The translations under genes were made by a program, and so were the position numbers. 64,000 nt of DNA from Octopus vulgaris (lineage: Eukaryota). Positions within the stretch are counted from its first letter, which is position 1. The number at the start of each line of letters is the position of its first letter. Of the stretch, positions 1 to 64,000 are shown piece after piece. The DNA is taken from positions 80,166,001-80,230,000 of the forward strand of contig OX597831.1 of NCBI GenBank assembly GCA_951406725.2, in the 5' to 3' direction. The notes under the pieces are model-generated. The model worked only from the letters and a program-made list of their open reading frames with translations, was not told where the DNA came from and did no database searches.

Positions 1-394
1 ATACACATATAATATATGCGTGTGTGTGCTTGTTCTTATGTGTATACGAGCACATAAATATATATGTGCGTATGTGTGTGTGGTGTGTGTGTGCATGTAT
101 GTATGTGTGTGTGTGTGTTTGTTTGCATCCCGTAGGATGTAATGAAGACTTAGAGTAAGACACAAAACTGACGATAACAATAGCCACTGTGTTCTGTGTT
201 TCGAACTCATGTAATCAATTGAAAATATAGGGGGGTGGGGTGATGGAAAAGTGGGAGAAGAAAGGGAGAGCGGGAAGAGGAAGAGAGGAAAAGGAAGAAA
301 AAGAATATGCTGGAGGAGGAGGAGGTGTTGGAGTAAAAGAAGGGCAAGAACAAGATGAGGAAAGATGAGGAGAAGGTGGAAGAAGTTGTAGTAG

Positions 395-725
395 TGATGG
401 TGGGGGCGATGATTGAGGTGGTGGTGGTGGTGGTGGTACTGCTGCTGCTGCTGCTGGTGGGGAGGGTTAGTGGTGTTCGTAGAGAATAAAAAGGAAACGA
501 AGAAGAAGAAGAAGAAGAAGAAGAAGAAGAAGAAGAAGAAGAATAACAACAATAACAACAACAACAACGACGACGACGACGACGAGAAAGGAAAGATTGT
601 TCAAATTTTGGTGACGAGGACGATGATGATGATGATGATGATGATGATGACGGCGATGAGGATTATGACGATGACGACGATGAGGATTATGATGATGATG
701 ATGGAGTGTAAGAACAACAGCAATA
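395..725. repeat. Compound trinucleotide microsatellite (GGT/GCT/AAG/AAC/GAC/GAT)
   Basis: Consecutive pure triplet runs; the source of the homopolymer ORFs 413..733 and 467..817. Confidence 0.95.
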
Positions 726-1149
726 GGGCTTGAAACAACAAAAAATTTAGCCAATATATATAAACTACAAAATGGCCGATTCTCAAATATAAATAAAGAG
801 AAAAGTAAAAAAGTCAAAAACGTTCTGATACCAGATCGAGGCTGCGTTTGACTTTGATGTTTAAAGATTTCCGATCGGAATGTTTTAGACGTTCACTCCA
901 AGTGGTTATCTATGGACATACACACACGCATCTGTGTGTGTGTGTGTGTGTGTGTTTCAGTGATGGTAGTAGGGCGGGGGAATGTGTGTATGTGCGAGAG
1001 GGAGAGAGAGAGAGAGAGAGAGTCTATATGTATATGTTCATAACTTCGTACAATGTATATAAGTACATATTTGAATATTCACACACATACGCATACATAC
1101 AAACATGTATATAGTGTTTTGAGAATGAGGTGAGAAAAATATACAAATA

Positions 1150-1194
<45 letters not shown>

Positions 1195-1446
1195 TCTTAC
1201 ACATGCGCATATTGTATACACATACGCACACACACACACACATCTATACCTAAGCATGTATATACATACATATATAGGTGAGTATATATACATACCTATG
1301 TATATACAGATATATAGTATTATATCTATTTGAGTATGTTTGCATATTGACTATATATATATGTGTGAGAATGTGCGTGTGTCTGTATACGTATATATGT
1401 ATATATACATATATATATGTGTATATGTATACACACACATACATAA

Positions 1447-1506
<60 letters not shown>

Positions 1507-1770
1507 ATATGTATGTATGTATGTACAAATACATGAAAGTATATGCATATATATATACATATGGATAACATACTCACATGAACGTGCGGGTGTATGTTTG
1601 TGTGTGTGTGTGTGTGCGCGCGCGCGTGGCACGAGGATAACAGAGAGACCAAGAAGGAAAGAAAAGGAGAGCAAAGAAGAATTAAGGCAATAAAGAAAGA
1701 TGGCGGCGCAAACTAAGAGAGAGATGAGCAAACAGATAAATTGATAACAGCTCGAATGGACGACGAGGTT

Positions 1771-1808
<38 letters not shown>

Positions 1809-1894
1809 ATGAATGGAGGACTATTGATTAATTAGGTTCCCGTTAATATGGGTGTGGACGACTATGTGTGTGTGTGTGTATATATACATAATAT

Positions 1895-1951
<57 letters not shown>

Positions 1952-1990
1952 GTGTGTGTTTATACATATAAATACATATATATGCACATA

Positions 1991-2036
<46 letters not shown>

Positions 2037-2622
2037 CACACATACACATATATATATATGAATATACATACATATATATATATATATATACATACAGACA
2101 CGTACACACACAAACACATACATATGTATATAATGTATTTATGTTAGTTTTCTTTACTTATCTGCAAAGTAGATGCGCTCCTGGGTATGAGAAGAGTAGA
2201 ATCGGTGAGGTCAGATATGTATGTGTGCGTGCGTGTGTGCGTGTTTGTGTGTATGTGTGTGTGTGTGACAATCACTGATGTGGTCAAGTGCATGAAGAGG
2301 CGAAATTGATGAGGATAGCAGGGGGAGGTCAAGTGCTGTAGGAGGAAGAGAGACACTTGCTCTGTAGCACAACAACAACAGCAACATCAACAAAAACAAC
2401 AGCAACAGCAACACCAACAATAACAATAACAGTAGCAACAATGACAACAATATCAAGAACCACAATAACAGCAACAGGCAACATCGATATCGAAAAACAT
2501 CATCATCATAGCAACGTCGATATATATATGCTCATACAATCGCAACAAGAACTGCAAATGCAACACAAAATATCAATACTCCTGGATATACATAGACTTA
2601 CACACAAACATTCACACGCACA

Positions 2623-3452
<830 letters not shown>

Positions 3453-3519
3453 TTCTAACTATTCACTTATTTATCTGTCAATCAAACTAACAAGCTTTCT
3501 GTCAAATTATCACTCTCTT

Positions 3520-3663
3520 AACTTTCTTTCGTTTTACTTATTTCTGTCATTAGACTGCGGCCATGCTGGTGCACTGTCTGGGGGAGTTTTAATTGAATAA
3601 ATCAACCCCAGTACTTTTTTTAAGCAAGGTACTCATTTTATCAATATGTTTTGCTGAACCACT
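3520..3663 (-). mobile_element. 3' fragment of the major tRNA-derived SINE (family of 53521-53912)
   Basis: Reverse complement of the SINE tail motif CCAGCATGGCCGCAGTC..ATGAC.GAAA. Confidence 0.8.
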
Positions 3664-3785
3664 CTGTCTGTCTCTCTCTCTTTCTCTCTCGGCGCACGCG
3701 CTTGCTTGTTGTACAGAATGTCTGTTCGACTTCATGTTCCAAATCACATCAATTAAGTTTCTTGCTGAAGGGGGAGTAGATCTGT

Positions 3786-3831
<46 letters not shown>

Positions 3832-3835
<4 letters not shown>

Positions 3836-4392
3836 TTTGAGCGGTCTCAAGTGTAACAGGCAGAAACTGTAATGACGATTGGGAACTTGATTGATGAAAG
3901 AAAGCCACGAATGTTCCGTCCTGGATTTTTCTGTTCGTCTTTGTATCGGCCATCTGTCCGTATTCTTTTTATTGTCGTCTGTCACGTTCTTATTCCGTTT
4001 TGGGGATTTATATATACATATAGCAACGTATATATACCTCACACGCCAGCTCAACTTAACTTGTCCTCATTAGTTGAAAGACAGCTGTTGTTATTCTCGT
4101 GGTGTTAGTATTTGTAATCGTAAAACATTTTCACTTTTTTTTTCTAGTTTCTTTTTATTTTTGTTTTCGCACATATTTGCTTGCTTTCAAATATGTAATG
4201 CTCTTAACTTAGATACTTGGGGCTACCTATTTTGAATAGTCTCAAGTGTAACAGGCCGAGACGATAATGATAATTGGAAACTTGACTGATGAAAGAAAGC
4301 CACGAATGTTCCGTCCTAGTTTTACCTGTCCGTTTTCGTATAGTCTATCTGTTGGTATATTTTTTATTGTCGCCCGTTTCGTTCTTATTTCG
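3832..4392 (+). mobile_element. Dispersed repeat, ~1.4 tandem copies of a ~395-bp unit in (TA)n; homologues at 33812-34035 and 44705-45075
   Basis: TCTCAAGTGTAACAGGC...GAAAGAAAGCCACGAATGTTCCGTCC at 3845 and 4240; CTCACACGCCAGC and AATGCTCTTAACTTAG shared with the 44.7-44.9 kb copy. Confidence 0.7.
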
Positions 4393-4454
<62 letters not shown>

Positions 4455-4621
4455 AAATTCGAAATGCGATAAAATAAAATTAATTATTATCGCTGGTGTT
4501 TCTAGCACAGGCCATATATTATTCATATATAAGTACATTAAAAGGCGAAGTATGTACTAGAAACACAGAAGCTTGATAAATTTAGTGAAATGAAAATAAA
4601 AACTTTTACTAACTCGGTTCT

Positions 4622-4694
4622 TCTTAGACAGCAGTTTCGCCTATTTCAGCAATAAAAATAATATTTATTTACTCAGGTAGGCTCTTCAGTAAGA
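4622..4694 (-). ncRNA. Type I hammerhead ribozyme (array copy 1)
   Basis: Minus strand TCTTA-CTGAAGA-GCCTA...TAGGC-GAAAC-TGCT-GTC^TAAGA. Confidence 0.85.
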
Positions 4695-5022
4695 TTCCTG
4701 TTATTCTAAAATCGCATCACGATAGACACATGTGCGTCTACTAATTTGCTCTTTCTAACTAATCAGATCACTGCGCAGACGCAGAACGTACTCGACAAAC
4801 TAGGGATTTCTGGTATATAGTCTAACGCTCAAAATTTATCGAGAAATATGTAAACAAATTCAAAATGCGATAAAATAAAATTAATTATTATCGCTGGTGT
4901 TTCTAGCACAGGCCATATATTATTCATATATAAGTACATTAAAAGGCGAAGTATGTACTAGAAACACAGAAGCTTGATAAATTTAGTGAAATGAAAATAA
5001 AAACTTTTACTAACTCGGTTCT

Positions 5023-5094
5023 TCTTAGACTGCAGTTTCGCCTATTTCAGCAATAAAATAATATTTATTTACTCAGGTAGGCTCTTCAGTAAGA
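5023..5094 (-). ncRNA. Type I hammerhead ribozyme (array copy 2)
   Basis: Minus strand TCTTA-CTGAAGA-GCCTA...TAGGC-GAAAC-TGCA-GTC^TAAGA; palindromic stem III ACTGCAGT. Confidence 0.9.
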
Positions 5095-5422
5095 TTCCTG
5101 TTATTCTAAAATCGCATCACGATAGACACATGTGCGTCTACTAATTTGCTCTTTCTAACTAATCAGATCACTGCGCAGACGCAGAACGTACTCGACAAAC
5201 TAGGGATTTCTGTATATAGTCTAACGCTCAAAATTTATCGAGAAATATGTAAACAAATTCAAAATGCGATAAAATAAAATTAATTATTATCGCTGATGTT
5301 TCTAGCACAGGCCATATATTATTCATATATAAGTACATTAAAAGGCGAAGTGTGTACTAGAAACACAGAAGCTTGATAAATTTAGTGAAATGAAAATAAA
5401 AACTTTTACTAACTCAGTTCTT

Positions 5423-5481
<59 letters not shown>

Positions 5482-5778
5482 TTTTCAAATCCTGGCACGT
5501 GGCCAACGATTTTGGAGGCTGGTTGACAATATAGACCCCAGTACGTGAGTTGTATTTCATTTTATCAAGACTGAATCCAGGACTGAATTCGCAGTGGAAA
5601 GTCTTCTCTCGTCCAACTGCTCCCGAACGTGTTGAGTATGATTTTACTCGAATATAATTCATTCAGCGTTGTTTCGTGTGACATACCTTAATTCTAATTT
5701 CACCAAGTTTTCCGCACACCGGCATACGTTTCCTACACAGTCTTAATAAGAATAATTTCATTATAACTGGGTTGTGGG

Positions 5779-6199
5779 CAGCGCTTGATTAACCATTAAG
5801 CAAAATAAGTAGCTTGTGCCATCAACGGGAGGGGCACCACGGAAATGGTAAGTGGTTTACGGTACAAAAGAAATCACTTTAAACTAGCTAAAATGATACT
5901 AGGAATGCCCTATCTCAACTAAATATAGAAGCAGATGTATTACGTAAGATTAATCATGAGGATCTGATTAAAGAATTTGATATAAAAAAAGTAGGAGGAA
6001 ACTTTTCAAATATAAAGTGAAATTATGCAAAAGTAAAGATTATTTTCCATCTATCTGTTAGTTTTGTTTTATTTTTAAAAATAACAAATTTATTTAATGT
6101 TTTATTGTTGTTTATAATTTAAATTACATATATGTGGGGGTTGATAGCATCAAAAGCTTTTGAGTGCATAGGGTCACAATGGGTCTTCATTCGACCCTG
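5779..6199 (+). mobile_element. hAT-derived non-autonomous element with a remnant of the transposase C-terminus
   Basis: CAG...CCCTG termini; remnant reading EADVLRKINHEDLIKEFDIKK resembles the end of the hAT dimerisation domain. Confidence 0.5.
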
Positions 6200-6387
6200 G
6201 CTGTTAGTGTCTGAGTTGGTTTTTCACTGCTGACGAAGTAAAACAACACAGAAACACGTGCGGTCTACGATCCGATGACATCATTCGCAGCCCATTTTGT
6301 GTCTTTATTTGCGTCTGAGAAGAGAATTGTTTTGCCTGTGATTTCCTCCGCAGCGGTAATGCACGCAAACGTGTTGAATATGACTAC

Positions 6388-6606
6388 TCTCTTTACTCTT
6401 TTACTTGTTTCAGTCAATTGACAGTGGCCATACTGGAGCACCGCCTTTAGTCGAGCAAATCGACCCCAGGACTTATTCTTTGGAAGCCTAGTACTTATTC
6501 TATCGGTCTGTTTTGCCGGAGACGTAAACACACCAGTATCGGTTGTCAAGTGATGTTGGGGGTACAAACACAGACACACAAACATACACACACACACACA
6601 CGTACG

Positions 6607-6640
<34 letters not shown>

Positions 6641-6800
6641 CGACGGGATTCTTTCAGTTTCCGTCTACCAAATCCACTCACAAGTCTTTGGTCGACCCGA
6701 GGCTATCGTAGAAGACATTTGCCCAAGGTGCCACGCAGTGGGACTGAACCCGGAACCATGTAGTTTGCAAGCAAGCTACTTACCACACAGCCACTCCCAC
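6388..6800 (-). mobile_element. tRNA-derived SINE, full length (CORE-like family)
   Basis: Reverse complement of the 53521-53912 element, with internal (CA)n. Confidence 0.92.
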
Positions 6801-7354
6801 GCTTATGAAATTACTTTAAACATTGTGCCAGCCGAGATCTAAACAGCTTCATTATTTAAAGTCTCTACAAGCGCTGTTGTTTCTCTTTCTTCAAACTTAC
6901 TTCTACTTACACTTGAGGCGGCATTCACCTGGGGGGGGGGTCGAATCCGCTCCGACAAAACGGGTTCACCATATCGCTCACGGATTAAGCGTCATTCGCT
7001 TCTGTTTGCAACTGAAGTATACATTGTACCAAGAAATTTTTATAAGTTTCGAATCCAGTTTTAGATTCACTTAAAAGGTGCTAATCCTCCACGCTTTACA
7101 GTAGAAGACACTTGTGAGAGATGACACTCGAATTCTATCCGAAATCGTGCGGTTGCCAAGTGTTGAAACCAAACTGCTACACGGGCAATGCGCAATGGTG
7201 TCTGAGAAGCCGTCCATAGGGCTGGGACCTCGATGGATGCAAAACTACTGGTCACTCTATGACCGGACATATATCTAACTGCTTATAAATACATTACGGC
7301 TCTATGCTTTGCTTCTTTTTCGGATATACGATCCACTGACAATACACTCACACA

Positions 7355-7388
<34 letters not shown>

Positions 7389-7557
7389 ATTATTACTAAT
7401 CAGTAGACGTCACAGTGTGACTCAAGGCCTGACAGCTTCGTGCATTGACACTTATCAAACAGATAAGTTGAGTCACTCTGTAACTTCTGACGATTAATAA
7501 TGAAAAAAAAACGTATATAAACTATTATAATCTAACTTCCTTGTTTTCTTCAACAAA

Positions 7558-7676
<119 letters not shown>

Positions 7677-7985
7677 ATGTATATATATGTGTATATATGT
7701 ATGTATGTGCGTGTATAAACAACCGAATACGTTCTCTGTTGATATATCATATAGCTATGTGTAAGTGTATATACAAAGAGAGATAGGCGGTGACATAATC
7801 AAGTAGAGGCACAAATAAACACGCAAGAATGTAAGTAGGTGGACTTAGACAGAGAGATGTCAAAATAATATGTCGATATATTTGTATAGATCAATAACAA
7901 TATAAATACATACATACTTACGTGTGTGTGTGTGTGTGTGTGTGAAAGGGAAAACAAACGTAGTTACATAAGGGACTTCAATGCG

Positions 7986-8022
<37 letters not shown>

Positions 8023-8714
8023 TTATGTATGTATGTATGTATGTATATGTACATGTAAATATAGGAGGGTGGGAAAAAGAAGCTTTGAAAGATAAAGTGA
8101 CAGGGCAAATAGACAAGATGATATACAAACAATATGAAGCACAGAGAGAAAATAACATATATATATATATATATATATATGTAGGATGTAAACGAGAGGG
8201 AAGTAGAGGTGCGGAGAGAGAGAATGTGATTGGTAGATGAGTAGGGGATGGCTGAGGTGAAGGGAAAAGGTTGAGAAGAAAGCTGAGTCGATATTTCTAG
8301 AAGGAAAGGCGAGATAGAAATGATATAATATGAAAAATCAAGATTGATGAAAGAATGTTAGAATGAGAGGAATAATGGAATAATATCTTGGAGAAGGGAA
8401 GACTCAGGGACGAGTAAGTGTGAAAGTGTGATGGTGGCATGTGATACATGCATACATCCATACATACATAGACATATGTATGCATAGCTGGGTGTGTATA
8501 TGTGTTTTTATATATGTATACACAGGTAAGGATATATGTATGCACATGTATGAAAAACTTTATATACACTTAAGCTTGAGCGTATATAAGTGCATAATAG
8601 ATTTATACATACATGTGTATATATGATTATATTATGTACATAAGAATGTATATATATATATATATATATGTAAATAATAAATAATATAATATATATATAT
8701 GCATATACACGCTA

Positions 8715-8998
8715 CGCGCACCTTCGTTTTGGGATCACCACTACTTTCTTATCTCCTCTTCTTCCTAGCTCTTCTGTCTGACCACCTCTGTCCGGCATTC
8801 GCTATGATAGATCACTAGCCACTATAGCTTTTTCTATTTTCTCTCCCTATTTATTTCTGTGTTCCTTTCTGTTGAAGAGCGTAGGCTCGAAAAGTAAAAG
8901 ACTTTCTCACTTCCCGGGCGTTAAACTAATACATCTGTTTGTTGTTTACACACCCGTCTTCGTCTTTTGTTTTGTTTGTTTTTCTGTAAATACCAACT
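8715..8998 (+). mobile_element. Penelope pLTR-like short element with variant minimal hammerhead (also 35728-35904, 49583-49770, partial 30165-30225)
   Basis: Shared ATGATAGATC..TAGC.ACTA...GAAGAGCGTAGGCTCGAAA...TAATACA...GTCTTCGTCTTT; copies abut (TA)n. Confidence 0.7.
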
Positions 8999-9019
8999 AT
9001 ATATATATATTTATATATA

Positions 9020-9558
9020 TACATTTAAACACATTAAGAGTTTTCCATCATAGGAATCCCTTACGCTAGAAAGAAAAGCTTTAAATGTACACTGTATTTT
9101 ATATGAAAAATATATAGTCACTTGAGTAATTTTTCTATACGCTAGGCCACTTGTAGTAAAAATTTCTAAAATCTTTATTACTCTGATATTATTAATTATG
9201 TATAATGATTTCTGGAAGATTCGTTCGAAAAAATTGCCGACATCTTTAGCTGTCGACAAAAAGAACTGCGCTTGCCCGGTGGATTTGAAAAAATTAAAAT
9301 GCAAGAGGCACATGGTGGATTGGTCTCGTGTTTATATGTTTTATCTTGGCGTACCTGTTGAAGAAGACGTCGCCTAGCAAATTATTTAATTTGCTAAAAT
9401 AAGTCAGAAACCATGGTCCAGGAAATAGATGGTAAATGTTATTTTTCATTCCCTTCAAGAATTTATCCCTAATTAATGGTTTTGGATTTTAGCTGTTCTT
9501 TCTAGCGTAAGAGATTCCTATGATGGAAACCTCTTAATATGTTTAAATGTACACTGTA
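9020..9558 (+). mobile_element. Hammerhead-containing element with ~60-bp inverted terminal duplication
   Basis: 9020-9080 is the reverse complement of 9491-9551; hammerhead motif at 9354-9422. Confidence 0.7.
9354..9422 (+). ncRNA. Type I hammerhead motif (C3U variant)
   Basis: CCTG-TTGAAGA-AGAC..TAGCAAATT/AATTTGCTA..GTCA-GAAA-CCATGG-TC^CAGG. Confidence 0.7.
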
Positions 9559-9561
9559 TTA

Positions 9562-9619
<58 letters not shown>

Positions 9620-9792
9620 TGTATGTATGTATGTATGTATATATGTATGTATGAAACAATGGTATTACATTTAAAGCGCTACACCTACATACTCCGAGTA
9701 CTATAATGACAACTTTTTACTATTTATTCTAAATTAAAATATATATATGTATGTATGAATGTATGTATACATACATACATATGTTTGTGTCA

Positions 9793-10340
9793 GACCACTT
9801 TCGAGTGCTACTGGTAACATATAACCCAGTACAACCTGTTGCATGGTCGGTTCGTCGGCGACTAAACCGGCAACCCCACCAAGCTTGCTTGGTGAGGAGG
9901 GTGTTTATTGGACACCCTGCGGGATGAAAAATAAAACCCGTCAAAGGGCGGAGGAACTCTTGAGAGTCAACGGCCAACCAATAAATGTCTTAAGGCTGTA
10001 TCATGCGCGGGGACATAGAAATAATCGGACTGAATACCCGATCGCGCGGTTAAACCATTGGGAGTGAAGGACTCCTAGCCTTTGTTAGGGCATCTTTCTA
10101 GGAGAAGGTAACTCAGGTAACTGGGATAACTCCGACATAAAACCTGCGGCTCAGTGGTTAACGATGATGTTGACTTGTTCTTCTTTTCGGATTATGGCTA
10201 CTGTTGCTTAGTGAGTGGGATTGACTCAGTGCATAGCCTTTCCCCACTTTAAAAAAATCTTCTTGAACAGGCATTGCACGATAACAACATTGATTAAGCT
10301 TCGTGCAATGGCCATACTCGATAACGAGGGGGAGGCCAAC
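9793..10340 (+). mobile_element. RTE-like LINE 5' UTR-derived element
   Basis: GC-richer block between microsatellites; GGGCATCTTTCTAGGAGAAGGTAACTC resembles the RTE 5' UTR motif; HDV-like fold at the 5' edge. Confidence 0.5.
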
Positions 10341-10421
10341 ATGTATGTATATATGTATGTATATATATATGTATATATATGTATATATGTATATATGTAT
10401 GTGTGTATATATGTATATATG

Positions 10422-10466
<45 letters not shown>

Positions 10467-10483
10467 GCATGCACTTATATATA

Positions 10484-10634
10484 CGACGGGTTTCTTCCAG
10501 TTTCCATCTACTAAATCCACTCGTAATTTTTTGGGTGGTCCGAGGCTATAGAAGAAGCTTGCCCAAGGCGCCACACAGTGGGACTGAACCCGGAATCGTG
10601 TGGCTGGGAAGCAAGCGTATTACCACACAATCGC

Positions 10635-10635
<1 letters not shown>
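10484..10635 (-). mobile_element. SINE 5' half (CORE-like family)
   Basis: Matches the head of 53521-53912. Confidence 0.85.
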
Positions 10636-10673
<38 letters not shown>

Positions 10674-10696
10674 TATATAGAGAGAGAGAGAGAGAG

Positions 10697-10773
<77 letters not shown>

Positions 10774-10833
10774 TAGTAGCAGCGTTAGATGAAAGGTTAG
10801 TGAAACCCTTACAGTGTCCCCAATCTCTTCCAC

Positions 10834-10911
<78 letters not shown>

Positions 10912-11162
10912 GGATATAGTAGCAGCGTTAGATGAAAGGTTAGTGAAACCCTTACAGTGTCCCCAATCTCTTCCACTATTATTATGCATCTTCACACCGG
11001 ATGTTTTATGTTGACATAATACATCTTCAGGTCATTTTCCCTATTCTTGCATTAATTATTTCTTTTTCTTTCCTTTCTTTTCTTTTTGTCTTTTGTTTGA
11101 TTCACTATTTCTCACCATTCATACCCATATATAAATCACTATTTTATTATTATTATTTATTA

Positions 11163-11230
<68 letters not shown>

Positions 11231-11599
11231 TCTTATTACGAGGATGATAGTCACAGGATTATATCTTGTCAACTTCCGGTGGAGACAATTAGAACCTTTC
11301 TTAAAACAATAGACTTTAACCTGAATACACAAATCCAAACCCTGAATTATTTAACAGATATTATTCACAGCTCATTTTGGTGTAAGAGGGCTTATGTACA
11401 CTCCCCACCCCGACAACACACATTCACGTGTTGTCCTATATGCGTATGTGTTAGCAACTTTATCTATGCATCTACAGTGGTTTGGCTAAGACGTTACAGC
11501 ACTGGTTCTGAAACCCAGAGCCGTGCGGCCCTCGGGTGTCCGTATAAGAATTTGTTGTTAAAATTTGTGCGCATTGAATCGGTTGTACTTGTACAATTC

Positions 11600-12262
<663 letters not shown>

Positions 12263-12651
12263 AATTTTTAATAATAGTTAATTAAAAAAGAATAGGATCT
12301 TTTTTGAATTTTGAAAGGTTACTAGGATCCATCTGATTAAAACAGGGATGGACGGGACCCATGTGTAGGACATGATTGAACCATTGCATTCGAGCGACGG
12401 GTAGCTTGTAATAGTGTTTTTCCATCCTTTTGCCCTCTAAATTTAAATGTTAATCAGCCTTTTGGCCTTTTTGTGATCGATACAAAACAGATATCGTTCA
12501 AGATATTGATCAACTTGAGTGGAGCAAAACTGATTCGAATTTCCTTCTTGCGTTTATCTGTTACTCCTTTCAGGTTCTGAGTTCATATATAAATATTTTA
12601 TATAAACAAATATATATATATACATATATATTTGTTTATATAAAATATTTA

Positions 12652-13393
12652 CAGTTCTATATTTAAGAGATGAGGTATTATGTACATTATTTACATTTGA
12701 CTGATATTTGTCTTCATTTTCTTTGCTGTCAACACAACGTTTCGGCTGATTGGCTTGGGGAAATTTCGATACTGGGTTCTCATTTTTCAATGTTATTTTT
12801 CGAACTCGGAATCTTGGGATTAGTAGCCTGCGCTCTTAACCACTACGCCATATGCCCGTGAGAAATATGAAGTGAATTTTAGGGCTTATAAATCTAATAT
12901 TTTCCAATCCTTCCTTAATACCAGTTCCCATATGCTACTCATATCTGCACTCGGTCTGCTTAGGAGGTCGTTGTGTCCAAGCATATGTGTTGCTTCTTTC
13001 AGTTTTCGCATTTTCCAGTGGAGTTCTCTGTCTATTATTTTAACTTCATCCCACAGGGGCAGGTGGTTTCCATTTTTCTATACATGATCAGCTATCCCCG
13101 ATTTATCCATATCTCCTCGTGTCACAGCTTTGTGATGTTCCTCTACCCTTATTTTGCGGGGGCGGCATGTTTTGCCTTTGTATAACCTACCACAGCTGCA
13201 TGGGATAGAGTACACCCAGGTTTTGGCCATATTCTCTTCTGTTGGTGGTTTTTACCCGATGGAGATATTTGCGAAGTGCTGTATTACTCTTGAACACTGT
13301 CCTGATGTCATATGGGCCGCATATGGAACCAATAAACAGTACACAGTCTGTCTACCCTACTTGAAAGGCCTCTTCGAAAAGACACAAAAGATA
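12652..13393 (-). mobile_element. 5'-truncated Penelope-like retroelement
   Basis: GIY-YIG remnant, 3' region with tRNA-like boxes and a half hammerhead, inverted 5' piece at 13325-13393. Confidence 0.85.
12905..13324 (-). pseudogene. Penelope-type GIY-YIG endonuclease remnant
   Basis: Minus-strand reading, with frameshifts and a stop: ICGPYDIRTVFKSNTALRKYL...VYSIPCSCGRLYKGKTCRP..IRVEEHHKAVTRGDMDKSGIADHV*KNGNHLPLWDEVKIIDRE..WKMRKLKEA. Confidence 0.85.
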
Positions 13394-13477
13394 CACACAC
13401 AGACACACATACACACACAAATATGCGCGTGTATATGAACATATGTGTGGGTTTGAATACATAAACATATAGACACA

Positions 13478-13790
13478 AGCGTAGCGTGTGTTAAGAAGCC
13501 TGGTTGCTAACCACATAGTTCCAGGTTCATTCCTTGGGCAAGTGTCTTCTACTATAGCCTCGGGCCGACCAAAGCCTTATGTGTGAATTTGGCAGACGGG
13601 AACCGAAAGAAGCTCGTCGTTTATACATATATATGTGTGTGTCTGTGTTTTTGTTTGTGTGTGTATATACTTGTGTTTGTGTTTGTACCCCCACCATCGC
13701 TTGACAACATATGTTCGCCTATTTACGCCCCCGTAACTTAGCGGTTCAGCTTAAGAGACCGATAGAATGAGTACTAGGCTTACAAAGAAT
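13478..13790 (+). mobile_element. SINE (CORE-like family), 3' truncated
   Basis: CCTTGGGCAAGTGTCTTCTACTATAGCC...CTTAGCGGTTC; a ~43-bp tandem duplication follows the break. Confidence 0.85.
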
Positions 13791-13971
13791 ACACCCATTT
13801 ATATATTATATATAAACAAGGCTTACAAAGAATACACTCATATATATTATATATAAATATTTATACGCATGTGCGTGAGCCTACGCGCATGCTTGTGCAC
13901 GTGGCCGTATCGGTGTTTCAGGAGCAGCAAAAAGCGAGTGTGTGTGCGTGTGTGTGTGTGTGTGTGTGTGA

Positions 13972-14076
<105 letters not shown>

Positions 14077-14735
14077 ATACGATAAAGTAACAAGATGATA
14101 AAAAGAAGAGAAGAGACTAAGCGGAAAAGGTAACTTGTAATGGGAGCCATGGATAGCGACGCTTTGAATGGCACAATGGTATGATGGTACGACAGGGGGT
14201 CAAAATGGGGAATTCCTGTAACTGCACTGTTGTTCGACGAAGCAAATTTGCGCGAGATCGATTCTAACAGGGACAGACATTGTTTTCAGTTGTAAAATTA
14301 AGTCTTAAACTTGTTAAAACTAATGACAAGTAATGGCGACTTAACGAGACAAATTCAAAGACGATAATGAAATCAAGGCTCTAAATTAACTCTTAACTTT
14401 TGCCTTAATTAATCCAATCAAGGTTTTATGCGAGTATGTCTATTTGCGTGCATGTATTTATATAGGTGTGTATCTGGAAATATATGTACGTATGTGGTAC
14501 GTGTTTATATTCGGGTGGGTACGTATATATGTGTGTGTGTGTGTGTGTGCGTGTGCATATGCATGTGTATGTAAAAGTGTGTATACTTATGTGTATGGAT
14601 TGATGTAATTCTGTATATGTATATATAGGTATGTATATATATATATATATATATATATGCGTGTGGATAAACTTCTCTCACTGTATATATATATGAGTGT
14701 GTGTATTTGTGTTTGTGGGTATGTATATATGTATG

Positions 14736-14900
<165 letters not shown>

Positions 14901-14976
14901 AGAGAGAAGGGACAAGGAGTGGGAGACTGAGGGAGAGAAATTGCATGTATTACTGTTCGGTATATGTATACATATG

Positions 14977-15032
<56 letters not shown>

Positions 15033-15039
15033 CGAGTGC

Positions 15040-15148
<109 letters not shown>

Positions 15149-15737
15149 CATTGCACAAACATATGCATGTGTTTACCGTGTGTTTATATGTATCGAGGCG
15201 TGCGCTTATGTGCTCGTCTGTGTATAAGTGTAAGTTAGATGACTCTGGAACGACGTTAATTGCACTTTAAATTCGTAATGTAATATAAATGAGTTTAATT
15301 CACACATTGTATTAACAGAGATTATATAACTTAATGTCTTGGAGTAAATGCAGTACCGCATATATGAACGTCTATCCATGGATAAATGCGATTGTATGGA
15401 TACGAAATTACAGCGTATGTGCAAGTGAACGAGTTTGTTAGTGTGTGTGTGTCTTTGTGAGAGTGTGTAAGTGTGTGAGAAAGAGAGGGAGAGAGAGAGA
15501 GAGGGTTGGAGGGAGACAGAAAGATGTCGGTTGGAGAGAGAGAGGCAAAAAGTAATTAGCGCACAAATTGTCGTTTATGCACTTTCGCTTGATCGAACCA
15601 GTGTTGTAATCTATTAACCAAGCTTGCGTTCAGACGCTCGAATTCTCCAGAGGTTAGTCTGGTGGTTACAGATAGGATATATACATATATATGCAAATAC
15701 ACAAGCGTATGCGTTTGCGCATGTGTGATATGTATGT

Positions 15738-15784
<47 letters not shown>

Positions 15785-15909
15785 AACGCACACAGATGTA
15801 TATTTATATTAATATCTCACTATTTTCCCACCCCCTCCCTACATCTCCTTTTTCTCTCTAAACCTTCCCACTTTCCCATATATATATATATATATACATA
15901 TACACACAC

Positions 15910-15988
<79 letters not shown>

Positions 15989-15991
<3 letters not shown>

Positions 15992-16335
15992 CGTCAAGTA
16001 TACTAGCTATCTCAATATGGCTAACCACTAAGGGTGGGTGTTACTGTAGCTTTTAGCCCCAGGAGATCATCGTCTCCAGCTGGCTTTAGGCACACTTTCT
16101 GTCTTATGGTATTTGCAAAGGGAGGTCATCCCTCTCTCGTTAACCTAAGTGTTACGCACGGACTGCAGTTTCTAGGTATTTGCCTGTCTTTGGCGTACGG
16201 CAATCACCGGTTTTCGATGAAGGGAGACCTGTTTGCAAATACTTATTTATTGTTTTTCCCAGCAAGCAATAATAAATCTCTGAACAAGATGTAAACAGTA
16301 ACTGCTCGACAACGTAAATTATACTAGCCATCTCT
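15989..16335 (-). mobile_element. ~320-bp monomer with terminal redundancy and a degenerate hammerhead (16155-16199)
   Basis: AACGT.AA.TATACTAGC.ATCTC occurs at both ends; homologous to the 17.2-17.6 kb and 56.0-56.2 kb hairpins. Confidence 0.65.
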
Positions 16336-16559
16336 GAACGAAGCGTTAGTCGAGTACAGAGCGGTAATAAGGAAAGTGATGAGAAAGGAATAACCTATGA
16401 GTCCAACACAACCTATAGCTGAAACGGCTGTAAGGTAATGACGTTCATAATATATTTGTTTATTCCTCTGTTATCTATTTTCTTATATATAGTTGTATAT
16501 ACATATACACATACATATAGTGCATTCTCTATTTCGAATAAACATGCTTATAATATATA

Positions 16560-17105
16560 TTGGGTTGTCCGGAAAGTTCGTGCCGATATTTAAAGGAAAG
16601 AAGAAGGTCAATAAATACTTGCCTTACATTTTCAATCAACCAAATATGAACCATTTTGTTGCACAATGCGTCTCCATCTTTCCTTTCACTTGCAAACGCC
16701 GTCTTCCCAGAATTGAGGTGGTTTCATGTCAAAAAATTCATCAAGGTATCTTTTTACAACATCCAAGGAATTGAAATTTTTACCATTCAGACTATTCTGC
16801 AGAGACCTGAATAAGTGGAAGGAGCAATATCTGGTGAATATTGATGGTGGGGTAACACATCTCAGCCGAGCTGCAGCAATTTTTGTCTGGTTCCCAAAGC
16901 ATCAAGTGCCGAAAATGAACTTTCGTATCTTCCATTTTAAAGGATTACTTAATTAACATAGGTTATAGGAACATAAATCTTCTTCCACGATAAGATAGCT
17001 TAAACTGTGCTCTAAATGGAGGTGTAGTCAAATCCTATTTTATGGACTCAACCACGTTCTACAATATAGGTCGAAAGGTAAACACGAACTTTCCGGGCAA
17101 CCCAA
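16560..17105 (-). mobile_element. Internally deleted mariner transposon
   Basis: TIRs TTGGGTTGTCCGGAAAGTTCGTG / CACGAACTTTCCGGGCAACCCAA with TA flanks; remnant VLPHHQYSPDIAP..FHLFRSLQNSLNGKNFNSL...WRRIVQQNGSY. Confidence 0.92.
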
Positions 17106-17145
17106 TATATATATATATATATACATACATATATATATATGTATA

Positions 17146-17178
<33 letters not shown>

Positions 17179-17182
<4 letters not shown>

Positions 17183-17604
17183 CATAAGGGACATCAGCCA
17201 TCTGAATGTGGCTAGGGACAGGGGCAGGGCGGTGGGGGTGTTACTGATGCATTTAGCCCCAGGCGATCATCAACGTCACCAGGAGGGCTGACACCATCAC
17301 GGTGTCCTCTAGCCTGCAAAGGGAGATCATTCCCCGAAGAAGCGGATGCCACATACGGACCTAGGTTTCAAGGTATTTAGGTCCGTATGTGGCATCCGCT
17401 TCTTCAGGGAATGATCTCCCTTTGCAGGCTAGAGGACACCATGATGGTGTCAGCCCTCCTGGTGACGTTGATGTTCGCCTGGGGCTAAATGCAACAGTAA
17501 CACCCCCACCGCCCCTGCCCTGTCCCTAGCCACATTCAGATGGCTGATGTCCCTTATGTTATGGAGCAGTTACTGTTTATATCTCGTTTAGAGAATTATT
17601 ATTG

Positions 17605-17605
<1 letters not shown>
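17179..17605. mobile_element. Fold-back palindrome (185-bp arms, 14-nt loop) of the 16-kb hammerhead family
   Basis: 17179-17363 vs 17378-17562 with about 5 differences; unpaired tail to 17605; (TA)n flanks. Confidence 0.9.
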
Positions 17606-17672
<67 letters not shown>

Positions 17673-17673
17673 G

Positions 17674-17733
<60 letters not shown>

Positions 17734-18170
17734 CAAAATATATACAAACACATACATGAACACTTACAACATGCACACATACACACGCGCGCGCACACAC
17801 AGAAATTTAATTTTATCGAGAAAGTATCCAGTCTTATTCTTTATTATATTTTCTCACATATATATATATATCATATTATATGATATTATATTCTATTTTC
17901 TCATCGGTAGATATAGACAGAGAGAGGAAGGGGTAGGGGAGAGAGAGTGTGTGTGTGCGTGTGTCAACAGGGGAGACCCAGATATTCTCAATATAGAAAA
18001 TACATAGTGGTGCTCAAATGATATGATCTTATACTCCGAAGACTTTATTGAGAATGAAATCTGCGGGTAGAAGACTAGCTAGAAGAAGAAACCACGTGAG
18101 TAGATATGGGGATAAGGCTGCAAATAAACGCCCCTCAGATTGATATATAAAATATACAAACATATACATA

Positions 18171-18567
18171 GAGTGGCTGTGTGGTAAGGAGCTTGCTAAC
18201 CAGCCACATGGTTCTGGGTTCAGTCCCACTGCATGGCATCTTGGGCAAGTGTCTTCTGCTATAGCCTCGGGTCGACCAATGCCTTGTGAGTGGATTTGGT
18301 AGACGGAAACTGAAAGAAGCCTGTCGTATATATGTATATATATATATATGTGTGTGTGTATATGTTTGTGTGTCTGTGTTTGTCCCTCTAGCATTGCTTG
18401 ACAACCGATGCTGATGCTGGTGTGTTTATGTCCCCGTCACTTAGCGGTTCGGCAAAAGGCTGGGCTTACAAAGAATAAGTACCGGGGTCGATTTGCTCGA
18501 CTAAAGGCGGTGCTCCAGCATGGCCGCAGTCAAATGACTGAAACAAGTAAAAGAGTAAAAGAGTAAA
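18171..18567 (+). mobile_element. SINE, full length (CORE-like family)
   Basis: Nearly identical to 53521-53912; (GTAAAAGA)n tail. Confidence 0.93.
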
Positions 18568-18982
18568 AGCGTATATATACATGTAAATATACATTGGGTA
18601 TATATATAGAGAGAAACAAAAAAAATGAAAATATTCACATGAACATTCATGTATAAACATGTAGATATTTATATATTTACATCACAAATTAACATGTAGT
18701 ACAACAACTAAGTGGCGAGGTCATTATACTTCGAGTCTGTCAGACATTTCTGGGGGAAAAGACTGGCATCTCTCCACCCTGAAGACTGAGGCCGCCTTTA
18801 CAGAATTCTTTATATTGCATACTCGTGAGGTTTTGCACATTCCATCTGCCAACATTACAAATATTATGTATGTCTAAACCACCAGAAACAGCTGTCGAAC
18901 TTTATATACCATGCTCTCTCCCCTTAGGTTTCCGTATTTTCTGCATTCCATGTAAATGTGTGTATGTATATATATATGTATG

Positions 18983-19033
<51 letters not shown>

Positions 19034-19038
19034 GTATG

Positions 19039-19100
<62 letters not shown>

Positions 19101-19156
19101 TATGTATATACACACACACACATTATATATAAGTACAAGCACGCGTATAAATATAA

Positions 19157-19212
<56 letters not shown>

Positions 19213-19524
19213 TACTTAATATCTATCATATACTTACGTATATATATATATGTATGTAGGTATGTATATATACATATAACTATATATGAATTTGTGTATT
19301 TATGTATTTACACATATCTACGCGTATGTATGTGTGTGCATGTGTACGTGCTTTAATTTTCATTATTCACTTATATATATATAAATGTATACGTACATAT
19401 ATACATACGTATATAGCGATAAGTTTTTGAACTTATCTAAAACAATCTTCGAGATACAAGCATACCCACACACACATGTAATATAATAATACATGTGAGA
19501 AATTATAATAAACGCAAAACACAA

Positions 19525-19566
<42 letters not shown>

Positions 19567-19629
19567 TGTGTGTGTGTGTACATCATTTGAACTAGTTTTA
19601 TAGTGACTGTGTGAGTGATAGAGACGCCG

Positions 19630-19658
19630 AGAAGGAGAAGAAGAAGAAGAAGAAGAAG

Positions 19659-19690
<32 letters not shown>

Positions 19691-19925
19691 CTACAGCAAC
19701 AACAACAACAACAACACGAAGTAGAAGAAAGAAGAATAACATCAACAGCAACAACAAGACGAAGTAGAAGAAGAAGAAGAACAACAACAACAACAAGAAG
19801 AAGAAGAACAACAACAACAAGACGAAGTAGAAGAAGAAGAAGAAGAAGAAGAAGAAGAAGAAGAACAACAACAACAACAACAAGAACAAGAACAAGAACA
19901 AGAACACGAAGTAGAAGAAGAAGAT
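19630..19925. repeat. (AAG)n/(AAC)n compound microsatellite with recurring ACGAAGTAGAAG
   Basis: Directly visible. Confidence 0.9.
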
Positions 19926-20191
19926 GAGGAGAGGGAGGGAGAGGAGAGGAGGGGGAAGAGGAGACAAAGAATGAATAAAGTTAGTAACGAGTTCTTTATG
20001 AAAGTGTACCCAGTGGCCTTTTCCCGCCTTCCACTGATAATATTAAGTGACTTAACTGTGACGTCAGAGACTCCAGCGCAGTTTTAACATAGTTTTTTCA
20101 TAATTAACATATTTAATTTCTACCGATAATTATTTTCATCAATAGACATAGACATTCTTCATATATATGTATGTATATATATAATGTATAC

Positions 20192-20278
<87 letters not shown>

Positions 20279-20503
20279 ATATAATATATATATATTATAT
20301 ATATTATATATATAATATATAATATATATAAAATATATATATATTATATATATTATATATATAATATATATATATATTATATACATGTGTATACATGTAT
20401 GTGTATATATATATATGCCTGTATGTATATATGTAAATGTGTATATATATATGTATATATATTATCTATATTATATGTTATATACATATATATTATATAT
20501 ATG

Positions 20504-20547
<44 letters not shown>

Positions 20548-20630
20548 CTTTACTACCCACAAGGAGCTAAACACAGAGGGAACAAACAAGGACAGACAAA
20601 GGGATTAAGTCGATATATGTGTATATATAT

Positions 20631-20664
<34 letters not shown>

Positions 20665-20791
20665 TTATATATGCGTGTGTGTATGTATGTATGAGTGTAT
20701 GTATATGTGTGTGCTTGGGTATATATTTAGATACATATATAAATATATATGCATAAATGTATATATTTATGTAAATATGTGTGTGTGTGGA

Positions 20792-21082
20792 GGCGCGTGG
20801 CTTAGTGGTGCGGGCATTCTGCTCACGATTGTAAGGTCGTGAGTTATGTCCTTGAACAAGACCATTTATTTCCCGCTACTCCAGTCCACTCAGCCGGTAA
20901 AAATGAGTAGTGGCTGCTCTTCTAAAGGGCCGGCCCCGTCACACTTTGTGTCACGCTGAAAATCACTGAGAACTACGTTACGTGGAGTTCACAGCCACTT
21001 TCACGTTAATTTCACGAGCGAATTATTCCCTGTGCCGTTCATCGTATCAGCTGGTACCCTCGTCGTCGTAACCGACGGAGTG
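20792..21082 (+). mobile_element. tRNA-derived SINE (head B + tail Y)
   Basis: A box TGGCTTAGTGG; body shared with 55701-56042; tail shared with 27436-27610. Confidence 0.8.
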
Positions 21083-21085
21083 AGA

Positions 21086-21144
<59 letters not shown>

Positions 21145-21414
21145 ACAGTATTTTGTGGCATAGAAAATCATAAATTTTTCTCTACGAATACTTTTTTCAC
21201 CCCTGAATATTTATAATTGTATATAAATTCATTAGTTACTATAATTTATTAGTTACTATAATTTATTAGTTTCTTTTGCATATTCTTAGTTTACGCATGT
21301 GTATGCAAATATACAATTGGTATATCCTATTTATGTTCATTAGAAATTAAATAAATAAATAATTTTGACATGTGCGAATATTTATTTCCCCCCACTGTAT
21401 GTATATATATATAT

Positions 21415-21746
21415 ATAGCAATTTAATAAATAAAACATATGCATACATACATACATATATGTACATACCTACATCTATATGTACATATACATGCATATAT
21501 GGGTACAGGACACCACAAATAAACGTAGAACACAACGTGTTTCACGCAATGAACCGAAACAGGGGCAGCTGAAGAAGGGGAATGTTCCTCGTGTTGTTTG
21601 TCTTGTACTCTGTTTTTTCGTTATTAAAAAAAGTCCGTTTCCTTGTTTTGTTTTTATGTTTTCGTTTCTCGTTGTGTTCTACGTTTATTTGTGCTGTCCT
21701 ATACCCATATATGCATGTATATATACATATAGATGTAGCTATGTAC

Positions 21747-21779
<33 letters not shown>

Positions 21780-21807
21780 TGCATATGTTTTATTTATTAA
21801 ATTGTTA
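21415..21807. mobile_element. pLTR-like element with inverted copy of its 3' end
   Basis: 21415-21537 is the reverse complement of 21671-21807. Confidence 0.75.
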
Positions 21808-21856
21808 TTATATGATTGAACGCACTTGTCTTCTTCAAAGTAAGTTTTTTATATAT

Positions 21857-21920
<64 letters not shown>

Positions 21921-21962
21921 CACCATGGGCATGAGTAAGTATTTCATTTATGTCTTACGTAC

Positions 21963-22023
21963 TTATCGCTGAAGAGGGGAAAATTCTTATGAATTAACCC
22001 CGAAATTGGAACCAATACGGTAA
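21963..22023 (+). ncRNA. Type I hammerhead ribozyme motif
   Basis: TTATCG-CTGAAGA-GGGG..AATTC/GAATT..CCCC-GAAA-TTGG-AA-CCAA-TA^CGGTAA. Confidence 0.85.
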
Positions 22024-22249
22024 TAACGGATGTTTTAGAAATTTCTATCGGTTTGTTTCGAGACGCATAAATTATAATGGTTATTGACAATTTTGTCTTT
22101 TTTCGGCATATTTGGCATTATAATTTTTCTTTTGCCATTATTTTGTAAATTATTTATATAAATATATATATATATATATCTGCAGCGGGTTTCTTTCAGT
22201 TTCCACCTACCAAATCCACTCACAAGGCTTTGTTTGCCACGTCTATATC

Positions 22250-22790
22250 TATTTGTAAATGTATGTTATTAAACAGTTTCATTTCAATATTTCTTACCAA
22301 TATTTCTAACCTACATCCAATGCTTCTTCATTGGACTTTCAGTATATGTGTATATGTGGTATATTTGGAGTCAGTGCATATGCAGATTTGTATGTATTGC
22401 TTTACGTATATATTCTCATGCCTCATGCTCATTGTTGTATGCCGAGTCAAGTGCGTGTATACTTGAATGCTAATATTCTGGAATGTTTTACATATATTTG
22501 CAGTTCCAATGATGACTTGAATGTATAATCTTCTAATTAGCTTTCTCCTTTCTGATTTCGTGCAGCCTAATTTTTTAAGATAGTTGCTTAAGCAGTTTGT
22601 TACATTTCCCAGAGCCCCATAATTACGGGGGTTTATCCGGTTAAAATAGCTGTAAATTTCTCAATATTTCAGCGTCGTTGTTCTCATTTTCCTTAATCTT
22701 TAGAGTCATGCGGACATTGGTTGGGCAGCTGATTTCCTCTATTGTACATAGTTACTATTTTCTGTCCCAAATCGCTATGTCTGGTCTATT
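22250..22790 (-). pseudogene. R4/Dong-like non-LTR retrotransposon 3' end (restriction-like endonuclease remnant)
   Basis: Minus strand EEISCPTNV..KIKENENNDAEILRNLQL..PVI.GALG..LKKLG..ERRKLIRRL..GTANICKTF. Confidence 0.75.
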
Positions 22791-23374
22791 ATGTTTACAT
22801 TTTATTGAGTTTGACAACATCTATCAAAAGATCTAGATCTAATGGGATTCCTGGTAGTTTTCCCTTTACCATCGAAGTCCTTGCTGCAGCGGATGACTGC
22901 AGAGTATTTATTGTACTGCAAGGGCCTTAGTCTTCTTATATTTTCAAGGCAATGTCACGTGACAACAGCAGTTCCAGGACTGAAACAATAAATCGCAAAA
23001 AGATGTATGTGTACACCTATAAATAGATAGGTGTATATAAACCTTTGCAAATACATGAATATCTATATACACATATATGTTAAATTAATTAAGCTTCATA
23101 CATAACAGTTTAAAATAACAGTTTGAAATATCAGTTGTATTTCAACATATATCACATGCGCATCACGGATCATATAGCATACACTTAAGCACCAGAAGAG
23201 AGTTTGTTCTCCTACAGCTGTCTGACACTGCTGAGAACCACACTTAAATTAGATGCTTACGAAGAAGTAACTATTTATGCTAAAAGACTACAGTCAACGT
23301 TTAACACTAAATGTTGTAAAACGATTAAAGATCTCAACGATGTTCAAGGTATCGAAAACATAGTGGCTCAGATT

Positions 23375-23415
<41 letters not shown>

Positions 23416-23499
23416 ACCTCACACACACACATACACACATACTCACACACACGCATGCCCGCAGATGCACAAGCGCACATGTATATGCATATATATATG

Positions 23500-23560
<61 letters not shown>

Positions 23561-23562
<2 letters not shown>

Positions 23563-23791
23563 CGGAGTAAACACATAAATGTGAAACAAGGTGGAAAAAA
23601 GAGTACTCAAACACCAGTCGTAGAGTAATATGCTTTATTTAAAGCAGCAGAAAATTCAACAAAAGCTGTTACTCTGAGTTTCACGTTGCCGTTCGTCGGA
23701 CAGTTTTAGCAAAAACTGTCCGACGAACGGCAACGTGAAACTCAGAGTAACAGCTTTTGTTGAATCTTCTGCTGCTTTAAATAAAGCATAT
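23561..23791. mobile_element. Fold-back pLTR-like element with two inverted hammerheads (23666-23703 minus, 23716-23753 plus)
   Basis: 80-bp arms 23628-23707 / 23712-23791 with 1 mismatch; CTGT-CCGACGA-ACG-GCAA-CGT-GAAA-CTCAGAG-TA^ACAG. Confidence 0.85.
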
Positions 23792-23802
23792 ATATATATA
23801 TA

Positions 23803-23841
<39 letters not shown>

Positions 23842-23842
<1 letters not shown>

Positions 23843-24141
23843 GACGTGCAATGACCCAGTGGTTAGAGCAGCGGACTCGCAGTCGTAGGATCGCGGTTTC
23901 GATTCCCAGAGCCGGCGTTGTGAATGTTTATTGAGCGAAAACACCTGAAAGCTCCACGAGGCTCCGGCAGTGGGTTAGGTGGTGATGCCTGCTGCACTCT
24001 TTCGCCACAACTTTCTCTCACTCTTTCTGCTGTTGGCCTCCTTGCTTAGCCAGCGGGGTGGCGTCATTTGAAGTCTAAAACAATGCGAAGCGCATTGTGA
24101 CCAGCGATGTGTAGCAATATCTGATAGCCTGGTCGGTCACG

Positions 24142-24145
<4 letters not shown>
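23842..24145 (+). mobile_element. tRNA-derived SINE (head A + tail X)
   Basis: A box TGACCCAGTGG and B box GGTTTCGATTCC; body shared with 27615-27745. Confidence 0.8.
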
Positions 24146-24204
<59 letters not shown>

Positions 24205-24215
24205 CTGTAAATATA

Positions 24216-24898
24216 GAGCAGTGACGTGGAACTGTAGTTCTGAGCTATAATGTTGCATATTATGAAATACAATCTACTCTACAGCATACCTTGAGTACCC
24301 GCTTCCTCGTTCGTTCGACCCACATTAACAGAGACTAAATATATGTATGTGTGTATATACACATACATATACTATATATATATGTAATTATATATATGTA
24401 TATACATACATGTATGTATATCCGTATATCTATAAATATATACATACATACATACATACATATTCATACATACATATTCATACATACATACATACATACA
24501 TACATACATACATACACACATACATACATACATACATTCATACATACATACATACATAGCTGCCCAGCGGACGTTAACAAAGCTGAAGATCAGTGAAAAA
24601 GGGAACACCTATGCTGAACTATTGAGAAATCTGCAGTTACTCCATACAGGTTATAAGTTCAGGTTTATACCTGTAATTATTAACCCACTACCTAAATACC
24701 AATCTTGAGAAATGAGGCTTCTCAGGCTTCTCAAAACCAGAAAGGCGAAAGCTGATTCGAAGACTACAGATCCAATCCATCACTGGAACTGTAAAAATCT
24801 GTAAAACTTTCGAGAAGTTTGTCATTTAAGTATATATGAGCATGTCTAGATGCATACATACATGCATACATACATACAAACAAACATACATACGTACA

Positions 24899-24932
<34 letters not shown>

Positions 24933-24968
24933 CATACATAATACATACATACATAATACATACATACA

Positions 24969-25002
<34 letters not shown>

Positions 25003-25240
25003 CATACCCTGTTGTTGATGTTGAAATTCCAATGAAAGAGCCCTGATTGTAGGTTAGAAACCGGTTCTTTCTCTACTGAAAGAAATCTTGAAATAAAACT
25101 GAATGACATGCATACATTCAGTCTCTTTTAATGTGGGTCGAACGAACGAGGAAGGAAGTGCACAACATATGATATGGAGTACATTGTATTTTTTAAGATG
25201 AAACATTATAGTCCAGAACTCGAGTTTCACGCCATTGCCC
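24216..25240. mobile_element. MITE-like inverted repeat (~130-bp arms) with nested insertion
   Basis: 24216-24345 vs 25108-25240, e.g. CTTCCTCGTTCGTTCGACCCACATTAA and its reverse complement; no TSD recognised. Confidence 0.7.
24558..25105 (+). pseudogene. R4/Dong-like LINE 3' end inserted in (TACA)n
   Basis: SCPADVN..YAELLRNLQLLHTGYKFRFIPVII..GFSKPERRKLIRRLQIQSITGTVKICKTFEKFVI*. Confidence 0.8.
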
Positions 25241-25336
25241 TCTGTAGGCAAGTACATTTATATACGCATAAGTGCGAACGCTTATGTATATGTACGTATG
25301 TCTCTATATAAGCATGTGTTTGTATGTGTGTATCTG

Positions 25337-25426
<90 letters not shown>

Positions 25427-25568
25427 TACTTTCGTGTTAATATCTTTGTGTTCAGGCGAGTATCTTGCTACACAGGAGTATCTAGTTGCATCATTTATTC
25501 TTTATGCTCAGAGAAAATATTTCCTCTATTTAATACTAAATTCAGCCTTGTACATCATCATCATCATT

Positions 25569-25613
<45 letters not shown>

Positions 25614-25850
25614 CACCGAACAACACCAGCTCTCTCTAAAACGAACCGGTTTTAAATCTTATTAAGTCATCATTTACCATTAGCGATGAGTTCTTCCGTT
25701 TCTCAATCTCCTCCTCTTCCTCCTCCTCCGCATTCTCCTCCTTCTCCCCCTTCACTTTCTAATTATTATCTTCCTTCTCTTTCTTCTCCTAGCGATAATC
25801 GCTTCGCTTCGACAAACAACTACACCACTACAACAACAACAACAACAACA

Positions 25851-25881
<31 letters not shown>

Positions 25882-26064
25882 TTACTGATGTTGCTGCTGT
25901 TGCTGCTGTTGTGGTTGTTGGTGTTGTTGTTGTTGTTGATCCACTCGCTTTTCGTATTTTAAATTTCACCAGAGGAATCTGCAAGCATCGAAACAGATCC
26001 ACAAACACACATGCGCACTCAAACAAACAAATATGCAATTATGCAGACATACACGCATTCCCAT

Positions 26065-26121
<57 letters not shown>

Positions 26122-26766
26122 AACACACATACATCATTGTGCAGTTATATATACAGACATGCGCGCGTGAGAATGTTATATACTATTTTAATTGGTATCC
26201 TTTATCTTGAAGTAGTAATATAAGCTATTTGTACCAAACAGTTTAGTAATGAATGCTTTTGTTGGTGTTGTTGCAGTTGCTGGTGGTGGTGGTGCTACTG
26301 CTGTTGTTGCTGCTTTGTTTCCCTTGTAACTGTTGTTGTTGTTGTTGCTGTTGTTAACTGCTGAGATTTTCGTTTACCCTCAGGTCAACTGCACACAGAA
26401 AACTGATCAAATACTTACGTATAACCATTGATATATATATGTATATATATATATATATATAAATTTAATTTAAATGTATGTTAGTAGATTATCTTAACCT
26501 GATTTTGCCTTCGTTTGATTTCTGTAGTTTTTCACCGGTGTATTTTCTGGCGATTTAATAATAGTTTTGACTGTTATTTCAAGCAGGTTGACATACCTAT
26601 AATGTCCTTTGATTAATTTTAATCCCTCGGCTATTTAATGCTATTTTTTGGCCTGCTATCGCCTGTGTCATTGATTCTGTTATTATCATTTTTGGAAAAT
26701 AGTTACATTGGATAATAATAGACTTAATGACACCTTCGTAAATTAATATATATATATATATATATA

Positions 26767-26815
<49 letters not shown>

Positions 26816-27073
26816 TGCTGAAAATTGCGTCATTGATATGAACCAGGGATATGTCAATCCGTAACGTCACCAAACACCAAAGACACAAAAGGAAGCATGA
26901 CATGCACACACATACACACACACACATACACACTCACACACACGCACTTACACACTATGATGTTGTTTATGAAACATAATCTTTGTCTATCTATTTATCC
27001 TCTTTGTGATTTTGGATAATAAGAAAACTATAGAAATGAATCCTTTGAATTTAACTAAATTTTATATTTCTTT

Positions 27074-27158
27074 GCTGCTGAAGATTGCTCTACATTTTAA
27101 ATTGATGTAATATTTGCATTGTTAAATTAAATGGAGTCGCATGAAACGATCGTACTGC
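27074..27158 (+). ncRNA. Type I hammerhead motif (family G, copy 1)
   Basis: GCTG-CTGAAGA-TTGC...GCAT-GAAAC-GATC-GTA^CTGC. Confidence 0.7.
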
Positions 27159-27193
27159 ACTACCTCTGGATATCCTTGTTGCTTATTTTGATT

Positions 27194-27231
<38 letters not shown>

Positions 27232-27435
27232 ATATCTATTCTTCTCTTCTTTTATTTGCAGATATTGAATTATAGGGATTACCTTGAAGTTTTCAACTCG
27301 ATAGAATTGAACCCACCACAAACACATTGATGCTGAAACTTATCTATCGATCTTAGCTATTTTGCGAAATTTAAGGAAGAAATCAATATTGGTGGTCAAG
27401 CTAGGAGATACAATCATAAGCTATATATATATATC

Positions 27436-27752
27436 GTGGCACTCCGTCGATTACGACAACGAGAGTTGATCCAGTTGATCTGATCAATGGAACAGCCTGC
27501 TCGTGAAAGTGGCTGAGCACTCCACAGACACGTGTACTCTTAACGTAGTTCTCGGGGAGATTCAGCGTGACACAGAGTGTGACAAGACTGGCCCTTTGAA
27601 ATACAGGTACAAGAGAAACAGGAAGAAAGAGTGAGAGAAAGTTGTGTTGAAAGAGTACAGCAGGGTTCGCTACCACCCACTGACGGGGTCTCGTGGGGCT
27701 TTAGGTGTTTTCGCTTAACAAACACGCACAACGCCCGGTCTGGAGTCCTGCG
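27436..27752 (-). mobile_element. SINE (head A + tail Y)
   Basis: Body matches the 23842 element; tail matches the 20792 element. Confidence 0.8.
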
Positions 27753-28127
27753 TATGCCATTCCTTCAGTTTGCTGCTTGTTTATAAACAGACATGACCCT
27801 GGCGAAAGTAGCATTACCAGCTTTTAGGTCGTTCAACGTTTCTCAAGTGATCAATAGACCCAATTGCTAAACCACTCATTACGAACATATAACGGCTACT
27901 GTCTTGTATATCACTCTGTGTAAAAACCAGGATGACAGGAGCGCTAACACGGATTTACAATATAGAATTGTGATGAACTTTAACCACGGATCCTGCCACA
28001 AGAATACTCGGAGTTCTTTACTAATCTAGACAATATTGTAAGCCTGGTATGCAAACAGAGAGCTTATGGAGTATTTTGCCCGGATTGATAATCCTTCACT
28101 AATAATTCTGTTATATATACATATATA

Positions 28128-28161
<34 letters not shown>

Positions 28162-29006
28162 CATATATACATATATATATACATATATATATACACACAC
28201 ATACATAAACATATATATATTTACACACACACATATATCTATATACGCACACACAGACACATACATAAACATATATATACATATATATACGAAGACACTT
28301 GAGGGAACAAGGTGTGTGTGGGTGTGCGTGTGCGTGTGTGTGTACGCTAATACTGAACAGTAAAAATGAGTAACCAAAACCATATTGATGGTTAAATATT
28401 CTCTATTTGTGCGTTAAAAAAAGGTTGCCAATGGTTTCGCGTACTTAGAGATATTTACAATTGTTTAAAAGTACCACATGCGAACGTTTGTTGAGAATAC
28501 TCGATGTTATACGAGAGTGTATAGGATTTCGAAATAAACACATAAATATGCATATGATAAATATGATAAATGAATTATGTGGTACGCTGGAAGAATTTTA
28601 ACGTCAAGGTCTTTCTTCACATGGAACCAATGATATCCTGATTAACCCGCAAATATAATATATATGTATGAGTGTGAGCGTGTATGTGTGTGTGCGTGTG
28701 TGTTTGAGCTGTGTGTGTGCGTATGGTGATTGTTCTGTATTCATAAATGATTGCTGTCTCCTTGTACATCTTCATTGTGAATCCGACAAAATCACGCAGA
28801 TGACTATTGAGTCCCCGTTGGAAATCTGCATAGCATTTAGACAAACATACAAAAACATGAATACACATAGACACACGTACACACACACACATACACACAC
28901 ATACTCACACACACGCACAAACATATATGTACATGTGTATATATAATCGTTATATATAATCTGGATAAGAATGTGCATCGTTCGTTTGATTGGAAAATTT
29001 CTATAG

Positions 29007-29092
29007 GTGGCTGAAGATTGCTCGACATTTTAAAACTGATGTAATGCTTACAATGTTTAATAAAATGAAGTAGCATGAAACGATCGTACCAC
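29007..29092 (+). ncRNA. Type I hammerhead motif (family G, copy 2)
   Basis: GTGG-CTGAAGA-TTGC...GCAT-GAAAC-GATC-GTA^CCAC. Confidence 0.75.
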
Positions 29093-29237
29093 ATTACTTC
29101 GGATATACTTGTTGCTTATTTTGATTGTAATCACCCTATGGATTTATATGGATAATACTATACAAAATTCTGATGCCTTTGACTTAAGTACCATATTCAT
29201 CTGAATCTAAATTTTGCTGAACTTATTTATATACATA

Positions 29238-29273
<36 letters not shown>

Positions 29274-29319
29274 TGTATGTATGTACGTACGTATGTATGT
29301 ATGTACGTACGTATGTATG

Positions 29320-29396
<77 letters not shown>

Positions 29397-29737
29397 GTGT
29401 GTGTATATATACATATATATCAAATATTCAGGAGTGAACATTTATATAGATACTATTATTGTTGTTATTATCTGCGGTAATAATAACAATAACAATAATG
29501 TAAGTGGTTGCAGGCCTAAAATAGCGTTAGACTGCTATAGAATAAAAATGTATATCAATAATAAGGGCACACAAAGGCACCAAACTGCTAGAAAGAGGAG
29601 TTAAATCTCTCATTTTTTTTCTGTGTATTTTTCAGTGTTATTATTGCTGATTTAAGTGTGGGTTTTAATTCCTCCTTCTAGCAGATAGGCGCCTTTCTGT
29701 GCTCTTATGATATATATATATATATATATATATATAA

Positions 29738-30012
29738 CATCCTGGGTTTCAGGGACCCACAGCTTTTTAATATTCACCCAAAGAGACGGAGAGACCTACG
29801 CAAAGAGGATGTAGGTGTTTTCAAATCAAAACTGGACCTCTTCTTCTAGAGAGTCCCAGATGAACCTAGCTCGCGACAAGAGGTGCAAATGAGAGTAGCG
29901 ACATCAAACTCCCTTATTCACCAAATGCCACATATTAGGGGAGGCTCTCAATAATAACAGTGTAGTAAAACGGCGGTGCTCCAACATGGCCACAGCCGTA
30001 AGCTGAACCTAG
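29738..30012 (+). mobile_element. CR1/L2-group LINE 3' end
   Basis: LGFRDPQLFNIHPKRRRDLRKEDVGVFKSKLDLFF*RVPDEP, homologous to 57.8 kb; 3' UTR GGCGGTGCTCCAACATGGCC. Confidence 0.8.
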
Positions 30013-30021
30013 AATATACAT

Positions 30022-30094
<73 letters not shown>

Positions 30095-30247
30095 GATAGA
30101 GATATATATACATACATATATACATATATGCATATATATACATATACATATATAAATATATGTGTATACTAATACATTTGTTTGTTTGTACTCCACCTGC
30201 CTTCGTCTTTTGTTTATTTCGTAAATATATATTTTCGTAAATATATA

Positions 30248-30285
<38 letters not shown>

Positions 30286-30425
30286 CATACATATATGAGT
30301 ATGTGTATATATATATATATATGCCCATATAAATATGCAGATAGATAAATATATACCTATATGTGCACACACACACATATACATATACATGTTTGCATAT
30401 TTGTGCATCTACAAGCATATATACG

Positions 30426-30495
<70 letters not shown>

Positions 30496-31244
30496 CTCAT
30501 AGTCATAAATATTCGACCACGCTAGATGATGTTCAATGCGTCGTAACGATCACACTTAATATCTGTTTAGTTAACTTATCATCTCTCCGAAGATCGCACT
30601 GGATTTTGCTAGCAAAAAGAGCGCCAATGTTTACTTAATGCTATAAAAAACACTTAATATGTCTACTTAATTTGATGTATTTTTGTTAATGCTTTTGTTT
30701 GTACAGTTGATGTTGTTGTTATTTTTGTAACCGTGGTTGTATTTATCATCGTAGTTGTACTTGTTTTTGTTATCATCATTTTCGTCTTTGTTGTTTTTGT
30801 TGTAGTTGTTAGCTTAATTGCTTGTCTGTCTTACTATATCATTCTGTCCTCTTACACTCTCCCTCCAACTCAGAATATCTCTCTCTCTCTCTCCCTTTCC
30901 TTCTGTCTTCCTCTCCCTCTTTCTCTCCACAGTTTCACATTCCTTTGCAATAGTTATCTATGCGAGCACATATACACACATATACACACATATACACACA
31001 TATACATGCACGAATAGATGCTAAAACAAAATAATATGGAATTACACAGATATAGAATCGCAAATACGTACCCACACACATATTAACATACATACACACA
31101 CTCATACAAACATTTATAAACACATACCAAAGCTGTCTTCAGTTTTCACAGCGACAAGATTAATGAGTAAATATATAAATAAATATGGAAATGGATAAAT
31201 AAATAAATAAACTTGGCGCTCTCGCCACCCGGCAGATAAGGCAA

Positions 31245-31270
31245 CGGTGGTAGCGATGGTGAATGATGAC

Positions 31271-31348
<78 letters not shown>

Positions 31349-31455
31349 GGTGGTGGTGGTGGTGATAACCACGACGATGATGGTGGTGGTGATGATGATG
31401 ATGATGATGATGACGACGACGATGATGATTGTGGTGGTGGTGGTGGTGATGACGT

Positions 31456-31513
<58 letters not shown>

Positions 31514-31607
31514 GGTGGTGGTGGTGATGATGATGATGATGATAATGATGATGATGATGGTGGTGGTGTGGTGGTGGTGGTGGTGGTGGTGGTGGTGGTG
31601 GTGGTGG

Positions 31608-31644
<37 letters not shown>

Positions 31645-31724
31645 AGTGGTGGTGGTGGTGGTGGTGGTGGTGATGATGATGATGATGACGACGACGATGA
31701 TGGTGGTGGTGGTGGTGATGACGT

Positions 31725-31773
<49 letters not shown>

Positions 31774-32231
31774 GGTGGTGTGGTGGTGATGATGATGATG
31801 ATGATGATTTTGATGATGATGACGATGATGATGATGATAGAATTTTTGGTGGCGGTGCTACAAGTGCTAGTGTTGGTGTTGGTAGCGGTGGCGGTGTTGT
31901 TGGTTGTGGTTATGATTGTGGCTGCAGTGATGGCGGTGGTAGCAGCGGCGGCCATGATGACGTTGATCATCATCATCATCATTGTCATGAGTTTGAGGTG
32001 GTGATGCCGCTGGTGTTGGTGGAGATTGTAGAGGTGTTTGTTAGTGGTGGTGGTGGTGGTGGTGGTGTGGGTAGCGGTGGAAGTGTTGGTGGTAATGGTG
32101 ACGGTAAATGGTGATCGACGGTTGGTGGCTCTGGTGGTGGTGGTGGTGGTGATGTGCGTCAGATTGTTGGTGGAGGTTTGTGATGGAAGTGGTGGTATTG
32201 ATAGTGTTGGCGGCGGCGGCGATGATGTTGT

Positions 32232-32262
<31 letters not shown>

Positions 32263-32388
32263 AGTGGTGGTGGTGGTGGTGGAGGTGGTGGTGGTGGTGG
32301 AGGTGGTGGTGGTGGTGGAGGTGGTGGTGGTGGTGGTGGAGGTGGTGGTGATGCTGATGATGACGATGTTGTGATGATGGTGATGATA

Positions 32389-32435
<47 letters not shown>

Positions 32436-32448
32436 AATGATGATGGTG

Positions 32449-32480
<32 letters not shown>

Positions 32481-32482
32481 GG

Positions 32483-32513
<31 letters not shown>

Positions 32514-32535
32514 AATGATGATGGTGATGATGATG

Positions 32536-32567
<32 letters not shown>

Positions 32568-32605
32568 GATAGTGGTGGTGGTGGTGGTGGTGGCGATGAT
32601 GGTAA
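31245..32605. repeat. Large (GAT)n/(GGT)n low-complexity tract
   Basis: 1.35 kb of alternating triplet runs; explains the poly-H/P/I/D/G ORFs. Confidence 0.95.
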
Positions 32606-32829
32606 TGATGAGACTCATGATACGAAACCCTAATTCCGAACAACGGCTGCCATTGTTTAGTGAGATGGTTTAACAAGTATTTAAAGAAATAACAGGGGGG
32701 GGGACGAATAAACAAGCAAAAAGCAAATAATGAACAACTAAGTAGTTAGTGTTAACATATACACACACACACACACACACATACACACACACACACATAT
32801 ATTTACACACAAACATATTCATACACCAA

Positions 32830-33385
32830 CATTTCAGTGTTTAAGTGTGTGCGTGTGTGTGTCTGTATGTCATTGTGAGAATGTGTGTGTGTGTGAGTGT
32901 GTGTGTGTGTGTGAATGTGTGTATATGTGAATGTGTGTGTGTGTGTGTGTGAAAACGTGTATATGAATGCTTGTGTGTGAATGTGTGTGTGTCTGCCTGA
33001 GTCGGTGTGCGTGTGTGTGAATGTGTGTGTGTGTATGTGAATGCGTATGTTATGTGAGTGTGTATGTGTGTATGTGTGTGCATATGTGAATGTGCATGTA
33101 TGTGAATATGTGTGTGTCAGTCTGAATCGGTCTGTGTGTGTCTGAATGTGTGTGTATGTGAATGTGTGTGTATGTGGGTGTGTATGTATGTGCATATGTG
33201 AATGTGCGTGTATGTGTGTGTCTGTCTGAGTTGCTGTGTGTGTGTGAATGTGTGTGTATGTGAATGTGTGTATGTGTGTGTGTGTATGTGTGTATCCGTG
33301 TGCATATGTGAAGGTGCGTGTATATGAATGTGCGTGTCTGTCTGAGGAGTCGGTGTGTGTGTGTGTGTGCGTGTGTGTGTGACTG
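32830..33385. repeat. Cryptic (TG)n-derived repeat (TGTGAATGTGTG units)
   Basis: Directly visible. Confidence 0.85.
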
Positions 33386-33505
33386 TCCACATACAAATGT
33401 ATATAACATGTGTATACGTACGCAGATGCGTACATAGAGTCATATAAAAAGATGTCCATACATATACAATGCTATATCTATTTTACATAAGCAAATACCT
33501 AGATG

Positions 33506-33543
<38 letters not shown>

Positions 33544-33624
33544 CACACATATACGCATGCATACCTACTTCTCCGAACATTCTTTATCATATTACATTCA
33601 TATACCAACACACACATCACACAC

Positions 33625-33730
<106 letters not shown>

Positions 33731-33744
33731 TGTATGTATGTATG

Positions 33745-33807
<63 letters not shown>

Positions 33808-34357
33808 GATTGTTTTCGCATACATTCGCTTGCCTTCTTCCAAGGAGTCTAGTGCTCTTAGCTTAGATTTTCTTGGTACCGGCCAGATTGGAGCAGCCTC
33901 GAGTATAACCGGCCGAAACTGCAAAGACGATCTGGAACTCGACTAAGGATAGGAAGCTCCGGATGACTCGTCCCTGTTTTTTCTTGTCCGGATGTTTTGT
34001 TATCACCTGTTACTTTCTCGTTCCATTTTTACCTTTATATATGTGTGTGTGTGGGTATACATATATACGTGTATTTATGTATACATAGGTATGTATGTAT
34101 ATAATATATGTATGTGCTTATATGTGTGTGTGGGTATGTGAGAGTATGTATTTGTCGGCGCGCGTGTAAATAACATTTTTATCAATGTCAACACAGACAA
34201 CAGATTCCACCAAGGAAAGCAATTAAATATATCTATATGTCTGTTCGTGTTTGTTTGTATATGTGAGTGTGTGAATGTGTGTGTGTGTGTGTGAATGTGT
34301 GTGTGTATACTGTGTGTGTGTGCGTGTGTGCGTGTGTGTGTGTGTTTGTGTGTGCGC

Positions 34358-34403
<46 letters not shown>

Positions 34404-34405
34404 AG

Positions 34406-34582
34406 GGCACAGGCTTGGCTGTGTGGTAAGAAGCTTACTTCCCAACCAAATGGTTCCGGGTTCAGTCTCACTGCGTGGCGCCTTAGGCAGGTGTCTTCTA
34501 CTATAGACTCGGGCTTTAGCCTTCTGAATGGATTTGGTAGACAGAAACTGAGAGAAACCCGTCGTATGTGTGTGTGTGTGTG

Positions 34583-34637
<55 letters not shown>

Positions 34638-34870
34638 GATGCGTGTGTTTGTGTTCTTTGTGTCTGCCTTTGTCCCCCGCCTCTGATTTTTAATTGGCGT
34701 TGGTGTGTTTGCGTCCCCGTAAACTAACGGTTCGGCGAAAGATTACGATAGAATAAGTACCAGGCTTTTCTTTTTTTAAATCATTATGAGTGAATCGTTC
34801 CGTTGAAAATTCTTCAAGGAGATCCTCCAGCATGGCCTCAATTTATATCTGGAACAAGATAAAACGAAAA
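34406..34870 (+). mobile_element. SINE (CORE-like family), diverged full length
   Basis: TGGCTGTGTGGTAAGAAGCTT...CCAGCATGGCC. Confidence 0.88.
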
Positions 34871-34987
34871 AGATACTACGAGATATGCATATAATATATA
34901 TGATATTTATATATGCTTATGAGCAAACATGTGCATCTATGCAGACACACACATATTCATACATGCGTATACATACATACATACACA

Positions 34988-35033
<46 letters not shown>

Positions 35034-35923
35034 GTAAATGCAAATTACGATGAATGTAAACAAACAAACGAAGTTGGCTTTAGAAGCGTTGAGATGTCTT
35101 AGAAAGTTAAAGAAGTGATTTTTAAATTCTCAAACGCAGGATAATGCTAATAATATAACCTGAACAGGATTAGCTACCCTTATTTTGCAGAAAAAGGTGT
35201 TGGCAGCCGGCTATGAGACTCGAACTCACACTTCCGTGTCTACGCGTCGCGGTGCTCTGAACCATTAAGCTAAACATCCCACACCACAAATTCTTCCGCA
35301 AAGGCAAATTTGTTGTTGAAAATGGACCTAAATTTGAAAAACTTGTAATTGTTTGAAATAAATTCATTTACATATATACCAAACTAGTTTCAACAATATT
35401 TTTTGTTTATCAATTCTAAAAATTTAGAATTATGAATTAGAAAAACATGCTTAAAAGTTTCAATGTTGACAAGTTTAAATGTTCTTAACAGTCAATAACA
35501 TAAAAGCTGTACATCAACTGGTTTAAATGTACAAAGTTCATTAGTGTTAGGAGTGACAGACAAGAAATAAATATCGTCAAATGTTCAGTTATACTGAGTT
35601 AAGATGGAGGAAAACATAATTATATACATATATATATATATATATATAATTATAATTACAATTCTCCTTTTTGGTGAAACATTGCAAACTGCTGTTTATA
35701 TTAATTTTAAATATATATCTATATATAGTCGCCATGATAGATCGCTAGCTACTACACACATTTTTTTCTCTTGTTTCTCTCCTTGTTTTTTTCTGTGTAT
35801 CTTTCTGTAGAAGAGCGTAGGCACGAAACGTAAAATACTTTTTCTATTCCTGAGCGTTATACTAATACATCTGTTTGTTTTCTACACCACCTGTCTTCGT
35901 CTTTCGAGAGACCAACAAAATTC

Positions 35924-36533
35924 TTTGGTGTTACAAGGAATTTTGTTGGTCTTTCGCTCAACTGCGCCCCACACATAATAATCAAGGGGGTTGCAGTCTG
36001 GTGAGTTTGACGGCCAGATGTGAGGAGTGATGTGATCGAAGAAATTATCTGACAGCTATGACTGGGTTCTCCTGCTAGTTTGGCATGGTGCAGAGTCCTG
36101 TTACCAGTCATAGGGTCTTCCACTCTCTTGACCCAGGGCAGCACTTGACGTAAGCCACCGTGTTGAGTGTGAGGCCATGTGGAAAAATGAATGGCGGCAT
36201 AGTGTTGCCATCACTACTGATCACTCCTAACACCATGATGTTGACTGGATGTTTGATTTTTATCACTCTCGGTACATGTCCTCAGATTGCAACTGTCCTG
36301 AGATTGACACCCAAACATTCTGGAATTTTCGTATTGGAGCTTCCGGCTCAAATGCCAAGCAGTGCAGCCTGTCACTTCCATATTCCTGGTAGAGCGTATT
36401 ACATCATGGTGCTATTTTTCTCACAGACAGTGCTCAATTGACCCTACTATACTGTGTAGTCGACAAAAATCAAAAACATACAATGCGCGAAATTGAAAAT
36501 ATAAAATGGCGACAATTTACCATCGCACCCTGT
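35924..36533 (-). mobile_element. DD37D (maT-type) Tc1/mariner remnant
   Basis: KHPVNIMVLGVISSDGNTMPPFIFPHG...QDSAPC-(37 residues)-PDCNPLDYYVWGAVE; 5' end TA-CAGGGTGCG at 36533. Confidence 0.88.
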
Positions 36534-36543
36534 ATATACACAC

Positions 36544-36717
36544 ACGAGTGTATGCTGAAATTTTTTTAGCTTTAGGTAAAAGAAAGTACACAAGGTTCAG
36601 TTAATTATAATATTACTTCAGTTTTTCTAGGCCCTATACAGGAAATCGGTAAGTTGGGTCTCCAATCAGGACTTTCGCAATCCCTTAAAACTAGGGAACC
36701 ATTCAGCACTCTCCTCA
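36544..36717 (-). mobile_element. Mariner-derived MITE (same family as 60156-60357)
   Basis: TGCTGAAA...TTCAGCA ends; internal similarity to the reverse complement of the 60.2 kb element. Confidence 0.6.
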
Positions 36718-36739
36718 TTTATATATACATATTCATATA

Positions 36740-36783
<44 letters not shown>

Positions 36784-36810
36784 AGTAACAAAAGGGTACA
36801 TGTGTCAATC

Positions 36811-36892
36811 CATTACGGCCGTTTCTAACGTCTCCTTTAATTGATTAATGAAAACATTACATCTTTTGTAAAGAAACCGTTTGCGTCAGATG
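36811..36892 (-). ncRNA. Degenerate type I hammerhead motif
   Basis: CAT-CTGACGC-AAACG...CGTTA-GAAA-CGGCCG-TA^ATG; A9 mutated. Confidence 0.55.
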
Positions 36893-37024
36893 TCTCCATG
36901 AACTTTAAACCAGAGGACATTCAAAGTGGTTTAACATAGCTTAAAATCCACGGAGCAAAAAGCGCTTACATTGACCCTGTTGCTATTTCAATTGGCAGAA
37001 TGGATTTACCAGAATAGTGTATAT

Positions 37025-38180
37025 TTGGTCAGAACAGAGAAATTAAGGGACTAGTAGAGTTTTTAGGAGTGGGGGGGGGAGAATAATTGACTCCAGTGAC
37101 CCGGATATCTGTACTTCTAACAAGAAATGAGGACATGCCTCCAATAGTCTAAATTTGTTTATTAAGATGGTGTTTAATGGTCAATGGTAAAGTAAAGAAT
37201 TATGGTCAAGTCAACCTACTAAATAATCAAGGTCGTATGTGATGGAACCAATACACAGGCTTTATCTCTGCAAATGGGCAGAGCAAGGGGTAGTAATAAA
37301 AATACAAGGGATGGTAAAGGGATGATAAAGAGAAAGAAGAAGGAACGAAAAGTGACCCAACCGTTATTAATTACCGCATTAGTAGATGAAGACTTTGGAA
37401 GATAATAGAATAAGGGTTATAGGGCCAAGCGCTAAACTAGGAGTGGGAATCATTGCTTGATAAAATAGGGCTTGCCCATATAACCCTTATTGTATTATCA
37501 TTCAAAGTCTTCCTCTACTAATACGGTAATTAATAACGGTTGGGTCACTTTTCGCTCTTTCTTCATTCTCTTTATCGTCCCTCCACCATCCCTCACTTCT
37601 TTATTACTACCCCCTGCCCGGCCCGTTTGCAGAGATAAAGCCTGTGTATTGATTCTATCACATACGGACCTTGATAATTTAGTAGGTTGAACTGACCACA
37701 ATCCATTTTCTTACCATTAACCAGTAAACATTGAACAACTTCTTAATAAATAAACCCAGACTACTAGAGCCACGCCCTCCTTTCTTATTAAGTATAGATA
37801 TCAGAGTTTGTTAAGGTTATTTCTATAGATATCCTATAGAAATATATATCATATACACTCATTACCCAATTTTGTCTTCGACTTCATTGCTTTACATCTG
37901 ACGTCACGGATACGAAACTTTGTAGCAAAAATCAGTGCAGGCTATTATTTCTATGGAATATCTGCAGAAATAACCTTAACAAAATAATGCAAGATGCACT
38001 GCTAACGCAGTAGAACTTGGTACTGACTTATAAAAATAAATGCTTTATAATATAGTATGCTTGCATAACAAAGTACCACACACCTACACATCATTAATGT
38101 ATACCTGATTCACTGGAGTCGATTATTCCTTCCCCCTCATAAAAACTCTACTAACCCCTAAATTTCTCTTTGTCTGAGTA
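37025..38180. repeat. Old interrupted inverted repeat
   Basis: 37104-37406 vs 37492-37802 and 37025-37100 vs 38105-38180; visibly diverged. Confidence 0.8.
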
Positions 38181-38210
38181 AAATTACGAATTTACATTAT
38201 TAATTAACAA

Positions 38211-38374
38211 TTGCAAAAAGCAGTAATAGAATATTATAGAATAGAGACAGAAATCCCATCTGAAGAAATATTTGTACAAAGAACGAGTATCTCTATACTC
38301 GTTCTTTGTACAAATATTTCTTCAGATGGGATTTCTGTCTCTATTCTATAATATTCTATTACTGCTTTTTGCAA
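38211..38374. repeat. Perfect palindrome, 80-bp arms, 4-nt loop
   Basis: 38211-38290 is the exact reverse complement of 38295-38374. Confidence 0.95.
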
Positions 38375-39010
38375 AACGATAATGAGAGCATTATCGTTTA
38401 AATTCCAGATATATTTTGACAGTGAAGTAGCAAGACGTTTTTCTATTTCTCTAAATAAAAAGAAGAATATTTTTACTTAGTAGATATATATATATAGCTT
38501 ATTCCCTCAGTATCATCTGTAAACGAGAGACTTTAGCTCGATAAACTAAGTCTTCAGAAAGATACTCACAGCAGAGACGACGGACATTATGCTTGGTATA
38601 AGTACAGATCGTACTTATGAAGAGTTCTGCGTATTTGTCTTCTGTTTAAAAATAAAAGGTATGAAGTTTTTGTGCAACTGTAGCTCACCATAACATTATG
38701 CTTATTGAAAACATTATGCATATTTATAAGCTTTAGGAAAATCCCAGAATTATTGGAACGAATTTTTACACTATAGAGAGAATTGCACCATAAAATCTTT
38801 CGCTTCCTACTTTTGTGTTTATGAATATTAGTATTGCTCTGAACGCAATATATTGCATTGAAGAAGCCGTGGCCTTTACAAACGTTATTGTCATTTTGAG
38901 GTGCAGGATTAATAGTTTGATTGTCAGGGAATATGTTGGATATGCGTTTACTAATGTTATTAACGGGGTTTATTTTTATCAATAATGCAGGATGATTAGA
39001 AACTGTTATT
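38375..39010 (-). pseudogene. Penelope-like element RT thumb/linker and GIY-YIG remnant (second lineage)
   Basis: SNHPALLIKINP..ISKRIS...RKRKILWCNSLYS..FLKLI..VFNKHNVMVSYSC; downstream LSEDLVYRAKV and ATSLSKYIWNLNDN. Confidence 0.85.
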
Positions 39011-39093
39011 AATATAATGTGTGTAATTTCTATTTATAAACAATAATGGCAGAAATTGTGATTACTATAAGAAATCAACTGATAGATAGATAG

Positions 39094-39193
<100 letters not shown>

Positions 39194-39210
39194 GGATGGA
39201 TGGATGGATG

Positions 39211-39273
<63 letters not shown>

Positions 39274-39587
39274 GGTTACATACACACACACACAATACAT
39301 ACATACATACATACATAAATACATACACAGCCACAACTGCGCCTATAGTATACAAACTTCTATTACACAAACATAAACCCATATACATTACACGACAGAG
39401 AAACATATAACAATGCACACATACATGCACAAGCACCGATACGCGCACGCGCACATTACAAACATTCACATATTCACACATATGCAAACTCTCTATACAT
39501 ACAAACATTCTAAAACACACACACATACATCAACACACAAGCATAGGCACAAACACGCGCACGCATACACACAACCCCATCGACTCA

Positions 39588-39748
39588 TGCAGGCGTCGCT
39601 GTGTGATAAGAAGCTTGATTCCCAACCACATGGTTCCGGGTTCAATCCCACTGGTTGGAACCTTGGGCAAGTGTCTCCTACGATATCCTTGGGCCAATCA
39701 AAGCCTCTGATGCGGATTTGGTAGACAGAAAGTGAAAGAATCATGTCA

Positions 39749-39788
<40 letters not shown>

Positions 39789-40058
39789 GTGTTGTGTTTG
39801 TGTGTATGTGTTGTGTATGCGTTGTGTGTGTATGTATGTATGTCTGTCTGTCCGCTTGCCCCCCTCCATCACGTGACAATAGTATTGGTGTGATTGCGTG
39901 ACCGTAACTTAGCATTTCGACAAAAAAGTCCGATGGAATAAATACCAGCCTTAAAGAAAATACTGGGGCCGATTCGTTCGACTCAAGATTCTTCAAGACA
40001 GTGCCCCAGCATGGTCGCAGTCTAATGACTGAAACAAGTAAAAGATTAAAGATTAAAG
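39588..40058 (+). mobile_element. SINE (CORE-like family)
   Basis: Head and tail match the family; (TAAAGAT)n tail. Confidence 0.88.
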
Positions 40059-40366
40059 ATATACAGACAAACACCGTTTTCACACCACCGCCTACAAAAG
40101 CACAAACGCATCCATATGTCAACACACACACACACACACACACACGCATAAATAGACGCGCACACATATAACAACATACATGTTTCATACACACATTTAT
40201 ACACATATATGAAATATTCACACATATATACACACATTCAGGCATATACAATGACCAGCCATTTTAAAGCTCGCATACACACACACACACACACACACAC
40301 ACATATTACAAAGCACAAACTCACACAAGTATATACACACATACAAACGCGCACACACACATACGA

Positions 40367-40399
<33 letters not shown>

Positions 40400-40719
40400 G
40401 ACACATGGACATACACAGACGGACAAACAGAAATACACGTGCACACCCACGTACACACACGCACGCACACACACACACACAGACACACACATACACGAAG
40501 TCGCACATACGCATACACGTAGACATTCACACATACACACGGACGCACACACACACACGCATGGAGACACGCCGCACACACACACACACACATACACACA
40601 CATACACGCAGACACAGACGACACTATTTCGTACTACAAACATTTATACATATCAACACACACATATACCAATACACACATACATACACATACACACACA
40701 AACACGAACATGTTACCAC

Positions 40720-40750
<31 letters not shown>

Positions 40751-40764
40751 CTCCTGTCTCTCCA

Positions 40765-40810
<46 letters not shown>

Positions 40811-41381
40811 ACTCACACACGCACACATCTATACCCTCTTTTACTTTTACGCAGTTACACAATCGTAAAAACAACAACAACAACAAAAAAAAAAGATACA
40901 ATAAAACAAACTCCCGGATCAATTTTTGTGCGGTCATTGATTCGGAAGAAATTTGATCGGTTTAATGTCGAGATTCATATAAACTATTTTAACTGGCAAC
41001 ATTATCTGCAGCCAGTGTCATTGTCGAACAAGACATCGACTCATATAATCACTAGGTTTCTCTATGTGTTTTTGAGCTTCTAGTTATTGTGGTGGTGGTG
41101 GTGGCGGCGGCGGCGGCGGCTGTGGTGGTGGTGGTGGTGGTGGTGGAGGTGGTGGTGAGTGCAGACATATATGTAGTATGTGTATAATGTTATTACCTAA
41201 GTTCGTTTATGTATGTATATATGTGTATGCGTGCGTGTGTGTGTGTGTGAGTGTAATATATAATATATATATATATATACATAAATAATTGTATATGTAT
41301 ACATTTTGTAAATATACATTTTTTTTGTACATATACATACACGTATATATATACATATATTTATTTGCTTGTTTACATATG

Positions 41382-41424
<43 letters not shown>

Positions 41425-41441
41425 GCTATAGATATATATAG

Positions 41442-41488
<47 letters not shown>

Positions 41489-41637
41489 TGTAACTATTTA
41501 CACAAACAAAATTGTGTCTATACATGTATATGTAAAACCCTTTTTACATACATCTACACATTTATGTGTATACATAATTACATACAAAGAAATGCATAAT
41601 TTTTCTATGCAAGAATTCAAAGATGCATACTAATATA

Positions 41638-41699
<62 letters not shown>

Positions 41700-41725
41700 T
41701 GTTTGAGTGTGTGTGTGTTTATAAG

Positions 41726-41756
<31 letters not shown>

Positions 41757-41763
41757 GCATATG

Positions 41764-41898
<135 letters not shown>

Positions 41899-42139
41899 GT
41901 ATATATATATATGTATATATGCGTGTATACGTATGTATGTATTTATGATTAGAGCCAAAGGAGGACATTTCTCATTAAGTCGTAAAACAGAAATACGTTA
42001 ATTTGTACGTTTAGTACAACGTTTGAGATGGGGAAGGGGGGATGAAAGAGATAGACGAAGAGAGGGAGGGATAATGAGAGAGAGAGGAAGCTTGAAAGGG
42101 ATGAGGATAAAGAGATTGAGAGAGAAAGGGATTGAGAGA

Positions 42140-42500
<361 letters not shown>

Positions 42501-42768
42501 TAAAGATATTATGAGGTGTGAAGTGAAGGGTTGTAAAACAGTAAAACTTGTAAATATGGAGCGAAAATAATTGTGTCCACGCATGCGTAACACTCATATT
42601 TTGATAATGTATTTAAGAGATAAAAATCATAGAGGCGGTATATATGCAGAAAGTGAAAACGAGGCAAGAGTTTTATGTCGTCGAAATTTTACGGTGATTG
42701 TCGGTAAATGAGGGAGCCATGTTTAGACCTACGTATATACATACAAACATTCGCATATATGCATATAT

Positions 42769-42831
<63 letters not shown>

Positions 42832-43364
42832 GTATATGTATGTATGTATTTTATCCTATCATATAATATTTAGCCAAAATTGTATATATGGTGTTATTTT
42901 CGGTTGATTGTTGACGAGTGGAATGATAGCGACGATGGTGTTACCGGTAGGGTTTATCGTGATAATGGGCACGACGACGACGATGATGCTGAAGAGGATG
43001 ATGATAACGGTGATAAATGTGTTGCTGTTACTATGTAGGCAGAGATTTAACCCTGGCCGAGCAGCTGTGTAATCAAAGGTGTTCTAGCCGTGGCCATCCC
43101 ATCTTTTCAGGGTATATTTTATGACAGTCTTACAAAAATAGTAGGATGTGATTTGAGAGCATTTCCTTGCTATTATTAGCTGGTTGAGCGTCCACATAGA
43201 GGACTTTCCTTCAACGCCTGTGTAAATGTGCGTATAATGTCACTAGAAAGAGCAGTCAGTCTTACTCATATAAGAATCTACCATCTTTAAAATAGAAGGA
43301 AACACTTCAGGCACATGGAGAAACACTGTATCTGAAAAAGAGACGATATAGATAGATACATAGA

Positions 43365-43407
<43 letters not shown>

Positions 43408-43591
43408 ACAAACAGACAGACAGATACATACATAGTAATATATATATATATATATATGTGTGTATATATTTATATATATATAAATGTATGAATATACATA
43501 TGCATGTATATGTATACACACACACACATACATATATATACATGTATTTACATATGTATATCTATCTATATCTATCTATCGATCTATTTAT

Positions 43592-43633
<42 letters not shown>

Positions 43634-43639
43634 CGTCTC

Positions 43640-43834
43640 TACTCTAGCTACAAGTCCAAAATTTTTGGAGAAGGGGACAGTCGATTAGAACGACCTCAGT
43701 ACGCCACTGGTACTAAATTTATCGACCCCGAAAGGATGAAAGTCAAAGTCGACCTCGGCGGAATTTGAACTCAGAATATAAGAGAGACGAAATACCGCTA
43801 AGCATTTTGCCCTGCGTGCTAAACGTTTCTTGCC
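43640..43834 (-). mobile_element. Nin-domain-type SINE
   Basis: Reverse complement of CCGCCGAGGTCGACTTTG.CTTTCATCCTTTCGGGGTCGATAAAT.TAGTACCAG. Confidence 0.85.
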
Positions 43835-43858
43835 TTATATATATATATATCTATATAT

Positions 43859-43915
<57 letters not shown>

Positions 43916-44507
43916 CATATATGTACATATGTATGTATATATATATATATATATATATATTCATATATGTATAGATAGATAGATAGTTAGATAGATAGAC
44001 TGATTGATTGATTGACTTGATAGATTATATGTTAAAGTATTTTTTTACATAATTACTTGTATTTAATAGTCGTGTTTTATTAGAGGCTGGAGTTCGCCAG
44101 GAATCTATTAAATGTACCCGTGCTTTTAATAGTTTTCACAAACAGGTTGGGCTTCTCGTGTTGAACCCAATTACTGTCAGAGGAATGCTTAAGGATTGAA
44201 TACTCAAAGCCATATATGTCATTTTTGATAATTTCGCTGAAATAGTTGGCGCCCTTCATTAGTAGGTTCTCCTTTCATATTCAAATATTTCAAAATATTT
44301 GTTATAAGAGGAACAATTTCTCCTCGTACGGCACATGGTGGATCTTCGTCTGCGGGCGACGAGGATTCAGTTGATGGATCAATTTAATCATCTGCTGTTT
44401 CAGTTCACGTCTAAATGGCCGAAAATTCGAAGTCATTCTCAATAGCATTTTTGTATAAGAATTTAATATATATATATATATATGCTTACATACACCCCCA
44501 CCCACCC

Positions 44508-44555
<48 letters not shown>

Positions 44556-45118
44556 TATATTGTCCCTCTGCCTCTCCCTCTTCTCTCCGCACGTGACCGG
44601 TGTTCGGCTAAGCCTGACCTTTCTTTCTTGGTTCGGCCGCCGTCCGTGCAACTTTTATATTCCTCCCATGCCTGTGAAATCTTGTATCGCTGCCGTAAAG
44701 CTTTACCTCCTCACACGCCAGCTTAATTTATTTCGTCCTTCGTCGAAAGACAACTGTTGTTATATCCTGTTGTTTGTATTTGTGTAACATTCTCCGCTTT
44801 TTCCCGTCCTTGTTTTCGTATACATTCGCTGCTTTATTCCAAGGAATCTAATGCTCTTAACTTAGTTTTTCTTTGGGGCTGGCCAGACTGGAGCAATCTC
44901 GAGTATAACCAGCCGAAATTGCAAAGATAATCTGGAACTCGACTTAGGAAAGAAAACTCCGAATGACCCGTCTTTGTTTTCTTTGTATCGTCTATCTTAA
45001 ATTTTTTTCTTGTCCATTTTATTGTATCACCTAACCGTCTGCATGTTTTGCATTCTTGTGCCATTTTGTATTTTTATATATATAAAACATATAGCGGCGT
45101 ACGTACACTTTGGTCTCT

Positions 45119-45176
<58 letters not shown>

Positions 45177-45186
45177 AAGTGTAAAG

Positions 45187-45357
45187 ATTTTGCAACATGT
45201 AAATACTGAACAGTATATATAAAGGATAAAATCTTTTTAAGAGCAGAGAAATTTGTTGGCAACCACATGGCTGGTTGCCGACAACTTTTTCTGCTCTTAA
45301 AAGGATTTTATTTTTTTTCATATATATATACTGTACAGTATTTAAGTGTTGCAAAAT
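45187..45357. repeat. Imperfect hairpin / MITE-like palindrome
   Basis: ATTTTGCAACA...TTGTTGGCAACCA / TGGTTGCCGACAA...TGTTGCAAAAT. Confidence 0.75.
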
Positions 45358-45549
45358 ATATCTTTCTAATTGTTCTACAATGCATTTCAGCGCTTCAAAA
45401 ACAAACTTGTTTGTTTACATATGACGTAGCCTTTACATGTATATACACATATATATGCATATATACATACATACACACAGACATATATGTGTATATATGT
45501 ATGTATATCTATCTCTATATATAAATATATATATAAATATATATAGATA

Positions 45550-45590
<41 letters not shown>

Positions 45591-46219
45591 ATGTAGCTTT
45601 GTATTTAAATGAACTAAGAGGCATAATATATTGTAAACGGGTATTTCATGAATACCCTGAACTGTAAACCTTGTACCTTTATTATCCTATTACGACTGAT
45701 TTTTCCCCTTTTCTTTCGTATCTCAACACTTCAAAATTATGAAGCATTTAATACATGTTCATATCTTTCCAGATTGTTTCGGAAAATATTCGACTCCATC
45801 GTATTCTCCGTGATCCAAATTATATTTCAATTATGGATTAAAACTACAACAAAAAAAATGTCACCTAAATGCAAACTGGCTTTTAGAAAGCAACGACGAA
45901 TTGAAACGTTTAGGTACCATGTGGCAGCTTTGGCCTGTTGGCAAAACCGCGGCTTACACAGCAAGATTGGATTGAAAGTATAATCGTGAGCATCGAAACC
46001 CCTTACTCGCATTGTTGGAATCAACAAAGTTTTTTATGATGATCAAATATGTAAATACTTAACGCTAGATATTCAAATTCTCGAACTGCCTCTAAACGAC
46101 ACATACGCCATGACATTTTTAATCTATCAATACGTCTACACCAAAGAGTAGAGGTGTTGGTACATGACGCCCCATTGTCCAGACGACTGCAGGGTGTATT
46201 CTATTTTGCACGGGAGTCT

Positions 46220-48401
46220 GACCAGAGGATACGGTCAACATGGTATCATCCTCGTCATCACTGAACTCGTCAATGGACAGTGATGCTGGTCTCTCCTCTG
46301 TCAGACTGGCAGGTTGTTGCTCGCCTTGGAACTAGATGATCGTGTGTTCGTTATCAATCAGTTCCCGTCCGTACTGCGGTTGTTGGTCAAGCAACAATTG
46401 TCCGGCATCTCTCCACAAGTTCGCACCAAAATCTTGCACATTGGTATTGTTACAAAAGTCCATTGTGGCACTGTGGTAGACTGCTTGCGTCGATTCCCTT
46501 CAGTTTCTCGAGTGGATCTTTTGCTTTAACGCATGGGAAGAATTCTTTCTCGAAGACTGCGTAACGAGCGTCGTTGATACTGGTACAGCTTGTTTGACGA
46601 TATATGCGACAGGTGTATTTTTCTATAACGGTGAATGTTTCCAGGTCTGGGTCAGCATCACCTAGCTTGGCAAATGCATACTGGAATTCTGTGTTCTCCT
46701 CAAGGATTTGAAGAGGCCGTATCTTTCCTTGCCTGTCAAAAGAAGATGTGTAGTCACAGCCTGTAAATATGTGAAATCCAGGCAGAGCTTTGCACATGAG
46801 AGGCCCAATCGATGCTGCTATCTGCGACAGGTTGACGTACCGCCGAGTGTTCTGGCCGCTCGTTCCCACTTCCATCCATACTGCGGCCTTCGCTTTCTCG
46901 AGATGATATAGCATGATTACAGTGATATCGGTATCAGACGCACGGATGACAATTCCTTCATAGTCTTGTGCCATGTGCAGCACATGAGGAACCACCCGTG
47001 TAGCTCCCTCATCATGGTTGCAGTCCAGTTCTGGAGCTCTCTCTCGAATCATGACGCCATGATTATTACGGTACCTCCAGCACTGACTTCCAGTTCCGAC
47101 GTACATGGTTTGAGTACCCAGAATCGACGAGTATTCGTCTTTCTCCCGCTCTTGAGCTAGGAACTGGGGGGTTCCTAGCTCAAGAGGACCCATAAAAATT
47201 CCGGTAGAAAGTCTTCACCAAGTCTGTAGGGTCCTCCTCCCCGTGCAGTAAAGCCTCTGTGGTCAGTGGATAGTTCAATATATAATCAGCTTTTTCACTC
47301 TCTTCAATTCCTTCCGGAGCAACAGCACCACCTGGTTGAGGATATGCTCAGGGGAGGAACTGAAATCAAACGCTGCTCTTACTGCGTCCTCTTGGACTGC
47401 AGCAGAATCGACTACCTCACCTAATTTCTTTCTCTTGGGCGATTGTTCTTTGATATTATCTTCGAATTTTCGCACGATCCATTTACTCAAATACTGAGCT
47501 GTTGAAAACGACTTAACCCCGGCATCCAGGCAATATTCGACATGTCGTGTGTAAAGGGATGTCAGCAATTCCGGTCGTTTCTGATTCTGCACGTATTCCC
47601 TTATGAAGTCAGAAAGTAATTCTATCGCTTGTCCTTTTGGTTCACTCGTTTTGTCATCCTTTTCCTTCAATGCCTGCGCGCGTTTGGAGAAAATATTCTT
47701 ACAGCTTTGATGGTAGTTTACTTCCTTAGCGATCATATCTATTCCAGCGATTTTTCGGAGCACAGTGTCACCATTGTTTTTTGCTACTATTCTCGTGGCT
47801 GCCCATTTAATTGACTCTTGTGCATCGAAAGTTTGCCAAGTAGTCAGACTTTCTTCTCCACTCCTGCCTTTTGACTTTCGCTTCAAATCGTAGAATACGC
47901 AGACCTGAGAGTAAATGCCGGAAGAAGATGTGGGCACCACTGTTGGTATTTTGCGTTTTCTTGAGTCGTTTCTAGAGGCTGAACATCATCTGTGATAGCT
48001 GTGAAATCTTTATAACAACCACTGTGGTATCCATGCAAATCAGAAAATGTTTCTGGCAGCTTTTGGATGATGTCGTAATAAATGGATGTACGGAATCTTT
48101 TTTTACTTGAGCGTTTTGATGCGCCGTTTTGGATGGATCGCCATTTCTGCTCTGAGAGCGGAAGTATCAGTCCACTTTCAGCGCTCTCTTTAGACTTTCT
48201 GCTGTGGATAACACAGTGTAATGAGCGATCATTTACACCGGGAGACTGACTGGCCGAGGGTACATTCGCAGGTTCCGACTGGGACCCGCCAATATTCAAT
48301 GCTGAATCAGGTGGGATTACGTGGGGATCAGTTTGAGAGGTGACAAGCTCGGGGGAATATGAAGGTTACCCAGGATCGCCAGGTGAGAAATGGTCCTCCA
48401 T
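46220..48401 (-). pseudogene. Academ-like (XPG/PIN-domain) DNA transposon protein, disrupted and internally deleted
   Basis: N-terminal GYHSGCYKDFT and DMIAKEVNYHQSC motifs; C-terminal CNHDEGATR..IVIRASDTDITV..FHIFTGCDYTSSF..GK FEN1/XPG-like motifs; frameshifts and stops between the ORFs. Confidence 0.75.
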
Positions 48402-48657
48402 GATAATTTATTTTTGATGCCCCCTTACTGAATATGTTGACTAGCGGAAGACGAATATCAGGCGTGTTCGTATTCTGATGATCTGAATGTGAATGAATAT
48501 GAGTAAAGGATTGAATGAACGAAAGCGACGTGCGTTGTGTTGACAGAAGCCAGCATCAGTAATGGAAGAAGGATTCCGATCCCATGCAATGGAAAGATCA
48601 ACATTTTTCAGTTAAAGGTATTTTGCCATATTCAATGAGGAGGATATGTTAATTAGT

Positions 48658-49200
48658 CAAAATGCTTCTTAAATTAGAAATCCATACCTATAATGATTCT
48701 TACATGCTATGATTATATTCAGTTTGACGAGCCGAATATTTTTGTGAAAGAATTTACACCGGAGCAGAAACTCTAATTAAGACCTAATTAACGATCTAAT
48801 TTAAAGGCTTCTTATTGTCTTCCAATGCCTGGGATGTTTCTTAATTTCTTCTTTCATGTTAACTGGGTCTAAGACACGTTTGTTTGTGGCATTCATCCCG
48901 TAGCTTGAAAACAGTGTCTCTGTATATTTCTTCTTAATTAGTGTATAGTGATTAGTAGAAAATGCTTCTTAAATTAGAAATCCATACCTAAAATGGTTCT
49001 TAAGTGACATGAATAGATTCAGTTGGCTTTAGTGAACAATTCTGCGAAGAAATTGATGTTAGAGAAGAAAGTCTAATTAATTGCTAATTAAGTGTCCAAT
49101 TAAAACTTCTTAATTTGTTTTTCCATACCCGTTTTTTTTTCTTAAGTTTTCATTTAAGTATCACTTGTGTCCAAGGAGTAATATTCAATGTAATTCATTA
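48658..49200. repeat. Degenerate ~300-bp direct repeat upstream of the Academ-like ORF
   Basis: AAATGCTTCTTAAATTAGAAATCCATACCTA at 48660 and 48960. Confidence 0.75.
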
Positions 49201-49643
49201 CTGGAGCTTAAAGTCTAATTAAATTAGTTATTTACGCAAGTTGATTATCTCATAATTAATTAATCCATGCTTAATCATACTTAAGAATCCCGTTTCATGG
49301 TATTAGGACCATTTGTACACATATTGTGCCTTGCCAGTATTTTGGAGCTTCCAGTATAATCAAATCAGGACTGGCTCTTGGTGTATATAAACAGAGTGTT
49401 TCTGGTTTTGTATGTTTTTTGAATTATTATCTAATCTATTTTTGGATTTCAATAAATTTGAGTATTGCAATGCCTAGAGGTGAGTTTCATGAATTTGGGA
49501 AGTATAGTTCGACAGAAAAATCAGACAGTGTTCTGGTATTATAATTTTCAAGTGCAATTTATATATATATATATATATATATTCGCCATGATAGATCGGT
49601 AGCCACTACACAATTTTTTTCCTTCCTTGTTTTTTCTGTGTCC

Positions 49644-49679
49644 CTTTCTGTAGAAGAGCGTAGGCTCGAAACGTAAAAG
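49644..49679 (+). ncRNA. Minimal hammerhead-like motif, variant core
   Basis: CTTT-CTGTAGA-A-GAGC-GTAG-GCTC-GAAAC-GTA^AAAG. Confidence 0.55.
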
Positions 49680-49769
49680 ACTTTTTCTATTGCAGAGCGT
49701 TATACTAATACAACTATTTGCTTAGTACACCACCTGTCTTCGTCTTTTGCTTTTTTCGTAAACTCTCCC

Positions 49770-49815
<46 letters not shown>

Positions 49816-49867
49816 CTTACATACACGCACACACACATATACGTACAGATAAGTAGTGAGAGGAGAG

Positions 49868-49945
<78 letters not shown>

Positions 49946-49981
49946 AAGAGAGAGAGAGAGAGAGAGATAGATAGATAGATC

Positions 49982-50043
<62 letters not shown>

Positions 50044-50413
50044 CTCACCGGTATGATCTCTTTTCTCTTCCACATAAGATATGTTCAATGTGATATACAA
50101 AGACAAAGAGAAAGAGTAGATACATGTTGGGGAGGGAGGTGTAAGAGAAGGGGAGAAAGAGCGAGAAAAAGAGAGGGAGAGAGAGGAAGAAGAAAGAGAG
50201 TGTGTGCGTGTGACAGGCAGTCAGTCAAACAGACTGAGATAAATGGAGATGGACAGAGAGAGACTGAGAGATTGATGGAAAAACGAAGAAAGTGAAGTTA
50301 TTAGAATCAATGATGCAGAGAAAACCGAAATGACGTCATAACATCTCCAGGTTGTTTTTGTTATTGATTAAGAGGTGATACAACACAAAAAGATCTGAAC
50401 GCACATGTATATA

Positions 50414-50457
<44 letters not shown>

Positions 50458-50660
50458 TGTATATATATATATATATATATATGTATACTTACATATACAT
50501 ATATACGTATATATGAATGAATATAATATATATATATATATATATATACATACATACACATATATATATGGGTATATATATATACATACATATATATATA
50601 TGGATATATATATATATACATACATATATATATATATGGATATATATATGTGTGCACATA

Positions 50661-50697
<37 letters not shown>

Positions 50698-50909
50698 ACG
50701 TACATATATAAACATGTATTTATATGCATATATATATATCTGCACACAGACGCATACACACATATATACATATACCTTTATGTATAGATGTGTAGATTTC
50801 TAAGTTGTGATTGTATGTGTGTATCGTACTACAAATCTTTCCAAATTGGAATAAAGAATTGTTTCTCCCTCTCACTCTATCTCTTTCTCTCTCTTTCTCT
50901 GTCTGTCTG

Positions 50910-50945
<36 letters not shown>

Positions 50946-51106
50946 TCTTTCTTTCTTCTATTTGCCTGGGATAGAGAAAAGAGAACAAGAAAGAGACCGC
51001 GAAAGAAGAAAGAGAAATAGAAAAAAAAAAAAAGAGAGAGGAGACTCTAAGAAGATCAGGCGATTTCCGATTTTCTTTATTGACCAATCGTTCGGTTCCG
51101 TTGCAG

Positions 51107-51181
51107 TAATGTCAGGAAAAACACAAGAAGAATTCCTTCCGTTGAAGGTTGACTTAAATCTTTACAAGACACACAACTTCC
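51107..51181 (+). CDS. Candidate 75-nt symmetric internal exon of an unidentified host gene
   Basis: Pyrimidine-rich ...TTCCGTTGCAG acceptor, GTGAGT donor, open frame MSGKTQEEFLPLKVDLNLYKTHNF in non-repetitive sequence. Confidence 0.3.
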
Positions 51182-51369
51182 GTGAGTAATGTTCCAAGAC
51201 TTACTGAAGGCAAAGAAATACGCATCAGAAATGTACATAATATCCTGTAACTGGCAGAAACGCTAGAGCTGTATACTTATGTACTTAGAAGTGAGTTATG
51301 AGGTGTAGACTAATGTAAAATAACGTCGAGAGTTCAAATCCAGTTGAAGTCGATTTGAATTATTATTAC

Positions 51370-51426
<57 letters not shown>

Positions 51427-51429
51427 TAT

Positions 51430-51692
51430 GGCGGTGAGCTGGCAAAATCGTTAGTACGCCGGGCGATATGCTTAGCGGTATTTCGTCCGTTGTTACGTTC
51501 TGAGTTCAAATTCCGCCGAGGTCGACTTTGCCTTTGATCCCTTCGGGTTGACTTTTGCTCCGAAAGGCAAAAGGTGACTTTGCCTTTCACCTTTTCGCGA
51601 TGAATAAAATAAGTACCAGTTGAGTACTCGGGTTGATGTGATCGACTTAAACCCTCCACCAAAATTTCAGGCCTGTACCAATAGTAGAAATG
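51430..51692 (+). mobile_element. Nin-domain-type SINE
   Basis: GGCGGTGAGCTGGCA...GAGTTCAAATTCCGCCGAGGTCGACTTTGCCTTT...AAGTACCAG; (TTA)n flanks. Confidence 0.88.
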
Positions 51693-51760
51693 ATTATTAT
51701 TATTATTGTTGTTGTTGTTGTTGTTGCTATTGTTATTATTAAGACGCAAACTGGCAGAAA

Positions 51761-51801
<41 letters not shown>

Positions 51802-52019
51802 TTTCCGCCTACCAAATCCAGTCACAAGGCTTTGGTCGGCCCGAGACTATATTAGAAGGCACTTGCCCAAGGTGCCATGCAGTGGGACTGAACCTAGAGC
51901 CATAATTTTATAATTTTCACAATTTTATTTCCATTCTTGTTGGATCCCATTTATCTGTCCAAAACAGCTTTTTTTTCCAAATTCGCTGCAATATTTTTCT
52001 CCGCCTCGAACCTCGGTAT

Positions 52020-52240
52020 GGAACAATAGTTTAGTTGGATTGAAGGAATGCATTTGGTCAGCAGTGCAGGAGATGACTCCTGAAATACTTCAAAATGTGT
52101 TTCGCAACACTAAGGAGAGATTTGAAATTTCCAGGGATACAGGCGGAGCACATGTTGAGAATTTTCAAGAAAGTTTTCACCTAAGATTTATAAATTTATT
52201 TGTTTTTGTATCATAATTCAGTAATAAATAGTATCATAAT
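52020..52240 (+). pseudogene. Tc1/mariner-superfamily transposase C-terminal fragment
   Basis: LKECIWSAVQEMTPEILQNVFRNTKERFEISRDTGGAHVE. Confidence 0.65.
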
Positions 52241-52626
52241 CTATAATAATAAAAGCAAAATCCTGTCTGTGCGTCCATCTCGGTCTCCTGTATCTCAATC
52301 TTAATTTCCTCTATATAGACATATTATACTTTTTTAGAATCAGGATGATCCTGGGATTGAAACTCTGTCCTTTATTTGGTTCTTGAACATTCAGCATTGG
52401 GATCAGGTCTGGATAAGTATTTGGTATAAGTTTACAGTTGAAAATTCAAATTTTAAAAGAACTTCAGAAATTTGTGTACTTCGAAGTTTTTCATATAAAC
52501 TGAACTGGGTACCAATGAATGCTTTATTATTATTGCTATCTACCTACTTACCCTCTTTGGCATGTTGGTAAATGGAATAACTATAAAAATGAATCTTTTC
52601 AATTTAACTAAATTCTATATTTATAC

Positions 52627-52712
52627 GCAGCTGAAGATTGCTCTACATTTCAAAACCGATGTAATACTTGCATTGTTTAATTAAATGGAGCTGCAAGGAA
52701 CGATCGTACTGC
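52627..52712 (+). ncRNA. Type I hammerhead motif (family G, copy 3; A13G, probably inactive)
   Basis: GCAG-CTGAAGA-TTGC...GCAA-GGAAC-GATC-GTA^CTGC. Confidence 0.65.
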
Positions 52713-53390
52713 ATTACCTTTGAATATCCTTGTTGCTTATTTTGATTATAGTATATAAAATATATATATATACGACGGGCTTCTTTCAGTTTCCGTCTAC
52801 CAAATCCGTTCACAAGCCTTTAGTCAACTGTACTGTAGAATTATAATAAATATATAGCAGATAAATTTTAACTACTACATCTTATATGGTCCCTAAAGGG
52901 CCATATGGATCCCGGTTGAGAAGGACTACTTTAGAGGATGATTAAAATGAGTTCTTGCTGCTATTTCTAGCAGGTCGAGGGACCCTACTGTCATTGTTGT
53001 TGGTAGTTTTCGTTGTTGCTAATGTGTTTGTTGTTGTTTCGACGTCGGTCAGCTCGTGGCTGAGCATATTCATCACCTATCAAAGGCGTTCCAGTCGTGA
53101 CCATTACGTCTACTTCACGGGCATTACGCTTCTAGTATTACATGATCTTTACTCATCTTTAGCTGAAAACTATTTCAGGAACCTTTGACTGTTTATTCTT
53201 GCACTGTTAATTCTTCCTTCTCCCACTACTCCCCTACTCTCTCACTCTCTCTCACCCTCTATCTCTCGCTTTGTTTATTTTTCTATTTGTTATGTATTAC
53301 GTCACTATACATCCCGTCGTCGGATCTGAATGCTGTCTTCTATTTGATCTAAACAAATAATCACGGATAACCGGACACAGACGTACAGCT

Positions 53391-53486
<96 letters not shown>

Positions 53487-53520
53487 TACATATCTGTATG
53501 TATATAAATATATATATACA

Positions 53521-53912
53521 TAGGCGCAGGAGTGGCTGTGTGGTAAGTAGCTTGCTTACCAACCACATGGTTCCGGGTTCAGTCCCACTGCGTGGCATCT
53601 TGGGCAAGTGTCTTCTGCTATAGCCCCGGGCCGACCAATGCCTTGTGAGTGGATTTGGTAGACGGAAACTGAAAGAAGCCTGTGTGTATATGTTTGTGTG
53701 TCTGTCTTTTTCCCCCTAGCATTGCTTGACAACCGATGCTGGTGTGTTTACGTCCCCGTTACTTAGCGGTTCGGCAAAAGAGACCGATTGAATAAGTACT
53801 GGGCTTACAAAGAATAAGTCCCGGGGTTGATTTGCTCGACTAAAGGCGGTGCTCCAGCATGGCCGCAGTCAAATGAATGAAACAAGTAAAAGAGTAAAAG
53901 AGTAAAGAGTAA
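53521..53912 (+). mobile_element. tRNA-derived SINE, full-length reference copy (CORE-like family)
   Basis: A box TGGCTGTGTGG, B box GGTTCAGTCCC, CTTGGGCAAGTG core, LINE-like tail, (GTAAAAGA)n. Confidence 0.93.
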
Positions 53913-53918
53913 TACATA

Positions 53919-55445
53919 CTAGCATTATGACCCGTCGTTGCCGGATCATAGTGCTAGTGCATGTATATATATGTACATATTACATGTACATCTATATATA
54001 TACATCTACACATAAAATACAAAATACAAAGTTATATCTTGATATCGCTAGTGATAACAATACTCAAAATATATAACAGACTGGAATTGTAGGCTCGTGT
54101 CCTCCCTCTTGTATAGAAGTGTGGCTACAATCCAGCCTACCTCTACTTCTGGGTGGGGGGACATTTTTAATTTTTATCCGAGACGTCCTACGTCCTAGAT
54201 ATAAAGGTAAAAATAAAATATTTCCACTTTGCAAGGTTCGAGTCGAGTACTACCTTGTACACTCCGTTGACTCGAACCTTGCTTCTATTGTGGCGAATTT
54301 ACCGCCTCTGGTTAGATATATTTCATCGTCGCACCAAGACACTTTTCGATGGTGCTTTCCTCCAGGTGTTCAAATCTTTTTTTCTCTACATTGTATACTT
54401 ATAGACAATAGTATTTTCTTTAATTTAATTTTTTATTTCGTTTGGTGGTGTTATCCTAGATTCACCGTCTTTGTCGGTGATCAATCCGTATTTCTTCCAT
54501 TTTAATTTCAATGAGTTCGCGCCCGCCGACGGTTGCAGCGAAATTCATTTTTGGACTTTCTTCTATCGAAGGCATTCTAAAAAAAATGCTTCCGTATAAA
54601 CGGTGAAAATATTATCAATTTCCCCAAACAGGGACACAATTCAATTTTTAAACAATAATCAAAGCTCCTTCTCACAAAGGGAGAGGGTTACGGTTTACAA
54701 TTATCTAACAAATGCAACACAACAATGTTTCCTTTACGAGGAACCAACAAACGTGATAACAATAGTTAAACAGTAATAATAATAACAACAAACCTTACGG
54801 TGAATCAAAAAGCAGTACGCAGTTGAAGTCATTTATGAATGAGAAATAAACCAACAGGAGCGGCTGTTCGAGAAAACAGATATTACATACAGCCAAACTT
54901 CATATAGAAACTTAATGCTAGCTAATTAGCAGATAATCTAATGTAAAAGCCGTGGTAAAGGGTATTGCACACTTCAATCTGGACTATTCCATTTCTGCAC
55001 GCTAATTTTATTTTTTATTTATTCCCATTCATGTGAAACCACTTATTCAAGTTCAAGTCATTGATGCAATTTTATACCAATTGCTATTTTTATTTTTGTA
55101 ATGTTACGATTATATTATACTTTAGTTTGATTTTAATTATTACTTACTACATATAATTCAACTGTTATTATCATTTTTATTGTTAAAGTGAAAGCATCTG
55201 ACATAAAATAGAGAAATGTTTTTGTTTCACTTTTAACACGTAATACTGAAATAGTGGAGAAGATATGATATTGCAAGTGGGCTCGCCCTAGGCAAAAAGT
55301 TAAAACAATTTTTGCCGATGACACTACCCGGACCTACCCGGGTCATAAGGCATGTGTAAAATTTGAATGAAATTGGTTGTGCAGTTCTCAGGTTTTAGGG
55401 AAACACACAGACAGACAGACACACATTCTCAGTTTTATATATAGA
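53919..55445 (-). mobile_element. Non-autonomous Helitron
   Basis: Minus strand A|TCTATAT...(GTCT)n start; subterminal hairpin GATCCG/CGGGTC; CTAG|T end. Confidence 0.8.
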
Positions 55446-55621
55446 TATATGTATATGGATATATGTATGTATATATGTATATGTGTGTATGTATGTATAT
55501 GGGTGTATGCAAGGCAGGTTAGTAATATCTTCAGAACCCTATAAGACTCATTAGGACACAATTTTATCGACTGCCCATCACAAACGACTGTATTTGCATA
55601 CATACACACACACACACACAG

Positions 55622-55698
<77 letters not shown>

Positions 55699-55700
55699 TA

Positions 55701-56042
55701 AAAGGGGTAAAGACCCCCTTCGGTCATGAATGACCATGGGATTGCACCTAGAAAGTTACCCTCCTAGACACAAGTCTGGGCAAGGTTGTTTTTATGGAAG
55801 GCCAGCAGTCGCCCATGCATACCAGCCTCCCCTCTCCACGCCACCAGTGTTATCCAAGGGAAAGACAAAGGTCGATACAGCTTGGCACCAGTGACGTCGC
55901 AACTCATTTCTACAGCTGAGTGAACTGGAGCAACGTGAAATAAAGTGCCTTGCTCGAGAACACAACACGCAGCCCGGTCCGGGATTCGAGCTCACAACCT
56001 CACGATCGTAAGCTCGACGCTCTAACCACTGAGCCATGCGCC
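55701..56042 (-). mobile_element. tRNA-derived SINE (head B + tail Z)
   Basis: GGCGCATGGCTCAGTGGTTAGAGCG...GAGCTCGAATCCC head. Confidence 0.88.
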
Positions 56043-56043
56043 T

Positions 56044-56160
56044 TAAGGGACATTAGCCAATTGAATATGGCTAGGGACAGGGCAGACTAGCCATATTCAA
56101 TTGGCTAATGTCCCTTATATTATGGAGCAGTCACTGTCTATATCTCATTTAGAGAATTAT

Positions 56161-56165
<5 letters not shown>
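56044..56165. mobile_element. Short fold-back copy of the 17.2 kb family (31-bp perfect arms)
   Basis: 56044-56074 / 56087-56117, plus the same ATGGAGCAG...AGAGAATTATTATT tail. Confidence 0.85.
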
Positions 56166-56201
<36 letters not shown>

Positions 56202-56248
56202 TTTATGAAAGAATGGAGTTGAACGACTTGTTAACAAATTTCCTTTAT

Positions 56249-56329
56249 TTTCGACATATGTTTCGAAGGCTGCATATTCCTAATTCCGAAGGAATAAGGA
56301 GTACATCATGCAGATTTCTCATCAGGAAA
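56249..56329 (-). ncRNA. Canonical type I hammerhead ribozyme motif
   Basis: TTTC-CTGATGA-GAA..CTGCATG...TATGCAG..TTC-GAAA-CATATG-TC^GAAA. Confidence 0.88.
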
Positions 56330-56438
56330 GGCAAGGAACTTATGTCGACATCAAAATGCACAAAAAACTTTTAGCTGACTGCTCTCAAGGAGCCCATGGC
56401 GATAATGAGTGTCTGTTTATAAGGAGTGACGTCAGAGT

Positions 56439-56503
<65 letters not shown>

Positions 56504-56505
56504 TA

Positions 56506-56650
56506 CAAAACTGTCCGACGAACGGGAACGTGAAACTCCGGGTAACAGCTTTTGTTATATTTCTGCTGCTTTTAAATAAAGCATATTACTCTATCTCTGG
56601 TATTTGAGTACTCTTTTTTTCACTTTGTTTCACCTTTATGTGCTTACGCC

Positions 56651-56652
<2 letters not shown>
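56506..56652 (+). mobile_element. Single copy of the 23.6 kb pLTR-like family with hammerhead at 56511-56548
   Basis: CTGT-CCGACGA-ACG-GGAA-CGT-GAAA-CTCCGGG-TA^ACAG. Confidence 0.8.
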
Positions 56653-56711
<59 letters not shown>

Positions 56712-56887
56712 TTACATATCGACACAAGCACATACACACACGCACATATACGTATATATATATATTTTCATAAAGCTTCCCGTTATATATATGAATCACA
56801 TGCTTGTATGAATTTATGTATATGGGTGTGTGTGCATGCACATATATATTTTCATATACATATATACAAATACATACATATGTATGA

Positions 56888-56946
<59 letters not shown>

Positions 56947-56974
56947 CATAGGTGTATATATATATGTAAACATA

Positions 56975-57024
<50 letters not shown>

Positions 57025-57165
57025 TATATATATAAACATATATATGTATAAGCATATATATGCTCGTTGATACAATATGCAAACATATAAATATATGTAT
57101 ACACACACACACGCTCTCTCTCTCTCTTTCACACACACAACACACTCACACACTCACTCACTCAC

Positions 57166-57219
<54 letters not shown>

Positions 57220-57369
57220 GCACACACACACACATCGACATACGTATATTGGGGAATATGACTTCCCCCAAAACATAAAATTACGTCATAAATAGCAGAG
57301 ATATTGAGTAAAGAATTAGCTGTCTTAAATAGATGTCATCCACAGGTCTTGATAGAACAATTCTCTCGA

Positions 57370-58045
57370 TTACTAATCTGGTGATAAAATGCAGACGGCT
57401 AGCTTTCAGAACAAGAGAGAAGGAGACACTAATGGCCCTGTGGAAAACTTTCGTCCTCAGCCGCTTGGACTACTGCTCCCAACTATGGTCACCACACAAT
57501 ATAAAACTAACAGCAGAACTCGAAGCAATTCAAAGAAGCTACACAAAGAAGATCGTCTCAATGCAACATATCAGCTACTGGGAAAGACTGAAAGTATTAA
57601 AACTCTTCTCTTTAGAGCGAAGGCGGGAGAGATATGTGGTGATATACATCTGGAAGATTCTGGAGGGTCTTGTCCCAAACTTTGGCATTCAAAGTTACCC
57701 CAACTGCAGAACGGGGCGCCACTGCATGGTGCCAAAGATTCCAACATCACCATCAAAATACAGGACCAGATACTGCAACAGCTTGGATTTCAAAGGACCA
57801 CAGTTCTTTAACATCCTCCTTAAATGCCTGAGAGACTTGCATAGTGTGGATGTGGGTTTCTTTAAAACTAAAATGGATCTCTTCTTGTCAGGGGACACAG
57901 ATGCGGGCCGCGGCATCGAACTCCCTTGTTGACCAAGTGCCACGTATCAGAGGTGGATTCACATATTAGTGTAGCTCATTCAGCGGTGGTGCCCCAGCAG
58001 GGCCCTAGCCTTCGGGCTAAAACATTTTTAAGGATTTAAGGATTT
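57370..58045 (+). mobile_element. 5'-truncated CR1/L2-group LINE (ORF2 C-terminus, 3' UTR, AAGGATTT tail)
   Basis: FRTREKETLMALWKTFVLSRLDYCSQLWSP..LEAIQRSYTK..SYWERLKVLKLFSLERRRERY..IYIWKIL. Confidence 0.9.
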
Positions 58046-58084
58046 ATATGTATATATATATATATATGTATGTATATATATATG

Positions 58085-58144
<60 letters not shown>

Positions 58145-58170
58145 TGTATGTATATATATATGTGTGTATT

Positions 58171-58221
<51 letters not shown>

Positions 58222-58238
58222 GTATATATATGTATATC

Positions 58239-58306
<68 letters not shown>

Positions 58307-58863
58307 TATACATATATATACCCATATTATTTCTTTATTATATATATACCCATATGTATACATACACATATATTCATCTAAATATTTACTTATGCTTATG
58401 CACAAGCTAATTAATACAGAAAAATATATAAAGAAAATATAAATATATATACAAATTTAGATACACACATACATACCCACACGCGCGCGCATACGCATAT
58501 ACACGCACACAGACACTATACAGGCCAACGTACAATTTGTAATGATGTGAGTTTGGTGGCGAACACCTGTCGATTAATTAGCACTATAGGTGGGGAGTAA
58601 GTTGGTGGTTTGAGCAGGGGGAGGGGTGGTGAAAGAGAAGAAGAAGAAGAAGAAGAAGAAGCAAGAAGGAAAGAACGAAAGGAAGAATGAAAAAGGAAAG
58701 AAGGAATGGCAATGCTAACATTTATTGTTGATATAAGAAAACTCAAATATATGTGTGTGTGGGTAGGTGGGTGTATGTGTGTGTGTGGGGGGGGAGTAGG
58801 TGGGTGTATGTGTGTGTGAGTGTGTGTATGAATAGATAGATTGATAGATAGATAAAGAGAGAC

Positions 58864-58978
<115 letters not shown>

Positions 58979-58982
58979 TAGA

Positions 58983-59020
<38 letters not shown>

Positions 59021-59035
59021 TACTGACAGACAGAC

Positions 59036-59111
<76 letters not shown>

Positions 59112-59161
59112 GGATGGATAGATAGATAGATAAATGCATGCTTACACACGTATATGCATCC

Positions 59162-59192
<31 letters not shown>

Positions 59193-59527
59193 TGCACACG
59201 CATAAGAGTATCCATACATACATACGCACATAAAAGTATGCATACATACATACGCACATACATACACACACATACATATATACACATACACATACGCGTA
59301 TATACACAGCGAAAGCACACACGCACGGGCTTCCCACAGAAGGTGTACACTTCATCTGATACATGAAGCAACATATTGAGAGTGGGTTTATTTTTAAGTA
59401 CTCCATACATTTAATATCAAAGTTCTGTTTATAATATCCAACGGTGAATTTTATGATGGAATAACACTTAAATGCTGTGTAATTACTGCTCTCATACAGC
59501 TGGGTCACTGTGTGTGTGTATGTGTGT

Positions 59528-59592
<65 letters not shown>

Positions 59593-60155
59593 TATTTGTA
59601 TTTAGGTGCGTGATTTATTTGTAGTAACAGCTCGCTGCTGCGTATGTATACTTATCTCTGTACAAATACACACATATATACATGTTTGTATACGTATAAG
59701 CGTGTGTAGTCTTACATGCATACATGCTTCCATCCATCCATCCATACATACACACACACACACGCAAACACACAATTATATATATATATCTTAGAAGGTT
59801 GGAGATGATGTACAGGTATTTTATATTAGAAGAAATGAGGTACTCAGAAATTCGGATGGTCTTATATTTAAAGATATTTATTTGTATATTACATGTTTTT
59901 ATACATCATATATCACATATCATATATACAGCGCTTTCGTCCATTGTAGTGGAGTTGTCAAATTGAACTAAGTTCTTGCAGAAAATGTGACTCTTTTTAT
60001 AGTGTCATTGAGTGTGTCGTGGTGTGTTAGGCGTGGTGTACATATATTGGATATTGAGAAAAAGGCTGCCGGAAATTTGGAAAAAAATCTTTTTATTTAT
60101 TCATTATCATTAGCGCTTTCGTTCGTTTCTCGAACTTGTCGAATATATATATATA

Positions 60156-60357
60156 TGAGAGTGGGTGCTGAAAAGTTCCTGGTTTTAAGGGTTTCGTAAA
60201 AAACCTGATTGGAGGCCCAACATTCCGAGTTCTTTTAGAGGGCTAAGAAAAACCGAAGGACCGCTTCAATAAGTGACTGAATCTGAGAGAGGAATATGTT
60301 GAATAAGATCATAATTAACCGATCCTCCTGCATTTTCTTTTAGACAAAGCCTAGAAC
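60156..60357 (+). mobile_element. Mariner-derived MITE
   Basis: GTGCTGAAAAGTTCCTGG start; GGAATATGTTGAATAA transposase-end remnant. Confidence 0.65.
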
Positions 60358-60364
60358 CACAGCC

Positions 60365-60514
60365 TCGTGCGGCTGTGTGCTAAGAAGCTTGCTTCCTAAC
60401 CACATGGTTCCGGGTTCAGTCCCGCTACGTGGCATTAGGTCTTCTACTATTGCTTCGGGCCGACCAAAGCCTTGTGAGTGGATTTGGTAGACGGAAAATG
60501 AAAGTAGCCCATCG

Positions 60515-60546
<32 letters not shown>

Positions 60547-60817
60547 CATTAATTAATAAATCTTAGGCTACCCTAAGATTTATTTATTAATGATAAAAAT
60601 GTTTTTGGCTAATTTTGAAAGAAAATCGGCACTTTTTGTATTTGCTGCCGAAAAAACCGCGTGTGCGGATTTTGAAAAGTTATAACATATATAAACATTA
60701 GGCATGTTTTTTATCGCTTAGTCTTTATATGTTAATCTTGGTTTGTAGTTTAACTACTCTTTCTAGCGTGTCAGATGTCCTGTTATGGCCACCTTTTATG
60801 TATTTAAATGTACACTG

Positions 60818-60912
<95 letters not shown>

Positions 60913-61085
60913 TTGTGTGTGTGTGTCTGTGTTTGTCCCTCCATCATAAGTTAGCGGTTCGGCGAAAGCCCGACAGAATATGTACTACGCTTACAAAGAA
61001 TAAGTCCTGTGGTCGATTTGCTTCACAAAAGGCCACTGCTCCGGCATGGCCGCAGTCAAATGACTGTAACAAGTAAAAGAATAAA
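60365..61085 (+). mobile_element. SINE (CORE-like family) interrupted by an insertion at 60543-60820
   Basis: Head at 60365-60515, tail at 60925-61085. Confidence 0.85.
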
Positions 61086-61103
61086 CGAATATATATATAT
61101 ATT

Positions 61104-61153
<50 letters not shown>

Positions 61154-61253
61154 CATGTGTGTATGTATTTATGTATATGTATATATACATTTGTATGTAT
61201 GTATATGTATATATATATATTCGCATATATATATATATATATATATATCAATA

Positions 61254-61588
61254 TCTATAAATCTGAAATGCGAAAAGTTTGTTTGTCTGGTTTTGGCATT
61301 GGAACGGGTTAAAGGGCACTAGATCCCGTCGGATTGACTCCAAAATGTAAAATGAGGTGAGGGTTTCAGTGGCTAGGTTAGAAATCCCTATCTTAAGAGG
61401 TGTCGTTACTAGGCCAAAAAAGGTACACTTGACGAGTCTCCTCCCATTCTCTTATCTGCCTGTCTTCCTCTGTCTCTCTCTGTTTCCTCCCTTCCCATCA
61501 CATTCTCTCGATAACGTCGCTTGACAGCGTCTACTATCTTTCCTCGCCGCCTTCACCAGCGCTGTCTCTCCCTCTCTCTCTCTCCCTC

Positions 61589-61619
<31 letters not shown>

Positions 61620-61792
61620 ACGTCTGTCTGCATTCACAGAGAGAATTATCATCGCCACCACGACCACAAAATCATGAGAACAAATATTATGAATCAGATA
61701 TTTATTAGGTTAATTTATATGTGTGTGTGTGTGTGTGTGTTCTATATATAAATATGTATACATAATGTATATATACAAAGTGTATATATCTG

Positions 61793-61833
<41 letters not shown>

Positions 61834-62862
61834 GCATTATATATATATATAATTTGTATACATTTGTATATATATTGCGTACACACACACACACACACAC
61901 ACATATATAATGCGTGTATATATGTACATATATATATTTAATGCGTATGTATATATATATATATACATACATAATGTGTGCATTATATGGTCGGTTGAGC
62001 TGAAAATATGCACACCTATGTTAAAAGTACTGGCGAGTTTTTGCATGGCAACTATTTTTTCCCTCAAATGAAAGGTGCGACCTCTAGGACAAAATTCCTC
62101 ATCTTATAAAATGTGACCCGAGTAGACCCGAATGAAATCGGGTTATATTAACCAAAATGTGAAAAGAGTTCTAAATGGGGCTGGAAGGGGATTAAAATTT
62201 ACAGGAGCGAGTATTTAGGAATTCTCGGTTACATCAAGCTAAAAAATTTGCGCCAGCCTTTAAACCTTCAATGTGTTGCCGTCCATGATGAAGAAGGTTT
62301 GAATGCTTGCCATGGTGAGTCTACTGTCGTGAGAAAGAATCACTTCAAAACTTGGTGTTTAGGAATTTTCTTTTACATCAAGCTAAAAATTTTTCGCCAG
62401 CCGTTAAACTGCCACTACGTTACTGTCCGTCGTTAATAAATGCCAGCCATGGTGACTATACTATCCACAGATTCTATCCCCTCAAACTTTGGTTTCCAAT
62501 ATTTTTATTCAGCTCGCAAGTTCGTCTGTCCGTGTAAAATGTTAGTGTTTTGCTGTCTGCCTTGAAGCAGACCTTTCCGTTGTCACTGCCTGATATTTAT
62601 GATTGATCTTCCAAAAAATTTCTTTCTCAACTTACTCAAGATCTTTTGTTGTTTATAATTGGGAGAGAGATAGACAGAGAAAGATAGAGAGTAAGAGAAA
62701 GCGAGGTAGAGTCCGAGAGGAATGGAAAGTAAGAGAGTGGGAAAGTGAGAGAGAAAGGAGAGAGAAACAAAGAGGGAGAATGTGGTGATAAAAAACAGAA
62801 TGGAAGCAACAGAAAGTAACAACCACACTCTTACCCGCGCGTAGAGCGGGTCACCTGAAGCT

Positions 62863-62864
<2 letters not shown>
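61254..62864 (+). mobile_element. Non-autonomous Helitron
   Basis: A|TCTATAA...GTTTGTTTGTC start; hairpin ACCCGC/GCGGGT then CTAG|T end; internal ~144-bp period repeat at 62214/62358. Confidence 0.72.
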
Positions 62865-62902
<38 letters not shown>

Positions 62903-62904
<2 letters not shown>

Positions 62905-63108
62905 AAGTTAATCCAAGCAAGAAAGCACAAAAAAACACAACAACGCGAGGACGTGGAACAAATAAAGTATTATTGGACGCTCAGGAAAGAAGGAAAGAAG
63001 GAGGGTTTAACGTTTCGAGCGGAGCTCTTCGTCGGAAACATAGGAGAAGGAAAGATCCAGAGAAGGGAAGACAGAGAAAAAAAAATCGCCAACGGTACAC
63101 ACGCGGAT
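62903..63108 (-). mobile_element. pLTR-like element with minimal hammerhead at 63005-63039
   Basis: GTTT-CCGACGA-A-GAGC-TCC-GCTC-GAAAC-GTT^AAAC. Confidence 0.7.
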
Positions 63109-63204
63109 CGCTATCCAACCAAAATATAAGACACATCAAACAGTCAGTAATACCTGTTCTACTGTGTTAGTAGTACTAGTAGTAGTACTTTTTAAGGCGT
63201 GTAA

Positions 63205-63602
63205 GGCGGCATGCTGGCAGAAACGTTAGCACGACGGGCGAAATGCTTAGCGGTATTTCGTCTGCCGTTACGTTCTGAGTTCAAATTCCGCCGAGGTCGA
63301 CTTTGCCTTTCATCTTTTCAGGATAGATTAAATAAGTACCAGTTACGCACTGGAATCGATATAATCGACTTAATCCGTTTGTCTGTCCTTGTTTGTCCCC
63401 TCTATGTTTAGCCCCTTGTGGGTAGTAAAAAAATAGGCATTTCGTCTGTCTTTACGTTCTGAGTTAAAATTCCGCCGAGGTCGACTTTGCCTTTCATACT
63501 TTCGGGGTCAATAAATCAAGTACCAGTTGCATACTGTGGTCGATATAATCGACTGGCCTCCTCCCCCAAAATTTCTGGCCTTGTACCTAGAGATGAAAAG
63601 AG
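63205..63602 (+). mobile_element. Two tandem Nin-domain-type SINEs
   Basis: TTACGTTCTGAGTT.AAATTCCGCCGAGGTCGACTTTGCCTTTCAT at 63268 and 63452. Confidence 0.88.
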
Positions 63603-64000
63603 TATTCGTTAAGGTCTGTGGTGGCTATTTAAGCAATGTATTCGAGGATGATTAATGGGTTGGATGGGTGCTTAGGAAAGGGCAAATATCCCCTAAATAT
63701 GGCATATGCGCCCATTATCCATTTTACATCTTCGATCTTATTGTAGCAAATATCAGTGCTGGCTAAAATTTCTATAAAATTTCCATAAAAATAATCTTAA
63801 CAAATAACAGACGTGAGGGCCTGACTGTGGAAGCCCAGTCAGGCCGTCATGCCTTTACCGTAGTCAGTTACGTCTTAATTTGTCCTGCAGCTCGTCTGAA
63901 CCAGCCTGGGCGCGGAGCTACCCTGCCAACGAATTCCTACGGTGAGTGAAGGAGAGCGTGCTGAAGCCTCCTTAGACGTTTTGTGAATAGAGCTTGTTAC

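Follow-up and report, generated by a model that had tools for sequence, protein, structure and literature searches.

Metazoan non-LTR retrozymes have been described as tandem arrays of 150- to 450-bp units with a GC content below 50%, one type I hammerhead ribozyme per unit, and many genomic copies, and the units of mussel retrozymes measure ∼350 to 390 bp (PMC7229834; bioRxiv 10.64898/2026.07.22.740005). The element class is known, and what is at issue is the template from which these arrays are copied (a circle or a cut linear RNA) and the part that hammerhead cleavage plays in mobilization; an array end at the ribozyme cut is not an outcome that rolling-circle copying would predict. Type I hammerheads also occur in Penelope-like elements with an endonuclease, for which a bias toward microsatellites has been reported (PMC8557442). 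In vitro work on one of these, Poseidon, the only such system to have been purified, indicated that cleavage is not needed for insertion and that uncut RNA is the dominant template, and in the accessible portions of the same study no RNA-seq reads begin or end at the cut (PMC11167929). The in vivo role of Penelope-type hammerheads has been called a mystery (PMC7761336). In Drosophila R2 RNA, the ribozyme cuts at the 5′ junction of the element (PMC3774820). We found no published count of termini relative to the cut for hammerhead retrozymes in a literature search covering the main texts of openly available papers; the portions of PMC4918200 and PMC8490949 that were accessible contain nothing on termini.

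The 64-kb stretch of DNA analyzed here (the window) carries on its minus strand, at positions 4452 to 5424, a 973-bp insertion made of 2.43 head-to-tail tandem units of ∼401 bp with a GC content of 32%. Counting the 2-nt TA overlap at each end, the array runs from 4450 to 5426; it is noncoding, with a longest Met-started frame of 36 aa. Measured from cut to cut, it comprises a first monomer of 399 bp (5028 to 5426), a second of 401 bp (4627 to 5027), and a 3′ partial unit of 175 bp (4452 to 4626) whose end would mark the start of reverse transcription, all on the minus strand. The array, its strand, and the run of both ends into (TA)n with a 2-nt overlap are seen directly, and the two flanking tracts, (TA)29 at 4394 to 4451 and (TA)26 at 5425 to 5476, are the presumed left and right parts of the target. 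Non-LTR retrozymes have a long target-site duplication when one is present; with pure (TA)n on both flanks, no such duplication can be read at this locus. The left neighbor, at 3832 to 4393, is an older partial tandem between (TA)n tracts in which 165 bp is repeated at a distance of 395 bp with 82% likeness; one copy contains CTGATGA without a complete hammerhead, and the region may be an element of this type in a decayed state.

The ∼401-bp repeat is a high-copy family. The stretch or part of it is present in 20 of the 24 public runs listed, across 9 studies, and we aligned contigs of four of these runs (X2, X3, X5, and X9) on one monomer, 4742 to 5140, divided into 29 bins. The four runs supplied 290, 363, 220, and 69 contigs, with all 29 bins covered in each, many shared variants, and a summed contig depth of up to 220,000 (thousands to more than 100,000 per large run). 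The tandem joint from 5140 to 4742 was recovered in X2 and X5. None of the listed runs that contain the stretch is on record as RNA, which speaks neither for nor against expression. All 29 bins are also spanned in X9, a run guessed to be RNA, the contigs of which are silent on ends, strand, and circles. Searches for copies in the metagenome_contigs (two patterns), viral_contigs, and genome_contigs collections gave 0 matches.

A profile search with Rfam RF00163 placed two type I hammerhead motifs on the minus strand, one in each full unit, and both can be read directly in the array. The motif at 5022 to 5095 (30.7 bits; E value of 2.1e-05; predicted cut 5028/5027) has an intact core and a palindromic helix III, and in the motif at 4621 to 4695 (25.3 bits; E value of 1.3e-03; predicted cut 4627/4626) one change in loop 3 breaks the palindrome. 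Both score below the RF00163 gathering score of 34 bits and are therefore absent from a gathering-level scan. Each aligns to all 45 RF00163 positions with a 31- to 32-nt insertion in loop 2; in both, the core elements CUGANGA, GAAA, and NUH are intact, and the three helices follow the type I arrangement. Helix I has 5 bp, helix II has 5 bp plus a long stem-loop, and a monomer forms 2 bp of helix III. The predicted active fold (−15.4 kcal/mol) lies 5.9 kcal/mol above the minimum (−21.3 kcal/mol), and the hammerhead regions fold modestly better than shuffles and no more than that (z scores of −2.05, −1.52, and −0.54). An 8-nt palindrome makes up the helix III region, with a predicted pairing between two units of −11.1 kcal/mol, and a variant at 5022, present at 12 to 38% of contig depth, would provide one more helix I pair. 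Partial, dimer-assisted cleavage of the array RNA is plausible because the monomeric helix III is so short, the active fold sits above the minimum, the palindrome can pair between units, and both dimer and trimer retrozyme RNAs are present in the axolotl (PMC7229834); dimer-dependent hammerhead cleavage has been described (PMC4209133). Of nine predicted Xenopus retrozyme dimers, one was cleaved in vitro and eight were not (bioRxiv 10.64898/2026.07.22.740005).

The position of the array's right end is the central observation. On the plus strand the full units read TTCTTA|GAC at 4621 to 4629 and 5022 to 5030, where the bar denotes the predicted scissile bond, and the third copy reads TTCTTA at 5421 to 5426 and then passes into TATATA. 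Read on the minus strand, 5421 to 5426 is where the inserted RNA begins (its 5′ end), and it corresponds to the 3′ strand of hammerhead helix I from the predicted cut onward; the remainder of the third hammerhead is absent. The third unit can be matched to the previous one as far as 5426, and the alternating TA tract is already pure from 5425. The true break must therefore follow 5424, 5425, or 5426, and the predicted GUC scissile bond corresponds to the last of these three positions. A sequence-only reading of this locus had claimed that the full units carry this junction, that the partial third unit stops at TTCTTA and runs into (TA)n, and that the array boundary coincides with the predicted self-cleavage site with 2 nt of ambiguity from the TA repeat, and our analysis confirms each of these points. 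The same 2-nt TA overlap occurs at the other array end (4450 to 4451), however, and is thus not peculiar to the cut end.

If the break fell uniformly, the chance of coincidence with the cut at this one locus would be 1.5/401, or 0.37%; if a break requires a TA/AT run, of which there are 58 alternating ones per monomer, it would be 1/58, or 1.7%. Of the individual causes considered for the array end, run-off of the reverse transcriptase at the 5′ end of a self-cleaved RNA is the most likely, and we think it probable, though well short of assured, that run-off from ribozyme-cut RNA explains why the end lies at the cut. The sequence-only reading had gone further and concluded that the boundary is therefore a footprint of reverse transcription of a self-cleaved RNA; its ribozyme, strand, and cut position stand, and the cause it names is the most likely one, but one locus does not warrant the "therefore," and the shared UA doubles as an ordinary microhomology to (TA)n, one of 58 such sites. 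That microhomology is central to the strongest competing account, which assumes the same retrozyme insertion but a circular or uncut multimeric template, as in the published rolling-circle model (PMC7229834, PMC7761336). Synthesis would have stopped at random and been joined to the target via a TA that, by chance, occupies the two positions immediately past the cut. The 3′ product does begin with UA, and with 50 arrays examined the probability of at least one coincidence rises to 17% under the uniform null and 58% at 1.7% per array. We nevertheless regard this account as the less probable, if serious, one, given that it requires a coincidence of 0.4 to 1.7%.

The array's internal structure bears on how intact the template was. 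The two monomers differ at 6 of 401 positions (4 substitutions and 2 one-base gaps), and the 3′ tail differs from the adjacent unit at 1 site. Both units carry T at 4792/5192, where more than 99% of contig depth is C in X3, X2, and X9 and 84% is C in X5, and the units agree at the high-frequency family variants locatable in at least two of them (9 of the 11 checked). Since the units agree at family variants and share a rare letter, they derive from one template haplotype, supplied either by a circle or by a source array that was homogeneous. The sequence is base-perfect across both internal cut junctions, which implies that the cDNA crossed two uncut or religated hammerhead sites and that the template was at most partly cleaved, a point that the sequence-only reading leaves out. 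A circle would yield just this combination of a single haplotype and exact junctions, which counts in favor of copying from a circular or uncut template.

A nicked circle (a linear monomer closed by helix I, or a recut circle), its nick jumped in most rounds and its end reached by fall-off in the last, would account jointly for the single haplotype, the more than two units, and the end at the cut. Bases are often gained or lost when a template is jumped, so the internal junctions would be expected to be altered, yet both are exact; RNA hybridized to cDNA, moreover, should presumably not refold into a hammerhead. We therefore consider a nicked circle quite improbable. We give slightly less credence still to a secondary end, by which a longer array was trimmed afterward through its (TA)n tract, whether by deletion, by slippage, or by a join made in assembly. 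The window contains 102 TA/AT runs of at least 8 units, and the two one-base gaps between monomers may be sequencing errors; but no further piece or copy of the ∼401-bp unit was found elsewhere in the 64 kb, and there is no reason for a later break to fall on the cut.

Contigs from other copies of the family provide a view of insertion ends, drawn here from the 24 loose-end rows listed of 104 and the 32 pieces listed of 950. The strongest of these 24 rows consists of 10 X5 contigs that join (TA)n before 4846, ∼5 nt from the array's own left junction (4851/4852 in the reference register). The RNA 3′ side is thus a recurring priming site and a feature of the family, and this fixes the polarity and makes the cut end the run-off end. 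A second start, into a second target microsatellite, is seen in 2 X9 contigs that join (GAT)n near 4931 to 4943. None of the 24 listed rows (of 104), including those from X5, has a loose end at the cut (5024 to 5028). As (TA)n junctions are visible at the priming end in X5, the blank in that run is mild evidence that cut-site ends do not dominate; the listed rows include neither junction for X3 and X2, and these runs have little power. Contig ends at 5025 (X3 record 14) and 5026 (X2 record 6) were left uncounted, a branch into (TA)n being expected to end a contig at 5027. The lack of cut ends among the listed rows is compatible with a circular or uncut template, as are contigs in X2 and X9 that bridge the cut with at least 31 letters on each side. 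A stem-loop considered at the priming site folds locally no better than shuffles (z score of 0.03) and was not used as support.

Contig depth leans the other way. Between the priming site and the cut, summed depth in the four runs is 2.36, 1.56, 2.74, and 2.49 times the level in the remainder of the unit, ratios computed over 24 of the 29 bins and omitting the left edge, the cut-straddling bin, and three bins at 5106 to 5140 where the array's variant is rare. The excess roughly spans the interval between both junctions of the 4452 to 5424 copy, which copying from a circle or uncut multimer does not readily explain, and is what arrays of n + 0.44 units would give. The step across the cut, comparing bins 5008 and 5036, is absent from X2 (0.95) and amounts to 1.82, 1.70, and 3.18 in the other runs. 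This is a weak and confounded hint favoring cut-site ends: copy number cannot be read from summed depth, a single variant structure is common to all four runs, and plain 5′ truncation would also raise depth near the priming end.

We also scanned the window with a relaxed hammerhead pattern, which returned 7 matches: the two array motifs, one at 22018 that was discarded for want of a proper helix III region, and four in other (TA)n-flanked inserts. One of these four inserts, at 56200 to 56440 on the minus strand, is an unrelated type I hammerhead-like sequence with a long helix II and a palindromic loop 3, lying between two (TA)n tracts; it begins 188 nt before its cut (56253/56252) and ends 53 nt after it, and since it spans the cut, it must have been copied through an uncut site. 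The remaining three, at 23669, 23750, and 56545, are short minimal motifs with a changed core, CCGACGA, and belong to three arms of one Penelope-type terminal-repeat family, an inverted pair at 23574 to 23787 and a single arm at 56503 to 56652. The arms begin ∼40, 40, and 42 nt ahead of their predicted cuts, where helix I has its upstream edge. None of the four inserts begins at its own cut, in a scan that is blind to copies starting at the cut, as these lack the motif. These other motifs in the window are pattern-level candidates, with no Rfam hammerhead at E values up to 1 in 56150 to 56720 or in 3820 to 4400.

Several further sequences in the window may be mobile elements of other kinds. 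A GC-richer stretch with broken open reading frames at 46450 to 48365 on the minus strand includes a 254-aa frame resembling mollusc and arthropod clusters, with faint XPG-like neighbors, and is probably a decayed DNA transposon. A 199-codon open frame lies at 57333 to 57932, which we take to resemble the C-terminal end of a LINE ORF2, and a borderline tRNA match at 35208 to 35279 on the minus strand (30.1 bits against a gathering score of 29) is probably the head of a tRNA-derived SINE.

Taken together, our preference for run-off from a cut RNA is supported by the exactness of a coincidence that chance would rarely produce at one locus, and it is weakened by the restriction to one locus, the absence of cut ends among the listed rows, the four other inserts that do not begin at their cuts, the uncut template of Poseidon, and the low success of the Xenopus dimers. 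Under this preferred reading, a source array would be transcribed, and weak dimer-assisted cleavage would leave an RNA of trimer length whose 5′ end had been cut while its two internal sites stayed uncut or were religated. An endonuclease would then nick a (TA)n target, and a reverse transcriptase, which a Penelope-like element probably supplied, would prime internally, ∼176 to 182 nt downstream of a cut site, copy 973 nt, and run off at the 5′-OH end. The terminal UA could finally anneal to the TA target and start the second strand. Whether this applies beyond the present copy is more doubtful, and we propose only tentatively that a large share of family insertions have the hammerhead cut as their end and a single fixed internal position as their start. 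If this were true, animal retrozymes would be copied from linear self-cleaved RNA, giving arrays of n + 0.44 units and solo fragments of ∼180 bp, and not from circles only, and germ line ribozyme cleavage would be recorded in the genome thousands of times. With so many copies, (TA)n targets, and a priming site that recurs, this family is one in which counting termini in a single assembly could answer the question.

Judged by its sequence features, the 4452 to 5424 array belongs to the animal non-LTR retrozymes, a known class to which it adds a new family: it has tandem noncoding units within the 150- to 450-bp range, a GC content below 50%, and hammerheads in at least two consecutive units, and its many genomic copies are evident in 220 to 363 variant contigs per large run, the tandem joint, and the junctions to (TA)n and (GAT)n. 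The published retrozyme model invokes a circular template and, in the portions accessible, is silent on where arrays end, whereas here one end coincides with the cut and the other lies close to a priming site that recurs in the family. Penelope-like elements with an endonuclease, such as Poseidon of Anolis carolinensis, resemble this family in their AT-rich or microsatellite targets, partial tandem structure, and type I hammerhead (PMC11167929, PMC8557442, PMC4209133), and the internal start of reverse transcription at two adjacent sites in Poseidon (PMC11167929) is like the recurring priming site described here; unlike autonomous Penelope-like elements, however, the array has no open reading frame. 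R2, with its HDV-like ribozyme at the 5′ end, offers a precedent in which the cut can define the 5′ junction and chance microhomology has been proposed to prime the second strand, but it differs from the present family in its ribozyme class, its autonomy, its site specificity for 28S rDNA, and its single unit (PMC3774820).

What the first reader, a model, noticed from the sequence alone, without database searches (positions are those of the whole stretch)
17179..17605. 185-bp fold-back hairpin whose turn lies inside the ribozyme
The loop region reads CCTT-GAAAC-CTAG-GTC^CGTATG on the minus strand, a hammerhead 3' half whose stem III palindrome is ACCTAGGT versus ACTGCAGT at 16 kb (sequence changed, symmetry kept). 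The right arm starts 6 nt before the cleavage site. The sibling at 56044 differs at 4 positions, and both of its arms carry all 4, so arms are copied from one template at each insertion. This suggests snap-back synthesis near the cleaved RNA end. If transcribed it forms long dsRNA, a potential ADAR or siRNA substrate.
Basis: partly seen in the sequence, partly recalled or inferred. Interest (0 to 1): 0.7.

Follow-up and report, generated by a model that had tools for sequence, protein, structure and literature searches.

The report
Head-to-head retrozyme stub with Penelope tail
This 185-base-pair DNA hairpin is real but ordinary: two shortened copies of an abundant hammerhead-ribozyme repeat sit head to head in a TA microsatellite, in the layout already published for Penelope-like jumping genes that likely pasted it in, and the turn inside the ribozyme is not a family rule, because both arms run past the predicted cut site and a sister copy turns about 140 bases away.

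Summary
The hairpin is real. The arms are 17179-17363 and 17378-17562, with 4 substitutions and 2 one-base indels, around a 14-nt loop. A 43-nt extension (17563-17605) lies on the right only, and both ends sit in (TA)n. Contigs from other samples supply the missing 5' half of the ribozyme: a canonical type I hammerhead with the published U3-A8 core.

The turn lies in loop II. Both arms run past the predicted cut (to -6 and -20), so the template was likely uncleaved or re-ligated, not a cleaved end. The sibling at 56044 turns at +132/+143, outside the ribozyme.

An inverted 5'-truncated copy head to head, a one-sided tail and a (TA)n target make up the published Penelope-like (PLE) insertion unit. 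Self-priming, the palindromic stem III and siRNA from such inversions are also in print. Best reading: a truncated copy of a protein-free hammerhead repeat (likely a non-LTR retrozyme), likely inserted in trans by a PLE enzyme priming at two fixed sites. This scan found the same pattern many times on other DNA.

One small lead: the loop belongs to the tail-less arm in 3 of 3 short hairpins here. The junction could not be checked in reads.

The parts
17097..17178 (.). left (TA)n target tract
17179..17363 (-). left arm: inverted, 5'-truncated, tail-less copy; ribozyme sense on the minus strand; outer end is the family's inner end (+179 from the cut)
   Evidence: inner end seen as 24 contigs going on into (TA)n behind 17562 in run X2 (table 7)
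17364..17377 (-). 14-nt loop: natural continuation of the left arm (hammerhead positions -7 to -20: part of loop II, stem II 3' strand, GAAAC)
   Evidence: loose ends show the same letters continuing into the 5' half in runs X2, X5, X12 and X16
17352..17373 (-). hammerhead 3' half CCTT-GAAAC-CTAG-GTC^CGTATG; predicted cut after 17358; the 5' half is missing from this copy
17378..17562 (+). right arm: direct 5'-truncated copy starting at -6; predicted cut site 17383/17384
17563..17605 (+). 43-nt one-sided tail ending at the outer end (+222)
   Evidence: the same tail at 56125 and 16283
17606..17730 (.). right (TA)n target tract
56044..56163 (+). same-family sibling hairpin: identical 31-bp arms, 12-nt loop (11 natural letters of the tail-less arm plus one extra A), tail on the right, turn at +132/+143
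15990..16334 (-). related partial tandem, 321-bp unit, decayed complete hammerhead (cut near 16161), ends at the inner site in (TA)n; longest stop-free frame 60 codons

Best explanation
The hairpin is two 5'-truncated copies of an abundant hammerhead-bearing repeat joined head to head in a (TA)n tract, likely written in a single insertion by a Penelope-like (PLE) reverse transcriptase/endonuclease acting in trans on an uncleaved or re-ligated RNA of a protein-free, retrozyme-type family. Shown: the layout, the two fixed outer ends 43 nt apart, read-through of the cut site, and a turn position that differs between copies. Inferred: the enzyme cuts both strands of the TA tract. One cut end primes at the inner site (+179) and the other at the outer site (+222). 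Both cDNAs stop early (-20 and -6), and their 3' ends are joined by a template jump or by end-joining with about 1 nt of microhomology. On this reading the turn inside the ribozyme is an ordinary 5'-truncation point. This copy lacks the ribozyme's 5' half and is predicted not to cut itself.
For: Published PLE unit: an inverted 5'-truncated copy next to the 5' end, a 30-40-bp tail at one end and a (TA)n target (PMC8557442, passages; PMC3846280, passages and Discussion). Two RT start sites separated by the tail, cleavage and extension of both strands, and uncleaved RNA as the main substrate in vitro (PMC11167929, parts 1-2 of 4). Here: a 43-nt tail on one side in 2 of 2 same-family hairpins. The inner end joins (TA)n in 24 contigs of run X2, and the 16-kb relative ends there too. 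Turns relative to the cut: -6/-20, +132/+143, and in two other families -38/-42 and +73/-339. The family hammerhead is of canonical build (helix I 6 bp, helix II 4 bp, palindromic loop 3), as described for non-LTR retrozymes rather than PLE minimal hammerheads (PMC4209133; PMC7229834). Retrozymes as non-autonomous PLE derivatives: bioRxiv 10.64898/2026.07.22.740005. The snap-back stem at this junction is unfavourable, +5.4 kcal/mol.
Against: No RT/GIY-YIG partner was found or linked to the family. Tandem monomers of this exact family were not seen; only a roughly 70-80%-identical relative shows a 321-bp unit. Arm plus tail is 50% GC, above the <45% quoted for retrozymes. Two of the 4 hammerhead-bearing fold-backs examined turn in or at the edge of a ribozyme (chance about 0.10-0.21), so some bias is not excluded. 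Loop ownership by the tail-less arm (3 of 3 short hairpins) fits published self-priming plus endonuclease trimming equally well. Two priming events are inferred from end geometry only.
Confidence: 0.65

Rival explanations
1. Self-priming (snap-back) of one antisense strand, RNA or first-strand cDNA, makes a hairpin duplex. The endonuclease then trims its open end unevenly, leaving the 43-nt tail, and the unfolded strand is inserted. The family is the same as in the best reading; only the copying step differs.
For: Proposed in print for head-to-head PLE palindromes (PMC3846280 Discussion); the tail as a product of endonuclease resolution (PMC8557442). It predicts that the loop belongs to one fixed arm: the tail-less arm in 3 of 3 short hairpins (17 kb 14 nt, 56 kb 11 nt, 23.7 kb 4 nt, the last inferred). 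The arms share minority alleles. The 23.7-kb junction has a marginal stem, -0.4 kcal/mol.
Against: No stable primer stem at 17 kb (+5.4 kcal/mol), and no microhomology but one extra A at 56 kb. The 9-kb insertion (a 61-nt inverted piece joined to a whole 480-nt direct piece) fits two primings more simply. In vitro the tail lies between two RT start sites.
Confidence: 0.17
2. The folded or dimerised hammerhead, not its cleaved end, stalls the reverse transcriptase, so turns are enriched within the ribozyme. This is a softened form of the first reader's idea.
For: This turn is in loop II, next to the dimer-forming palindrome. The 23.7-kb turn and its solo sibling's 5' end both fall at -42, the 5' edge of that ribozyme's extended stem I.
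Against: The same-family sibling turns at +132/+143 and the 9-kb copy at +73/-339. One of 2 copies falling in a 50-nt footprint has a chance of 0.26-0.39. Run X2's contig depth is flat across the cut (16,976, 16,947, 16,674), though X3 and X5 decline steadily there and contig depth is a poor measure.
Confidence: 0.1
3. The two arms are stubs of the pseudo-LTR of an autonomous, protein-coding PLE rather than of a protein-free retrozyme.
For: The tail lies in a 22-codon frame from an ATG at 17540, like the 22 aa of pLTR plus tail in Pen2a. One contig in X12 runs 1,235 letters beyond a near-identical tail (record 7), but it carries another family's upstream letters.
Against: The ribozyme is of canonical rather than minimal build. 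The related 16-kb copy returns to a hammerhead about 106 nt after the tail with no long frame. The tail-peptide profile found 0 hits among 1.84 billion proteins (only 22 positions, weak). Read by eye, the loose-end consensuses behind the tail reach a stop within about 8 codons.
Confidence: 0.12
4. The palindrome is an assembly or fold-back-read artefact.
For: No run held more than 0.48 of the words, so the junction was not seen in any independent data.
Against: The flanks are not mirrored (best local score 19). The arms differ at 6 places, two of them CpG transitions, and the right-arm letter at 17441 is absent from essentially all family depth in 4 of 4 runs, as expected for mutation after insertion. 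The asymmetry matches a family end seen in another sample.
Confidence: 0.03

Closest known systems
Insertion unit of endonuclease-bearing Penelope-like elements (A. vaga Pen2a, PMC3846280; Fig. 2 scheme and text of PMC8557442; PAc, PMC11167929)
   Same: Head-to-head inverted 5'-truncated copy, one-sided tail (31 bp in Pen2a, 30-40 bp in general, 43 bp here), a small offset between the arms at the junction (15 bp in Pen2a, 14 here), TA/AT-rich target, hammerhead in the repeat.
   Different: No ORF. Both copies are truncated within one repeat, so the whole insertion is a 427-bp hairpin. The ribozyme is of canonical, not minimal, build.
Metazoan non-LTR retrozymes (PMC7229834; bioRxiv 10.64898/2026.07.22.740005)
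   Same: Canonical type I hammerhead with a palindromic helix III, no coding capacity, a related unit of 321 bp, very abundant in the four organisms whose runs hold it.
   Different: This copy is an inverted, truncated pair, not a tandem. It has a U3-A8 core and 50% GC. The word 'tail' does not occur in the bioRxiv main text (0 hits); 'inverted' does not occur in PMC7229834 (0 hits). Circular RNA was not tested.
U3-A8 hammerhead variant of Schistosoma Cercyon PLEs (PMC4209133)
   Same: The same compensated core pair and a palindromic 15.2-16.2/loop 3.
   Different: There it is in minimal hammerheads; here helix II is 4 bp with a 6-nt loop, and one variant has U3.G8 with a G-C closing pair (X17).
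L1 twin priming (recalled; only search listings seen)
   Same: Two primings from the two cut strands give a 5' inversion.
   Different: In L1 the inverted piece is the upstream part of the RNA. Here both arms copy the same stretch, giving a palindrome.

Membership tests
PLE-type insertion unit | Inverted 5'-truncated copy adjacent at the 5' end, head to head | tested here: met
PLE-type insertion unit | 30-40-bp tail at one end only | tested here: met
   43 nt, in 2 of 2 same-family hairpins; inner end in 24 X2 contigs
PLE-type insertion unit | AT-rich/(TA)n target | tested here: met
   both flanks are (TA)n; the sibling's left flank is another repeat
PLE-type insertion unit | Target-site duplication | tested here: inconclusive
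   cannot be read inside (TA)n
Autonomous PLE | ORF with RT and GIY-YIG endonuclease | tested here: not met
   longest stop-free frame 49 codons in arm plus tail; 0 Pfam families for 7 of 7 frames given; 0 hits for the tail-peptide profile
Type I hammerhead ribozyme (family level) | Helix I, core 3-9 with a 3-8 pair, helix II, GAAA, helix III, NUH in order | tested here: met
   loose ends in X2, X5, X12, X16 and X17 give the 5' half; CATACG pairs CGTATG; U3-A8
Type I hammerhead ribozyme (this copy) | Complete core on one strand | tested here: not met
   the 5' half is absent; no Rfam hammerhead hit
Type I hammerhead ribozyme (family level) | Self-cleavage | not testable with these tools
   needs an in vitro assay, monomer versus dimer
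Non-LTR retrozyme | Canonical type I hammerhead | tested here: met
Non-LTR retrozyme | 150-450-bp tandem units without an ORF | tested here: inconclusive
   only the 16-kb relative shows a 321-bp partial tandem; no tandem of this family lies in the window
Non-LTR retrozyme | GC below 45% | tested here: inconclusive
   arm plus tail 50.4% but the unit is incomplete; relative's unit 43.8%
Non-LTR retrozyme | Expressed as a small circular RNA | not testable with these tools
   only contigs of guessed RNA runs were available

The most novel reading that the evidence does not exclude
Both cut strands are primed on ONE RNA at the two start sites 43 nt apart. The outer-site polymerase trails the inner-site one, cannot pass it, and switches onto the leader's cDNA end when the leader stalls, for example in the folded hammerhead. 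That would fix the loop on the tail-less arm and keep it to about a polymerase footprint (14, 11 and 4 nt in the three short hairpins here). It would explain PLE head-to-head inversions without an antisense template, and thousands of genomic hairpins would then map where the PLE polymerase pauses on its RNA.
Probability: 0.2. Interest if true: 0.55.

Novelty: new member of a known kind. Interest (0 to 1): 0.2.

Why it matters
Little in itself: it is one decayed insertion of a published type, and this scan has reported the same layout many times. The value is indirect. How PLEs make their inverted ends is named as an open question in PMC8557442, and short hairpins like this record both start sites and both stop points. 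A genome-wide tally of loop ownership, loop size and turn position would separate twin priming from self-priming and show whether the ribozyme fold pauses the polymerase. If such hairpins lie in transcribed introns of a heavily RNA-editing animal, they would be ADAR or Dicer substrates; that role is already known for Penelope inversions in flies and is not shown here.

Tried and rejected
No whole genome is held, so hairpin centres could not be mapped genome-wide. Two pattern scans of metagenome contigs found 0 loci. The sequence look-up in earlier findings found 0 look-alikes, and 'near' found 0.

Junction in reads: 20 of 24 listed runs hold part of the stretch, none more than 0.48 of 42 words; no RNA holder was listed on record. 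In one search, 17379-17410 had no cover in 3 of 4 runs and depth 5 or less in X3 (contigs that fit two places). No joints were listed in either lay. This is inconclusive: the samples differ and the contigs are short and fragmented.

RNA and editing: three guessed-RNA runs hold family contigs (9, 28 and 77 laid), some bridging the cut site, but RNA is a guess and DNA may be in them. A>G places number 1, 6 and 4 against 4 in X2, and the four A>G rows shown all occur in X2 too (4 rows were not shown), so there is no evidence either way.

Two templates: the right arm's letter at 17267 is a common allele (47% of X2 depth), but the mirrored row is not listed, so this is unresolved.

Rfam: no hammerhead hit at the gathering score or at E up to 10. 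Folds of single ribozymes were not significant (z -0.3 to -1.7 and +0.6 for 7 stretches). A CTAG sits at both same-family turns, but the arm holds seven 4-nt palindromes and the pattern was noticed after the fact, so it is not claimed. The tail-peptide searches were empty. A search for 'twin priming' plus 'Penelope', 'inversion' and 'retrotransposon' listed 3 papers, none on PLE hairpins by title or abstract (listings only). A search for octopus, Penelope, genome and hammerhead and passages of PMC13282606 ('ribozyme' 0, 'retrozyme' 0) showed no description of this family. Supplements of PMC8557442 and PMC7229834 were not opened and may hold cephalopod families.

Full report
Observation. The arms are 17179-17363 and 17378-17562, 185 bp each, with four substitutions and two one-base indels, around a 14-nt loop. 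As RNA it folds at -394.8 kcal/mol, and 0 of 100 shuffles come close. The minus strand reads AATA-CCTT-GAAAC-CTAG-GTC^CGTATG, and the right arm starts 6 nt before the predicted cut. Both arms have the ribozyme sense pointing outwards, so they are head to head. The same tail occurs at 56125 and 16283 (3 matches, 0.00 expected). The flanks are not mirrored, which argues against a fold-back read artefact. The window is animal DNA rich in microsatellites, likely an octopus; that rests on my recall of its repeats and on unchecked scan notes, and was not tested.

The family and its ribozyme. No genome is held, so I laid public contigs on the two arms. The family is abundant in runs of several organisms (257 to 1,230 contigs per large run). 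Loose ends give the sequence that normally precedes the loop. Read on the sense strand, the ribozyme is CATACG, a core TTGATAA, helix II TAGG-CAAATA-CCTT, GAAAC-CTAG-GTC, then CGTATG (X2 and X5; X2, X12 and X16). X17 shows a variant with TTGACGA and GAGG/CCTC. This is a type I hammerhead of the canonical build described in PMC4209133 (passages): helix I 6 bp, helix II 4 bp, and a short helix III with a palindromic loop that allows dimers. It carries the U3-A8 core reported in the same paper. The palindrome that keeps its symmetry while changing sequence is therefore a published feature. The copy in the window lacks the 5' half and is predicted to be inactive; Rfam finds no hammerhead.

Where the turn lies. 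The loop is natural sequence of the left arm, so the left arm ends at -20 (-21 with a shared T), in loop II, and the right arm at -6. Both run through the cut site without a scar. A cleaved RNA ends at +1, so the template was likely uncleaved, circular or re-ligated; an exact jump onto a second cleaved molecule cannot be excluded. In vitro, uncleaved RNA is the main PLE substrate (PMC11167929, parts 1-2 of 4). The sibling at 56044 has the same tail and nearly the same outer end but turns at +132/+143. Two hammerhead-bearing fold-backs of other families turn at -38/-42 (23.7 kb) and +73/-339 (9 kb). So 1 of 2 same-family copies, and 2 of 4 examined, turn in or at the edge of a ribozyme; chance for a 50-nt footprint is 0.26-0.39 and 0.10-0.21. 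In contrast, a 401-bp tandem at 4452-5426 starts exactly at its cut site and has no fold-back. Other local inverted repeats in the window showed no recognisable ribozyme and were not scored.

One template? The arms share letters that are the minority in the family: at 17283, A makes 50,010 of 69,039 X2 depth while both arms have G; at 17312, T makes 18,729 of 26,239 (mirrored rows). The right arm's letter at 17441 is missing from essentially all depth in 4 of 4 runs, as expected for a later CpG change. One source is thus likely. But at least 2 of the sibling's 4 differences are common alleles (34 and 43 X2 contigs), so shared letters show one subfamily, not one molecule. The difference at 17267 may be a family polymorphism, but this is unresolved.

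Two fixed outer ends. The left arm stops at +179. In run X2, 24 contigs go on into (TA)n at exactly that place (table 7), and the 16-kb relative ends there too. The right arm and the sibling's right arm stop at about +222. This is the PLE tail. PMC8557442 (passages) describes an inverted 5'-truncated copy at the 5' end, a 30-40-bp tail on one side and (TA)n targets as typical. PMC3846280 (passages and Discussion) describes Pen2a with a 31-bp tail and a 15-bp offset, and proposes self-priming for head-to-head palindromes. PMC11167929 shows that the tail is the stretch between two RT start sites and that both target strands are cut and extended. siRNAs matching Penelope inversions are reported in PMC3681739 (passages).

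Retrozyme or pLTR stub. The canonical ribozyme and the ORF-less 321-bp unit of the 16-kb relative point to a non-LTR retrozyme (PMC7229834, passages), a class that a 2026 preprint derives from PLE terminal repeats (10.64898/2026.07.22.740005, part 1 of 5 and passages). I began with 'pLTR stub'. Earlier scan notes on 353-363-nt U3-A8 retrozyme families in this genome moved me, and I could test that only in part: no tandem of this exact family lies in the window, the GC is 50%, and I could not show that it is one of those families (one search found no look-alike). A 22-codon frame over the tail gave no protein hit.

Mechanism. Shown: the layout, two outer ends, read-through of the cut and a variable turn. 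Inferred: a PLE enzyme cuts the TA tract on both strands, primes at the inner and outer sites, and the two short cDNAs are joined at their 3' ends. A plain snap-back of a sense-templated cDNA does not give this product. The tailed strand does not contain the 14-nt loop, and the loop-owning strand does not contain the tail. The only stem available at the junction is unfavourable (+5.4 kcal/mol). Self-priming followed by uneven endonuclease trimming does give it and stays a rival. In all 3 short hairpins the loop (14, 11 and 4 nt; the last inferred from the extended stem I) belongs to the tail-less arm; in the 9-kb insertion the longer piece is the one with the outer end. A trailing polymerase that switches onto the leader's cDNA would explain the three, and is the most novel reading left open.

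Not shown. The junction was not seen in any run (other samples, short contigs). Transcription, editing and small RNAs of this locus are untested. My script found no convincing host exon near the hairpin (a crude scan).

Verdict. A real, decayed insertion of a published type, found many times by this scan on other DNA. New member of a known kind; interest 0.2.

Noticed in passing
window 4452-5426, minus strand: A 401-bp tandem, 2.4 units at 98.8% identity, with two type I hammerheads with intact cores (cuts near 5028 and 4627; the second has a changed stem III palindrome), between (TA)n tracts. Its 5' end lies at the ribozyme cut site (within the TA ambiguity), as if copied from a cleaved RNA. 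It has no fold-back. A young non-LTR retrozyme candidate.
   Followed up: partly
window 23555-23791 and 56503-56651: A second hammerhead family (core CCGACGA): an 80-bp hairpin with a 4-nt loop and a tail of about 70 bp on the left, and a solo copy. Both start 42 nt before the cut.
   Followed up: partly
window 9020-9560: A 61-nt inverted piece joined to a 480-nt direct piece with a long-stem-II hammerhead (core TTGAAGA, cut 9418). The direct piece begins in a second copy of its own end, as twin priming on a tandem RNA would give. A related end lies at 60742-60821.
   Followed up: partly
window 37104-37802, 38211-38374, 45187-45357, 21458-21749, 60543-60596, 35905-35956, 29561-29708: Further local fold-backs (80-98% arm identity) without a recognised ribozyme; with the others, about one per 6 kb.
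   Followed up: no
window 27000-27197, 29010-29129, 52553-52750, 36811-36863; also 21969 and 56253: More hammerhead-like motifs with palindromic stem III; most lie at or near (TA)n tracts.
   Followed up: no
window 16335-16520: A stretch pointing away from the 16-kb copy, with GAAAC-GGCT-GTA on the plus strand and ending in (TA)n; possibly a decayed copy of another family joined head to head.
   Followed up: no
run X12, record 7: A 1,290-letter contig carries the 41-nt tail (3 differences) near one end with another family's upstream letters; a possible longer partner element that shares the tail.
   Followed up: no
window 16560-17105: About 540 bp with terminal inverted repeats, read by eye as a mariner-type remnant (label recalled), directly left of the hairpin's TA tract.
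   Followed up: no
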